A stretch of 64,000 nt of DNA from Octopus vulgaris. Lineage: Eukaryota. Within the stretch, counting starts at the first letter, position 1. Every line of letters begins with the position of its first letter. Made by a program: the position numbers and the translations under genes. The notes under the pieces were generated by a model. The model saw nothing but the letters and a program-made list of their open reading frames with translations, did not search any database and had not been told where the DNA came from. The DNA is taken from the NCBI GenBank assembly GCA_951406725.2, contig OX597815.1:118296001-118360000 (forward strand), given 5' to 3'. Of this stretch, positions 1-64,000 are shown one piece after another.

Positions 1-79
1 AAAGATGAGAATTGCTAGTGAACAGTTTGTATTGCTGTAATTTGTAATCGATCTTTACATGTTTCCTGTTTGTTTACTG

Positions 80-750
80 CAACTTTGAAGATACCTTGTG
101 GCAAATTGTTAAAAGTTTGGAAGATGACATCATCATAACAGCCATTCAACATACATTTTGTACTGGGAAAATTGATGAATACATTTTCAGCACCGGTTCA
201 CTGTGGAAGACTATTTTTTCTATGCAAACGTTGACTGTATTTATATTTTACTTTAACAATATTAACAACAACGACGCCAGACAAACTTGATGTTAATGCC
301 TTGTCCCGACTGGTACAAAAGCGAGCGTTGCCTCTGTTCTAAAGGCAAATTAGCGTCTTCCGCGTAAATGGAGACTTCTCAATCTGAACACCCTCAGATA
401 GCATAATAATGAGCTAGACAGTTCGGCAAATAATGCTTTGGGGAACTCATTGACAACATGCAATTAGCTGCAACCATTTGGTGCTTGCATTTCAGAAATC
501 AAACACCGGAAATGTCAAGATTTCTCAGGCATTAACATCAAGTTTATCTGTCGCCTTTGTTGAAAATATTGCCTAAGTAAAAAATAAATGCAATCAAAGT
601 TAGCATTGTGCAAATAGTTTTCCACGATGAACCGGTGCTTAAGATTATTCATCAGTTTTTCCAGTACAAATGTATGCTGAGTGGCTGTTATGATGATGAC
701 GTCATCCAAACTATTAACAGTTTGCATATAATATTTTCAAATTATCAAAT
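80..750. repeat. Diverged long inverted repeat (fold-back/MITE-like), arms ~80-301 and ~527-750
   Basis: GATGACATCATCATAACAGCCATTCAACATAC...AAACTTGATGTTAATGCC is matched in reverse complement by GGCATTAACATCAAGTTT...GTATGCTGAGTGGCTGTTATGATGATGACGTCATC. ORFs 96..290+ and 515..727- begin with near-identical peptides. Confidence 0.85.
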
Positions 751-900
751 TATTGTATCAATAAATATATTCATGGGGTACAAGACAACGTAACTTGTTG
801 AATATTAAAATAATAAAATTGTATATGTATGCATTTGTGTGTTTGCATTTATAAAATATATATACACCTATGTATGTATGTGTGTATGTATGTATGTATG

Positions 901-954
<54 letters not shown>

Positions 955-957
<3 letters not shown>

Positions 958-1514
958 TACATAAATTGGACATGGGCGATCGTTGTATTCTTTATTGTCT
1001 TGAGGTTCACAGCCAAACGGCTGGGTGGATTCATGTGAAAAAAACTTTTCTAATGGAATTCCCCTGTTTGTTCTGCCATTAAAACAACCAGTTGCTCACA
1101 CAGCCGGTATATACCATTTCGCTAGCAACAAAGGGAGTACAGGATGACAGTCAGCCAAAACTTTCGCTATGTTGTCTCTCTTCTTTCACCTCTTTCTGGG
1201 GTTAATAATCTTCATCTTTAGTTACAGTTTCTCATTCAAACTACATAACAGGCAGAATTGTCGGATTAAGACAGTAGGGTGTTTTGAGGGAGATTTGGCT
1301 GCTATTTCTTCCAGGCCTAGCTGCCATGTAGAGGTCTGAACTTAATTTTCATTCACATATTTGCATTTCAAAAATTTAACATAATTTTTTCCATAAATCA
1401 ACAATTGTAAAAATTTTATACGAATAACGAAACTCTGTTATAGATTATGCCTAATCGAAAACGATCACAGCCACATCATCCAAACAGACCGGGTGAAACC
1501 GGGCTTAGCTGCTA

Positions 1515-1515
<1 letters not shown>
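955..1515 (+). mobile_element. Non-autonomous Helitron-like element
   Basis: Begins A|TC and ends in a CCGG-gtgaaa-CCGG hairpin followed by GCTGCTAG|T, inside a (TA)n tract. These are canonical Helitron termini. Confidence 0.55.
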
Positions 1516-1567
<52 letters not shown>

Positions 1568-1771
1568 TATATATATATAAATGCGAATGGTTCTGTTAAG
1601 CAATGCCGATTTTTACAATTCTGTAAATAATAATTATAATAATAATGATAGTATTTTATAAGCTAAAATATTATAGCGATCATCACGAAATGACTAAAGT
1701 CTAACAATGCGACATATAAGCACTCGAAAACGTGATTTTTCTGTCGAGGGCTTAATGTCGCATTGTTAGAC

Positions 1772-1974
<203 letters not shown>

Positions 1975-2029
1975 CATACATACATACATACATACATACA
2001 TACATACATACATACATACATACATACAT

Positions 2030-2220
2030 AGGCAAGTGTCTACTTTTATAGCTTCGGGCCAATCAAAGCCATGAGAGTGGAGTTAGTATGTGTGTGTGTA
2101 TTTGTCCCCACCATCGCTTGACAACCGGTGTTAGTGTTTACATCTCCGTAACATAGCGGTTCGGCAAAAACCGATAGAATAGGTATCAAGCTTTAAAAAA
2201 TAAGTACTGGGATTAATTTT
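2030..2220 (+). mobile_element. Truncated tRNA-derived SINE (family of 18238-18650)
   Basis: GGCAAGTGTC...GCTTGACAACCGGTG...AGCGGTTCGGCAAAA...GATAGAAT matches the full copy. Confidence 0.75.
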
Positions 2221-2252
2221 TAAGCTTATAAAATATTATTATTATTATTATT

Positions 2253-3335
2253 CTATGTTTGACTTTTGCTTTATATTTGTACAAGTTGGCTCCAAGTCTC
2301 ACCCAGAGACCTCAAGAGACAACAGGTTGGAAGTTCATGTTGTTGTTATGCCTAGTGTGCCATATATTGGGGAGGGGGGAGTTTTTGGTGTTATATTAAT
2401 GAATGTCTAAAAAAAAAATTTTTTTTTTTTTTAAACCGAAAATTATGTTTGTTTTAAACCTTGAGATTACATAGAAAGTATTTTGCGTAGGATATGAGCA
2501 GTTCCCATGAGCACTATCTTTTGAATTTCTGCCATTTTTGGGATTCCTGGTATCTGAGTTAGGTAGCTATCAGCCCCTTTTGCTATCATTCCCAGGTCAC
2601 CTATGACAACAGGTATTGTTTTAGTCTTCAGGTTCCACATTTTGCTGATTTCTATTTCAAGATCTTTATATTTGCTCAGTTTTTGGTAGGTCTTGACAGA
2701 TACGTTTATATCGATTGGGACAGTCATATCAATGAGGAGGCATGTTCTTTGTTTGAAGTCTTTCAATATGATGTCTGGCTTATTTGCATCTATCTTTCTG
2801 TCAGTTTGAATGGTGAAGTTCCAGAGGAGTGAGATGTGGTCATTTTCAAGCACTGGGGGTGGTTTGTGTTCCCACCAGTTTTTTTCATGGGGCAAATCCA
2901 GGTTTTTGCAGATTACCCAGTGAATATATTGTGCAGCTCTATCGTGTCTGTTGAGATACTCTGTAGGCGCTAGAAGACTGCACTTGGAGACCACATGGTC
3001 AATGGTTTCATTTTGTTGCTGGCATACACGACACGTTGGACTGCTTCTGATCTTTAATATGTTGGCCTGGTAGTTTCTTGTTGGTAGGCATTGATCTTGA
3101 GCTGCTATGATAAACCCCTCTGTTTCAGATTTTAAGCCAGAGGCCATTAGCCATTGATGGGTCAGGGCTTTGTCAACATCTGCATTATTTGCTCTCTTTG
3201 GGTATTTGCCATAGAGAGGTTTTTCTTGCCATTTATCATTCAGAATATCTAAGGCCGCAGATTTAGCACGGGTTTTCGTTCGCTTAGCTTTTTCTGTGCC
3301 TGTTTCTTGTATGTCTATCTCTAATTCCGAAATTG
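2253..3335 (-). mobile_element. 5'-truncated R4/Dong-clade non-LTR retrotransposon inserted in (TAA)n
   Basis: Encodes a CCHC knuckle and RLE endonuclease, followed by a 3' UTR. Both ends are flanked by (TAA)n in element sense. Confidence 0.9.
2467..3333 (-). CDS. C-terminal part of R4/Dong ORF: CCHC zinc knuckle + restriction-like endonuclease (PD-D/ExK)
   Basis: CRVC..ETIDHVVSKC, RHD, KPDII..LLIDMTVP..K..KY. The frame stays open upstream of the listed Met (WQEKPLYGKY...HQWL) to the truncation point. Confidence 0.85.
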   Translation of the reverse strand: MSELEIDIQETGTEKAKRTKTRAKSAALDILNDKWQEKPLYGKYPKRANNADVDKALTHQWLMASGLKSETEGFIIAAQDQCLPTRNYQANILKIRSSPTCRVCQQQNETIDHVVSKCSLLAPTEYLNRHDRAAQYIHWVICKNLDLPHEKNWWEHKPPPVLENDHISLLWNFTIQTDRKIDANKPDIILKDFKQRTCLLIDMTVPIDINVSVKTYQKLSKYKDLEIEISKMWNLKTKTIPVVIGDLGMIAKGADSYLTQIPGIPKMAEIQKIVLMGTAHILRKILSM

Positions 3336-3640
<305 letters not shown>

Positions 3641-4036
3641 CTACAGGATATATATATATACTAAACTAATATTTTAGTACTATCACTAGATGTTTTCAGT
3701 CAACCATGTGAGCCTTAACTTACAACACTAAACATTGTCACTTGATATTAACACACGGACGTAGAGGGTAACCTACAAAAATTTCTAAGACCAGTCATGT
3801 GACTATCCTCTACCAATCAAACCCTATTCAAATAATTTGAGCCCTGAACATATAAAAACAGGGCAAGCTTCAAACACTAGTCATAAGAAAACAGCTGCGA
3901 CATAAGCCATCTCTTTTTACTTCAATCATTTGAAAATCAGTGTAAAGTGTGAAACCGGTTAAATCTTTAAATATAATAATAAAAAAATATTTTAACTATT
4001 CTTAGTGCATTTTCAACTTCTATTTTTCCTAGATAT

Positions 4037-4138
<102 letters not shown>

Positions 4139-4169
4139 GGCTGGATAGATAGATATTGTTGTTTGTTAC

Positions 4170-4457
4170 TTTTCGAACTATAACTGGCTCATAAGGGCCA
4201 ATTTCCCGGTTTCATTGGCGTATAGGTTCCCCACCTGAATGGGACGCCCCTCAATTGCAGGTGCGCTGCTAGATGCAGGAGAAAATATGAAAGTTGTGTC
4301 AAAAGAGTCAGCAGAACTTCGCCATTACCTTCTGGCAGAGCTGCGTGGAGCTTATGTGTTTCGCCCATGAACATACACATCGCCCGATCTGAGATTCGAC
4401 GCCGCGATCCCTCGACTGCGAGTCCACTGCTCTAACCACTAGACCATGTGCCTCCAC
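4170..4457 (-). mobile_element. tRNA-derived SINE (family also at 35937-36058 and 58145-58445)
   Basis: Minus strand reads GGCACATGGTCTAGTGGTTAGAGCAG...TCGAATCTCAGATCGGGCG, with A/B boxes followed by a non-tRNA body. Confidence 0.85.
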
Positions 4458-5499
4458 ACACCCTCACATAAACACAAGCTCGCATATATTAACGATTGTT
4501 TTAATACTAAGTTACAATAAATACAATCTAGTATTGAACCGAAGTATTACTCAAATCTTTTTCTAGAGTTGTTTATTACACTTTTACAATTGGTGCAACA
4601 GTGATTTAGAAGTTTCGGCATGTATGCCGAATGTATGTATATATATATATTATATGTATATATGCTTATGAATGTGTATGTATTTTATTTATTTGAGGAG
4701 TCTACCATGGTGCTTGACCTCTATTGTCAACGAAACAATTCTTATATAATAATATCAACAACAACGACGGCGACGACCGCAACAATGACAACAAAATAAA
4801 ATGAGGTTAGAAATACGGTATGAAAAAAAATGTCGTACAGCATAATATCATTGGGTTTTCTCGCTATTAATACCAAAGGAAGGATATCCGCTGGTTGCTG
4901 ATAATTTGCAATGAAACGCTACTGTAATTACTCGTCGTGCCATTTTCAACATGTACGTAGACTTGGCTCTCAGCAACTGGTCATGTAAATTGAACTTTTG
5001 CAATACATAAATATGATGCAGCATTGCATGTTCTGAAATATTAAATGAAGGTGCTTAACTCAGTTAAAAGCTATTTAAATTCATGTGAAATGACTTTTAA
5101 TCTATGCAACATTTTCCTCACAAATCGCATTTATCTACTTAGCGTCTGTAAAAAAATTAATTTACTTTGCTTCACAGAATTTACTGCTGTAAATTACGTA
5201 ATTTGCTTTTGCTTTAAAAAAAAAAACTCTTACGATAAATCATGTTCTGCTTGTCATTCTTATTATTTAGAAAAGGTCAGTGTTTTGTAATAACATGGAC
5301 AATTAACCTTTTTTTTTTCTGCTATAAATTTACCGCTGTCAAGACAAAAGTAATCGCCCTAAAAATGCACTGTAAATGTGAATGTACAAATTATAACAAA
5401 GAATAATGGTTTCCCTTGAATTATAAAACAATACACAACACAATGTTTATATTTTTTTCAAACCGTTGTTTGTTATCATATGTAATACAATTGATTTAA

Positions 5500-5700
5500 A
5501 TTTTAGCAGGCCAGCAATTTTTGGGGGACGACGAGCTGATTACATCCACCTTAGTACGTGACTGGTACATTATTTTACTGATCTCGAAAGGATGAAAGGC
5601 GAAGTTGATCTTCCTAGGACTGGAGCTCAGAACACAAAGAGGTGGAAGAAATGCCGTCAAGTAATTCTGCGAGGAGCTAGCGATTCTGTCAACTCATCGT
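5500..5700 (-). mobile_element. Diverged SINE with GCCTTTCATCCTTTCG core (Meta/MESC-like)
   Basis: CGAAAGGATGAAAGGC on the + strand is the core shared with copies at 28.5-30.4 kb, 32.7 kb, 48.3 kb and 59.2 kb. Confidence 0.75.
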
Positions 5701-6059
5701 CTTCTGTCCTGTGAAATATAATACCGTGTAGTTGTTACGTAACCATACACGTCAAACTTTAATTTTGTTGCAAGCCGGATGTTTAAGAATGCTAGTACGA
5801 ATAATTCGTAACACGCAATAACGTATGACTTGGTAGAATGTATCATGCTTTCACCTATTATTTTAGGTAACTGTATAGTGTCGAGTAGACATAGACAACC
5901 TCTCAGACCACAACCTCACTTGACACAGAGGAACATCGAGGATGAAAGTAAATAGCTGTGCCAACACTCTGTCTGTAAATGTGTATCAAACACACACACA
6001 CACAAATATATATATATGTATAGACACGCATGCATACACACAAATGCGCATACCAAACT

Positions 6060-6280
6060 ACTTAGAGCTTAGGGTGTTCTGGCGATCGTGAGTGCAATTC
6101 CAAGCCCAAGTGGCTCGTTGTGTTCTTGAGCAAAACACTGCATCTCACGTTGCTTTGCGATCACTTCGACACATGACACGTGGCACACTGTACATCTGTT
6201 CAGACAATGTCAATTTGGTAGAGGGAGTGAGCTAATGTGCGGCGCGAACATTTCATTACTATAAACAAATCATTTGTGCT
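6060..6280 (+). mobile_element. Diverged SINE with GTTGTGTTCTTGAGCAAAACACT (V-domain-like) core
   Basis: The same core is present at 62240-62280 on the minus strand. Confidence 0.6.
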
Positions 6281-7432
6281 ATATATATATATATATATAT
6301 ATATAAACATCTTTACAAATATACATAAACACACATATTTACGTATGTGAGTGTACTGTGCACCTATCTGAGTGCATGTATATACATATTTACATACATA
6401 TTTACATATATTTTTGAAGACATCAAAATCGGTTGTTCTGTAAGGTAAGTGTTGGGGATACGAAGAGCATCTGGTCGCAAGATCCTGCCTCAAGTATGTA
6501 CATGATCAACACATACAAGCGTGGAAAAAAAGAATATTATTGAAAGAACAAAGGTATGTAATACATATGTGGGTATTTATGTAATAATGCTCATACAATC
6601 GAACTTTGGTAAGTTACAATTCATCAGACCTTACAAACACAACTTTTATGATGCATAATAATATAAGAGAAAGACGATAAGTATCTACTTTGTTGTATGA
6701 GAAACCCAAATCTATTCTATTTCACTAATGTCGTCTCGATATCGTCTGTTCGTCTGTTCGTGATCTTGCATAACACATCCCGCTCGCAACAACACTCATC
6801 TTTGTTGTCCTCGTGACAATTCTATCCTTTTGGGATTGTACGTATTTCTGCAACCTTAAAATGTCAACCGTCTTAAGAATTTTATCTTCTCAATAATTTG
6901 TATAATATTCATGCGCTGCTTCATCTGACCTTGTTTCAAACGGCAGACTGACGTTCCTTACTCTAGCTAGAGTAAGCATTATACATTATTGCCTTCATCT
7001 GTACTTTCTTCTTTTCTTATTCTTACACATAAATCACATTAGATGTTTCTTTTTTCATATTTCTTTTGTGTCCAAATGCAAAATCTAATTGTTGATATTC
7101 TCTTTCAAGTCATTGGCAGTGTGCATGGTTTTTTTCCTCTTTACTTTCTCTAAACTTTTAATGCCTATTGTTAAACAGTCACATTGTAACCAAAGGCTAG
7201 CTATGTATCTTTTGGAGCATTGTTCGTAATCAACACTCACGTGTCATCTTAACCCAGTTTAAATTATGTGCACATACCTACTGTGATACCACCTTTCTCC
7301 CTAAGCATACACACACGCGCGCACACACAAACACATGCATACACATATATATACGAATATATATATATACGAATATATATATATACGAATATATATATAC
7401 GTATATATGTATATATATACGGTACATATATA

Positions 7433-7481
<49 letters not shown>

Positions 7482-7494
7482 TATATATACTGTA

Positions 7495-7526
<32 letters not shown>

Positions 7527-7575
7527 CATACAGAATATATATATACTGTGCATATATATGTATATGTATATATAC

Positions 7576-7628
<53 letters not shown>

Positions 7629-7651
7629 GCATTTGTGCGTGTATCTATCTA

Positions 7652-7714
<63 letters not shown>

Positions 7715-7924
7715 ATGCATGTATGTATATGAAATAATAGTTTCTTTAATTGGATCTCGAAGTAAATACAATTCTATAAAAATAGCATATTAGTTTGAAA
7801 AACTCTTTTGGGTAGCAAAAATCAAAGGCTTCTCTCTAGAAGGGGTTTTCAACTCAATATTTCTTCTGATGTCGTCTATCAATCATGTATGTATGTATGT
7901 ACGTACGCATGTATGTATGCATGA

Positions 7925-8522
7925 ATGATAACATATCATAATAATATATGCACTCAGATTTAAAGCGTTTTTTTTTATATAAACAACTGACTGAAAAATG
8001 ATGAGCTAACCCAAGCCAGAATCGAACCCACATATCAACGCTATCACGGCTCCATGTGCATCCGATTGGGCCAAACGTTCACCCATCAATTTCAGCCAAA
8101 TTTTATGAATATATACTTTAAGTCTCCAATACTATATATAATATTTCAAAACAAACCCGAAGGTTTTGTAAGTTTCGGAGATAGAGCGACTATGGAAGCC
8201 ATTTAGTACAACAATAACTTCGGGTTTGTTTATAGATATTATATGTAGTATTGGACAGTTTAAGTATATTCATAAAATTTGGTTGAAATTGATGGGTGAG
8301 CGTTTGGCTCTATCAGATGTACATGGAACCGTGTTAGCGTTAATATGTGGGTTCGATTCTGGTCTGGGTTAGCACGTCATTTTTCAGTCAATTGTTTATA
8401 TAAAAAATGTCGCTTTAAATCGGAGTATATATATTATTATGATATATTATTATATAGTTATTATTGTACTAAGAGACTTTCATAGTTGCTCTGTCTTCGT
8501 AACTTATAAAGCCTTCGGGTTT
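7925..8522. mobile_element. Head-to-head pair of a ~295-nt unit with tRNA-like Pol III promoter, copies circularly permuted
   Basis: 7925-8162 is the reverse complement of 8219-8455, and 8160-8219 is the reverse complement of 8456-8518. A box TGGCCCAATCGG and B box GGTTCGATTC are present. Confidence 0.8.
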
Positions 8523-8571
8523 ATATATATGTGTGTGTTTGTGTGTGTGTGTATATATATATAGAGAGAGG

Positions 8572-10170
8572 AGAGAACGAGAAATGCTTAGAGGAACAAA
8601 TGCCACTATACCAGGTCTTCATAGATTTAACTAAGGCATTTGACACGGTAAACAGAGAGGCACTGTGGATTGTTTTGTGTAAACTTGGTTGCCCAACACA
8701 TTTTGTGGGCATCTTTAAGGAACTACACAGAAACATGAAAGCTCAGGAATTTTCAGTAGACAATGGTGTCAAACGGGGAGATATTCCTACCCCTATACTT
8801 TTCTCTATTTATTTTGCAGCATTGCTTTGGTATGCTTTCAAGGATTGCAACAGGGGAATTGGAATCAGATTTCGGACATCTGGTCGTATTTTTAATTTGA
8901 TCCGGTTTAATTGCAAAGCAAAGACTTTCAAAAGACTTGTTAGAGAATTACTTTATGCTGATGATGCTAATTTGTTGGCACACTCAGAGGGGGATATGCA
9001 ACATTTAATGGACAGATTTTCCACTGCATGTGTACATTTTGGACTCACAATTAGTCTTGGGAAAACCAAAATAGTGTTTACTCCCGTGCCAGGACAAAAA
9101 TATTCTGAACCTAATATGTGAATGGAACAAGGTTAGAAGTCGTTAACACCTTTGTTTACCTAGGAAGCACACTGTCAAAAGATGGTAATCTTGATGTAGA
9201 GATATATTATTAAATAGGGAAGGGAAGTGTTGCATTTGGAAAGCTAGAAAAGCGAGTATGGGCGGAAAGAGGTATTTCCCTGTAGACAAAAATCGGTGTC
9301 TATAAAGCGTGTGTATTGTCTGCACTTCTTTATTCAAGTGAGACATGGACCACTTACAAGCGATTTCATGAAAAGTGTATCAGACGTATCTTAGGAGACA
9401 AGTGGGAATGTTTTATACTAGATACAGAGGTTTTGCGCATGGCATGTTGCAGTTCAATTGAACAACATGTTATCTTGGTTAAAATGAGATGGACTGAACA
9501 TGTTATTAGAATGAAATACGAGCATTTGCCAAAGAGTCTTTTTTATGGTAAGCTCAACTTTGGTAAGCGACCACAACATAACCCGAGGAAAAGGTATAAA
9601 GACTATGTGAAGGAAAACCTAAAGAAACTAGATATGAACAAAAGTGATTGGGAAAATGATGTTCTAGATCGGAACAAGTGGAAAGGTGCTGTTAGGACTG
9701 GTTGCAATGCCTGAGAGGAAAAGATGATTTAGCACTCTGAATTTCAAAGAGCCTCTTCCAAAAGAACAATTGGAACTGTAATCAACAGGGAACATTGGAT
9801 ATGTATTATATGTGACAGTGTTCTGTTGTCAAAAGCAGGATACGTGAATCATATGAAGTCACATGAAAATCGTAATGTCCTGATAGGTAATGATCTTGGA
9901 CACCAACTGCCTCTTACGACTTGAGTCGAATGTCAAAAAACTTTAGGACAATGTGTGGACTTAAAAGACATATGCTAGTTTACAATAACATTCCTTTAGA
10001 ATCGGAAGAAACTTGAATAATATGTCATTTGTGTTTTAAACCCAGTCAAACAGCAGCTGGTGTTAAAAGTTATCTAAGGGCTCATCAACGGAGTCATTGT
10101 ACTGTGGGATGGAGTGTGGTTTGTATATTGATGGGGCGGTTATCATCTGTCAAGATGAAGCAATCATCAT
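8572..10170 (+). mobile_element. 5'-truncated, frameshifted RTE-clade (BovB-like) LINE
   Basis: RT motifs FIDLTKAFDTVNR, GVKRGD and LLYADD, followed by LLYSSETW and RWTEHVIRM, C-terminal CCHH fingers and a 3' tail into microsatellite. Confidence 0.92.
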
Positions 10171-10186
10171 ATACATACACACACAC

Positions 10187-10259
<73 letters not shown>

Positions 10260-12254
10260 CTTATATATACACATATGTACACACACGCACACAAACACAT
10301 ACGCACACACACACACACACACACACACACGGACTTTATGCATATTATAATATTCTGTTTTCAGAATCATATTTATAAAACACACGAAAGCAATTTAGGC
10401 GGCTACAGTAATGAAATTTTGGTGTTGTTGAATAAGAATATACTTGTTTCATTATCTGATCATATCTTAGAGTTTGGTAACTCACTTATGTAGAAAGTAA
10501 ACTTTTGTAACCTGTTGATAGTTAAATATTTCTGAAAATCTTGTTGAAAATTGCATGGTACTAATAGGTTGTTTACTACGCTAAGCGTCGAAGATCACGG
10601 CTTCTAGTTCAATTAATACAGAGGGACGCATTTATTAATACTATCCTTCTTTAAGTTCCAAATATATTTAGTCATTGATGTGGTGAGGTGTCTTTCTGAG
10701 AGTTTGAGTATATACATATATAGCGAAAGTGATTTTTAAAAGGTCTTTATTAAGTTACTGTAAAAGGAAAATTCGTTTTTAACATCCCAGATAATAATGT
10801 CAGTGTGTATATACTTCTACGCGCGCGCGCACACACACACACATACATTTGTTGCTCTTAGAGTCACCATTTTATCACGGCTAACTGAAGGAAGGTGCTT
10901 TCATGAAACGTAGAAGCCTAGAGTTTCGGCCAAATGGCGACAAAATCAAATAATGTGTTTGTGTATATATGCACAAATAATTATCTATGCACGTATATGT
11001 CTATGCATATATGCACACACATATATTACACTCATACTTACACATACACCTACACACACACACAAACACAAGCACATACACACAAACACAAATACATACA
11101 CACACACACACATTGCTCCATCTTCACGGATGATTGTCGTCTCCTTGTGCTTCATCTTTGTCAATGACGTTTCCGACGTTTCGACAATGAACTCTTAGAA
11201 TATTTAATCTCGTTGCAGAACGGCATGATTTGAAGCATAGGTGACTGACAAAAGTTGCTGCTGTGCGCTTCCAACTGGTAGGTATGCACATGTCGTCACA
11301 CTTTCAACGCTATGGGACTTTCAGTAGATGGGGTGATAAAAGAGGTCACCAGAAAGAGTCAAATGTGCGTCATTGGCTTATCGTAGTAAACTCTTGTAAA
11401 ACACAAGAGGCACTCTATGAGATTCCGTGATTAGTAACGAATGACAAATCGAAGAAACGAGATGACCGGCAAGTAAATAAACTGCAGGTTTTATATCAGA
11501 TTGTCCTTCACCTGGAAGGATGCTATGACAACAATTAAGGAGCCCCTCACAAACGTTGGTTTTACTGCGCACCCTGACACCAACCAAAGGTACGACTTAC
11601 TCTCCGCGGTAAGATGGATTGCTATCATATTTGCTATTTAACACACAACTGAAACCATAACAAGTGTTACTACTCCGGATCAGAGTAGACCTATGAACAA
11701 TAGTGACGAAGAAGTGGTTCCACTTGGAACTCCCAAACCAGAGTCCCACTACCGGATACAATTTAAATTGATAACCAACCACCACACACACATACACACA
11801 AATATATATATATATATATATATATCCTCCCATACACCACACATATACAACAGACATACATGCACATATACACACACATACTTCCACACACATACACCCA
11901 CACCCACACATATGCGCGTACACACTTACACACTAGCACAGGTTCGCACATATACCTCCAACACACAATTATACACACATGGGCACAAACACACACGCAC
12001 ATACACGCACACACGCACGTAAGCACACGCACACAAGCACACGCACGCACATACACACATGCGCACATACAAGCACATACGCACACATACACAAAGTAAA
12101 GTATAGTTACTCCCCACACACACAAGCCCAACGCATACACACATACACACACGAACACACACATACATACATATACACACACACACGCACACACTGCAAA
12201 CAAAACACACACACACACACACTACATATACATACACGCACACATACATACTTC

Positions 12255-12765
12255 AACTACCAGTACCTTCCACTGACCATTCTCCTACGCACATGGAGCC
12301 ACTCCTACACACAACAGGAGCCAATCCTACTATAAATTCTTCCTATGACCTTAAACGATACTAAGCCCAACCGAACACATAGATAAACAGCCACAACCAC
12401 ACACACACACACACAGACACACGTGCTATCATTACACACACACGGACTTGCGCGCATGAACATACCTACACATACACACACATACCTCCTTCTCTTGCAC
12501 TCTCCTGTCTTTGAAAGAACTTTTTCTTCGCCCATTCCCTTCCGGTCATTCAATATGTGACCGCGTATGTATCGTTAGCGATTTTCTTTCTCCGTCTTCC
12601 CTTCCATGGACCTTTCCTTTTTCTATGTTTCTGACGAAGAGCTCCGCTCGAGACGTTAAATCCTCCTTCTTTCTTTCCTTTCCTGAGCGTCCAATAACAC
12701 TATACTTGTTCCACGTCCTCACGTTGTTGTATTTTCTCTTTGTTCATGTTTGGATTAACTATATA
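12255..12765 (+). mobile_element. Penelope-like element 3' region/pLTR with hammerhead-like motif
   Basis: C/T-rich tail containing CTGACGAAGAGC-tcc-GCTCGAGACGTT and ending in (TA)n. A second copy of its end lies at 1772-1865. Confidence 0.6.
12628..12660 (+). ncRNA. Minimal type I hammerhead-like motif (GAAA mutated to GAGA)
   Basis: ttt CTGACGA A GAGC tcc GCTC GAGAC GTT aaa; stem I ttt/aaa, stem II GAGC/GCTC. Confidence 0.6.
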
Positions 12766-12776
12766 TATATATATAT

Positions 12777-12959
12777 TCGCCATGATAGATCGCTAGCCAC
12801 TAAAGCTTTTTCTATTTCCTCTCCTTGTTTATTTTAGTTCCTTTCTGTCGAAGAGCGTAGGCTCGAAACGTCAAAGACTTTCTCACTCCCCGAGCGTTAA
12901 ACTAATACATCTGTTTGTTGTTTATACACCCGTCTACGTCTTTTTTTTTGTAGGTTCTC

Positions 12960-12962
<3 letters not shown>
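12777..12962 (+). mobile_element. Short (TA)n-flanked PLE-type cassette with hammerhead-like motif; partial inverse copy at 45420-45510
   Basis: cttt CTGTCGA A GAGC gtag GCTC GAAACGTC aaag at 12841-12876. The downstream sequence recurs in reverse complement at 45420-45510. Confidence 0.65.
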
Positions 12963-13007
<45 letters not shown>

Positions 13008-13193
13008 TATACCAAATTTTGACGTAATTTTAAAAATTTCACAATATATGACAGCAACAGAGAAGACGCTACAAAAGTAGAGAGACAGACATTTATAACA
13101 CCTCACACACAAAGACACACACGTACACACACGCTCACACATTGAGAAACGTACACACAGGTAATCACATGTTTAAAATGGTGTATAGCAGAC

Positions 13194-13224
<31 letters not shown>

Positions 13225-13379
13225 TGTATGTATGTATGTATGTATGTATGTATGTATGTATGTATGTATGTATGTATGTATTAGAATGAAGGATAACAGA
13301 TCCCTAAGCAGATGCTATATGGAAAGAGACCCGGCAGAAACCAAGGCTGTGATTTAAGGACTGTGTCAAATCCTCATTA

Positions 13380-13710
13380 AAGACCTGAGGTATGCAGGAG
13401 ACTGACTGGGAGATCAATGCCTGTTCATCGCCACATATGGAGGAAGCAGGTTATGGTGCGAGGTCGACACCTTTAAGAAAGCACGTATTCTGCATGAAGA
13501 ACTTAATCGTGCTGCTCGAACGCATACTGCTGGTGTAGTGAATGGGGAGAGCTTGGTCTGCAATGTTTGCAGTCGTGTATGCTTGTCAAGAGCAGGTCTC
13601 ATTAGACACCAACGGAGCCGCAAATGCAAAATATAAGTTAGTCTTAGAGGCACAATCTTCCTGAAGGTAAGCAATGGTCTTCCTCGGTAACGAATGGACG
13701 ACCATCAAAT
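13380..13710 (+). mobile_element. RTE LINE 3' end fragment
   Basis: Translates to W..GV.TF...CNVCSRVCLSRAGLIRH (CCHH). The 3' stem-loop TGGTCTTCCTCGGTAACGAATGGACGACCA resembles that of the 37.3 kb RTE. Confidence 0.75.
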
Positions 13711-14129
13711 ATGCATGTACGTATGTATATATGTGTATGTGAGCGTTTCTTTGCCATAGACAACAGAAAATCCACCTACCCTCTAACTCCTTAAAGCTAC
13801 GCATTCCTCACACTCACCTTTCTTTCCCTTTTTCGGCGTTTTAAAATTTATTCACGTGCATGCGAATGCGTGTATGTGTAGTGTGTGTGTGTCTATGCAT
13901 GTAACTATGTATTTACGAAAATATGTATGCAGTGTCGCGTGTATATCCGAGGATGACAGCTGTATTAACGTTATCATCTCACTGCCATTCCATATTTGTC
14001 GCTTACACAACACTGTTCTTCCCTTCCCTGATATCAGCCTCTCTCACTATGCCACCATATTTCCCTCAAACTAACACTCTTTACACCCTTCTCATTTTCT
14101 CAAATAATAGCCCATTATAGATTTTTATT

Positions 14130-14266
14130 AAAATCCAGTTAGACTAATAGAACTGGATGTTAGTTTAACATGTATGCAAGATTTCGTTAAGATTGGTTCA
14201 CTGGTGTAGACAGCAAGATAGTAACAGACAGATCGACAGACAGAAATTGGCATTTATGTATAAGAT
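14130..14266 (-). mobile_element. Helitron-like 5' fragment
   Basis: Minus strand reads A|TCTTATACATAAATGCCAATTTCTGTCTGTC..., like the 5' ends of the other Helitrons here. No 3' end found. Confidence 0.4.
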
Positions 14267-14281
14267 ATATTTATGTATAAG

Positions 14282-14341
<60 letters not shown>

Positions 14342-14344
<3 letters not shown>

Positions 14345-14812
14345 AGTTAGTTAGTTAGTTAATTTGGCTCAAAAGCAAATAGCAAGGCCATGTAGGGGGA
14401 CATGGAGTTAAGTACAGGGTGGTGTTCATGTAAAGAGTTCAGGCCACTTGAGGTCCAGGGAGGCTTTGAACAAAGCGGTCGTCGGCATCTTCACCATCTC
14501 GTCTGGCAGCTTGTTCCACGGATCCGCAACCCGGACGAAGAAAGCTCCTCTCCTTCGATTGAGATGAAATCGTCGCAGGTAGAGCTTTTCGGAATGACCC
14601 CGCAGCCGACGCTCTGGAGCAGGAGTGAAGAACAGCTCTTTCGAGAGGTTACACTTTCCGCTTATGATGTTGTGGGCGAGAATGAGATCACCACGGCGGC
14701 GGCGTTTTTCAAGAGAATAAAGGTCGAGCGTCCTCAGCCTTTCTTCGTAGGACAAATTTTTGAGACCATGAACCATGCGGGTAGCCAGCTTCTGGACTCT
14801 TTCGAGATGCTA
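14342..14812 (-). mobile_element. CR1/L2-group LINE 3' fragment with (TAAC)n tail
   Basis: ORF 14426..14776 reads LSYEERLRTLDLYSLEKRRRRGDLI...LRGH..KL...FF.RV...WNKLP, followed by a tandem-repeat tail. Confidence 0.9.
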
Positions 14813-14941
14813 CACACACACAAGAGTTAAGGAATGGCGTAGATAAGATTTGGGCTACATATGTTTCATTGTGAGCGGAACCCCGGAAGTGGTAAATATC
14901 CAAGCGAGTAGTATACCGCAGGTTATTCTTCAGGTCATTAA

Positions 14942-14984
<43 letters not shown>

Positions 14985-15750
14985 TGTTTGTGCGTGTGTG
15001 TTTGCGTACGTGTGTGTGTGTGTGTGTGTGCGTGCGTGTGCGTGTGTGTGTAAGTAATTATTTGGTGTTTGGGTACATGTCTATTAGTATGCCGAATAAA
15101 GCACATTCACCGTTTGGGCTAACTGATGTCATCCGCTGTTACGGTATAGTTTTCATTGGATCTACGGTAGGAATTACGCAGTGTTCGTTTGGTTTATAAA
15201 TAATGAGGGGAAACGGGAAATTGAATTGGTACAAATTTTTATTCAACACCAATCTTTATTCAAAGATTCGTATCAAATCCATTTTCCGTTTCCCTTATTT
15301 CCCTCATCAATAATATATATATATATATATACAAATTGAGATAGGGGTTGTAAATGCAACCCTCCATGGGATAACATATATCCAATATACTGCTAGTGAA
15401 GTACCCAACAAAGTTAATACATAAATGTTAATGACTGCGATGCAATCAATTCATTTACTGTATTATATGGGCAAAGGTAAAATGATTTACCACAAATTAC
15501 TAATACAAGATAAGAAAATGGAGAAATACATCTAAATCAAATATCAATTACACGATAATACTCAATCACATACTTTATAAAACCACCACATAAGAGACTG
15601 TAGGGTTACATATAAAAAGCAGAACAAATCAGTGTACATACAGTAGTGTACATAAAAAAGTGTACATAAAAGAGTAATGATGTATAATAAGTAGAATATA
15701 TATAAAAGAGAATATAAATATAAGTAAATATAAATATAAGTATAGATTAT

Positions 15751-15877
15751 ATCTTACAGCTGTTTCGGCCATGTAGATAAGTATGTCTCATTTTACCAAT
15801 ATTAGCCTTATATGGTAGGTCAATATATAGATATAAATGAGACATTTACAAAAATATCATAAGGCCTCTTCGGAGAT
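15751..15877 (-). ncRNA. Hammerhead ribozyme variant (CCGAAGA core, extended stem II), copy 1
   Basis: Reverse complement of the motif at 16717-16843. Confidence 0.7.
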
Positions 15878-16716
15878 TATGTAATATAAATCAGTCTACA
15901 TATATATCCACATGGGTGTGGGTACATACCCATAATACAACATATACATATACATATGAGTGCATATACTCACACTCCTATACATATAAAACATAATGAT
16001 ATAAATAAATAATATAAATTAGTAAACATATATATGTTCCACATTCAACCTCTCAGTTTTTCGACTTAATATTGTGATAATAAACATACACATATTAGTA
16101 CCTAGATGCAAATATACATAGGCAATAGTACATTATATTACTTCATACTAATTTCTAAAGTGTCATTGAAGTTAGCATCATTATCGTTGTCAATACAATA
16201 AATGTTACCATTATTATCATTCATAATATTATTAATAACGCTTACATTAGTAATTTTAGTTAGTAATTTTCTTTATGACATAAGGAAAATTACTAACTGG
16301 AACCCGGACATACTTATGTGCCAATCTGGATCCTAATGTAAGCGTTATTAATAATATTATGAATGATAATAATGGTAACATTTATTGTATTGACAACGAT
16401 AATGATGCTAACTTCAATGACACTTTAGAAATTAGTATGACGTAATATAATGTACTATTGCCTATGTATATTTGCATCTAGGTACTAATGTGTGTATGTT
16501 TATTATCACAATATTAAGTCGAAAAACTGGGAGGTTGAATGTGGGACATATATATGTTTACTAATTTATATTATTTATTTATATCATTATGTATATGTAT
16601 ATTTTTATATGTATAGGAGTGTGAGTATATGCACTCATATGTATATGTATATGTTGTATTATGGGTATGTACCCACACCCATGTGGATATATATGTAGAC
16701 TGATTTATATTACATG

Positions 16717-16843
16717 ATCTCCGAAGAGGCCTTATGATATTTTTGTAAATGGCTCATTTATATCTATATATTGACCTACCATAAAAGGCTAATATTGGTA
16801 AAATGAGACATACTTATCTACATGGCCGAAACAGCTGTAAGAT
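16717..16843 (+). ncRNA. Hammerhead ribozyme variant (CCGAAGA core, extended stem II), copy 2
   Basis: atct CCGAAGA GGCC [~92 nt rod] GGCC GAA ACAGCTGT A agat; stem I atct/agat, palindromic stem III, predicted GUA cleavage after 16839. Confidence 0.7.
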
Positions 16844-17088
16844 ATAATCTATACTTATATTTATATTTACTTATATTTATATTCTCTTTTAAATATATTC
16901 TACTTATTATACATCATTACTCTTTTATGTACACTTTTTTATGTACACTACTGTATGTACACTGATTTGTTCTGCTTTTTATATGTAACCCTACAGTCTC
17001 TTATGTGGTGGTTTAATAAAGTATGTGATTGAGTATTATCGTGTAATTGATATTTGATTTAGATGTATTTCTCCATTTTCTTATCTTG

Positions 17089-17119
<31 letters not shown>

Positions 17120-17224
17120 GCATACATGCATGTATACATTCATACATACATACATGCATACATACATACATACATACATACATACATACATACATACATA
17201 CATTCATACATATATATATATATG

Positions 17225-17319
<95 letters not shown>

Positions 17320-18082
17320 ACAAAATGGGACAAGAACGCAAAACATCTGGACAGCTAGGTGATACAAAAATGGGACAACAAAACACCAGATAGACGATAC
17401 AAAGAAAAGTTTTCTTTCCTCGGTCAAGTACCAGATTATCTTCGCAATTTCCGCTGGTTATACTTGAGATTGCTCCAATCTGGCCAGCCCCAAGGAAAAA
17501 CTAACCTAAGAGCATTAGATTCCTTGGAAGAAATCAGTGAATGTATTCAAAAACAAGGACGGAAAAAACGGACAATGTTACACAAATACAATTACAATGA
17601 AAATAATAATAATAACAAGACATAACAACATTTATTTATATCTGTGGGTAGCACACTAGATTTTTATATATTAAAAATTCTATAAAAGATAAGAAGGGAG
17701 AAAGCTGTCTATGTGAAATTACTTAAGCAACTTTAGCTATTGCTAGACTGTTGTTAGAAATCAAATGTCATTGTGGTTGAAAAGCCACTTTAAACAGAAA
17801 GGTAAATTGAGGTGCATATTCTATAAATAGTTGTTAGTTTATGGTATATAACCTAGCATTGATGAGTTCATGAATCATGTTCATATTTGGCGCATAAAGA
17901 TCGTTTAATATTGAGACTTGACGGTCAGTGGTATCAGACTTGTTTATGTAGAAATGCCTTTATGTATGCACTAATTCCGACACAATGTTGGTGGAACAGG
18001 TTTATAGGAATTTTAGTTTGGTGACTAAACATTTATTCAATGGATAATAAAAATCCACCAGTTTTATACATACATACATACA

Positions 18083-18116
<34 letters not shown>

Positions 18117-18126
18117 CATACATACA

Positions 18127-18189
<63 letters not shown>

Positions 18190-18237
18190 GAAACTAGTTC
18201 GTTAAGAAAATCTCTATTATATATATATATATATGTA

Positions 18238-18404
18238 TGAGTGGCTGTGTGGTAAGTAGCTTGTTTACCAACCACATGGTTCCGGGTTCAGTCCCACTGC
18301 GAGGAACCTTGGGCAAGTGTCTTCTCCTATAGCCTCGGGCCGACCAAAGCCTTGTTAGTGGATTTGGTAGACGGAAACTGAAAGAAGCCCGTCGTATATA
18401 TGTC

Positions 18405-18439
<35 letters not shown>

Positions 18440-18650
18440 TTGTGTGTCTGTGTTTGTCCCCCCTAGCATTACTTGACAACCGATGCTGGTGTGTTTATGT
18501 CCCCGTTACTTAGCGGTTCGGCAAAAAGAGACAGATAGAATAAGTACTGGGCTTACAAAAGAATAAGTCCCGGGGTCGAGTTGGTCGATTAAAGGCAGTA
18601 CTCCAGCATGGCCGCAGTCAAATGACTGAAACAAGTAAAAGAATAAAAGA
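18238..18650 (+). mobile_element. Full-length tRNA-derived SINE with CORE-like ACCTTGGGCAAGT segment and internal microsatellite
   Basis: A box GTGGCTGTGTGG, B box GGTTCAGTCCC, tail CTCCAGCATGGCCGCAGTC...AAGTAAAAGA. Many copies occur in the window. Confidence 0.9.
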
Positions 18651-18655
18651 ATATA

Positions 18656-19054
18656 TCTTTATATATAGAAGTCAAGTTGTGTGTCTGTCTCCTACGATTT
18701 AGATTCCTAACTACTCCCACACTTTGCGGTGCAGTTTAACCAAAACCGGGTATCTTATAGTCGTAATTCATATCGAGCCCTTCTGGGTATTAGCGCGCGT
18801 CTACGATGAGTCTACGATTAAAAAAAAAAATGACCATCATTTTTTTCCATTTTAATGCATTTTTTTCGCTATTATGTAAGGGAAGTAACTCTCTAAAAAT
18901 GTCTACGATGTGTCAACGATTTAAAAAAATTTTACCATCATTTTTTTTTTCCATTTTTAATGCATTTTTTGCTATTTTTTGTCTATAACTCTCTAAAAAT
19001 GCTCATATAGTTATTTCCCTTACAAACACGAGCAACGCCGGGCGATACTGCTAG
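18656..19054 (+). mobile_element. Non-autonomous Helitron with internal ~100-bp tandem duplication
   Basis: Begins A|TCTTTATATATAG and ends CGAGCAACGCCGGGCGATACTGCTAG|T. The duplication is about 18799-18901 versus 18901-19001. Confidence 0.8.
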
Positions 19055-19210
19055 TATATATATATAAAATGACTTCATAGAATAAACGAAACAATGAAAA
19101 GTTAAAACGTTAAAACCCAAATTTCAGAATATTGGCACTCTTTATATTTTACTTGTTTCAGTCATTAGACTGCGGCCATGCTAGAACACCGCCTTGAAAT
19201 AGTTTAGCTG

Positions 19211-19273
<63 letters not shown>

Positions 19274-19519
19274 CCAAATCGAGCGAGTGCAACAGCCTAA
19301 TACCCAGGCTAAATATGTTTTCCAGCTAGCAGATATTCGCATCCATAGCAATTCTACTTGCTAACCGTGAGCTATACAAAATATTTTTAGTTTATTGAAC
19401 TTTGACACCAATAAATCATTATTGTTCTTGAAAGTAGTTTTTATACCTACCACGGACTGTTCGAAGAGTACAAACTTCCTACACTTAGATCTTACAATTA
19501 CATATCGATAATATACTTA

Positions 19520-19685
19520 TACATGATGGGCTTTCAGTTTCTGTCTATCAAATTCTCTCACAATGCTTTGGTCGAGCCGGAGCTAAAGTAGAAGCCACTT
19601 ACCTAAGGTGCCACACAGTAGGACTGAACCCAGAACCATGTGGATGAGAAGCAAGCTTCTTACCACACCGCCACGCCTGCGCCTA
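19520..19685 (-). mobile_element. SINE 5' half (family of 18238)
   Basis: Reverse-complement match to the SINE head. Confidence 0.8.
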
Positions 19686-19782
19686 TGGTGTGAAGGCAAA
19701 TTCAATAAAAACTGTAATATGCAATTCGATATATTAATGCTTACCTAAACAAATATATGCATAAATTATATTTTTTCAAACG

Positions 19783-19848
<66 letters not shown>

Positions 19849-19857
19849 CACACACAC

Positions 19858-19924
<67 letters not shown>

Positions 19925-20210
19925 CGACGGCCTTTCAGTTTCCATCTACCAAATCTACTCACAAGACTTTGGTCGGTCCGAGGCTATAGTAGAAAACACT
20001 TACCCAAGGTGTCACACAGTGGGATTGAACCCGGAATTATGTGACTGGGAAGGAAGCTTCTCACCACACAGCCACTCCGGCACCTATATATAGGAACTGG
20101 GGAACTGCCTTGAAGAATTTTTTGTCGAATCAATCTAACTCCGTACTTATATTTTTCTTTAAAGCCTGATTCTTATTCTATCGGTAACTTTTGCTGAACT
20201 GCTAAGTTAT
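19925..20210 (-). mobile_element. SINE fragments (family of 18238)
   Basis: Reverse-complement match to head and tail segments. Confidence 0.75.
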
Positions 20211-21199
20211 ATAAATGTGTGACATATACATGTGTATATACACAGATATATAAGCGAGCGCTTATATATAAATATACATTAGACCCAAATTCTACGATAT
20301 GCTTCGAACTATATATATACAATATATTATAGCTGCTAGAGCATTTAATAGAATCACATATGTTTAAGGAATTTAAACGAATATTGAAGTAAAATTTACA
20401 TAAATACTGGCTAAAATTCACCTCTTTAAGTACTTCATGATCGTATATTGATGATGTATCTAAACACTTAATTCTTGCGTGTTTACAATATATTTGAATA
20501 CGTATGAATCTTAACATTAGCATATTTGCTCTTCTTATTGGTTGAGAACTTCTTGATTACACCTTACCAAATATGCTGCAATCAATAAATATTGTGGAAA
20601 GTCTACCGTACACGCATTCTACAGAAAATAAAAAAGCATCATTAAAAACTTGGGATGACATTTACTGTTTAAAAAAAAATTCCTCAGACAATACCACAAA
20701 CTTCCGCCGACATTCATTTTCAACCTTTCAAGAATGACGTACGCTACAAGTTTAAGAACTATATTAGCATTATCTGTAAAAAAATAAATAAATAAAAATA
20801 CCTCTGCAGAGAATATAACAGAATAAAGAACACGAATAACGTTTCCCTAAAATCTTATATGCCCCCAACTATTTTATGCAGTAATGAAAGGTGTCGTGTG
20901 TTTATATCAAATTCGATTTCTAACACGTACAAAATCCTTCATCGTTATCTTATTTGAAGTTAATACATCAGAAAAAAATATAATCACTCTCAATATTGAA
21001 GTCAGAACTAACATTTTAACTGGCCAGAAAGCATATATTTTACTCTACAAGATTTCAAGCTTAATTTCCCCTGCTGAATTGTAGAAAAAGATAATTTTCT
21101 ACAATTGTAGAAAAAGATAATTTCAATTGGATTTGAGCTGTAAATTTGCGTGTGCATACTGCAAGAAATAACATAATTCGCAAAGAAGTTTTACCTAGA

Positions 21200-21257
<58 letters not shown>

Positions 21258-21886
21258 GTGTGTGTGTGTGTGTGTGTATGTGTGTGTGTGCATGTGTGTG
21301 TCAAAGGAAGTTATTTTCATGGCATCCTTTCGTTTGAAGAAGCAAAGTTGTCAACTCGACATATATGGGACCATATGATTGTTCGTTAATTTCCGTAACA
21401 ATTTTAAAATTCTTTATGCTTTGGAGAGAGCAGAAATTGAAAGAGAGGATAAAATGAAAAGCAACATTTGCTTTGAAGTGAGAGAAAGTAAAAGAGGAGA
21501 AAGAGAAACATGTACGTGTATATGAAATGGACGTGTGTGTGTGTGTGAGAGAGAGAGAGAGAAAGAGTGAGTGAGTGAGTGAAGGTGTGTGTTATGATGC
21601 ATGCATTTTTTGCATGTATGTGTAAGTGGCACTCTTTCTCTCTCTCTCTCTCTTTCAAACACACACACACAACATTACATTATCTTTCATGTATTCGTAC
21701 ACAAATGGACGGAGGTAAAGAATACGCACACCACTCGTTTTCGGCGTAACCCTAACCACCGAGTCTGCGTATTCTTTACCTTCGCCCATAAATACATATG
21801 CATACATCTTTTTTGTGCGTGCGTGGAGGGAGAGGGAGAGAGAGAGAGACAGAGAGAGAGACAGAGAGAGAGACAGAGAGAGAGTT

Positions 21887-21945
<59 letters not shown>

Positions 21946-22524
21946 GACTGTATTTCCTCATACCATATAGAGAAATGGATGTGTTTTAATGCAATTGTTT
22001 TGGTTGTGACTTATTTTAATACACTAAACTAAACTTTCTAAATCGGCGCGTTTCACTGTTGGGGAAGGGGGTAAAGTCACATACATATACTAAGACACAC
22101 ACGTTAACGCACACCTCAAACCTATCTCTGTCTCTGTCTTTAGATACACGTGTGTCAGTCGTCACAAAAATATATGTACACTGACACACATACACCGTCA
22201 CACACATATACTTGTCATTCATCGGCCAAATGTATGTAACGAACGCGCGATCACACTCGTATAAAAATGTTATGTTATCGTTGTTGTGGTGGTGTTATAA
22301 AATGTCGTTTATGATAGGTGATTAAAAGAAAAACGATAATGTTATATTTTTGTAATTCAAGTATGTAAATGAAAATATAGTTTAGTTGGTAGCCAAAAGC
22401 CTACTGAATTTTTTGATACCCCATACATCAAAATCAGCAACTATGTTTTGGAATGCATAAGGAGAATACGCACACACACACATGCAAACTCACACACACA
22501 TGCACACACGAGATACATATATGT

Positions 22525-22595
<71 letters not shown>

Positions 22596-23404
22596 CATGT
22601 ATGCATATGTATGTGTGTATTTGTGTATGTATGTAATTATGAATATATATTTGCTACGGGTAATCATGTAATACAATACTACTTGCTGATGTTCGAGTTG
22701 TTACCGTCTAAATCTCTCAATCCTTCTAATTAGTGTGGAGAGTGTATTAGTACCCGGCGGGATTAGAAAGAGAAAGCTCTCAAAAGTGCATGTGGTCTTT
22801 GAGAGTAAACAGCACCAATATGTTGGAGAGGAAATGCCTGCCATCGAGATTATCTGGTATAATAAAATACTTAAATGAAAGTATTTCATTCTAATATTTA
22901 ATTCTATACTCTACCAGTCGGAGATCGGTTTCATAAAGAAGGTCAAAGACTAAGGAGTATAGAAAAGATTGGTAAATACGTCTGGTGCCCTAACAGCAGA
23001 ATGCCATGGGAACGACTCGACTTGATTGTGTGTGTGTGTGTATGTGTGTGGGTGTTTGTGTGTGTGAGTGAGTGAGTGAGTGTGTATTCACAAGTGACTA
23101 AGACATTTGTAGACTGACGACATCAACGTATGGACTGGAAACAGAAACCCAGCCGATTATATGCATACAGCACAATATAGAGAGAACTGAAGATTCTTGG
23201 CAGGCCGACCTCTGGTCATAAAGAGGGCACCTGGTTGGTGGGTAATGTGTAAAAATCTTCGGTATGGAAGAGCAGAAGTTTACAATGTCAAAGTGGGTAA
23301 AACTTCAATATATTCTTATTAGATATTGCTAAGCCATTTTGCTACAGTATAATTAAGTTCTATTGCTGCAGGTTAGTAGCTCTTATAATATTATTTTTAT
23401 TGAT

Positions 23405-23545
23405 AAGGCGGAGAGCTAGCAGAATCGTTAGCACGCCGGGCAACTTTCCGAGTTCTTTACTTTCCGACTTCAAAGTCCGCTGAGGTCGTCTTTGCTTTTC
23501 GTCTTTCCGAAATTACTGGTCTTGTGCCAAAATTTTAAACTATTA
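23405..23545 (+). mobile_element. Deleted Meta-like SINE with (ATT)n tail
   Basis: GAGCTAGCAGAATCGTTAGCACGCCGGGC...GAGGTCGTCTTTGC...CTTGTGCCAAAATTTTAAAC(TAT)n. Confidence 0.75.
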
Positions 23546-24600
23546 TTATTATTATTATTGATAATTATTTTCTTATTAATTAAGCCTATCACGGATCTGG
23601 CAGAGTTAATAACCATAAATCTAAGATTAGAGATGAGATGCCTTTTGTGAACCTTGAATGAAGTAAATGATTCGCATTTTGTAATTATTTATTGTACCTA
23701 CTTTTAGGTCGTGTGCTATTTCTGCCTCATTATTAATGCTATTGCGAATATGTGGGCTCGTTTTCTCACACCTTTGGATTATATTGTTAATTAATAGTTG
23801 TTTCTGAGGGCTGTTTTCTTTTTCACAGAGATCTTTAGTCATGTGTGAATAATAACAATTCAATAAACTCTACAATTAGAATTATATATGGAGAACGATC
23901 GAACCTATAAATACTCAAAATAAAAGTAAAAGGAATCAAAGTGGATGTCTTAAGAAATTTTTTTTTAAAAGGCGTCGCAGGAGCGATGCACAACCTGCGC
24001 GCAGATAAATGTTTTCGCAAATTATAGTGTGGCTTAACAATGCGTTGCTTGCCCATGCTTTTTAATTGAACTGAATTAAACTTTGTAAATGTTTAACTAA
24101 AAGAGGATTAGAAGCCTAAGAAAAGGGAAATTAAAAAATCAACTCGTAAATAAACGAAACCCTCGAATCCATTACTGTATACAACACACACACACACACA
24201 CACACACAGAGTCGTATATCTATGTATGTATTTATGTACCCACACGTGTCTACGCGCATAGGTACAACATGATCTATACACACGCATCATACAAGGGTCG
24301 ATTCATATGAAAAAGAAAATGAACAAAATGAAATACTTATAGAAATATTACATAGCAACCTCTTTCAATAATAGCAGGTGAATCAAAAACACTGTAGTTC
24401 GTTACATAATATAAATAATATGACCACTTACTTATCGGGAAATTTGTAAGTTCGATTAAATTTTTTTTTTATTTCTTTTTAAGTAACACCATTATAGATA
24501 TTTATACTCCTCTGAAATCAAGAAATCAACTCGTAAATAAACAAAACCCTCGAATCCATCACTGTACACACACACGCACGCGCACACAGACACACACACA

Positions 24601-24661
<61 letters not shown>

Positions 24662-24699
24662 GCACACAGTCGTATATTATGTATGTATTTATGTATGTT

Positions 24700-24872
24700 T
24701 GAAGATGAGCAAACCAAATCTTCATCATTTTGAGCCACTCACTCAATGAGTATTTCTGCCAAATTTGGTGAAAATCCGTTCGGTCGTTTTCCAGTTATTT
24801 CTTGCAAACACACAGACAGACAAAAACGGGTGATTATAATACCCTGCTTTCACTTACGCGCGCAGGGTAAAC
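24700..24872 (+). mobile_element. Helentron/HINE-like 3' end
   Basis: AAATTTGGTGAAAATCCGTT, (CAGA)n and a terminal hairpin ACCCTGC...GCAGGGTAA. Confidence 0.5.
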
Positions 24873-25001
24873 ATCATTTACTGTGATTTTCCTTGGATTT
24901 TGTTAAACAAATTGATATAGAGGAAACTCATGCAGCTATATGTTAGTGAGGCCTGCCATATATATATATATGTATATATATATACACACACACAACATAT
25001 T

Positions 25002-25141
25002 AACAAGGGCAATACAAAAATTATTTCAATGCCAATATGCTGAGAACAGACTTTAAATCGTCAATTTCCACATTACAATATACGATTTAAAGTCTGTTCT
25101 CAGCATATTGGCATTGAAATAATTTTTCTATTGCCCTTGTT
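25002..25141. repeat. 60-bp-arm hairpin, 20-nt loop, one mismatch
   Basis: 25002-25061 is the reverse complement of 25082-25141. Confidence 0.97.
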
Positions 25142-25223
25142 TATAAGTTGTTTATAATTGCAACTTTTATAGGTATTTTAATATGCTGCCACTTTTGATG
25201 AAATTTTCTCTGAAAAAAATTAT

Positions 25224-25266
<43 letters not shown>

Positions 25267-25369
25267 GACATCACTAACTTATAGCTGCATGTATGTATGT
25301 ATGTATGTATGTATGTATGTATGTATGTATGTATGTATGTATGTATGTAGAAGTGTGTGTAGAAGCCGT

Positions 25370-25660
25370 AACAACTTTGGACCGAAAGGAGGGATAATCC
25401 CATAGTCACATACAGTGCGTGATCTCGGGATTGATATGAGCAAAATGCCTCGTTTCACATGCATATCACCTGAATAGTAGCAAGGGACCAGAAAACTATG
25501 CTGGTTCTATGGAGGACATTTGTACTCAGCCGTCTGGACTACTGCTCTCAGCTAAGAACTACGACTCTACTCCCTGGAGCGAAGACGAGAGAGATATACA
25601 GTAATATATGTATGAAAGATTCTGTGTGTATGAAAGATCCTGCAGGGACTGGTACCAAGG
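25370..25660 (+). mobile_element. Degenerate CR1-group LINE RT C-terminal fragment
   Basis: Peptide remnants VRDLGI and TMLVLWRTFVLSRLDYCSQ. Confidence 0.7.
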
Positions 25661-25679
25661 TTTGGAACCGAGAGCTATA

Positions 25680-26620
25680 ACAGACCCCGAACTGGACGTC
25701 AATGCACTGTTCCAAAGGTCCCAGCGTGCATACACTGATCACCTATATATGAAGAGAGCAAATGGAGAAAGGGGGCTGATAAGTGTGGAAGACTGCGTTT
25801 GTATCGAACTCGAGAGTTTAATGAGATACCTAGCCCAAAGTAAGGAAGCCTTGCTGGTGATAGTTAGGAACGAGGAAGTATTGAGAGCAGAGAAAAAAGG
25901 AAAACAAAGGAAGAAATGAAAAAAGGACATGAAGAAGAATTGCGCAAGTAGGGACAACACGATCAATTCCATGTAGCCACAACAGAAGTTTCTGGAAAAA
26001 AATAGATGGGATTGGCTGATGAAAGGATTCCTAAAAAAAGAGACCGAGAGTACTATACTGGCAGCGCAGGACTAAGCTCCGGTCACGAACTGGAGGGGAA
26101 ACCTGAGGAATGAGTAAGTGTCTCTGCTGTGCCGCATCTGCAATAGAGTGGATGAAACCATTGCCCATATCACGAACGAATGCCCTAGACTTGCCCCCAA
26201 ACACTACAAGTTGTGACGACACAACCAGGTAACGAAAGCGCTACAATGGAAACTGTGCGAAAAGTGGGGGCTAGAGAGAGGCAAGATGTGGTATGAGCAC
26301 AGACCGCAGAGAATGATGGAGTCGTAGACTAGCAAAATCCTCTGAGATTTCCCAATCCAAACAGATAATGCACTAGAGTATATCAGATCGGACCTAGCGG
26401 TGGTGGATAAGGTGCACCACATATGCTATATAGTTGATGTTGCATGCACCTCTGATCCACGAAAAGTCCAGAAGAAAGGCAAAAATGTAGATACAACCCT
26501 CTTAAGTACGAAACAGCCCGGCTGTGGAAAAATGAAGAACAGTATCAGAAGGCATCAAGAGGAATATAAAGGAAATTGGAATAGAGTGCCCAGTAGAACT
26601 GTTACAAAAGCTTTGCCTCC
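25680..26620 (+). mobile_element. Degenerate R4/Dong LINE fragment (post-RT region, CCHC, RLE)
   Basis: LYMKRANGERGLISVED, GFLKKETESTILAAQD, CRIC..ETIAHITNEC and SDLAVVDK..IVDVAC, with several stops and frameshifts. Confidence 0.85.
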
Positions 26621-27118
26621 TTTTCTCTTCTTCTTTTTCTTTCTCTTATTGACCCCGACCCCAGAAGGATAAAAGCAAATAATTTCTCTTATTTAGATAC
26701 TAGGAGCAATTTCGTACAATATATTCATGGCATACAAAATATTGAACGTTAAGTGTAGGGATAACAGAAGCGTGTGAAGTAGAACAAATGTACTAAAAAA
26801 ATGAAGGAAAAAGATCAAGGACGTTATTCAACAAACACTTAAAAACGCAAAAGTAGATGCAAATTGTGTTTTTTTTTCCCGTTTTTTTTTTGTTTCAAAA
26901 ACAAAAGTAAGGGTGGGTTTTTTTTTTTCTCGATAATGAAATTCCTAAGAAACATTTTCTTGGAAAATGAAATCACGAAAGGAGAAATGAAATTAATAAA
27001 ATATGATACTATTCTTGCAATATTCGTTCAATTTTTTAACGTACCTGTTTTAATATGAACTGAATAACGATATCTCCGTTTCTGATAATATTCATATATA
27101 TATATATATATATATATA

Positions 27119-27362
27119 TTCGTTTTTGGATTTGTTTTGCAAGATTCCTTATATGAGTTCGTGTGTTGAAGCATATTCTGTTGTGTCTGGGGGGAGTCAT
27201 TTTCTATTTGTGCCTTGAAAAGACTATTGAAAAGGTTGCAAGACGCAACGAAAATTTTAGGAAAATAAAAAAAAAAGAAATAAGTGGAAATTTTACCGGT
27301 GAGTGTGTTAAATTATAAGGTACAAAAAGAAAATGACTCTTCCCAGACATAACAGTATATAT
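27119..27362. mobile_element. (TA)n-flanked repeat with internal inversion; second copy at 47555-47697
   Basis: 27172-27216 is the reverse complement of ~27317-27360, and 27221-27360 recurs at 47560-47697. Confidence 0.75.
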
Positions 27363-27366
27363 ATAT

Positions 27367-27785
27367 TGGGGCTAAAAACTACAGTAGCATCCACCCTTAG
27401 GGGTTAGCCATATTGAAATGGCAAAAAATACGTCACGATGTGTTACCGCTACTGTATATAACTCACTTTGATATTTATCATTGTTTGATTTCACTTTTTC
27501 AATATCAGCGACAGTGGACGCTGGAAAAAGTATAAGTATTTGTGAAGGAAATCTAATTCTCGGCGACAACTATGATTGTCACACGCTGACGAGAGGTCAA
27601 TACCTCGAAACTCGAGTCCGTGTGTATCATAAGTTGAAGACGGGAAGGATGACTTCCCTTTGCAAATACTGACAGGACACAGATAGTGTGTCTATGGCCA
27701 GCTGGAGGAGTGTGTCCTCCTGGGGCTAAAAACTACAGTAGCATCCACCCTTAGGGGTTAGCCATATTGAAATGGCAAAATTACG

Positions 27786-27789
<4 letters not shown>
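27367..27789 (+). mobile_element. Retrozyme-like element: 354-nt unit with ~70-nt terminal direct repeat and an intact hammerhead
   Basis: 27367-27436 repeats at 27721-27789 with the first 60 nt identical. The element is flanked by TA tracts and has no meaningful ORF. Confidence 0.85.
27571..27631 (+). ncRNA. Type I hammerhead ribozyme
   Basis: CACACG CTGACGA GAGG tcaata CCTC GAA ACTCGAGT C CGTGTG. Full catalytic core, 6-bp stem I extended by TATGAT/ATCATA, 4-bp stem II, palindromic stem III, predicted GUC cleavage after 27618. Confidence 0.9.
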
Positions 27790-27878
<89 letters not shown>

Positions 27879-28519
27879 TTATTTATATGTACATATTTAC
27901 ATGTTTTCTGGAGAACGTCTTGGTTGGGTCGAATTAGAACAACAGGGTCTCCACCATATCACTTCTCGTTCACCACCGTTCGCATAGGTGCACCGAAATG
28001 TATCCATCAAACCATCAACATCTTCTGTGTCGGATGAAAAAGGAAACGACTCAATCCTTCAGCATATAATAATATTGTGCTATTATTTTTACTAAAAGTC
28101 TGTCATTTTCCCCGCCTTTTTGCGTGGCTTGTGACAATAAAATAGTATTCTCGTTTTAGTCACATTCGTCTATTAAAAGCCCTTTTTCCATTTTTTTTTT
28201 TTTTTTTGTAGGAGGCATTTTAACAGACGAATGTTTTGTTATTGTCGCAGACACCTATTTTACATATCACCGAAGAGAAAAGCTGAAAATGTAAAAATGA
28301 ATATATAAGAATATATAAACCAGTATTTTTCTTTTGTTAAGAAACAAACTTCACTAGTTAACATTATCCCATGATAGCAGAATAAAAAAAAAAAATTGAT
28401 ATAAAAAATATCATTGTTCGTTCATATCTTTCAAATTCAAAAGCTTTCTGAGCTCAACAAAAGTATGTCTCACTACTCTGGTGACAGCAACTACAACAGC
28501 GATGACAACAATAATAACA

Positions 28520-28930
28520 ATAATTTCTAATTTAGGTACAAAACCAGCAATCTTTCCCTCACTGGTTAAGTCAACCTCATCGACTCCAGTGCTTGACTTA
28601 TACTTTATTTTATTGACCACAAATGGTTGAAAGTAAAGTAGACCTCGGTGAGATTTGAACATAGAAGGTAAAGAGAGGGAAAAAATATTGCTAACGATTC
28701 TGCTAGCGACCGCCTTAATAATCCTTTCTATTAAAGGCACAAGGCTTGAAATTTGGTGGAATGGTGCTAGTCGATTCATCCAAACCAATGCTTATCTGGT
28801 ACTTCTTTCATCCACCCCGAAAGGATGAGGAGTAAAGTTGTACTCGGTGGAATTTGAACTTAGAACAAGGGCGAGACGAAATGCTAAGTATTTTGTCTAG
28901 CGTGCTAACGATTCTGGCAGCTCACCACAT
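28520..28930 (-). mobile_element. Two tandem Meta-like SINE copies
   Basis: Repeated GCTAACGATTCTG heads and GAAAGGATGA-type cores. Confidence 0.75.
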
Positions 28931-28940
28931 TCCACTGCAC

Positions 28941-29157
<217 letters not shown>

Positions 29158-29330
29158 TTTTACTATAGACACAAGGCCTGGATTTATGTGGGGAGGGGGA
29201 AATCGATCCTAGTACTTGACTGGTACTTAATTTATCGACCCCGAAAAGATGAAAGGCAAAGTCAACCTCGGCGGAATTTGAACTCGAAACGTAGCGACGA
29301 ACGAACTGTTGGTAAACAGTTTGCCCGGCA
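29158..29330 (-). mobile_element. Meta-like SINE, tail running into the (TTA)n tract
   Basis: TTATCGACCCCGAAAAGATGAAAGGCAAAGTCAACCTCGGCGGAATTTGAACTC. Confidence 0.85.
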
Positions 29331-29337
29331 ATAATAA

Positions 29338-30107
29338 TCTATATAATAATTTGCTTGCTCGTTCGCCCGTTATACATTAGTTAGTTAGATAGGTGGAGTA
29401 AGAGAGAGAGAAAGAGAGAGGGGGGAGGGATAAGAGAAGAAAGAAGTAGAGAAAGGGGATTTATATTAATACAATTCGGCCAAGTGGTCACGTGGTCAGC
29501 TAAAGGTAGAGGCGAAGAACTAGAGAAAAAGAGGGAAAGAAGAATGTTAACGACGTGCGGTGGGGTGGGCAAGGAATACTTATTACGTAGTTAAAGATTT
29601 AGTTGAAGGGGAAGGTAGACAGAGAAAGAGATGTACAGGGGGGGAGTTATATTAAGAGAGAGGGGGAGGCAGATAGTGGTGATGGTAGTGGTGTGTTGAT
29701 AGTGAAAAGTATTTTTTTTTATTGAACTAATTTCTTTTAAGCGACCATTGCTTAAAGCATGCTCATAAGTGCAACTATTTATCGCCAGTTCGCTTAAAAA
29801 ATTCATATTTGCTTATACGGGCTAATTTATCTAAAACTCTGGATTTACAAGAAACATGGTCGCAAGCTGCCCGAGAAGGGATGCGCAGATACAGAGCACG
29901 GTTCAGAGAGGAACAGCAAGAAAATATAATTAAAAGAGGGAAAAGACAACACTCACAGAGACGTGAGGAAATGAATGTAGACGAACGTCAAGAATATTTA
30001 AAGAAGGCTAAACTATTACTGCTATAAAAATGCAAATCATCCTTTCTTCCTTAAAGAAGTCCTCTTAATTTTTTTCCATTCTGTGTAATTTCCACGAGTC
30101 TCACTAG
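29338..30107 (+). mobile_element. Non-autonomous Helitron in (TAA)n carrying a charged-repeat peptide remnant
   Basis: Begins A|TCTATATAATAA and ends with a degenerate hairpin TGTGTAATTTCCACG then CTAG|T. Internal ORF 29809..30027 contains AREGMRRYRAR..EEQ. Confidence 0.6.
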
Positions 30108-30136
30108 TAATAATAATAATAATAATAATAATAATG

Positions 30137-30185
<49 letters not shown>

Positions 30186-30194
30186 TAATAATAA

Positions 30195-30368
30195 TGGTTT
30201 CAGATTTAGGCACAAGGCCAGTAGTTTCGAGGAGTGGGTAAGTCTATTACATCGACTACGGTGCTCAACAGGTACTTATTTTATTAACCCCGAAGGATGA
30301 TGAATGGCAAAGTCGACCTCTGCGGAATTTGAACGTAGAGCGTGAAAACGGACGAAATGCTGCTAAGG
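30195..30368 (-). mobile_element. Meta-like SINE with (TTA)n tail
   Basis: Core match; the tail is the reverse complement of TAATGGTTTCAGATTTAGGCACAAGGCC. Confidence 0.8.
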
Positions 30369-30461
30369 TATAAATAAACCGGGAAACCGTTACTAAATAT
30401 ATATTAAAGCAATTTATTAATTATTTTTTTTAATGCGCCCTTTTCAAGCCTAGCCAGGCTC

Positions 30462-31700
30462 ATGGGCCCGGTTTCCCGGTTTCTGTGGCGTATACCAGAC
30501 TTGTTCGGGCACCCACTGGCTAGCGTGTACGCGAACTGGCAACAGAATGGGTTTATCCCCAGATTTGTGCGCCGGGAAGAGGTGACGTTGATCAGAAAGG
30601 ACCCGGACAAGGGGGACGTTTTAGATAATTTCAGGCCCATCACTCTGTTAAACGCAGAAGTGAAGATTTTGGCCAAGGTTTTAGCAAAAATGTTGGTGCG
30701 TGTCGCGAATGGTATAGTCGGAGAGGCACAGACATGTGTAATCCCAAGCAGAACCATTCAGGATAATCTCCATCTTACTCGCTATACCATAGAATGGGTT
30801 GGTGATAACTCTGGCACAGGTGGGGCATTGGTGCATTTAGATCAATCTAAAGCTTTTGATAGGGTCGACCATCGATACCTGGCGACTGTGCTTGCGCGGT
30901 TTGGCCTGGGCCTTGACTTCCTCAGGTGGTTCATCGCTCTGTATCACAACATTGACTCTATAGTTCGGGTGAACGGTTTCCTTTCGAAACCGTTCTGCAT
31001 CAGACGCTCGGTTCGTCAAGGATGTCCGCTCTCACCACTTTTGTATGTGGTGGCTTTTGAGCTCCTACTGCGAAAGTTGAGTGACATCCCGAGAGAACCA
31101 GGACTAGAGGAGTTTGTTTCAGCTTACGCGGACGATATCGCTATCAGCGTTACCACAGTAGCACGCCTACGTGAAGTGGGTAAGGCTTTTGAGGTTTACG
31201 AGACGGTGGCAGGAGCAAAGATCAACTGGGAAAAGTCGGTTGGCTTGCAGCTCGGCACCTGGGTTGGCAAGTCGATGCCTTCAGACAGCGTTGTTGGGCG
31301 CTGGACGGAGGGACCGGTTAAATTGCTGGGAGTCTGGTTTGGACCAGGCCTCCAGATAGAGAAGAACTGGACGGAGGTTTCGAGCGGGATGGCTGCAATA
31401 GTCAAGACCTGGTCTTGGCGGTGGTTATCCCTGAAAAGGAGGGCAGAGGCGGCCAATGTGTTTATCGCATCGGTCATTACCTACCGCCTGACCGTCATGC
31501 CCTGTCCGGATTCGTGGGTGATCAGGTTGGAGAGGCAGCTCTTTCGCTTTTTGTGGAAGGGCAAGTCGCCACTTGTGAAACACTCTATCTGTTGTCAGAA
31601 GCCGTTAAAGGGAGGTTCAGGGGTGCCTTGGTTAATAATGCGTAGGCATGCGTTGAGGTTGAGGCATCTCTGGATTCTCCTGGATGGTGAACGGATGTGA
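30462..31700 (+). CDS. Tx1-like reverse transcriptase ORF2 fragment (first ~10 codons derive from an adjacent SINE tail)
   Basis: NFRPITLLN, LDQSKAFDRVDH, SVRQGCPLSPLLY, AYADDI, KLLGVWF, F.W.GK. Confidence 0.8.
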   Translation: MGPVSRFLWRIPDLFGHPLASVYANWQQNGFIPRFVRREEVTLIRKDPDKGDVLDNFRPITLLNAEVKILAKVLAKMLVRVANGIVGEAQTCVIPSRTIQDNLHLTRYTIEWVGDNSGTGGALVHLDQSKAFDRVDHRYLATVLARFGLGLDFLRWFIALYHNIDSIVRVNGFLSKPFCIRRSVRQGCPLSPLLYVVAFELLLRKLSDIPREPGLEEFVSAYADDIAISVTTVARLREVGKAFEVYETVAGAKINWEKSVGLQLGTWVGKSMPSDSVVGRWTEGPVKLLGVWFGPGLQIEKNWTEVSSGMAAIVKTWSWRWLSLKRRAEAANVFIASVITYRLTVMPCPDSWVIRLERQLFRFLWKGKSPLVKHSICCQKPLKGGSGVPWLIMRRHALRLRHLWILLDGERM

Positions 31701-32716
31701 TTTCCGCTGGCCAGACAAATGTTCTCTGAGTTCAAAAGGTTTTGCGAACAGGAAGCCTGGTGTTCTTGTAGACCGAGGTCGAGTAAGTGGCATATGGAGT
31801 GTCGAAAGGCCCTCCTGATATTCCGTCGCTCGGGCAACGCCAGCGGTGGGGGTTCTACACGTTTTTTATATAGTGGGTTGGTAGAGTTTGAATGTGACGA
31901 TGGCTTGGGGACGACTCTAGGTCTCTGGTATATTCAACTCGACAGCCTGTTCCACCGTACATTCGGGTTGAGAACGTTGGACAATTTCTATAAGTCCTTG
32001 ACCTGGCAATGTTACAGGAGCGTCTTATCCGTTTGGGATAAACTCGCAAGACATGGAAAGTCTCACTCTCCGACCTGCCCAAGATGCGGGGGAGATAGGG
32101 AAACCGTCCCTCACGTCCCGTCCAGTGCCCGGAGATATCTGAAAGGTGGGTTTATACTGAACACTTGTTGTCCGGCGAAGGAAGAGTACAGCTGCCGACT
32201 GGGTCATTATAAAAACTGACCCACCGGAATTTTTAACAAATGAAGGTAAGAATTGTTTTCTCACTGCTGTTGCAATAGCGAAGGAAGCAGTATGGAAGAC
32301 TAGGATAAAAGGAATTAAGACGAGTAACTTTATCTCCGGCCACGAGTTAAGATCGTTTTTCACTTTTCACTTGAAAAGGAAGGTGTGGCTGGAGAAGAGA
32401 TGCCTGTCGGAGAATGTGTTCTAAAAAAGATGGAAGCATGTTGCACGAGTGCTGTGCGTGCAAGGAACCATGTGAATAATACGAGAAAAAAAAAGAACAA
32501 AAATAAAGGTACCAGCGATAGATCGGTAGTAAGTGGGGTCGGACCGTGGCCTGATCATCGCTTCATTTGTATTGTCTTTGTACTGTTCATTTCAGTCGAT
32601 TTTTTTACATTGTATTTAAATTTTTAAAGTCACATTATATGTAAAATCATATCGAATTACTGATCCCATCAGTTCTGTCCATTTCTATGTTTGGCCCGGT
32701 GGGCAATAAAAAGATT
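30493..32716 (+). mobile_element. 5'-truncated Tx1-clade (L1 group) LINE
   Basis: RT motifs followed by a frameshifted C-terminal CPRC..ETVPH zinc-binding region. The 3' UTR ends GTGGGCAATAAAAAGATT. Confidence 0.9.
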
Positions 32717-32882
32717 GGTATTTCGTCTGCCGTTACGTACTGAGTTCAAATTCCACCGAGGTCGACTTTGCCTTTCATCCTTTCATCCAGTTACGCACTG
32801 GGGTCGATGTAACCGACTTATTCCCTTTGTCTGTCCTTGTTTGTCCCCTTTATGTTTAGCCCTCTGTGGGCAACAAAGAAAT
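32717..32882 (+). mobile_element. Headless Meta-like SINE ending in a Tx1-like tail
   Basis: Starts at GGTATTTCGTCTGCC directly after the Tx1 end and ends CTGTGGGCAACAAAGAAAT. Confidence 0.8.
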
Positions 32883-32899
32883 AAATATAAGAACTTCTG

Positions 32900-33078
32900 C
32901 GACGGCGAACTGGCAGAATCGTTAGCACACCGCACAAAATGCTTCGCGACATTTCGTCCATATCTTTACATCTTTTGGGGTCGATAAAATGAGGTACCAG
33001 TTGAGCACTGGGGTCGATGTAAACGACTCCTCTCCTCTCCCGAGTTTGCTGTCCTTGTACCAAAATTTGTAACTAATA
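32900..33078 (+). mobile_element. Meta-like SINE
   Basis: GGCGAACTGGCAGAATCGTTAGCAC...GGGGTCGATAAAATGAGGTACCAG. Confidence 0.8.
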
Positions 33079-34049
33079 TAAAACCCTTTAACATTATGCA
33101 ATAATGTTATGAAAATATATGCTTCAAAATACAAGTAAATTTATAAAACGCAAGTTATTATTATCTTTTCCTTATTAACCACTGAGGGTTCATATAAAAG
33201 ACAGTGGATAGTAAACCACTAAATATATTGTCTGCAAGAACGAAAAGTAGAAAGTGAATGTTAAAGCTGATTAGCACTAAACGAGATAGTGCTAAGTGGG
33301 GTATTTGTTTCTTATCAATGGTTGAAGAGTTTTCGATAAGTTAACTGTTTAATATTTACAGCTGTAAGAATTATAAAATTCATATAGCAACATGTTAACA
33401 TTGCGAGACACTGAAGTATAATTATCTTAGATAAAAAGTAGGTTAACATTTCACAAATAAGCACAAGCATACTTGCATAGAGCAATGTATCAATTTCAAC
33501 ATATATAACGCTCCAAATCTATAAAGATAACATTTATTTCTAAATTATATAAAACATGCCCTAATTAAAGTATTGTATGTCACTGAATTTGAAATTGTTT
33601 CAAGAATATTCTGCAACACGAATTTATCACATAGAAAGCATAATAGAAACATCCAGTCAACGAATAATACGGTATCTAATTATCTCTCAACTAAATATCA
33701 GCAATGAATTGTCCTTAAATTATGTAACAAAACGAGTAGTTAAATCTATAACTATTTTGTTCCTGTTTCAAACTATATTTACCCACTTTCCAATTTTACT
33801 TGCACTCATTCAGTTAATATAACAATATAAATAATGAGGTATTTACACATGTTTTGTTATCACATAACTTTTATCGACCCCAACAATCTTACAGCTTTTC
33901 GACCCTACATCTTTCATCAAACCCAGCAAAATTGTCTGCTGTAAATGGGATTAAGACCAAAAACAGGTTGAAAAGTCAAACAAGGCTTGTGCGACACGCT
34001 TTCTCTGAAAATTATCCTGCAGTAAAATGGATAGAATAAACACAAAGGT

Positions 34050-34507
34050 CACAACCAGAAATGTTGGTTCAGACTGTGACCTTTGGGTCATGATCATTTT
34101 TACAGCTCAGAAGCATTCATAGATAGCGGAGTTTGGTTTCATAAAAATTCAAATGGTGGCATAACCTGTACAACATTTAAATACCTGGTGAAGCTACAAA
34201 TAAAAGACATCCAAGTAGCCGGTAGCTAAATAAATTCCTCAGGTTCTTCAAAGTTTGATTCTCTCCGGCTTATATTTATTACCAAGGAAACAAGAACAGA
34301 CCCGATTTGAAAAAGTACGCCATCATACACTTTTATCTGCTGAGAAGAAAAAATACGTTTCTGGAGCCATGGCCAGTACTACTACTAATGCTGCTGCTGT
34401 TACTGCTGATGCTGTTTTTGCTGCTGTTACTGCTGCTACTGTTGTTGCTTTTGCTGCTGCTAGTACGACTACCGCTAATACTACTACAACTGCCGCTGCT
34501 GCTGCTG

Positions 34508-34554
<47 letters not shown>

Positions 34555-34579
34555 GCTGCTGCTGCTATTACTACTGCTG

Positions 34580-34621
<42 letters not shown>

Positions 34622-35560
34622 TTGCTGCTGCTGCTGCTGCGACTACTAGTATTTCCTGGACGTGACGCTTCAAGTAACTCGTTTTCTTTCAGAAATCCCA
34701 CGGCCAATGAGGAAAATATCAAAAACATCTTTCTGCGATTTGGAAATCAGTCAAGGTTTTGATGACAATAAAAATATTTAACACTGGCATGTGTCATACT
34801 TTTGCCCATCAGTGAAAAGATATTGCAAAGAACATAGCTTTGAATCTAAAGCACTTCTAGTGATTGATGACACTCCAGGTCATTCCTAGAATCTCTGCAT
34901 TCTTTCAGGCTTGCATTTCTCTCAAAGTAGTTTACTAATCACCAAATATCACTGCCTTATTGTAACCCATTCCGCAGAGTGTAATCTCTAACATTAAGTC
35001 TTACTACTTTTGATGTACTTTCTAACAATGTATGGAGAAAACAGCTAGCCAAAATAAACAAATTCATGAGGGACTTTTGGGAAAACTACCATATCAGGGA
35101 TGCCATATATTATATCAAAACAGATTGGTAAAAGAAACTGAGAATTTCATGAAAAGAGTTTGGAAGAGTTATGGCCAGAAGTATGCAATAATTTTCCGGA
35201 ATTTTACGAAAACATACTACCAACATTAACGACATCTTTGGGCCTGCCACCGAAAGGAGAAAGCACAATATCAATGTCCCACATTCGGGGAAGTTATTAG
35301 ATTCTCATATTAAGAGTTTAATTATTAAACAGCTGCAAAGATTAGTTGGCAGCACTACTAAAAGTAGTTTGAATCTATGACTATAAATGAGTAACAATAG
35401 GGATGATTCTTCCTACTGAATACTACATTGTCATCACCACCAAAATTACGGAAATCCCGAACCAGTTCAATGAGAATGACTCTGACTGGGAACGGAGCAA
35501 TGGGAGATGTTCTAGACGTGATGTCTTACAACTGTGGACTCCTTTTAAAAGACTGATTAG
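34050..35560 (+). mobile_element. Decayed Tigger/pogo (CENP-B-like DDE_1) transposase remnant interrupted by a microsatellite
   Basis: Remnant peptides CPSVKRYCKEHSFESKALLVIDDTPGH (~34803-34885) and SPNITALL*PIPQSVISNIKSYY resemble the LLILDNAPGH and LPPNTTSLLQPMDQG motifs. Confidence 0.7.
34375..34650. repeat. (ACT)n/(GCT)n compound microsatellite
   Basis: Read directly from the sequence. Confidence 0.95.
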
Positions 35561-35634
35561 TCAAAGAAGACTTATATCATGGATCCTCATTCGAAGAGTA
35601 ACAGACTTAATAAATTTTGAATTTGGAAATGTTA

Positions 35635-36058
35635 GTTATGGCTGTGGGTTAAAGAAATTTGCTTCGCAACTCCATGGTTTTAGCTGCGATCCTTCTGCGC
35701 AGTACCTTGGGCAAGTGCTTTCTACCATTACTCTTTTACTTGTTTAAATCATTTGACTATGGCCATGCTGGAGCACCGACCCCAGGACTTATTCTTTGTA
35801 AGCCTAGTACTTATTCTATCGGTCTCTTTTGCCGAACCGCTAAGTGACGGGGACGTAAACACACCAGCATCGGATGTCAAGCGATGTTGGGGGGGGGGGG
35901 ACAAACACAGACACACAAACACACACACAAATATATAGGTGTTTCGCTCATATTAGGTGTTTCGCTCATAAACACACGCATCGCCCGGTCTGAGATTCGA
36001 ACCCACGATCTCTCGACCGCGAGTCCGCTGCTCTAACCACTAGGTCATGTGTCTCCAC
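35635..36058. mobile_element. SINE cluster (head on +, tail on -, and a tRNA-derived head on -)
   Basis: Matches the families at 18238 and 4170. Confidence 0.75.
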
Positions 36059-36069
36059 GCTCTCACAAT

Positions 36070-36900
36070 TTAGTACACAGAAACTATAAGGAAACCCATT
36101 GGAAGTATCATTTCTGTTCTTGGGTGGTAAACAACTTCATTTAATGTATAATGGATGTGGGAAAGAATCAAAGTTAAGCCGGGGAGTGCAGAGTGAGGAG
36201 CTGTGGACGAGGAAACTAGGAATGAGTGGGAGAGAAAATAAGCCAGAAGTGGCAGAGTCAAACTGTAAATTAAAGAAGAGGCGAAGAAAGATGAGTTGTA
36301 ATGGCGGGGTAGCAGAGTGGTACACGAAAACAAAGTGGGTTGGGTTCCGGAGGCGGGGTGTAAGGGCTGAGGTGCGATCAATCGCACGGGTACGAGGAGG
36401 AGCAGCTCGTATAACGAAGATGAAAATAGACAGGCGGTGTGTTGAACCTGGTTCTCAAAGCCATGGTTGTAACTGCAAAGACGGTGGAGACAAAGGGAAT
36501 AGGAATAGAGGATGGCGTCCTCGGTGTAGATGGCGTAGGAGGAGGAAAAGTCAAGGTAGGAGTAGGATTTGATTAGCTGATAGAAAATAGAAGGGGTGAG
36601 GGTGGACGTAGGACGGTCGATAGCAACAACAATGTCGAGGAAATTAAGGTATCGGAAATGGAGGTTATGAAGTGGAGAGAGAGGTGAAAGGAGCTGACGT
36701 TAGGATCAGCCAGCAAATTAATTGGTGAAATTAGAGCCCATTCACTCTAGTGTCTGTTTGTAGACCTTGCCTGCAAGGGCGAAACAATTGAGATTACGAA
36801 CAAGTTCTGTTAGACGGAGGATGGTGAAGGTGCTGACATAAAATGATACGGAGGTCAAAAAAGGCACAAAGACCCTATCGAAAGAGATGATGACCTGAGT
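36070..36900 (-). mobile_element. Degenerate Penelope-like element (RT and linker region)
   Basis: Minus-strand remnants GKVYKQT..MGSN, SFHLSLHF.TSISD..NFLDI and YHSATPPLQ...LQFDSATS.LF..P...LVHS. Confidence 0.7.
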
Positions 36901-37320
36901 TTATGTTTATTTAAATTGCTAAAATATTTTATTTTACGCATTGAAAACTAAAACTTCAGTTTATTCATCTAAATTATCTATTTGATACACATTATAGTAT
37001 AGACGTAGACGTTACCATAGTCGTTTAGTATATAGGAATAAACTGGCTTTCAATGTTACTCATTGTATTCAATAATGATATTCATTCGTAATTATTCAGT
37101 CACTAAATAGACTACATAGATCCAATCGCATTTAATTATTATGCGATGTTGTTATTATGCGCTTAATTATTATGCGATGACTTAGAGACCAACACACTCG
37201 TTCAACACGCTCTCTGCGATATTTAAAATTACAAATTCGAGCATATACATACATACATACATACATACATACATACATACATACATACATACATACATAC
37301 ATACATACATACATACATAC

Positions 37321-39468
37321 ATTTATGGCTGCCCCCTCGTTATCGAGTATGGCCATTGCACGAAGCTTAACTGTTACTGGTACTGTGATCGAATGTGACT
37401 TTTTAGCCCAGCTAAAGATCTACAATGTTTTGTACAAAATTGGCAACTAAAACCTTTACCGGTAATAGCCGACTGTAGTTGTAACTGGGCTTCATGTACC
37501 TTTGCATGTCGTTTAAGTCCTCCTGCCGAATTACACTCTCTTCCACATGCCTAACAGATATGATTAGTAAGGTGTGTAACACCACCACCAGTGGCCAGGT
37601 TGTCACTCATCTGTCTCGCTTTATGACTACGAAGATGACTCTTGAGTCCAGCTTTACTGAGGCAGGGTCTTGCACAGACACTTCATGTCAGCATCATAGG
37701 AAGACCCTTCCCATCTGGAAGTGTAACAGCGATGCCCTTCCTGACATCTCTCCTTACTTTCTCATGTGCAACTCGAGATTTCTCAAAAGTGACTGTCCTC
37801 TCGTGCACAATCCTTCTCCACCTGCTACGATCAATATCTATGCCTTCCCATGTGTCAGGAGAGATGCAAGCATCTCTTAAGGGAGCCTTCAACAAGTCCT
37901 TATACCTCTTTTTTGGTTTATGGGGAGGTCGTTCTCCTTTAGCTAACTCTCCATAAAAGAGTTGTTTTGGCATCCTTGAATCCTTCATCCTGACCAGATG
38001 ACCACTCCATCTGAGCCTTTGCTTTAACACAAAAGCTTCTATACTTTCACACCAAGAGCCTTCCAATATTTCAAGATCACTGATGCGGTCCTTCCACTTA
38101 ATGACATAGATCCGCCTGAGACACATCTGATGGAAACGTTCCAGTTGTTTAAGGTGGAATCGATATGTGACCCACGTCTCGCAGGCATAGAGAAGAGAAG
38201 GGAGCACACATGCCTTGTACACCTTTATCTTTGTCTTTCTGCATATGTCTCGCCGACTCCAGAGGCGCTTTTCTAGCCTTCCGAAAGCAACACTTGCTTT
38301 CCTAATTCTATAAGGAATTTCATCATCCAAATTGCTATATCTATTAATAGTGCTTCCCAGGTAGATAAGCTGATCAAGTGCATGAAGCCGTTTACCATAC
38401 ACATATATATTTGATACACTATACTGCTTACCAGGGGCAGGTTGATGCATGACAACAGTTTTCTTGAGATTGACTGTCAATCCTGAGGCAGTGCAAGCAT
38501 CAGAGAATGCATTCAAAATGTGTTGCATATCAATCTCTGTGTGTGCTACTGGCTCACAATCATCTGCATACAAAAAGTCTCTCATGATAGAGGTAAATAC
38601 CTTTGTTTTCGCAGCAAAGCGCCTGATATTAAATATGCTGCCAGAGGTTCGATAATGGCTGTAAACACTGTATCTGCATTTTCTGAATGCAATACAGAAC
38701 ACCATCGCAAAATATATGGAAAATAGGGTCGGTGCCAGAATATCCTCCTGTTTCACTCCATTTTGTATTGAAATGGGCTCCGACATTTTCCCTCTAACAT
38801 TCGCCCTACCATTCATGTCTTCATGAAAAGACCTAACCAAAGCAAGGAACTTTTCAGGACACCCAAGTTTCTGGAGGACTTTCCACAATGCTTTTCTATT
38901 GACGGTATCAAAGGCTTTTGTCAGATCGACAAAAACCTGATATAAATCCAGACCCTGTTCCACACACTTCTCCTGAAGCTGTCTAGCTGAAAAGATCATA
39001 TCAGCAGTGCTGCGTCCCACACGAAAGCCAGATTGACTTTCTGGAAGAACACAATCAGCACCGTTTTTCAGCAGACGATCCAGAAGTACCCTGCATAAAA
39101 CCTTTCCTACGACAGACAGCAATGATACTCCTCTATAATTACCACAATCATTCCTGTTGCCCTTTCCCTTATACAGGACCACCATTACTGTATCTCTCCA
39201 GTCCTCAGGTATAGATTCACTAGTCCATATCTTACCAAACAAAGAGTGAAGTTTCTGCAGAAGTTTCTCACCACCATGTTGTAACAACTCCGCATGTATG
39301 CCATCCATACCCGGAGACTTCCCATTATTCAACCTTGAGACAGCCGCTGCAACTTCTTCCAACTTTGGTGGTTCTGCAAGTGCTGCCTTCACAGGTAATC
39401 CAGGGATGAGATTGAGAACATCATCACTAACTACAGACTGCTGATTCAAAAGTTCATCAAAGTGCTCT

Positions 39469-39473
<5 letters not shown>
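37321..39473 (-). mobile_element. 5'-truncated RTE-clade LINE, well preserved, with (GTAT)n tail
   Basis: 588-aa RT ORF, a frameshifted CCHH (PCLSKAGLKSH) and a 3' stem-loop TGGCCATACTCGATAACGAGGGGGCAGCCA. Confidence 0.95.
37683..39449 (-). CDS. RTE reverse transcriptase (endonuclease missing through truncation)
   Basis: KSPGMDGI, NYRGVSLLS, QSGFR, FVDLTKAFDTVNR, FLYADD, YLGS, LRWSGHLVRM. Confidence 0.9.
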   Translation of the reverse strand: MNQQSVVSDDVLNLIPGLPVKAALAEPPKLEEVAAAVSRLNNGKSPGMDGIHAELLQHGGEKLLQKLHSLFGKIWTSESIPEDWRDTVMVVLYKGKGNRNDCGNYRGVSLLSVVGKVLCRVLLDRLLKNGADCVLPESQSGFRVGRSTADMIFSARQLQEKCVEQGLDLYQVFVDLTKAFDTVNRKALWKVLQKLGCPEKFLALVRSFHEDMNGRANVRGKMSEPISIQNGVKQEDILAPTLFSIYFAMVFCIAFRKCRYSVYSHYRTSGSIFNIRRFAAKTKVFTSIMRDFLYADDCEPVAHTEIDMQHILNAFSDACTASGLTVNLKKTVVMHQPAPGKQYSVSNIYVYGKRLHALDQLIYLGSTINRYSNLDDEIPYRIRKASVAFGRLEKRLWSRRDICRKTKIKVYKACVLPSLLYACETWVTYRFHLKQLERFHQMCLRRIYVIKWKDRISDLEILEGSWCESIEAFVLKQRLRWSGHLVRMKDSRMPKQLFYGELAKGERPPHKPKKRYKDLLKAPLRDACISPDTWEGIDIDRSRWRRIVHERTVTFEKSRVAHEKVRRDVRKGIAVTLPDGKGLPMMLT

Positions 39474-39505
<32 letters not shown>

Positions 39506-39535
39506 CAAAATAAGCAACAGGATATCATGTAGTGA

Positions 39536-39620
39536 TACAGTACGACCGTTTCAGGCGCTCCATTTAATTGAACAATGCAATCATTACATCAATTCAAATG
39601 CAATACCATCATCAGCTGCA
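39536..39620 (-). ncRNA. Partly decayed type I hammerhead with extended stem II
   Basis: Minus strand reads TGCAG CTGATGA [rod CATTTGAATTGA/TCAATTAAATG] GAA ACGGTCGT A CTGTA. It lies in a short cassette that ends in (TA)n. Confidence 0.65.
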
Positions 39621-39756
39621 CAAATAAATAAATAGAAATTTAAACCAGTTGGACATATTAACCCGTACATATGCATATAAATATATCTTATATAATAGAA
39701 CAGAGATTGTGTGTGTGTGTGTGTGTTTGTGTGTGTGTGTCTGTGCGCGCGCGCGT

Positions 39757-39829
<73 letters not shown>

Positions 39830-39854
39830 CGTGCGTATGTTTGTTAGGGATTTG

Positions 39855-40356
39855 AAAATTGAGCTGCCGATTTTGCCGTATCAGGTATCAAAAGATTCAA
39901 TAACCTTTCGGCAACAAATAAAGAATATTTTTTCACAACTCATTTTACAACAAAAAAAAAAATAATAATAATAAATAATAATAATAAATAAACTCGAAAA
40001 TAAGGTGGGATCGCAAAATTTTGAGGTCTTTAGGTAATGGAGGAAACTGCTTGAACAATCTTAAAATACATTGAGTATTACCAGGGAATGAAACTTCGAA
40101 GATATACCGTCAACTCTATTACCAATATTTAGTAGATAATCATTTAATTTGAACTATGTTTGTCTGTGTTTTGTTTAGCCCAGAGTTGCCTCTGGTAGAG
40201 ATGGGTCTGCTACACCAGGTTTATTTATTATTATTATTTATTATTATTATTTTTTTTTTGTTGTAAAATGAGTTGTGAAAAAACATTCTTTATTTGTTGC
40301 CGAAAGGTTATTGAATCTTTTGATACCTGATACGTCAAAATCGGCAGCTCAATTTT
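39855..40356. repeat. ~135-bp inverted repeats (39855-39991 / 40220-40356) around a ~230-bp spacer, within a Helitron/MITE-like element starting ~39686
   Basis: AAAATTGAGCTGCCGATTTTG...TTTTACAAC versus GTTGTAAAA...CAAAATCGGCAGCTCAATTTT. Confidence 0.9.
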
Positions 40357-41264
40357 TGTTTTCTTCCTGAAATACTGTAAATCTGTGTCCTTCCTTTGAT
40401 GAAAATGTGTGTTTTAAGTGTGTGTGTGTGTTTGTCTGCTATTTGTAGTAGCTCAAGTTACCACAGAGACAGCGGTGTGTGTGTGTGTGCGTATCTGTAT
40501 GTTTGTATGTATGCGTGTGTGTGTATGTGTGTGTGTGTGTTTTGTTGTGGTGATAAAAGTACTTTTACTCAGAATATTATGCACAATAATTTTTAAAGAA
40601 ATCTTTCTTACTGCTAACCATGTAACGTCAAATTACAATTGTTAATTGTTGGAAGTCAAGTAGACTGAGATGTACATATAGTGTTTATCGTATACAGTGG
40701 AAGTTCAATACAAAGTTTTGAACTCACTGTCTTGTGGTTTGTAACCCATTACCTTAAATTTAAAGCCATTAAGACTTTAAACATTATTTTACTGGGTTTA
40801 GTCTTTCGACTGTTGCTACGATGGGATATCACTTTCAAAAATTTAATTGATCACAACTGACCTCAGTACGTATTTCAATATGGCATTTATTTTATCGATT
40901 TTTGCTTTATGAACAGCTACCCTTGATGGTGGGATACAATACTCGATTTAACAAAAAATTTAACTACACACACACACACACACACACATAGGTGAAAATT
41001 TATTTTTCTTTGGTTTGTTCTAGAATAAATTATAAAAACAATTACAGTGTATCATGGATAATTCATATTTTTCAAATAAACCGTCATGCTGTTTGATAAA
41101 CAAATACATAAATGAATGAATAAATAAGCATAGGAAAACTTGCGCTCGTTTTCACACAAGCATACAGAAATTCGTACATAAATAAAAAAAATATACATAT
41201 AGTCATTTTGAATTTTATTTTTCCTGTTTGCATCGCCATACCTATACATACATACATACATACA

Positions 41265-41341
<77 letters not shown>

Positions 41342-41512
41342 GAGAAAGAGACAGAGAGAGGGGGATAGATAAAATTAAATAGAGAGACACAATTGACAAC
41401 CCAATAATTTATATTATAATATAATATAATATTCTATGAATATAATATATAATATAACATAAAATAAGATAATATGAAAAAGTATTAAAACATCAAAAGG
41501 TGTGATTTAAGG

Positions 41513-42049
41513 CCTGATGCAGTACCAGGCAGTGGCTCTCGTGGCTTCTGATGTTAACTGATTGGAAGTGTTATCATATATATTGTTTTGTCTTGGTATA
41601 AAAGATGGGCTACAGCAAATATTCTGTTCAATACTACAGATTAGCTTGTCAGTTGTTTGACCTTAACCAGTTAAGCATGTTCCTTAGTGGCATCTCTGAT
41701 CCCAAGCAGAAGTAGTGGGGGAGCCTCGTAGCAGTGTGTTGAAAGGAATTCTTAGATGTTTAGATAATTCACCTTTGGACGCATGGGTGGTTCGTTCAAC
41801 ATCCTTAAACAATCTTTATTCAGGGACCTTTTGAGCGGGATGGGCTACTCGATCAGAAGAAAATTCTAACTGAGCCCCACCTACAAGGTCATGCGCTGTT
41901 TATCTTGATATGAGATCACCATGTCGCGCACATATGGTTGTGATGCATGTGCCTAGTGTACCCTTATCAGACGGGTAGTCATGATGGGTATACTGGTCTT
42001 CGTATATTTCACCCCAGTGTCACTTTGATGGCATGCACTGCTCTCTCAC

Positions 42050-42051
<2 letters not shown>
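41513..42051 (+). mobile_element. Non-coding interspersed repeat ending in (TAA)n (probable LINE 3' UTR/SINE)
   Basis: GC-richer block with a sharp boundary that ends CTCTCTCACT(TAA)n. Family not identified. Confidence 0.45.
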
Positions 42052-42128
<77 letters not shown>

Positions 42129-42129
<1 letters not shown>

Positions 42130-42921
42130 GAAGTTAAAAACCAGAAAAAGGACAGAAATTATCTGACTGGCAGGAGAAGGCATTGTGTGGTGGATTCCCA
42201 AAGATAGTTGCAGCTAATAGCAATAGTGAGACATGGGTATGGTTGCAGAAAGGAAAGCTGAAAAAAAGAGGCAGGAAGTTTGTTAGTAACTGCACAAGAT
42301 CAAGCATTAAGGACTAATTAGATAAAAGCCAAGATAGACAAAAACCAGGTGGATTCGCAATGTAGGTTATGCAAATCAAAAGAGGAAAGTGTTACTCATA
42401 TAGTAAGTGAATGTAGTATACTAGCACAGAAAGAACACAAGCAAAGATATGACAACCTAGGGAGAGTAATTCACAGGGAGTTATGTAGAAAGCTAGTATT
42501 TGAACATACTAATAAATGGTATGAGCATGAACCTAGTAAAGTGTAAGAAAGTAAGAAATACAAGATGTTGTTATACTTTAACATTCAGACTAACAGAGTA
42601 TAGAAGCTAGAAGGCTTAATTAGTAGTAGTAGATAAAGAAAACAGAAAGTGCCAAATAATTGACTTTATAGTCCCAAATGATAAAAAAAATCAATATGAG
42701 AGGAATAGAAAAAATAGCAAAGAACCCGAACCTAGCCATTGAATTACAGAGACTATGGAAAGTGCGGGTAAAATGTATTCCAGTAGCTATAGATAGAGGA
42801 AATAGGCATAAAACCCAGTTTAGTACAGCTCCAGAAAATAGTGTTATAAAGGACAGCTAGGATACTAGCCCGATGTTAGGATTTTTCTCTTCAAGCAGTC
42901 TAATCTGTTGTGTGTATATGA
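42129..42921 (+). mobile_element. Degenerate R4/Dong LINE 3' fragment between TAA tracts
   Basis: TAQDQALRT, CRLCKSKEESVTHIVSEC, WYEHEP, IIDFIVP, LAIELQRLW. Confidence 0.85.
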
Positions 42922-42940
42922 AAATAATAATGATAATAAT

Positions 42941-43760
42941 GATTTCTTTATTAACCACAAGGGTTTACATTAAGTAAAACATGGACAGCACAAGACGCAA
43001 CAAAGAATGTGTGTGTGTGTTATTGTGAGGGTTTTGCATGTAAACAAAACCAACAAAATGTTAAACATTAACAATGTGTGATCCTCAATAGGGAGGAGAT
43101 ATTCGAGGGCTGCTCATGTAAAAATCCCATAAAAATCCCATGAGCGCCCCGACTTTTGGGGTAGGTGTCTTTTTTCCTTTCCTGTCTTTATTATTTTCAA
43201 CTACAGGCGTATGCTTAGGGCAGGGTGGTTCACCCGCGTCATTCTTGCCATTTTTATCCAACTTTCAGCAAACTGGCTAGAAGACAATACTTCCTTCTCT
43301 ACTGTTATTTTCTTTTTCAACTGAAAGTTGGAAAAGTTGCTTAGGGATTGGCCAAAGAGAAAAGTCTTTGTCTTCAACCCCTTCAATCACGTCTACCATA
43401 CAACCTCTTTCGCCAGGCCACCAGGCATATAAACACTGTCTTTCTTTCTCGGTTAAATGAAGGCGGTGGGGCGATCTTCACGATGGATTCAGTTGACAGC
43501 CGGATCCGTCCCACACACAACAGCAGCTGTTCGACATAAAACCAAAGGTCAGCAAAGCTCGGGCACTGGACGTGTGCATGCAGAACCGTCTCGTCGTCCT
43601 GCATTCATCTCGGATATGCTCGGCAAAGCGCCTCGGTAACATTGTCAGGCCAGAGATTTTTGGAAATTATCCATCGCCCTCGGCCCGAAATTTCTCCGGA
43701 AAAGAGGGGCTTGTTGATCTTTTCCGACGCCCAAAGTCTCCCCAAGAACGCGTCGCACTT
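42941..43760 (-). mobile_element. Tx1-like LINE 3' fragment
   Basis: ETVLHAHVQC...GRIRLS..SIVKIAPP is homologous to the 31.9-32.4 kb region. The 3' end is CCTTGTGGTTAATAAAGAAATC. Confidence 0.8.
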
Positions 43761-43974
43761 TTCCTCCACTTATCTTCTATAAAAAGCTAAAGTGGAATGA
43801 TAAAGTTCAACCTTTTAACTAAGTTTAATTTCTACGCATGTATTATGTTGTCGCTATTGTTTAATTTCAGCTTTGCTCTGATTAAGCATATCTATGATGA
43901 AATGTGTTCCAACCGTGACCATCATGTTTTTTAGTGTGTCAGTATTTACATTATTCAATATCTCTTATTTACAG

Positions 43975-44245
43975 CTCTATATTTAAGAGATGAGGAATTA
44001 TGTACATTATTTACATTATTTTCAATTTACGGATATTTGTCTTCATCTTGTTTGTTGTTAACACAACATTTTCGGCTGATATACCCTCCAGCCTTCATCA
44101 TGATGAAGGCTGGAGGATATATCAGCCGAAAACGTTCCCCAAGACACCTGATGAAGGCTGGAGGGTATATCAGCCGAAAACGTTATGTTAACAACAAACA
44201 AGATGAGGACAAATATCCGTCAGTCGTAAATAATGTAAATAATAT
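43975..44245. mobile_element. PLE-type pLTR cassette: inverted plus tandem copies with three hammerhead cores
   Basis: Palindrome centred at 44100/44101; GACAC CTGATGA AGGCTG gagggtatat CAGCC GAAAACGTT at 44143-44184; ~44005-44100 mirrors ~44149-44243. Confidence 0.85.
44143..44189 (+). ncRNA. Minimal hammerhead-like motif (PLE type)
   Basis: CTGATGA(A) core, stem II GGCTG/CAGCC, GAAA, palindromic AACGTT; stem I is weak. Confidence 0.65.
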
Positions 44246-44438
44246 CCCTTATTTAAGACTTCATTGAGGAATCTAAAGGAGAATTGCTTGCTCTTTCTAA
44301 TAGGTTCTAAAAGAGGTTCTCTCGTTAGCCCATGTTCATTATCAAATACTCTGTTGATGACGACAGGGTGTGATTTAAGGAAGAGCTGCATGCATTTCTA
44401 GCCATGCCTTCAAGTCTATTTGTCTGTCTGTTTATCTT

Positions 44439-44470
<32 letters not shown>

Positions 44471-45203
44471 GCTGTCTGTCTGTCTGTCTCTCTCTCTTTC
44501 TCTCCTACCCCTCCTTCTCTCGCGTTGGCTTGCGTAAAACTATGTTGCTAGTCGAGATGAGGAGTAGTAGGAAGGTGGGAGTATAGACCAAACTAAACTA
44601 GAAACGGATTAGGGATGGTGTAGTTATGTCATGAAAAGTACATCTGAACATATTCAGAGACTCACTGAGGGTGCGGCAATTATTTGAGTAATTTTGCTTA
44701 GTTTTTCTATTTGTGCGTAATGGCCGATGTAATTTTAAACTATGTCATTACTAGTAACTACGTAATCGGTGAACTGATGCAGAAAGGTGTCATAAAAGCT
44801 GTCCGAAATAACTTCACATTTGAAAGCTGATCAAAATGATTTCATTTGATTAGTTTTTTTTTTTTCCTGATTCTTTTAGCCCCAAACAAAAGTCTAGGCC
44901 AGTGTAGTACAGAGAAGACAAAGGAGGAGCTTACAAATTCAATTCTGTCGGTTGACAGAGAGCTTAAAGAACTGAAGAATATCATAGATCAGAGGAAACC
45001 AAGATCAAGGCATTGTGTTCGAGAGAGCAGCAGTATCGTGAAAAAAAACAATTAGAATGATTATTTTTAGATAAAAAATATAAATAAACGTGGGCGGAGT
45101 TTTGGAAGAGATATCCCATACGTCATAGAGACAAAAAAGGTGACAGGTGTGAGTTATGGGGTGCGGTGAAAATGTAAAAAGTTGAGATTTTAGGATTTTT
45201 TTC

Positions 45204-45358
<155 letters not shown>

Positions 45359-45589
45359 TTGCTTGTTTTTGTTTGAATTGACTATATACGTGTATATATA
45401 GATAGGGAGAATTCATAAAAAAAAAGCAAAAGACGAAGACAGGTGGTGTAGACAACGAACAGATGTATTAGTTTAATGCTCGGGAAGTGAAAAAGTCTTT
45501 AACATTTTCTTTTGATACCAAGTCAAGGTTTGATTGGAAACCGTGAAAATCAGTTTTTCCACGTTTTTTTACCATTATTTTCTTCTTGT

Positions 45590-46230
45590 TTTCTCTCATT
45601 ATTCTTTATCAAATGTTGCTGAAACGATTTTTATATTTGGTTATGAACATTCTGCCACCCACCACAGTATCAGGGTTCACTGTAAAACATTCCTGTTCCT
45701 CATCTTTAGCAGCCCCATCGCCATTCCCCTGTTCCTCCTGTCTGCTCTTCTCTCTGCTTTCAACTCCTAGCTCCCTGTTTTCAACTCCGACCATCCTTTG
45801 TAGTCCATCCGCAGGGTCTCTCAGACTCTCACCAATCCGAGATATTTCTACTCCTCCTAATCACTCTCCTAATCACTCTCACTTGGTTCATTAGTTTATT
45901 TTCTGACATTTTCCATCCAAAATTTGAAGGTACATCAATCTACTCCACGACTTCTTTCCAGCTTTGCTCTTTCATGACATTCAATAAGCATATCGTACTC
46001 TTCCATCCTCCACTTATGTCTGTTTTTGCGCGCACCGTGCACGTGATCTGTTGTGACATACCAACCGTCCGAGGCCAGCTCACTGCCCCTGACGCGGGGA
46101 GTTTTGGACGTCCCGTGCGGGAAATCTTCACCATGATCGGCTATAGCTTCATTCTCACCGTTAATTTTTTTCTTGTTGTGTTGCATCATGATTTCTTGAG
46201 TCGTTCGTGTGGTTCCTACGAGAGTTGTTG
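45590..46230 (-). mobile_element. Probable R4/Dong LINE N-terminal fragment
   Basis: RHKWRMEEYDMLIECHERAK..RSRG resembles the N-terminal motif of R4/Dong ORFs. This is recognition by eye, not an alignment. Confidence 0.5.
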
Positions 46231-46489
46231 AGTTCCCATCTCTCTCTTCCTCTCTTTATTTGTATATACACGCGCACATGTATGTACATACACATATATA
46301 TAAATAACGTTCTTGCATTGTGTCGCCTCCATAACCACAGTGATTATCATTACCGCCATCGTTCTACCTATAGCATTTAAAATTATCAATAATAATATGA
46401 ATCCCGGTATATTGCAGCAGATCTTCACCTTTCACTCCTTATACAATGGTCTATATTAATTAGTCCTCTGCCACAATTCTTTCTTTTCA

Positions 46490-46894
<405 letters not shown>

Positions 46895-48265
46895 GAGGAG
46901 GAGGAGGAGGAGGAGGAGGAGGAGGAGGAAGAGTAGTAACAGCTCCAGTTTTTAGTTGGCATTTTTTTATGATCTTGATAATCTTTTAAAATATATTAAA
47001 TACAGACGGAGAGGTACATAGGTTATATGAACAGACAAATGAAATGGAGACTTTACTCCACTTCACTTCACTTTACTCCACACAAGGACATATATGGAGA
47101 CATGTGTCCAAACATATAGAGATACACATCCATACATACAGACATGGCACATAGCGCACACACAGACATGCATGCACAAGGAAACGGACGTGCATACATA
47201 TACAAACACACGCCCACACACACACATACATAAAAAAATACACAAACACGGACATGCAAGCACATGAATATGCAGAATACATACATACAGATGCACACAC
47301 ATACATACATATATACATATGCATTCACACACATGTATACATACACACACATGCATACATACATACACACATACATACATACATACATACATACATACAT
47401 ACATACATACATACATACATACATACATACATACATGCATACACACATACATACATACGTACATGCATGCATGCATAGGCACACACACATACACACTGAC
47501 CCACACACATGCGCACAAACAAACAAAAAGGAACGCAGTGTAACTAACGGACAGAGTCAAGACTATGGAAAAGGTTGCAAGACGTAACGAAAATTTTAGG
47601 AAACTAAAAATAAGAAATAAGTAGAAATTTTACCGGTGAGTGTGTTAAATTATAAGGCACAATAAGAAAATGACTCTCCCCAAACACAACAGTATATTAA
47701 ATAAGCTAATGTCATTTAGTTATTTATAATTTTCTTTATTATTATTATTAAAGAAAACATTATTTATATAACCTATAAAATTACTCTACGCGCAATTATA
47801 CGCAAGTTTGTTTGCTTTGGTGTGTTCAGTAAAGTAAAGGAAAGAAAATGAAATAGAAGTTTTTACAAAAGCAAGGATGTTGTCCTAATGCTTTCAATTT
47901 TTTTTTTCTCTATATTACATTCCAATCGTTGTTATTTCTCACGTTTTCATATTAACCAAAAGAAGTTTGTATTTCTTAATGTCTTTTTAACACGTTTTTA
48001 AACACCATTTGATAAACATAGGAGTATTCTGACTTGGATACTGGCGACGAATTGATTGGCAACAAATTAAACTGAACTGCAATTAGTTGCAAGCCGAACA
48101 CACTGGCGACTCATGATTTCTCAATTCACTGAATTTTCAACTCATAGTCATCACGGAGTAATATTTGTACAAATCTCTACAGGAAAGCTGTCTGCAGAGA
48201 TCTGTTTAATCTATTTGGAGTTAGCCCTCTGTACAAAGACAGCTATATACATACAGATTATATCA

Positions 48266-48478
48266 TATTTCTTTATTGCCCACAAGGAGCTAAACACATA
48301 GGGGAAAAACAAGGACAGACAAAGGGATTAAGTCGATTACATCGACCCAGTGCGAAACTGGTACTTTATTTATCGACCCCGAAAGGATGAAAGGCAAAGT
48401 CGACCTCGGCGGAATTTGAACTCAGAACGTAACGACAGACGAAATACTGCTAAGCATTTCACCCGGCGCGCTAACGTG
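48266..48478 (-). mobile_element. Meta-like SINE with Tx1-like tail
   Basis: The minus strand ends TGTTTAGCTCCTTGTGGGCAATAAAGAAAT. Confidence 0.85.
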
Positions 48479-48722
48479 TCTAGGCGTTAGGAGGGGCTAC
48501 ATATGTTCAGTCGTATTAATGACAAATACAAGACACGATATCAAACTACCAATATCAAGCTGTTCGAAAAGACGCTGGAAATTAACAGCTGCTTAACATC
48601 TTTTATTTGTCAACAGTCAGCTCTCAAACCCGAAAAAAGGAGCAATTTTCCCAGTACATGTACCTTGAGGTTGTCAAACTTCAGCGACAGAACAACTACT
48701 GCATTCTGCAAAGCTATTCGGG

Positions 48723-48784
<62 letters not shown>

Positions 48785-49579
48785 GGTTTATTCAGGATTT
48801 TCATTATAAAAAGCCTATGGAGGAAATGCCCGCTCAGAACCTGACATTAACAACCGACGCACGTTTGCCAGCTGTCCTACTCACAGTACATGAAATATTT
48901 GTGCGAATTTCCGTCGTCTTTCGGATGGAGTGTACATTCTAATAAGTGGCATTAAGGTTTGGCATTTAATAAAAACACCTACACGAAGGCATTTCATCAT
49001 TCAAATATAAAAAAGAACCCACTTAGATAAATGCCAGAACAAAGACATTGTCTTTACTATTAGAGCTACAAACCGAAATGTCGGTAGCTTGCAAATCAAA
49101 GAAGTTATTATTAGATATTAGAAACCAATCATAAAGAGTGATTTGTTCGTATTCAGCAGGAACTAAACGAAGCCATTGGCTAATCTAGTCACTCCAACCG
49201 ATTCCCTACAATGCAACATTTCACCTAGCTTTTTCCTTGCAAATACCTGTTTGTTTTTTTATCTCACGTACTGACAATAGAAACATAATAAAATACTCTA
49301 AAAAGTGTCGCATTAACACAATTTTGAAACTTTCTTTTTATGCACTTCAACATACGGTTTCTATCACTTCGTGATGTCTTAAAATAAGATGTCACGAACA
49401 TAGAAGCGTATTCCTGTTACACTCGCTCTTTGAAAGGAATAGCCCATGTTCGTATTTATATTTAACCTATCCTCGGATCAGCTCACCATATACTTCCAAG
49501 AAGTATTTACAATGCACTGCACTACACAGCAGCACAAACAAAACTACATAAGAAAAACATTAGCAGACAAGACATCTAT

Positions 49580-49930
49580 ACTCAACCATTCTCAGCCATT
49601 TTTTAATCTATGAACCCCTTTGATTACTATTTTATTCTGGTGGTCCCCCATAGCCATCCGATGTTTAAAACTAGTTTTATAGAAACTGCTTTCAAAATTT
49701 CTATATGGTTTTTCACACATGGACTTGTGTAGGTTGAACTATGTAGAATAGTTAGACAAAGAATTCTAGCTGTTTCTTGCAATACGTACCAAATACATAT
49801 ATCTAAAGCAACATTTTTCAGAGGCCCTTAAAATACTATTGTGGGTCTCTATTTTACTATTTTGTTGCATAGACACCCAAAATCTTATATGGACCCTCAG
49901 GGGCCGTATGAACCCCGGTCGAGGCCTACT
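49580..49930. mobile_element. hAT-like MITE remnant
   Basis: CTCAACCATT... start and GGACCCTCAGGGGCCGTATGAACCCCGGTCGAG end, typical of Charlie-like MITEs; degraded. Confidence 0.4.
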
Positions 49931-50538
49931 GCTTTATAGAATTTCGCCAAAAATCAAATTAATGGTAGGAGCAATGCTCATTACAAAATACAGTGCTAAC
50001 CACAGAAACAGCATGTCACAAACAAAAATAAATAGCTGGTTGATGATGTATAAATCCAAAGGTTAAAATTAAAATAGTAAGGTTTATACACCAATCAGTG
50101 GGATCTGCACCAAACATACTGATCCTTCGTAAAGGAGGCAGTAATACATTCCAGCTAGAGAGAAACAGGAGTAAAACAACAAACGAAGTGGGAATGAGAG
50201 ACAGTGAAAGGCGGTAAAGCAGGCGAACAGCTTTCAAAAGTTTTACTCGAAAGACGCTGGTTGGTAAGCAAGTGACTTACCACACAGCCACTCCTGCGCC
50301 TATAATATTGTATTATTTGTTTACAAAATAGATATAAGATTTTAAAAAAATATGATTAATTTTTATTGTATTCTTTATATATATTGTTTTCGGTATAAAA
50401 TATAACAGCAATTTTTATCGTAATTTATAATCACTTTATCAGTTTCATACTCACACACGCACACACACACAGATATATCAATATAGATATGGAATTAAAT
50501 ATTAAACATTTTTGTTTATAAAATATTATCGTTTACAT

Positions 50539-50612
50539 CAGTGCTACTCAAAATGGCGGTCCGCGGACCGGTGCCGATGCCACGAACCATCAGCTACCGG
50601 TACGCGGCGAGT
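50539..50612 (+). mobile_element. hAT-Charlie (MER5-like) terminal fragment
   Basis: CAGTGCTACTCAAAATGGCGGTCCGCGGACC. Confidence 0.5.
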
Positions 50613-50826
50613 TTCCAGAAAAGAAAGAAACATTATAAAAATGCTTATAAAATGCTTATAAAATGCTTATGCAATATTCTCTTTTCTCTTTTACTCTCTT
50701 TTACTTTTTTCAGTCATTTGACTGAGGCCATGCTGGAGCACCGCCTTTAGTCGAGCAAATCGACCCCAGGACTTATTCTTTGTACGCCTAGTATTTATTT
50801 TATCGGTCTTTTTACCGAACCGCTAG

Positions 50827-50887
<61 letters not shown>

Positions 50888-51201
50888 CATACATACATAC
50901 ATACATACATACATACATACATACATACATACATACATACGCGCACGCACCCACACACATACACATGCACACATACATATGTACTTATTTCGTTTTAGTC
51001 CATTTTTCCATTATTACACTTTCTGATACAAGCCCTTATTTCCTTTTCCAAATAAAAGATATATTTTATTAATTTCAAGGATGTAAGAAACATAGATAAA
51101 CATACATACTCACATATGTATATGTATGCACATGCAAAGGTATATATATAAATATATATGCATATGTATGAGTGTGCAAATATATATTATATTTATGTAT
51201 A

Positions 51202-52200
51202 TCTTTATATATATAAAACTAAGAATGTGTGTGTGTCTGTCTGTCTGTCTGTGTGTTTCCCTAAAACTTGAGAACTACACAACCAATTTCATTCAAATTT
51301 TACACATGCCTTACTTAGGGTCCGGGGAGTGTCATCGGCAAAAAAAACTTTGAACTTTTTGCCTAGGACGAGCCCACAGCAATATCATATCTTCTCCACT
51401 ACGATTCCCTAAAACTTGAGAACTACACAACCAATTCCATTCAAATTTTACACATGCCTTACTTAGGCTCCATGTAGTTTCATGGGCAAAAAAAATGTTC
51501 AACTTCTTGCCTAGAGCGAGCTCATAGCAATATCATATCTTCTCCACTATTTCAGTATTACGTGTTAAAAGTGAAACAAAAACGTTTCTTTATGTCAGAT
51601 ACTTTCACTTTAACAATAAAAATAATGATAATTGAATTATATGTAGTAAGTAATAATTAAAATCAAACTAAAGTATAATATAATCGTTACATAAAAAAGG
51701 TAAAAATAGCAATTGGTATAAAATTGCATCAGTGATTTGAACTTGAATAAGTGGTTTCACATGAATGGGAATAAATTAAAAATAAAATTAGCGTGCAGAA
51801 ATGGAATAGTCCAGATGGATAATAAAAAATTAAATTAAAGAAAAGACTATTGTCTATAAAGTATACAATGTAGAGAAAAAAAATTTGAACACATGGAGGA
51901 AAGCACCTTCGAAAAGTGTCTTGGTGCGACTATGAAAGGTATCAAATCAGAGGCGGTAAATTCGCCACAATAGAAGCAAGGTTCGAGTCAACGGAGCGTG
52001 CAAGGGAGTACTCGACTCGAACTTGCAAAGTGGAATATTTCATTTTTACCTTTATAACTGGGACGTAGGACGTCCCGGAAAAAAATTTTAATGCCCCCCC
52101 CCCGAAGTAGAGGTAGGCTGGATTGTAGCCACACTTCTATAGAAGAGGGAGGACAAGATACAATTGATCGAAATTACAAGACGGGCTAACAATTCCAGTC
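51202..52200 (+). mobile_element. Helitron-like element with ~147-bp internal tandem duplication
   Basis: A|TCTTTATATATATAAAA followed by (GTCT)n; 51257-51403 is repeated at 51405-51552. The 3' end is degenerate and uncertain. Confidence 0.6.
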
Positions 52201-52274
52201 TGTTATATATTTTGAGTATTGTTATCACTAGCGATATCAAGATATAACTTTGTATTCTGTATTTTATGTGTAGA

Positions 52275-53090
52275 CTAGCAGCATAGCCCGGCGTTGCCCG
52301 GGTATGTAAGAGCCCCTAGTAGGCAACGACTAATCCCAATCTAGTCCTTTCCCTCTAGGGAACGAAGGCGCATGTGTAGGCTGCAATGTCTTCTCTTCAC
52401 TCCCAAATAACTATCAAACAGCTATCGATAATTCAACCCAACCAATTCCTACCAGGAAGAAATTACATTCGAGACTTTACCCCCAACACCGCCACTTCTG
52501 CTAATAGCTGCTGAAGCCGCAAGTTATTCGAATACTTTTTTTGTTTACACTTTCTTTATAACTACCACCCCAAACGTTTTACCTTAAATTTTTGACGTAC
52601 CCTAAGGGTCCTCGGACGCTACTTGCAAAGTCTTGGTTTATTATAAACCGCTTTTGTCGTGTGCATCAAAAAACCTTTTCCATTCGTTTGTTCAGTTTGG
52701 TCACTTTTGACTTTTTCGTTGTTGTCACTCACATTGCTGCCCGCTTTTTTGCCGTTTTTGTACATTTTTATACATTTTGGGATACTTACCACACGTGTTC
52801 CGAGAGTTAAAAAGGTCGAGTTGTGTCCCCTAGACAGTCTGTAGAAAATGTGTTGCATATAAAAAGCATAGATTCTCGACCCATGTTGAATTTATCGATT
52901 TTTTTCAGAACTGGGGGAACTTTTCAAAATTTTCGCTGCGTTAGTTTTCAATTATGACATTGGGCTATGTGTGTGTCAAATTTCATCAGAATCGGTTGAA
53001 AGCCGTGGTCAGGGTGAGGGTACAACCTGACAGACACACAGACACACAGACACACAGACAGACAAACTGCCGTTTATATATAAAGAGAGA
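52275..53090 (-). mobile_element. Non-autonomous Helitron, both termini intact
   Basis: The minus strand begins A|TCTCTCTTTATATATAAACGGCAG and ends CCCGGGCAACGCCGGG-CTATGCTG-CTAG|T. Confidence 0.85.
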
Positions 53091-53188
53091 TGTATATATA
53101 TATAGATGTACATGTAATATGTACACATATATATAGACATATATACATGCACTAGCACTATGACCCGGCAACGACAGGTCTTTAATGC

Positions 53189-53251
<63 letters not shown>

Positions 53252-53509
53252 TGAGAAAAAGGAGGCAGTTAGAATTTTGGATAATCCTTTATTAGCGCTT
53301 TCGTTCGTTTTTCGAACTCACGACAAAATCAAAATCAAAATGGTTAAAACAGGACGTTACGTTGTTCATTTATAAAATCGGTGGATTTTTTTTGCATTGA
53401 TTAGGAGAGGAGAATATTGTTTTTGTTTTCGTTTTTTGGAAAAAAGGAGAAGAGAGAGAAAGCAAAGAGGGGGGGGACTAGTTAAAGAGAGAGAGAGAGA
53501 GAGAGAGAG

Positions 53510-54812
53510 ATTTCAGGACATGAACGCTTCAAAACTGACTCCATCACCAAGGCCACACACCTGGTACTAAAGGAAAACACCTTTAGATTCGATAATAAAA
53601 CATATCGGTAGATAAAGGGCCCGGCTATGAGGAGGCGGTTTGCACCCTCATATGCTAACCTAGTCATGATGTACTTGGAAGAAAAGGTTTATGAAGAAGT
53701 AGAGAGAGCTTTTAATTAGGATTACAATAAATACATCATTGAAAAGTGGAAACGCTTCCTCGATGGCTGCTTCATTTTTTGGGGACAAATCAAATGAGAA
53801 CCTACAAATATGTAATAATATACTCAACACACTTCACCCATCCATCAAATTCACGACAGAATCCAGTTGCAATGGACTGCCATTCCTGGATATTCACATA
53901 AAAATTCACAACTACACAGTCATATTTTATAAGACATATTTTACAAAAAAAAAAAAACCGGACACGCAACCAATATTTGAGCTTCTACTCTTGCCATCCT
54001 TCCACATCAAAAGGAACATCCCATACAGCATGGCAAGACGTATCTGTATTGTAGTGATTGACCCCAAAATACGTCAAATCCAACTCAACGAGTTCAAAAT
54101 CTTCCTAACAAAGCAGAAACACCCCTTGTGATTAATAAACGATGGAATTAAAAAAGCAATGAAGCTGAACATCGCATAGCTAAGGATACCAAAGGAAAAA
54201 ATTAATGAAAACACAATTCCATTTATCAATATGCACAATCCTGAGGAAGCCAACATTTTTCACATCATAAACTCAAACTTATCTATACTTCTACAAATCC
54301 TCAAAATTAAAGATCTGATTGACAACAACCACTTACGAAACGGTGGACGCCAAACGTAAAGCTCAAAAACTACCTCACAAGAGCAAAATTCATATCAGAG
54401 AATGAATCAGAATTCTCCGTAAAAGAATGTAGTGATAACAGCTGTGGAAAATGCAACAACAACGACTTTAAATACTTAGAATGGGTTCCCACATAAAATC
54501 CAAGAGCAGATTCTCATTCAGAGTAAATGCAGATATGAACTGCAAGATGCAGAATCTTATATACTGTACTACTTTCCCCAACTACAAGGAAAATTACATT
54601 GGCAGAACAAACAATTCCCTCTGCCAACATGCAAGAATCCACGGACAACGCTTCCGACAAGAGGAATTGTGCAAGATTCCACTGGTGAAGGAAAATTCAA
54701 AATCTTTCCCTTTTACAAATCTTCAAGCTATGACCTAAAATTATGGACAGCAATGGAGCAACATCATCAAAAAATTCTCTGCAAAATTAAATGTTTGGAA
54801 GAGAAGCAGGGG
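53510..54812 (+). mobile_element. Degenerate Penelope-like element: RT C-half, thumb, GIY-YIG endonuclease
   Basis: APSYANLVM, WKRFLDGCF, LNTLHPSIKFT..LPFLDI, HIKRNIPYSMARRI, C..CGKC, NLIYC...YIGRT, with several frameshifts. Confidence 0.88.
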
Positions 54813-54817
54813 ATCTA

Positions 54818-54903
<86 letters not shown>

Positions 54904-54918
54904 TTATTATCATCATCA

Positions 54919-54998
<80 letters not shown>

Positions 54999-55110
54999 TT
55001 AATGGTAATGATGATGGATGCAGAACAAACATTTATATTACATTATTACTGTTGTTTCTGAATGTGACTTCAATGTTAATAACATGACATTGATCTCTTT
55101 AACTGATCAG

Positions 55111-55141
<31 letters not shown>

Positions 55142-55943
55142 CGTTGAGATTTTGGCAGCTGTTTTTCTTACAGAACTTACATATACCCGAGAAAGAATAT
55201 TAGAACCATTTTACCACTGATTAGGAAAGGTATCTAATGTAGCTACTTGGCAAAGTAATTCGTGAAAAAGATCTCTTTTGAATTCTCTTATCCAAGCAAG
55301 CAAGAAAAAATCCTACAAAAGAATGAAAGATACTCAAAAATATATTTAAGTAGGCCCTGCTTTAGTATATAATTTATATCCTACAGAGTGGCTTCCAGCT
55401 AAATATACAATATATATGCGAAACTCATTTATGATGTTTGATTAAATATACATGGAGAATAAACTGAGTTATTCTTTGACATTCTGACTTTATTTTCCTA
55501 ATTTATGAATATTGTACTAATACTTAATGTTTGTTCATGCAAAACATGGAATTACACAGAAAATGGGAGTTGGCTATACAAGTGTAAAAGGATAAACATT
55601 TTCATAGGACTTTGAACTTTGAACTCTTTTAAACTTTTTTAGTGATGACCGCACCCTCCCCACTTTTCTTCTTTTTTCCATCCTACTTGACATCTTTGAA
55701 AGGTCACCAGCCCTTGGGAGAAAATATGTTTATTTACAGATATGTTAAGTATAAAATGGAAAGAAAGAAAAACAGGAGAAAGAAAAAAAGAAAATGCCTT
55801 GTAATTAAATTTCAATGAATTGACCGCATCAAATTGAAAAGAAACCTCCCTGTCTCTCTGTTTGTCTGTCTGTCTGTCTCTCTTTCCCTCCCTCTCTCTC
55901 TTATTTTCTTTCTCCTTCTCTATCTATCTATCTCCATGCATGC

Positions 55944-55990
<47 letters not shown>

Positions 55991-56108
55991 CAGTAAAACA
56001 ATTAAGATTCAAGTGAGTTCCAATGAATTCACATGAATGTGGTACTTAACTTAGATGCACCAGAAATCTTTATGGTATTAACCATAAAATAATGTGGGGT
56101 GATTATAA

Positions 56109-56162
56109 ACAAGAAAAAAGCAACAAGAATGGATTAATCCATTCTTGTTGCTTTTTTCTTGT
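56109..56162. repeat. Perfect 54-bp palindrome with no spacer
   Basis: ACAAGAAAAAAGCAACAAGAATGGATT|AATCCATTCTTGTTGCTTTTTTCTTGT. Confidence 0.97.
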
Positions 56163-56185
56163 ATATATATATATATATATGTATA

Positions 56186-56591
56186 CTCTTTTACTCTTTT
56201 ACTTGTTTCAGTCATTTGACTGCGGCCATGCTGGAGCACCGCCTTTAAACTAGCAACTCGACCCCGGGACTTATTCTTTTGTAAGCCCAGTACTTATTCT
56301 ATCGGTCTCTTTTGCCGAACCGCTAAGTAACGGGGACATAAACACACCAGCATCGGTTGTCAAGCAATGCTAGGGAGACAAACACAGACACACAAACACA
56401 CACATGCATATATATATATATACATATATACAACGGACTTCTTTCAGTTTCCGTCTACCAAATCCACTCACAAGGCTTTGGTCGGCCCGAGGCTATAGTA
56501 GAAGACACTTGCCCAAGGTGCCACGCAGTGGAACTGAACCCAGAACCATGTGGTTGGTAAACAAGCTACTTACCACACAGTCACTCCTGCG
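56186..56591 (-). mobile_element. Full-length SINE (family of 18238)
   Basis: End-to-end reverse-complement similarity to 18238-18650. Confidence 0.9.
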
Positions 56592-56624
<33 letters not shown>

Positions 56625-56932
56625 TGTATGTATGTATGTATGTATGTATGTATGTATGCATGGAGAGGGGGTAGAAAGGCAGATAAATTTCCAAAGTACA
56701 CATTACGGAATAAAGAAAACAAAAGGAGCTATGCAATGATCTTATAACAAAACTGCCTTCGTAATCTGTATTCTGTATTCCATCTAAATGAACGCTTGCC
56801 TTTCTACCTCCATAATAGCTCAACAAGGATCGTTCTTATAGCTAACTTTCGATGCCGGGGGTACAATACCTGGATGAAGAGGATGTAGTTCTCATCTGTC
56901 TGAGAACTACTTTGCTTTTTCTACACATATTA

Positions 56933-57139
56933 TACAGGGGGCGCTGAAAATTATCACGAAAGGCCAGGCTGGATGTCCAACTTTTAGAGTTCTTTTATAG
57001 GACCACTCCAATAAATGTGTGAAGGACCACTCCAATAAATGTGTGAACCTGGGAGGGGAAAATGTTGAATAAAATCATAATTAACTGATCCACCTGTATT
57101 TTCTTTAACCCAAAGCCAGGAAATTTTCAGCACCTACTC

Positions 57140-57142
<3 letters not shown>
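56933..57142 (+). mobile_element. Mariner-derived MITE
   Basis: Imperfect TIRs TACAGGGGGCGCTGAAAATT / AATTTTCAGCACCTACTCGTA. Internal KCVNLGGENVE* matches the mariner transposase C-terminus. Confidence 0.7.
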
Positions 57143-57195
<53 letters not shown>

Positions 57196-58144
57196 GCGTG
57201 TGTGTGTGTGTATGTGTATGCATGTGTGTGTAAACAAAAGAATAAATTACACAGTAACACTATAATCGTTTCATTCAGAGATGATATTGCCATATAACAG
57301 CGTACAGGCAGGTATGTACGATGTGCAACATTTGCCATATTCTTCAGCACGGTACAACCTGAAGATTTGAGAGGTTCTCTGTTATGATACCGCGCAATTT
57401 GCTTTTATAATTATTTTACGCCACGCTGAAGTTCTTTTCAAATTTGGATACTTTTGGAGTTGCGTGTTCCATATACCAATGGACTTGCTGGATTGTTTAT
57501 CTGCTAATTTGTATTTCCGTGTAGTCATCAATGTGACATACTTCACTTCGATATGTGAGTGTGTGTGTGTGTGTGTGTGTGTTGTGTGTGTGTGTGTGTG
57601 TATGTGTGTGTATGTGTGTGTATGTGTGTGTGTGTGTGTGTGTGCGCGAACAAACACTGATACGCTGAGTGAGTTTTTTTTTTAGAAATGATATTTTTAG
57701 AAATGAAAGAAATCTTGAATGTAGAACAGGTGTAAAGATATTTTTAGAAAATCGGGTAAAATCCTCTAGAAGTGGAATAAATGTCCAGCAGCCGCTGAAG
57801 GGACTCGAAACTTTGTATCGCAGTACGAGTCACCTGTAGCGGCCGCTGGCCAATTTTTCTTTCTGCAGGGATATTTTACCTGATTTTCGAAAACACTTTT
57901 CACAGCTACTCTCCTGCGTTTGAGATTTCCTTCATTTATTTCCACCATTTACACACACACACACACATGTGTTTTTATTTTTGCCGGTTCCCTTCAAACG
58001 TCAACAGCTTTAAAAGCAACTGACAAACGGTCTCGTTATCAGCTTGAAAAATTACTAAATAAATTAATGTTTCGGCAAAAAAGCATTGGGTAACTGTTTT
58101 TCACAAGACTTGTAGTTTTTTTATACATACATACATACCCTTTT

Positions 58145-58445
58145 CACTTTTTCACGTGACCGACCAGACCATCAAATGTTGCTACACATCGCTGGTCACA
58201 ATGCGCTTCGCATTGTTTTAGCCTTCGAATGACGCCACTCCGCTGGCTAAGTGAGCAGGTCAACAGAAGAAAGAGTGAAAGAAAGTTGTAGTGAAAGAGC
58301 ACAGCAGGGATCACCACCCCCTGCTGGAGCCTCATGCAGCTTTTAGGTGTTTTCGCTCAATAAACACTCACAACGCCCGGTCTGGGAATCGAAACCGCGA
58401 TCCTACGACTGCGAGTCCGCTGCCCTAACCACTGGGCCATTGCCA
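58145..58445 (-). mobile_element. tRNA-derived SINE
   Basis: Minus-strand head TGGCCCAGTGGTTAGGGCAGCGGACTCGC...TTCGATTCCCAGACCGGGCG. Confidence 0.8.
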
Positions 58446-58469
58446 CACATACATACATATACATATATA

Positions 58470-58841
58470 TCTCTTTTACTCTTTTGCTCTTTTACTTGTT
58501 TCAGTCATTTGACTGCGGCCATGCTGGAGCACCACCTTTAGTCGAGCAAATCGACCCCAGGACTTATTCCTTGTAAGCCCAGTACTTATTCTATCGGTCC
58601 CTTTTGCCGAACCGCTAAGTGACGTAAACACACCAGCATCGGTTGTCAAGCAATGCTAGGGGAAAAACACAGACACACAAACATATATGCGACAGGTTTC
58701 TTTCAGTTTCCGTCTACCAAATCCACTCACAAGGCATTGATCGGCCCGGGGCTATAGCAGAAGACACTTGCCCAAGATGCCACGCAGTGGGACTGAACCC
58801 GGAACCATGTGGTTGGTTAGCAAGCTACTTACCACACAGCC
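58470..58841 (-). mobile_element. Near full-length SINE (family of 18238)
   Basis: Reverse-complement match to 18238-18650. Confidence 0.9.
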
Positions 58842-59076
58842 AAAGTTATGATTAAATTTTAGATTTAAATTTAAATTTTAAACTGCGTTTTGGTTATGTC
58901 CCTAGTAGTATATGGGCAAAGCACTTCACTGCTTATGGCTACCTGGATATATAGCGAAAAACCAAGTTATATCACTTGAAGAGATGCTTCTGCACTGCGA
59001 TCTATTCATTGTGTCGAAACGATCGTTATGATAATTTAAAGTTTTCAGTATATTCTATATTCCGTATCCATTGTTT

Positions 59077-59107
<31 letters not shown>

Positions 59108-59142
59108 ACATACACGCGCGCGCGCGTGTGTGTGTGTAAATA

Positions 59143-59766
59143 ATGTAAATAATGAAATATTTCCTAATAAGAATCAAAATACACATATAAACATGCACTC
59201 GCATTCCCAAGACCAATCAGAATGCGTTAATAATTGTCGAGCTGGCAGAATCGTTAGCACGAGGGGCGAAATGCTTAGCGGTTAGGTTCTGAGTTCAAAT
59301 TCCGCTGAGGTCGACTTTGCTTTTCATCCTTTCGGGTTCGATAAATTAAGTACCAGTTACGCACTGGGGTCGATATAATCGACTTAATCTGTCTATCTGT
59401 CCTTGTTTGTCTCCTCTGTATTTAGCCCCTTGTGGGTAGTAAAGAAATAGGTATTTTGTCTGTCTTTAGGTTCTGGGTTCAAATTCCGCCGAGGTCGACT
59501 TTGCCTTTTATCCTTTCGGGGTCGATAAATTATGTACCAGTTGCGTACTGAGGTCGATCTAATAGACTGGCCCCCTCCCGCAAAATTTCAGGTCTTGTGC
59601 CTAGAGTAGGAAAGAATAATTGTCGTAAAAGACACAAAAGGCAGAATTACATCATACTAAGCAAGTGTTTTTACACACATACAAGCATGCACGCACACAC
59701 ACACACGCACGCACACACACACGTGATTGCGTGTGTATGTGTGTGTATGCGTATGCGTGTGTCTGT

Positions 59767-59825
<59 letters not shown>

Positions 59826-59972
59826 CACTTGTTTAGTACCATGTATTTCTGCGTTTCGTGTCTTTTTTTTTACGCCAATTATTAACGCACAGTGATTGGT
59901 CCTGGGTATGCGAGTGCGTGTTATTATATGTATATTTTGATTCTTATCAGGAAATATTTCATTATTTACATG
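59143..59972. mobile_element. Fold-back element (~150-bp arms around mirrored CA/TG tracts) whose left arm is split by a SINE dimer
   Basis: 59143-59239 plus 59626-59670 mirrors 59824-59972. Confidence 0.8.
59240..59614 (+). mobile_element. Nested/dimeric Meta-like SINE with 11-bp target-site duplication
   Basis: TSD AATAATTGTCG at 59229-59239 and 59615-59625; internal junction AAAGAAATA|GGTATTTTGTCTG. Confidence 0.85.
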
Positions 59973-62074
59973 TACATGCCACGTCTGTTTTGCAAACATT
60001 TCTATGCGTGTCTGACTATAATGTGACCTACTTTTTTGCTTACTATGAATTTATTAACTTTGTAAATTATTATTTAGTGTCATACTTTTCTTTTATTTAT
60101 AACTTTATCATCTGCTTATAATGGTGTAAGTGGTTCGAGATAATACGAGTGATACCCATAAGTTCGCAAGCCCTTGAGGCTGATGTGAGTGCTACTGTTA
60201 TCGTCACTAGGCGAGTGTATGCGGTGAATGTGAAGGAATGTGCAAAATCTAGAAGACGAGGCAGAGTGAGGTTGCTGGAAAGGGAAGGGACGGGTAGATC
60301 GCAATGGTATTGTGTGGAGACGCTATAATATAGATAATTCTGTGAACTAGAAGCTATTGTGGAAGAGGCAAAGGGAAGAAAGAAAGTGTTTGATAAATAC
60401 TGTGGTGTAGCTTTGATATACCAACCGGAGGGAGTATCCCTTGAGTTTGCCGGCCCCTGCCACCTTGCCTCCAATACAGGCTTATACAGCAGATCCAAAT
60501 GTACCAACCCATAAAAGCGTCGTCCGGGACGGACCACCTCTCTGCCCCTCCTTATCCTCTAGCTAGGCTACTGGATAAGTTGCTATTGTTAAACGTTGAT
60601 GATTAAATCAGTACCAAACAAGTGTGTTATTCATGATTAGAGAGCATGGAATATAATTGTTTCGTTTTTGTGTCTTTCAGCTGTTAAAAAGGGAGTAGTT
60701 TATCATATTCTCAATTAAGACTACTTTTAAATTGATTGCTCTTGAAAACAGTGTCATACAGTGGTATGTGTATAGTTGAAGCTGAAGGAATGATAGTAAC
60801 ATCATATGTATAGAGCGAAGCGATGTGGCGAACGAGGAAACGGACCGTCCTGGGCGATGCTTTAATGGGAGCGACACGTAGGGGTCTGTTACATAAGGCT
60901 GTATTGAATTGGGTTGTCAGATGGGGGAACGAACTCAAGTGCTGCTCCAGACGCCAGATACTCTAGCTATTCCACTGAATATGTGGAAAACTTTAATTAT
61001 TTCGGCGTCGTAATCGTCCTGGTAAGTGACTTGAGCAAGGACTGTGTATTAAAAGTGAATAGCATTGTAGTGGAAGATTCATTTTCAAAGCCTTGAAATA
61101 CACAAACACTGTTGCAGTGTCAAAATATTCTTCATGCTACTGAGATAATTCCACAGCACACTTGGACTGTCTCAATGATCAGGCTTCAGTGGCGTGAAGA
61201 ATATTTTGGCACTTCAAAAACGAAATGAAAGGTAAATTTAATATTTTTGTATGTTTTTAGATAACCGAAATGGCTCTCTTACAGTGTAATTTATTCTAAT
61301 ATTAATTATTCCACTACCGTTTATAACACAGTTATTGATTTTTAGAAAGGAATAAAGAAATGGTAAAATTTTTTAAAGTCTTGGTGTGCGAAATTCAAAC
61401 AGCATTAAGTCAAAGTCGCCATCCGTGTATCATACTAAACGTATACGCTCCATTAGAAGACATGAAGCTATGGAATTGTCTGAGATAAATTTTCTTCATA
61501 GGCTTGTGTTAAAAACAATATATATCAGGGCAAGACGAGCATCGTGTACTCAGTCACTCACGAAAACGATAGGCGTGTTTATATATTTATATAGTTACAC
61601 AAATATTACTCCGATTTGAAAACTGTATTCAGACAGTGTAGTTCTTGTGGCTATAAATATAGCCAGGTGCTAGTTGGTCAAAAAAGAAAAAAAAAAAAAA
61701 TGCCTAGCGCACCATAGTGACTATCAATGTTTTGAAGAAAGCACTCAATGGAAATATAGATTTACATTCACTGTCATTTTTAAAAGTCGTAATAATCAAA
61801 AGTATTTATTTAAGCAGTTGCGACAAATGGCGTCTCATTTAAGACGGTAAGATCTCATTTGAGAGGAATGTCTAGCAGGGAAGATAACCGTCGAGAAACA
61901 GTCCACGTTTACTCTTGAATTAAAAAAAAATTATAAAGTGACCAGCACTTAAAAATAACACAAGATAATTATATTACTTTAATTCCGCACTAGGGTTTCT
62001 TCAGACTCCTAACATAACTTCCTACATACGCAAGGTATAAACAGTCAGACAGACAGCTAGCTAGCTAGATAGAT

Positions 62075-62320
62075 AGATAGATGGTACTCCGTCGGTTACG
62101 ACGACGAGGGTTCCAGTTGATCCGTGAAATTAACGCGCAAGTGGCCGAACACTCCACAGATTCAGCGTGGCACAAGATATGATAAGGCTGGCCCTTTGAA
62201 ATACAGGTACTAATCATTTTTGCCAAGTGAGTGAACTGGAGCAACGTGAAATAAAGTGTCTTGCTCAAGGACACAACACGTCACCAGGACTTGAACTCAC
62301 GACCTTAAGACCGTAAGCCA
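62075..62320 (-). mobile_element. V-like core SINE
   Basis: Minus strand reads GAGTTCAAGTCCTGG..CGTGTTGTGTCCTTGAGCAAGACACTTTATTTCACGTTGCTCC. Confidence 0.7.
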
Positions 62321-62332
62321 CGTCCCTTCAAG

Positions 62333-62396
<64 letters not shown>

Positions 62397-62401
62397 CATA
62401 T

Positions 62402-62469
<68 letters not shown>

Positions 62470-62614
62470 CCTTCCTACAGGGAAGATGAAATTTTTTGTT
62501 TGCCGCCCGCAAACAGCTTTGCCAGTATATACACAGTGAAGCTTTACTATAGCGTCGTATATTAGCAACTACTATTTCCAGTAAATATTGGTGCATTGTT
62601 GTACCACTATTCAA

Positions 62615-63210
62615 TCATCATCATCATGAGCAGCAGCAGCAGTAGCATTTAGCGTCCGTTGCTCCATGCTAGCATAGGTGGGACCGTACCACAAGAGCCG
62701 GCCAGGTCGAAGCTTGCACCAGACTTCTGTGGCTGTTTTAGCAGCTGGATGCTCTTCCTAATACCAACCACTAGACTTAGTGCTTTTTATGCGGCACAAG
62801 CACAGACGAGGTCAGTTTTGGCAAGGTTTTTACAGCCGGATGCCCTTCCGAACACCAACCGCTTTTCAGTGTGGACAGGGTGCTTTTAAGTGGCACTTGT
62901 ACTGACAGGGTCACCAAGTACTTGCAAGACAGAAAATTTTAAGTTGGGAGGAGGCATTGGAAGAGGTGATGATGAAAAGGTTATAGTGAGACAGATATAG
63001 GTGTCTTGTTGAAGAGGAAATACAAGGTTACTCGGCTGGAGAAGAAAGATTAGGGATGAAGACAGAAACAGGTGTGCTACCGCAAAGAAAATACACGCTT
63101 GCCCAACCTGTGGGAAGTGCAGGAGAAGGGGAGAGGGAGAGGCGGGGAGACCGCAGGATGGAGATGGTGGCAAAGTGCCGGGCATGCTCACAAGGAACGG
63201 GGATCAGAGT
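62615..63210 (-). mobile_element. Non-coding retroposon with duplicated RTE-type tail and (GAT)n end
   Basis: Two copies of GGTTGGT(A/G)TT(A/C)GGAAG(A/G)GCATCC on the minus strand; (ATC)n at 62615. Confidence 0.55.
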
Positions 63211-63265
63211 ATATTTATATACACACACACACGCACATATGCACACACACACACACACACACACA

Positions 63266-63970
63266 TTAGGTTGTTTCACATGAAATGTCGACTGGAAAAA
63301 GGCCATTTTTGCATTAAATCATAACTTGTGATGAGAAATTGATACTCTTTGACAACAGCAGGAGAATAGAACAGTGATTAGATGCAGGAGAGCCACCTAA
63401 ACACTACCCAATTCCACCATTGCACCCTAAAAAGTTAGTGGTCACTGTATGGTAGTCTGCGAAAGGAGTTATTCATTATTCATTTTTGCAACAAGGAAAA
63501 ACGGTAACAGCAACATCGTATTGTTAAGATTGTATGCATGAGAATTTGAAAAAGAAGCAATCCCAGACTAGTGAATAGAGATGGCTCAATTTTGCTCCAC
63601 GATAATGCACATCTTCACACTCCACAAGCTACGGTCCAAAAGCCGCAAAGCCTGAATTATGAGATTTTGCAACAGCCTCCCTATTCCCCTGATATCTCTT
63701 TTACTGATCATTACTTATTTAAGCATTTTGAGCTTTTCATAAGCAATAAAACATTCTTAAATAGAGAAGAGGTAATTGAAGCATTCGGATAGTTTATCCC
63801 AGCAAAAGATGATTCTTTTGCTTTTAGAAGGAATATATGACAGAGGAACGTTGGATAAACAACATAACTGAACATGGAACATACTTTGATTAAATAAATC
63901 TGTTCTCTAACACTTCTGAAACATTTCATTATTACCTTTCAAATACGACATTTCATGTGAAACAACCTAA
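63266..63970 (+). mobile_element. Internally deleted mariner (DD34D) transposon with perfect 25-bp TIRs
   Basis: TIRs TTAGGTTGTTTCACATGAAATGTCG and CGACATTTCATGTGAAACAACCTAA. Peptides LHPKKLVVTVW, ILLHDNAHLH and PPYSPDISFTDHYLF. Confidence 0.93.
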
Positions 63971-64000
63971 TATATACACGTATACATACATACATACATA

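What the first reader, a model, noticed from the sequence alone, without database searches (positions are those of the whole stretch)
7925..8522. Two inverted copies of a ~295-nt unit that are circular permutations of each other, with an internal tRNA-like promoter
Seen: the + copy reads A(8219-8455) then B(8456-8518) and restarts TTCGGGTTT, while the - copy reads B then A. Segment A holds a tRNA-like block (A box TGGCCCAATCGG, B box GGTTCGATTC) in mid-unit rather than at a 5' end. B has at best a very degenerate hammerhead-like frame (TTGTA..CTAA..CGAAAC.TACAA). Inference: a circular or tandem RNA template carrying its own Pol III promoter, a SINE/retrozyme hybrid integrated with a PLE-style inversion.
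Basis: partly seen in the sequence, partly recalled or inferred. Interest (0 to 1): 0.75.

Follow-up and report, generated by a model that had tools for sequence, protein, structure and literature searches.

The report
Ribozyme-free Penelope passenger with tRNA promoter
This is one old copy of a several-hundred-copy, 295-base non-coding repeat that often sits in back-to-back pairs ending at two fixed points of its unit, likely pasted by a Penelope-type jumping gene from a tandem or circular RNA, and unusual in carrying tRNA-type promoter boxes in mid-unit but no hammerhead ribozyme.

Summary
The two arms belong to an old, dispersed 295-nt family (roughly 460+ copies; median 84% to the family majority). 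At 164 sites, 5' ends scatter round the unit, but 222 of 263 3' ends fall at two AT-rich sites about 80 nt apart. 81 of 263 pieces exceed one period; none exceeds two. Inverted neighbours are head-to-head in 84 of 85 cases, and the two arms end at different sites in 42 of 52 classifiable pairs. These are Penelope-like-element (PLE) hallmarks, and a Neptune-type PLE of this genome shows the same two-end layout. A/B boxes (spacing 45) and a T5 tract are real but lie inside a long plus-strand hairpin; copies do not start there. Best reading: a non-autonomous PLE passenger, retrozyme-like without ribozyme, a PLE counterpart of tRNA-bearing TRIMs (Helenus). A circle, Pol III use and the partner enzyme are not shown. 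The scan noted twin-ended PLE passengers with hammerheads in this genome before, but not this sequence.

The parts
7925..8219 (-). Left arm: unit 238->235, 0.99 period, 3' end at AT-rich site H2
8218..8522 (+). Right arm: unit 295/1->9, 1.03 periods, 3' end at the edge of site H1, running into (AT)n/(GT)n
8218..8219 (.). 5'-to-5' inversion junction with 2 nt shared by both arms
   Evidence: gap -2; sequence
8062..8073 (-). A box of the left arm (unit 87-98)
8019..8028 (-). B box of the left arm (unit 132-141), 45 nt from the A-box start
7994..7998 (-). T5 tract (Pol III terminator-like; function inferred) of the left arm
7987..8099 (-). Predicted long hairpin (unit 61-173) enclosing A box, B box and T5, left arm
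   Evidence: fold of the family majority; 106/127 covariation
8153..8219 (-). Segment B plus small terminal hairpin at the 5' start of the left arm; hammerhead-like frame without catalytic core
8305..8316 (+). Decayed A box of the right arm
8350..8359 (+). B box of the right arm
8380..8384 (+). T5 tract of the right arm
8279..8391 (+). Predicted long hairpin (unit 61-173), right arm
8423..8471 (+). AT-rich site H2 (unit 205-253), read through in this arm; one of the family's two 3'-end sites
8464..8522 (+). Segment B and small hairpin between sites H2 and H1: the ~80-nt 'tail' present on one arm only
7884..7927 (.). (TATG)n-type microsatellite flanking the left 3' end
8523..8562 (.). (AT)n/(GT)n microsatellite flanking the right 3' end

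Best explanation
The locus is one back-to-back insertion of an old, non-coding 295-nt repeat whose copies end at two fixed AT-rich sites, likely reverse-transcribed by a Penelope-like (probably Neptune-type) enzyme from an RNA holding more than one unit in tandem or closed as a circle. Steps: (1) shown: copies are windows cut from an endless unit, 5' ends free, 3' ends at H1 (mode 29) or H2 (mode 243). (2) Inferred from PMC11167929 and PMC8557442: the PLE nicks both strands of a (TA)n-type target and starts reverse transcription internally at two sites; the stretch between them (segment B plus a small hairpin) is the PLE 'tail', here about 80 nt rather than 30-40. (3) Inferred: both nicks prime on the same RNA or RNP, one at each site, and the two cDNAs join 5'-to-5' through a few shared bases, so the apparent circular permutation is just two arms of about one period ending at different sites. 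(4) Least certain: the tRNA-type boxes gave source copies their own Pol III promoter with leaky T5 read-through (about 45%); a covalent circle (about 35%) is allowed but not needed. No hammerhead takes part.
For: 3' ends: 222 of 263 pieces in 26% of the unit; windows were set on the first 26 sites, then 142 of 167 in held-out sites and 42 of 53 in a set picked by an exact 18-mer. Head-to-head 84 vs tail-to-tail 1; arms ending at different sites 42 vs same site 10, p 3e-6 against independence (8 vs 1 in the 18-mer set). 81 of 263 pieces exceed one period. Arms of one locus agree at subfamily sites in 161 of 206 comparisons (78%), tandem periods 106 of 139, different loci 48% (first 62 loci). 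3' flanks alternate purine/pyrimidine in 96 of 180, against 22 of 177 at 400 nt and 17 of 89 at lone 5' ends. The genome holds RT + C-terminal GIY-YIG PLEs; family A ends at two sites about 35 nt apart with a hairpin between them, and its proximal end shares the 11-mer TTTACAAATAT with site H1; family C has an inverted pair with the tail on one arm only. Plus-strand RNA fold: z -2.8 and -2.2 in two runs vs about 0 for the minus strand; A-T/T-A exchange at 106/127 is the top covariation of 1830 pairs and stacks on a predicted helix, repeated in later sets (43 of 58; 17 of 23).
Against: No extended homology to any sampled PLE end; the 11-mer is short and AT-rich, and only Neptune-type families were sampled, so the partner is unidentified. 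The 80-nt tail is twice the published length. In the newest BLAST-picked set the mixed/same split was weak (11 vs 5, p 0.11). The single-template 'blocking' signal (H1-arm 5' ends just past H2: 22 of 34 vs 7 of 34) did not repeat in the 18-mer set (4 of 8 vs 4 of 8). The window's own arms agree at only 9 of 16 subfamily sites. No piece reaches two periods (max 1.81) and no source array was found among 40 scored of 826 candidates, which a freely rolling circle would not predict. BLAST ends in AT-rich tracts are imprecise, and 77 of 210 5' ends also fall in H1/H2, so some pile-up is alignment or microhomology. T5 and the lack of 5' ends at the Pol III start speak against a plain Pol III template.
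Confidence: 0.77

Rival explanations
1. A true SINE/retrozyme hybrid: Pol III multimers are cut by a ribozyme in segment B (degenerate hammerhead or an unknown fold) and circularised.
For: Unit size, low GC and tandem layout match animal retrozymes (PMC7229834). A relic frame (5-bp outer helix, one-base-short CUGANGA-like strand, 4-bp inner helix, GTAA) scored as well in only 8 of 1000 shuffles, with a descriptor written after seeing the sequence. B lies just upstream of a 3' end, as the hammerheads of PLE families A and C do.
Against: 0 of 89 B segments has CTGANGA or TTGANAA, 4 of 89 have GAAA; the inner helix is broken in a large subfamily; no intact core in any order in five majorities; no Rfam ribozyme hit at E up to 10; no pile-up of 5' ends in B.
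Confidence: 0.07
2. The unit is only the pseudo-LTR of a coding PLE, left as truncated ends (as an earlier scan note concluded for another tRNA-headed repeat of this genome).
For: Same end architecture as coding PLEs; lead e1-8669850.
Against: Unit is joined directly to unit in 81 of 263 pieces; 89 lone 5' ends share no common upstream sequence (5 adjacent pairs, scattered over different start points); only 1 of 131 sites lies beside a Neptune ORF. Only three Neptune-type proteins were used as probes.
Confidence: 0.07
3. A non-autonomous Helitron/Helentron-type DNA element copied by rolling-circle replication, giving partial tandems in AT-rich DNA.
For: Partial tandems, a small hairpin near one end and a long internal inverted repeat are features I recall from such elements (from memory, no call).
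Against: Two alternative 3' ends, head-to-head pairs at 84:1 and free 5' ends fit PLEs; the fold is strand-asymmetric and uses many G-U pairs, which points to RNA. Helitron termini were not tested directly.
Confidence: 0.06
4. An ordinary tRNA-derived SINE with a one-off local rearrangement.
For: A/B boxes at tRNA spacing.
Against: Copies do not start at the tRNA part (9 of 263 near it) and the inverted two-ended layout recurs 84 times.
Confidence: 0.01

Closest known systems
Endonuclease-positive Penelope-like elements, Neptune/Naiad type, and non-autonomous Chlamys elements such as MRC1 (PMC8557442, passages read; PMC11167929, parts 1-2 of 4 read)
   Same: Partial tandems, inverted 5'-truncated neighbour, tail on one end only, (TA)n targets; two internal RT start sites explain the tail; the hammerhead is dispensable for insertion in vitro, and Naiads lack a canonical one.
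   Different: No ORF, no clear homology to a partner's 3' end, tail about 80 nt, internal tRNA-type boxes inside a long hairpin.
Animal non-LTR retrozymes (PMC7229834, passages read; bioRxiv 10.64898/2026.07.22.740005, parts 1-3 of 5 read)
   Same: About 300-nt, low-GC, non-coding unit in tandem, structured on one strand, proposed PLE mobilisation.
   Different: No hammerhead, the defining feature; no dimers or longer arrays found; carries A/B boxes and T5.
Schistosoma Sm-alpha / Sj-alpha (PMC2770079, passages read; Ferbeyre 1998 not held; its Pol III transcription is recalled, not read)
   Same: tRNA-derived, SINE-like repeat; shows that a 'SINE/retrozyme hybrid' is itself already known.
   Different: Sm-alpha has an active hammerhead; this family has none, and its tRNA part is not a head.
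TRIMp3 elements Helenus, Ajax, Cassandra (PMC10886601, abstract, sections 3.5 and 4 read)
   Same: Short non-autonomous retroelement with a tRNA-derived A/B-box block inside its repeat, proposed to arise by SINE capture.
   Different: Those ride LTR retrotransposons (LTRs, PBS, PPT, 4-5 bp duplications); this one has PLE-type free 5' ends and two 3' ends.

Membership tests
Non-autonomous PLE | Partial head-to-tail tandems | tested here: met
   81 of 263 pieces >1 period, max 1.81
Non-autonomous PLE | Inverted 5'-truncated copy adjacent at the 5' end | tested here: met
   84 head-to-head vs 1 tail-to-tail
Non-autonomous PLE | Two alternative 3' ends (tail on one end only) | tested here: met
   222 of 263 ends at two sites; 42 mixed vs 10 same pairs; offset about 80 nt, longer than the published 30-40
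Non-autonomous PLE | Insertion bias to (TA)n-type microsatellites | tested here: met
   96 of 180 vs 22 of 177 controls
Non-autonomous PLE | 3' sequence shared with an autonomous partner | tested here: inconclusive
   only an 11-mer shared with Neptune family A; other PLE clades not sampled
Non-autonomous PLE | Mobilisation by a PLE protein | not testable with these tools
   needs an in vitro TPRT assay
Non-LTR retrozyme | Type I hammerhead in each unit | tested here: not met
   0 of 89; none in any order (where 5 of 9 control loci gave a hit only under the relaxed rule); Rfam blank
Non-LTR retrozyme | Two or more complete tandem units | tested here: not met
   0 of 263 pieces >2 periods; dimer-length query found no array (40 of 826 candidates scored)
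Non-LTR retrozyme | Circular RNA in vivo | not testable with these tools
   no run on record as RNA
tRNA-derived SINE | A and B boxes at tRNA spacing | tested here: met
   spacing 45; 2 of 20000 shuffles; B box exact in 77 of 204 periods, 120 allowing CpG decay
tRNA-derived SINE | tRNA part forms the 5' head where full copies begin | tested here: not met
   9 of 263 5' ends at unit 70-90, 18.7 expected
tRNA-derived SINE | No Pol III terminator inside the body | tested here: not met
   T5 in 148 of 204 periods, T4+ in 182
tRNA-derived SINE | Identifiable parent tRNA or SINE | tested here: inconclusive
   best tRNA Arg(TCG) z 3.5 among the distinct ARAGORN calls on 30 loci; with the B box held fixed no tRNA or SINE-head cluster exceeded z 1.4; ARAGORN finds no tRNA in the window
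tRNA-derived SINE | Pol III transcription | not testable with these tools
   needs bench work
TRIMp3 (Helenus type) | Two LTRs with fixed termini | tested here: not met
   free 5' ends, two 3' ends
TRIMp3 (Helenus type) | PBS, PPT and 4-5 bp target duplication | not tested
   not searched; flanks are microsatellites
Helitron/Helentron | Fixed termini and A|T or T|T target | tested here: inconclusive
   no fixed 5' end; target rule not testable without empty sites

The most novel reading that the evidence does not exclude
A ribozyme-free circular-RNA retroelement: a captured tRNA-type promoter, folded into a rod-like RNA, makes Pol III read-through multimers that host enzymes cut and close into 295-nt circles; a PLE dimer then primes both target strands at two sites of one circle. 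This would be a Pol III-driven PLE 'SINE' class (the PLE counterpart of TRIMp3) and would show that retrozyme-style spread needs no hammerhead.
Probability: 0.18. Interest if true: 0.75.

Novelty: new variant of a known kind. Interest (0 to 1): 0.44.

Why it matters
It separates the parts of the retrozyme model: a retrozyme-sized unit spread with the full PLE footprint without a hammerhead core, in line with the in vitro result that PLE insertion does not need cleavage (PMC11167929). The paired use of two start sites in one insertion gives genomic support for a dimeric, two-strand PLE priming step, which PMC8557442 calls undefined, and the 295-nt unit is a minimal template to test it. An internal tRNA-type promoter in a PLE passenger did not turn up in nine literature searches. 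Limits: the family is old, low in copy number and probably dead, and may sit unnamed in repeat libraries that I did not see.

Tried and rejected
Rfam scans of the region: only hairpin/AT-rich miRNA models below threshold. ARAGORN: no tRNA in the window. Hammerhead_1 search of the genome: 6 loci, none similar to the unit. Twister, HDV-like and hairpin-ribozyme readings of segment B were considered by eye from recalled consensus only and dropped; not formally tested. First any-order hammerhead descriptor missed all four controls and was rerun with relaxed rules (5 of 9 control loci hit, some at doubtful pairings); split-core hits are uninformative (79 of 150 shuffles gave one; one subfamily gave one of similar score). 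The firmer negative is that no [CT]TGA of the majority continues as N-G/A-A (site lists). Lack of other T4 runs in the unit is not significant (1906 of 20000 shuffles). Local 70-nt folds are unremarkable. A 5'-end excess at the small hairpin is weak once first-query loci are removed (14 vs 7.5 expected of 200, p 0.02). Parent tRNA/SINE not identified. Sequencing runs: no RNA holder listed; contigs of X1-X4 hold relatives, and one deep X1 contig matches unit ~42-190 at about 82% with both boxes altered, but X1 is only guessed to be RNA, so no claim on expression. No look-alike in earlier scan notes by sequence. The mutual-blocking test for a monomeric circle did not replicate.

Full report
Observation. 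The window lies in G000, a 2.8-Gb microsatellite-rich animal genome (probably a cephalopod, my inference). Self-comparison shows two inverted arms. With unit position 1 set at window 8219, the minus arm 8219->7925 runs 238->235 and the plus arm 8218->8522 runs 295/1->9, with 2 nt shared at the junction. Both 3' ends point outward into microsatellites. No other copy lies in the window.

The family. Five DNA searches and one exact pattern search of G000 plus fetched stretches gave 131 sites picked by BLAST and 33 picked by an 18-mer. Each BLAST search scored only 40 candidates, so the sample leans to long, well-kept copies. I dropped overlapping loci and four near-duplicates (L024, L294, L312, L334); one duplicated pair in L289 stayed in the count. 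The 18-mer has 115 exact hits and is present in 44 of 176 sampled periods, giving roughly 460 copies, probably an underestimate. Median identity to the majority is 84%, maximum 92.5%: the family is old. At least four subfamilies exist.

Ends. Of 263 pieces of 60 bits or more, 91 end at H1 (unit 9-36, mode 29), 131 at H2 (205-253, mode 243) and 41 elsewhere, many of those at later insertions. The windows cover 26% of the unit and were chosen on the first 26 sites; held-out sites gave 142 of 167 and the 18-mer set 42 of 53. 5' ends are spread round the unit, with some excess at the same AT-rich sites (77 of 210). 81 of 263 pieces are longer than one period, none longer than 1.81; a 1.5-period query returned no longer array. 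Adjacent inverted pieces are head-to-head 84 times and tail-to-tail once; of 52 pairs with both ends classed, 42 use one site each and 10 the same site (p 3e-6). The subset added alone was weaker (11 vs 5). Arms of one locus share subfamily alleles more than random copies (78% vs 48%), though the window's pair is among the poorer (9 of 16). So the 'circular permutation' here is two arms of about one period that end at different fixed sites.

The likely enzyme. These features match PLEs as described in PMC8557442 (passages read: partial tandems, inverted 5'-truncated copy, 30-40-nt tail on one end, (TA)n targets, non-autonomous Chlamys forms) and PMC11167929 (parts 1-2 of 4: both strands cut and extended, RT starts at two internal sites that bound the tail, hammerhead mutants still insert). 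G000 holds GIY-YIG elements in abundance, including a young family with a 781-aa RT + C-terminal GIY-YIG frame and a CX4CX2C linker, i.e. Neptune/Nematis type. By eye, 10 distinct family A loci end at a proximal site and 5 about 35 nt further, past a small hairpin; the proximal end shares TTTACAAATAT with H1. Family C shows an inverted pair with the tail on one arm. Beyond this there is no homology, so the partner is not identified. The unit is not simply a pLTR: 89 lone 5' ends share no upstream sequence and 1 of 131 sites neighbours a Neptune ORF.

The tRNA-like block. A and B boxes start 45 nt apart; such a pair arose in 2 of 20000 shuffles. A T5 tract follows about 20 nt behind the B box in 148 of 204 periods, placed like a tRNA gene's terminator (own knowledge). 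No parent tRNA or SINE could be named. The block does not fold as a cloverleaf but lies inside a hairpin from 61 to 173, whose outer helix pairs sequence upstream of the predicted start with sequence at and behind the T5. The 106/127 A-T/T-A exchange is the strongest of 1830 column pairs and the only complementary one in the top 22, while sites between them are not linked to it; copies are related, so this may reflect few events. The RNA that was copied therefore included both sides of the block. Only 9 of 263 5' ends lie at 70-90 (18.7 expected), and the longest copies begin upstream of that point. A simple Pol III transcript cannot be the template; read-through multimers, host transcripts across a tandem copy, or a circle can.

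The ribozyme. Prompted by earlier scan notes on rewired hammerheads and PMC10085705 (abstract read), I searched all strand orders: nothing with an intact core, with weak controls. A relic frame scores above most shuffles (8 of 1000, post hoc descriptor), but its inner helix is broken in one subfamily, so descent from a hammerhead is possible and activity unlikely. An unknown self-cleaving fold cannot be excluded.

Circle or not. For: free permutation, rod-like plus-strand fold, no source array found. Against: a ceiling below two periods, and the predicted mutual blocking of two primers on one circle, seen in the BLAST set (22 of 34 vs 7 of 34), was absent in the 18-mer set (4 of 8 vs 4 of 8). 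Coding PLEs make partial tandems from linear multimers, so a circle is not required.

Comparison and novelty. It works like an animal retrozyme or a non-autonomous PLE, but fails retrozyme membership (no hammerhead, no dimers) and SINE membership (no head, internal terminator). tRNA-derived repeats with hammerheads are known (Sm-alpha; PMC2770079, passages), as are tRNA blocks inside LTR passengers (Helenus; PMC10886601, abstract and two sections). PLE origin of retrozymes is argued in bioRxiv 10.64898/2026.07.22.740005 (main text read; supplements closed). PMC7229834 (passages), PMC4209133 (part 1 of 4) and PMC13282606 (part 1 of 3 and passages; its repeat library was not seen and could hold this family) were also consulted. 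Nine searches (listings only unless named above) showed no ribozyme-free, tRNA-box PLE passenger; Repbase and Dfam were not available. Earlier notes of this scan report twin-ended hammerhead retrozymes and a tRNA-headed pLTR in the same genome, unchecked by me except as stated. Verdict: real; new variant of a known kind; interest 0.44.

Noticed in passing
window 15503-17091: A 1.6-kb near-perfect palindrome (arms 98-99% complementary, 82-nt centre), apparently a young foldback or MITE-like insertion.
   Followed up: no
window 53525-54792: Decayed Neptune-type PLE (RT to GIY-YIG, closest to sampled family B) ending in (ATT)n.
   Followed up: partly
window about 8580-9900: Decayed LINE-like RT fragment right of the finding, RTE-like by eye; not tested.
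   Followed up: no
window 51257-51549: Two tandem copies of a 148-nt unit at 89%.
   Followed up: no
L121-L124 (e.g. L123:2342-4687 ORF, 5780-5830 ribozyme): Very young Neptune-type PLE family with many identical-length 781-aa frames, an upstream ORF, 3' UTR repeats holding CCAAT/TGACGTC-like motifs and a U3-A8 variant hammerhead; a good source of an active PLE protein.
   Followed up: partly
L126:4428-5000, L133, L134: Neptune family B has a 290-330-nt tandem duplication in its 3' region with a degenerate hammerhead-like stretch.
   Followed up: no
L198, L199, L202 (about 1500-1610): Hammerheads with a very long stem II insertion, in head-to-head inverted context.
   Followed up: no
L236 and L280, unit position 7-9: Two independent later insertions split the unit at the same place in the small hairpin.
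   Followed up: no
run X1, record 3 (window 7970-8118): A 368-nt contig of depth 420 matches the hairpin region at about 82%, with paired changes at unit 97/136 that remove the B-box C; run type only guessed.
   Followed up: partly

Follow-up and report, generated by a model that had tools for sequence, protein, structure and literature searches.

The insertion, folding and genome-wide analyses reported here suggest that a family of short non-coding repeats in Octopus vulgaris is a non-LTR retrozyme, and that it is probably copied in trans by a Neptune-type Penelope reverse transcriptase-endonuclease from what is likely a circular RNA of 353 nt. The broader statement, that the family is a non-autonomous element mobilised by Penelope-like elements (PLEs), we regard as very likely. 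We found that retrozyme copies are not free permutations of their unit: their 3' ends are fixed and only the 5' end is random.

A single-armed retrozyme copy

The copy that we analysed in most detail lies in a 64,000-nt stretch of DNA (the window, to which all coordinates below refer). Its first 60 nt (27367-27426) recur at a spacing of 354 with 60/60 identity (27721-27780), and the direct repeat reaches 27789, the first copy having one additional A and the second an A>T change, which bears out the 354-nt unit, the terminal repeat of about 70 nt (69 nt as measured here) and the TA flanks of a first-pass annotation of this DNA. That annotation also gave 354 nt as the monomer length; this holds for the window copy, which carries a private extra A, but not for the family, in which the unit is usually 353 nt. 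The features are as follows.

27356..27366, no strand: 5' remnant of the (TA)n target, from the sequence
27367..27720, forward: full retrozyme unit, 354 nt, non-coding, 42% GC; the 5' end is the truncation point
27381-88 with 27448-55, forward: helix enclosing S1, with one G-C/A-U compensatory pair
27436..27439, forward: internal copy of S1 (unit positions 69-72), 47/87 segment ends
27480..27487, forward: internal copy of S2 (unit positions 113-120), 30/87 segment ends
27535-42 with 27663-70, forward: long-range helix closing the hammerhead domain, 86% paired
27572-76 with 27626-30, forward: helix extending stem I, 100% paired cells, 2/5 pairs changed on both sides
27580..27624, forward: type I hammerhead (Rfam RF00163, double-hammerhead fold, covariation)
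27580-85/27619-24, forward: hammerhead stem I, CACACG/CGUGUG
27586-92 and 27607-10, forward: hammerhead core, CUGACGA...GAAA
27593-97/27602-06, forward: hammerhead stem II, 4-5 bp, from the fold
27610-17, forward: hammerhead stem III, palindromic ACUCGAGU, from the fold and conserved palindromes
27618, forward: C of the GUC site, after which the cut is predicted from the core sequence
27676..27789, forward: hairpin cluster directly upstream of S1, the most conserved across sister subfamilies (subfamily alignment)
27721..27789, forward: start of the next turn, 69 nt, stopping at the fixed 3' site S1, the putative start of reverse transcription
27790..27874, no strand: 3' (TA)n target and presumed primer side, from the sequence and from the TA that follows 67/77 S1/S2 ends family-wide

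The longest ATG frame of the unit has 38 codons and was rejected as a gene, since the extra A breaks it in the window copy and sister copies do not keep it. ARAGORN found no tRNA in the window, and retrozyme copies show no LTR pair around a unique body. The window copy is likely a 1.2-unit, single-armed S1 product of the retrozyme family, and because it has one hammerhead only it cannot itself free a monomer by double cleavage. Its 5' flank (27250-27355) is itself a high-copy repeat, and other retroelement fragments with RVT_1 or zf-RVT matches lie at 2470-3336, 8510-9118, 30408-31697 and 37686-39524.

The stretch is contained in 20 sequencing runs from 10 studies, 14 of them guessed to be RNA. 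In the four runs compared, all of them contigs, one contig of 383 nt spans 27376-27759 (353+30); we do not count it as evidence, since tandem DNA and a circle would each give 353+30. A metagenome scan with a 33-mer from the hammerhead gave 0 matches.

Hammerhead and RNA structure

The complete type I hammerhead proposed in the first-pass annotation is recovered by Rfam, in which 27580-27624 matches the full length of the Hammerhead_1 model at 32.2 bits (E 4.9e-6), 1.8 bits below the gathering score of 34. A scan of the whole window at gathering threshold gave no match, and the remaining E-value matches were set aside as TA-repeat noise. Core, stem I, palindromic stem III and a GUC site ending at 27618 are all as that annotation described them, but the AGGACAC/GTGTCCT hairpin that it listed is not a predicted pairing, and the fold and subfamily alignment instead support GACACA/UGUGUC and GGAGG/CCUCC.

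Folded as a circle, the unit has a z of -7.1 against 100 shuffles. With two hammerhead copies the minimum-energy fold is a double hammerhead (-33.9 versus -17.4 kcal/mol), and in the nearest-neighbour ensemble the active fold of a single, monomeric hammerhead has a probability of 2e-5. This last value and the sub-threshold Hammerhead_1 score are both marks against the circle model. Across 14 subfamily sequences 93.7% of cells pair in the consensus structure, and 12 of 62 pairs are changed on both sides compared with 0-2 in slid controls, in a test that is tilted towards this structure, since it was taken from the fold of family A, and that uses sister sequences related to one another. Stem III takes the form of four different perfect palindromes across the subfamilies; in three copies that are more distant or decayed the palindrome is imperfect. 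Positions 3 and 8 of the core are C-G, U-G or U-A. By analogy with the Penelope element studied by Frangieh (2024; PMC11167929), the hairpin cluster upstream of S1 may be a protein-binding region.

A young and dispersed family

We searched the genome (2.8 Gb, 227 contigs) by similarity and by exact pattern. The DNA search gave 112 matches, mostly at 99-100% identity (40 scored of 2,600 candidates). The exact hammerhead pattern occurs in 407 copies (191 forward, 216 reverse) spread over many chromosomes and both strands, so that the repeat is far from single-copy, and an exact S1-(TA) junction pattern has 189 matches; the reversed-pattern control gave 0 in both cases. Tandems reach about 5.8 units, and the mean substitution relative to the column majority is 0.8% (70 insertions). 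The family is young, and its ends and variants can therefore be read directly. With hundreds of dispersed, tandem, non-coding copies of a type I hammerhead, the suggestion that this is a non-LTR retrozyme holds at the family level. The tandem and permuted copies that it led one to look for were found in part: the family is tandem and multi-copy, but its copies are not free permutations.

Sister subfamilies are about 65-75% identical and share the same architecture, and a motif common to them has 2,888 matches. There are many such subfamilies, with differing hammerhead cores and palindromes (L019:500-960, L061-L090, L098:1235-1530, L151-L180 and the far end of L049), and some of their variants (UUGAUAA with ACAUGU or ACCGGU) resemble hammerheads in the pseudo-LTRs (pLTRs) of Neptune-type elements in this genome. 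The sets L004/L005, L104/L105 and L136 are near-identical insertions with identical junctions, which fits segmental duplication after insertion.

Two fixed 3' sites and paired inverted arms

Insertion ends were mapped in a sample of the exact matches (100 of the 407 listed, complete for C1-C3), from which 48 regions were fetched and 9 loci reused; after removal of L105 (a duplicate of L104) and of one distant 29-nt fragment in L112 this left 56 loci and 87 segments, in which short arms are under-represented because the sample requires an intact hammerhead. We found that 77 of the 87 segments have their 3' end at S1 or S2 and 10 elsewhere. The two sites are about 45 nt apart, and the interval between them corresponds to the Penelope 'tail'. 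TA repeats follow all but ten of the S1/S2 ends, and with (TA)n targets any target-site duplication is indistinguishable from the surrounding repeat. After S1 comes a 6-nt wobble-compatible stretch. Only one end uses the unit's best (AU)n-like stretch (86-93), and the start sites are therefore not chosen by homology to TA, so that homology-driven priming on TA was rejected.

In 27 of the 56 loci two arms stand inverted, head to head, and in all double-armed loci with both outer ends at a site (23/23; p 1e-7 against 0.5) one arm ends at S1 and the other at S2. The remaining 4 of the 27 have one end off S1/S2. The same pairing was seen in 12/12 further loci (11 from the best-hit set, and L166), giving 35/35 in total. 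Inner joins of the arms mostly overlap by 1-8 bases of microhomology. Of the loci with a single direction, 21/29 end at S1, as does the window copy.

The 5' ends, in contrast, are variable and do not pile up near the cut site (2/87 versus 2.7 expected), and a cleaved linear monomer as the sole template was rejected on this ground. The cut site is crossed by 67 of 77 arms with a seamless junction, and by 24 of them twice or more. There is an excess of 5' ends in unit positions 1-50 (window 27367-27416, just upstream of S1; 26/87 versus 12 expected), possibly from stalling at the protein-bound hairpins or at the cDNA of the other arm.

The template: probably one monomer read repeatedly

The two arms of an insertion agree at seven lineage sites in 25 of the 27 double-armed loci, the 2 exceptions being private letters rather than lineage alleles. 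With shuffled arm pairings, agreement falls to about 7 of 27 loci, and 0 of 20,000 shuffles did as well as 25/27. When successive turns are compared (excluding L005, L105, L134 and L136 as duplicates or non-contiguous), 52 of 54 cases have the lineage marker fixed in every turn, and of the 2 mosaic cases one lies at a misaligned edge. Twelve rare variants, in 10 insertions, are fixed in all turns, over up to 6 units across both arms, and 137 variants occur in one unit only, 60 of which have a same-turn unit without them in the other arm. Because arm haplotypes are shared and markers are fixed across turns, these data point to one monomer template that is reread, most simply as a ligated circle. 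The first-pass reading of the window copy as about 1.2 turns around a circular RNA is thus supported indirectly, by ends, arm haplotypes and turn markers, although its 3' end is a fixed site rather than any position on a circle.

Six rare variants occur in some turns of an insertion and are missing from others. At L127 position 231 the partial variant is in register between arms, and at L028 247 and L147 167 it links the last turn of one arm to the previous turn of the other. In a minority of insertions, then, the templates may have been multimeric or switched, or there may have been fold-back copying or gene conversion. Fold-back copying of the first cDNA could also be the source of the shared arm haplotypes in most loci; L107 is alone in clearly needing two separate starts, since neither of its arms contains the other.

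Such partial variants, and the one in register in particular, would fit a Penelope-mobilised non-autonomous element copied from uncleaved linear multimers of homogeneous tandem arrays, with no circle and a dispensable hammerhead. Read-through of the cut site is expected just as much from a multimer, PAc uses uncleaved RNA in vitro (Frangieh; PMC11167929), and Craig (2021; PMC8557442) describes, in the part drawn on here, non-autonomous head-to-tail Chlamys Penelope elements of a clade mostly without hammerheads. A multimer, however, predicts source mutations that are unit-specific and in register, whereas rare variants are instead mostly fixed in all turns (12 versus 1 in register) and mosaic markers are very scarce (2/54). 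In addition, unit number could not grow from such a template without rereading, and the hammerhead stems and stem III palindrome are preserved despite sequence change. We therefore consider this explanation unlikely, and retain the reread, putatively circular monomer as the template in what follows.

A candidate Penelope partner

We identified a family of open frames of 781 residues with a reverse transcriptase, a CX4CxxC linker (CGRPNCGIC) and a GIY-YIG domain at the C terminus, for which Pfam reports GIY-YIG and RVT_1 (E 1e-6, just under cut-off) and which we assign to the Neptune clade by its motifs. It is intact and young, with dozens of copies that are about 99% identical (95-100%). Similar to the retrozyme, its copies stop next to (TA)n at either of two sites separated by about 40 nt, both of which are paired in 3/3 double-armed copies, and a U3-A8 hammerhead variant is found in its pLTR. 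Its age, target and architecture make this family the candidate partner.

No nucleotide homology of the unit was seen to any of the Penelope elements examined (30 GIY-YIG loci and 12 full-length loci, from a GIY-YIG search in which 150 of 6,136 candidates were scored), and a related parent PLE is likewise absent from 30 loci of a second Neptune-type family, L137 itself apart. A Penelope protein match lies near only 3 of 57 sampled retrozyme loci (searched about 3 kb per side for 48 and 1.5 kb per side for 9). Two of these are distant decayed fragments, and in the third, L137, the match is to a family that is older and unrelated and whose pLTR is cut. There (L137:357-3560) a retrozyme is joined directly to the older pLTR, of which the last ~55 nt are missing; the PLE part is frameshifted, differs by 4-7% from its relatives and has its cut in an AT-rich part of the pLTR. 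We rejected this locus as a retrozyme-PLE chimera because the PLE part is older and its cut AT-rich, a later insertion being simpler than a template switch.

These counts bear on whether the copies are simply solo or 5'-truncated pLTRs of an autonomous Penelope element outside our sample. Autonomous Penelope insertions also have a tail, inverted arms and a TA target, and 24 of 57 Xenopus retrozyme families are homologous to repeats that are nearly all PLE termini (Li, Clavereau & Pollet 2026; 10.64898/2026.07.22.740005, in the part considered here). Against this, what lies upstream of S1/S2 is head-to-tail 353-nt units (up to ~5.8) and never an ORF, and in none of the 57 loci of the C1-C3 sample does a copy serve as the pLTR of a related Penelope ORF, so that the attachment of all copies to full PLE ORFs, which the first-pass annotation had raised as the opposing case, does not occur in this sample. 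We regard this explanation as very improbable. Tandem units and an Rfam score 1.8 bits short of threshold would also fit a DNA-level satellite or rolling-circle DNA element with an incidental hammerhead look-alike, which is hardly credible given fixed 3' but varying 5' ends, inverted arms, dispersal across many chromosomes and both strands, covariation in the RNA structure, and a protein-coding Penelope family of the same architecture.

Several further observations concern the Penelope elements themselves. L166 contains a double-armed retrozyme, then (TA)8, then the last ~100 nt of a pLTR of the 781-residue family, all at one TA tract. In a young intact Neptune-type family (L091:2745-5087, L094:1268-4968, L212-L221) a second, upstream stop-to-stop frame of 479 codons shares 79 nt with the reverse transcriptase frame, in the -1 frame; the shared stretch contains a T6-AG run, which the L137 family has too. 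The overlap is possibly a programmed frameshift; a frameshifted ORF1 in PLEs is mentioned in the legend of Fig. 1 of Craig (2021). In the window, 53525-54684 (forward) is a degraded Penelope fragment 30-43% identical to the 781-residue family.

Comparison with known retrozymes and Penelope elements

The comparisons below refer to the parts of the cited sources drawn on here. Non-LTR retrozymes were defined by Cervera & de la Peña (2020; PMC7229834), who report circles in coral, mussel and axolotl, with units of ~350-390 bp in mussel and 331/353 bp in axolotl, and who propose PLEs as the mobiliser. Similar to those elements, the octopus family is a dispersed, multi-copy set of non-coding tandem repeats (150-450 bp and under 50% GC in their description) found alongside autonomous Penelope elements, with a type I hammerhead, a short palindromic stem III and a highly paired predicted circle. 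This likeness is one of description, cleavage and circles being predictions here, and the insertion features resolved here (TA targeting, a pair of fixed 3' sites, and inverted arms that pair S1 with S2) are not described there. Octopus, squid or cephalopods have no mention in the main text of that paper. Dimeric folding and the U3-A8 variant were described earlier (Cervera & de la Peña 2014; PMC4209133).

Li and colleagues treat Xenopus retrozymes, which they link to pLTRs, as non-autonomous Penelope derivatives, and found that 1 of 9 predicted dimers cleaved and 8 of 9 did not, which also counts against our circle model. As in our family, their retrozymes co-occur with PLEs and exist as monomer, dimer and multimer copies. 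However, they draw the link from co-occurrence and pLTR homology, whereas here it is made through insertion architecture in the absence of pLTR homology, and they propose local amplification by unequal crossover, whereas the tandems here appear to be made at insertion.

For PAc, a Poseidon element of Anolis, Frangieh (PMC11167929) reports two internal reverse-transcription starts that match the tail, extension of both strands, and insertion in vitro that does not need hammerhead cleavage, the last of these being a further mark against the circle model. For the Neptune clade, Craig (PMC8557442) reports inverted arms, a tail that is often one-ended and a (TA)n bias. The octopus family shares with these two groups the two internal starts (putative in the octopus), a tail of 30-45 nt, AT-rich or (TA)n targets, a 5'-truncated inverted arm, an often one-ended tail and a hammerhead upstream of the starts. 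It differs from them in having no ORF, a 353-nt unit, a canonical rather than minimal hammerhead, and a cut site that lies upstream of the starts, by ~170 and 220 nt. The one-ended tail is, qualitatively, already in print; in the Penelope insertion literature consulted we did not find the strict S1+S2 pairing rule or shared arm haplotypes, and the review PMC11722881 adds, in the sections considered, nothing further on insertion ends. A published annotation of Octopus vulgaris repeats (PMC13282606) gives 31 Penelope-like families as recently active, and the passages considered do not use the words ribozyme or retrozyme. In the literature consulted on cephalopod hammerheads and Penelope insertion we found no description of the family, and the supplements of PMC7229834 and of Li et al. 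may list relatives.

Proposed mechanism and implications

We propose that tandem genomic copies would be transcribed, and that pairs of hammerheads in the transcript would join through the palindromic stem III into a double hammerhead and cleave, freeing 353-nt monomers that would then be ligated into circles; cleavage and circularisation are suggested by the folding, the conserved palindromes and known retrozymes. A Penelope protein, presumably of the Neptune type, may then bind the conserved hairpin cluster and nick (TA)n, the target at which the copies are found. The cDNA would begin at S1 or S2, the mapped 3' sites, by a priming reaction modelled on PAc biochemistry. The enzyme might next make between 0.1 and 5 turns of the template, passing the former cut site; this range is given by the observed tandem lengths. 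In about half of the insertions synthesis would proceed on both target strands, starting at S1 for one and at S2 for the other and using a common template sequence, and the resulting cDNAs would join head to head at microhomology; this twin priming is our reading of the inverted architecture seen at the double-armed loci.

At present we can offer a more specific version only tentatively, and think it somewhat less probable than its negation: that one Penelope dimer on one 353-nt circle primes both nicked TA strands, one subunit per start site, that both roll round, and that the RNA is recognised by structure alone by a Neptune-type element with which it has no sequence homology. If true, a dimer on a circle would be a single mechanism for Penelope tail asymmetry, inverted arms and retrozyme tandems, and would provide a ready in vitro pair for the proposed step of retrozyme mobilisation. 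Retrozyme copying from circles by Penelope enzymes has been proposed in print, and we found no demonstration of it in the parts of the literature examined. That the same genome has an intact Penelope family that matches makes mobilisation testable with a single protein, a single RNA and a TA target, and the S1+S2 pairing rule bears on how Penelope elements more generally form their inverted, one-tailed insertions.
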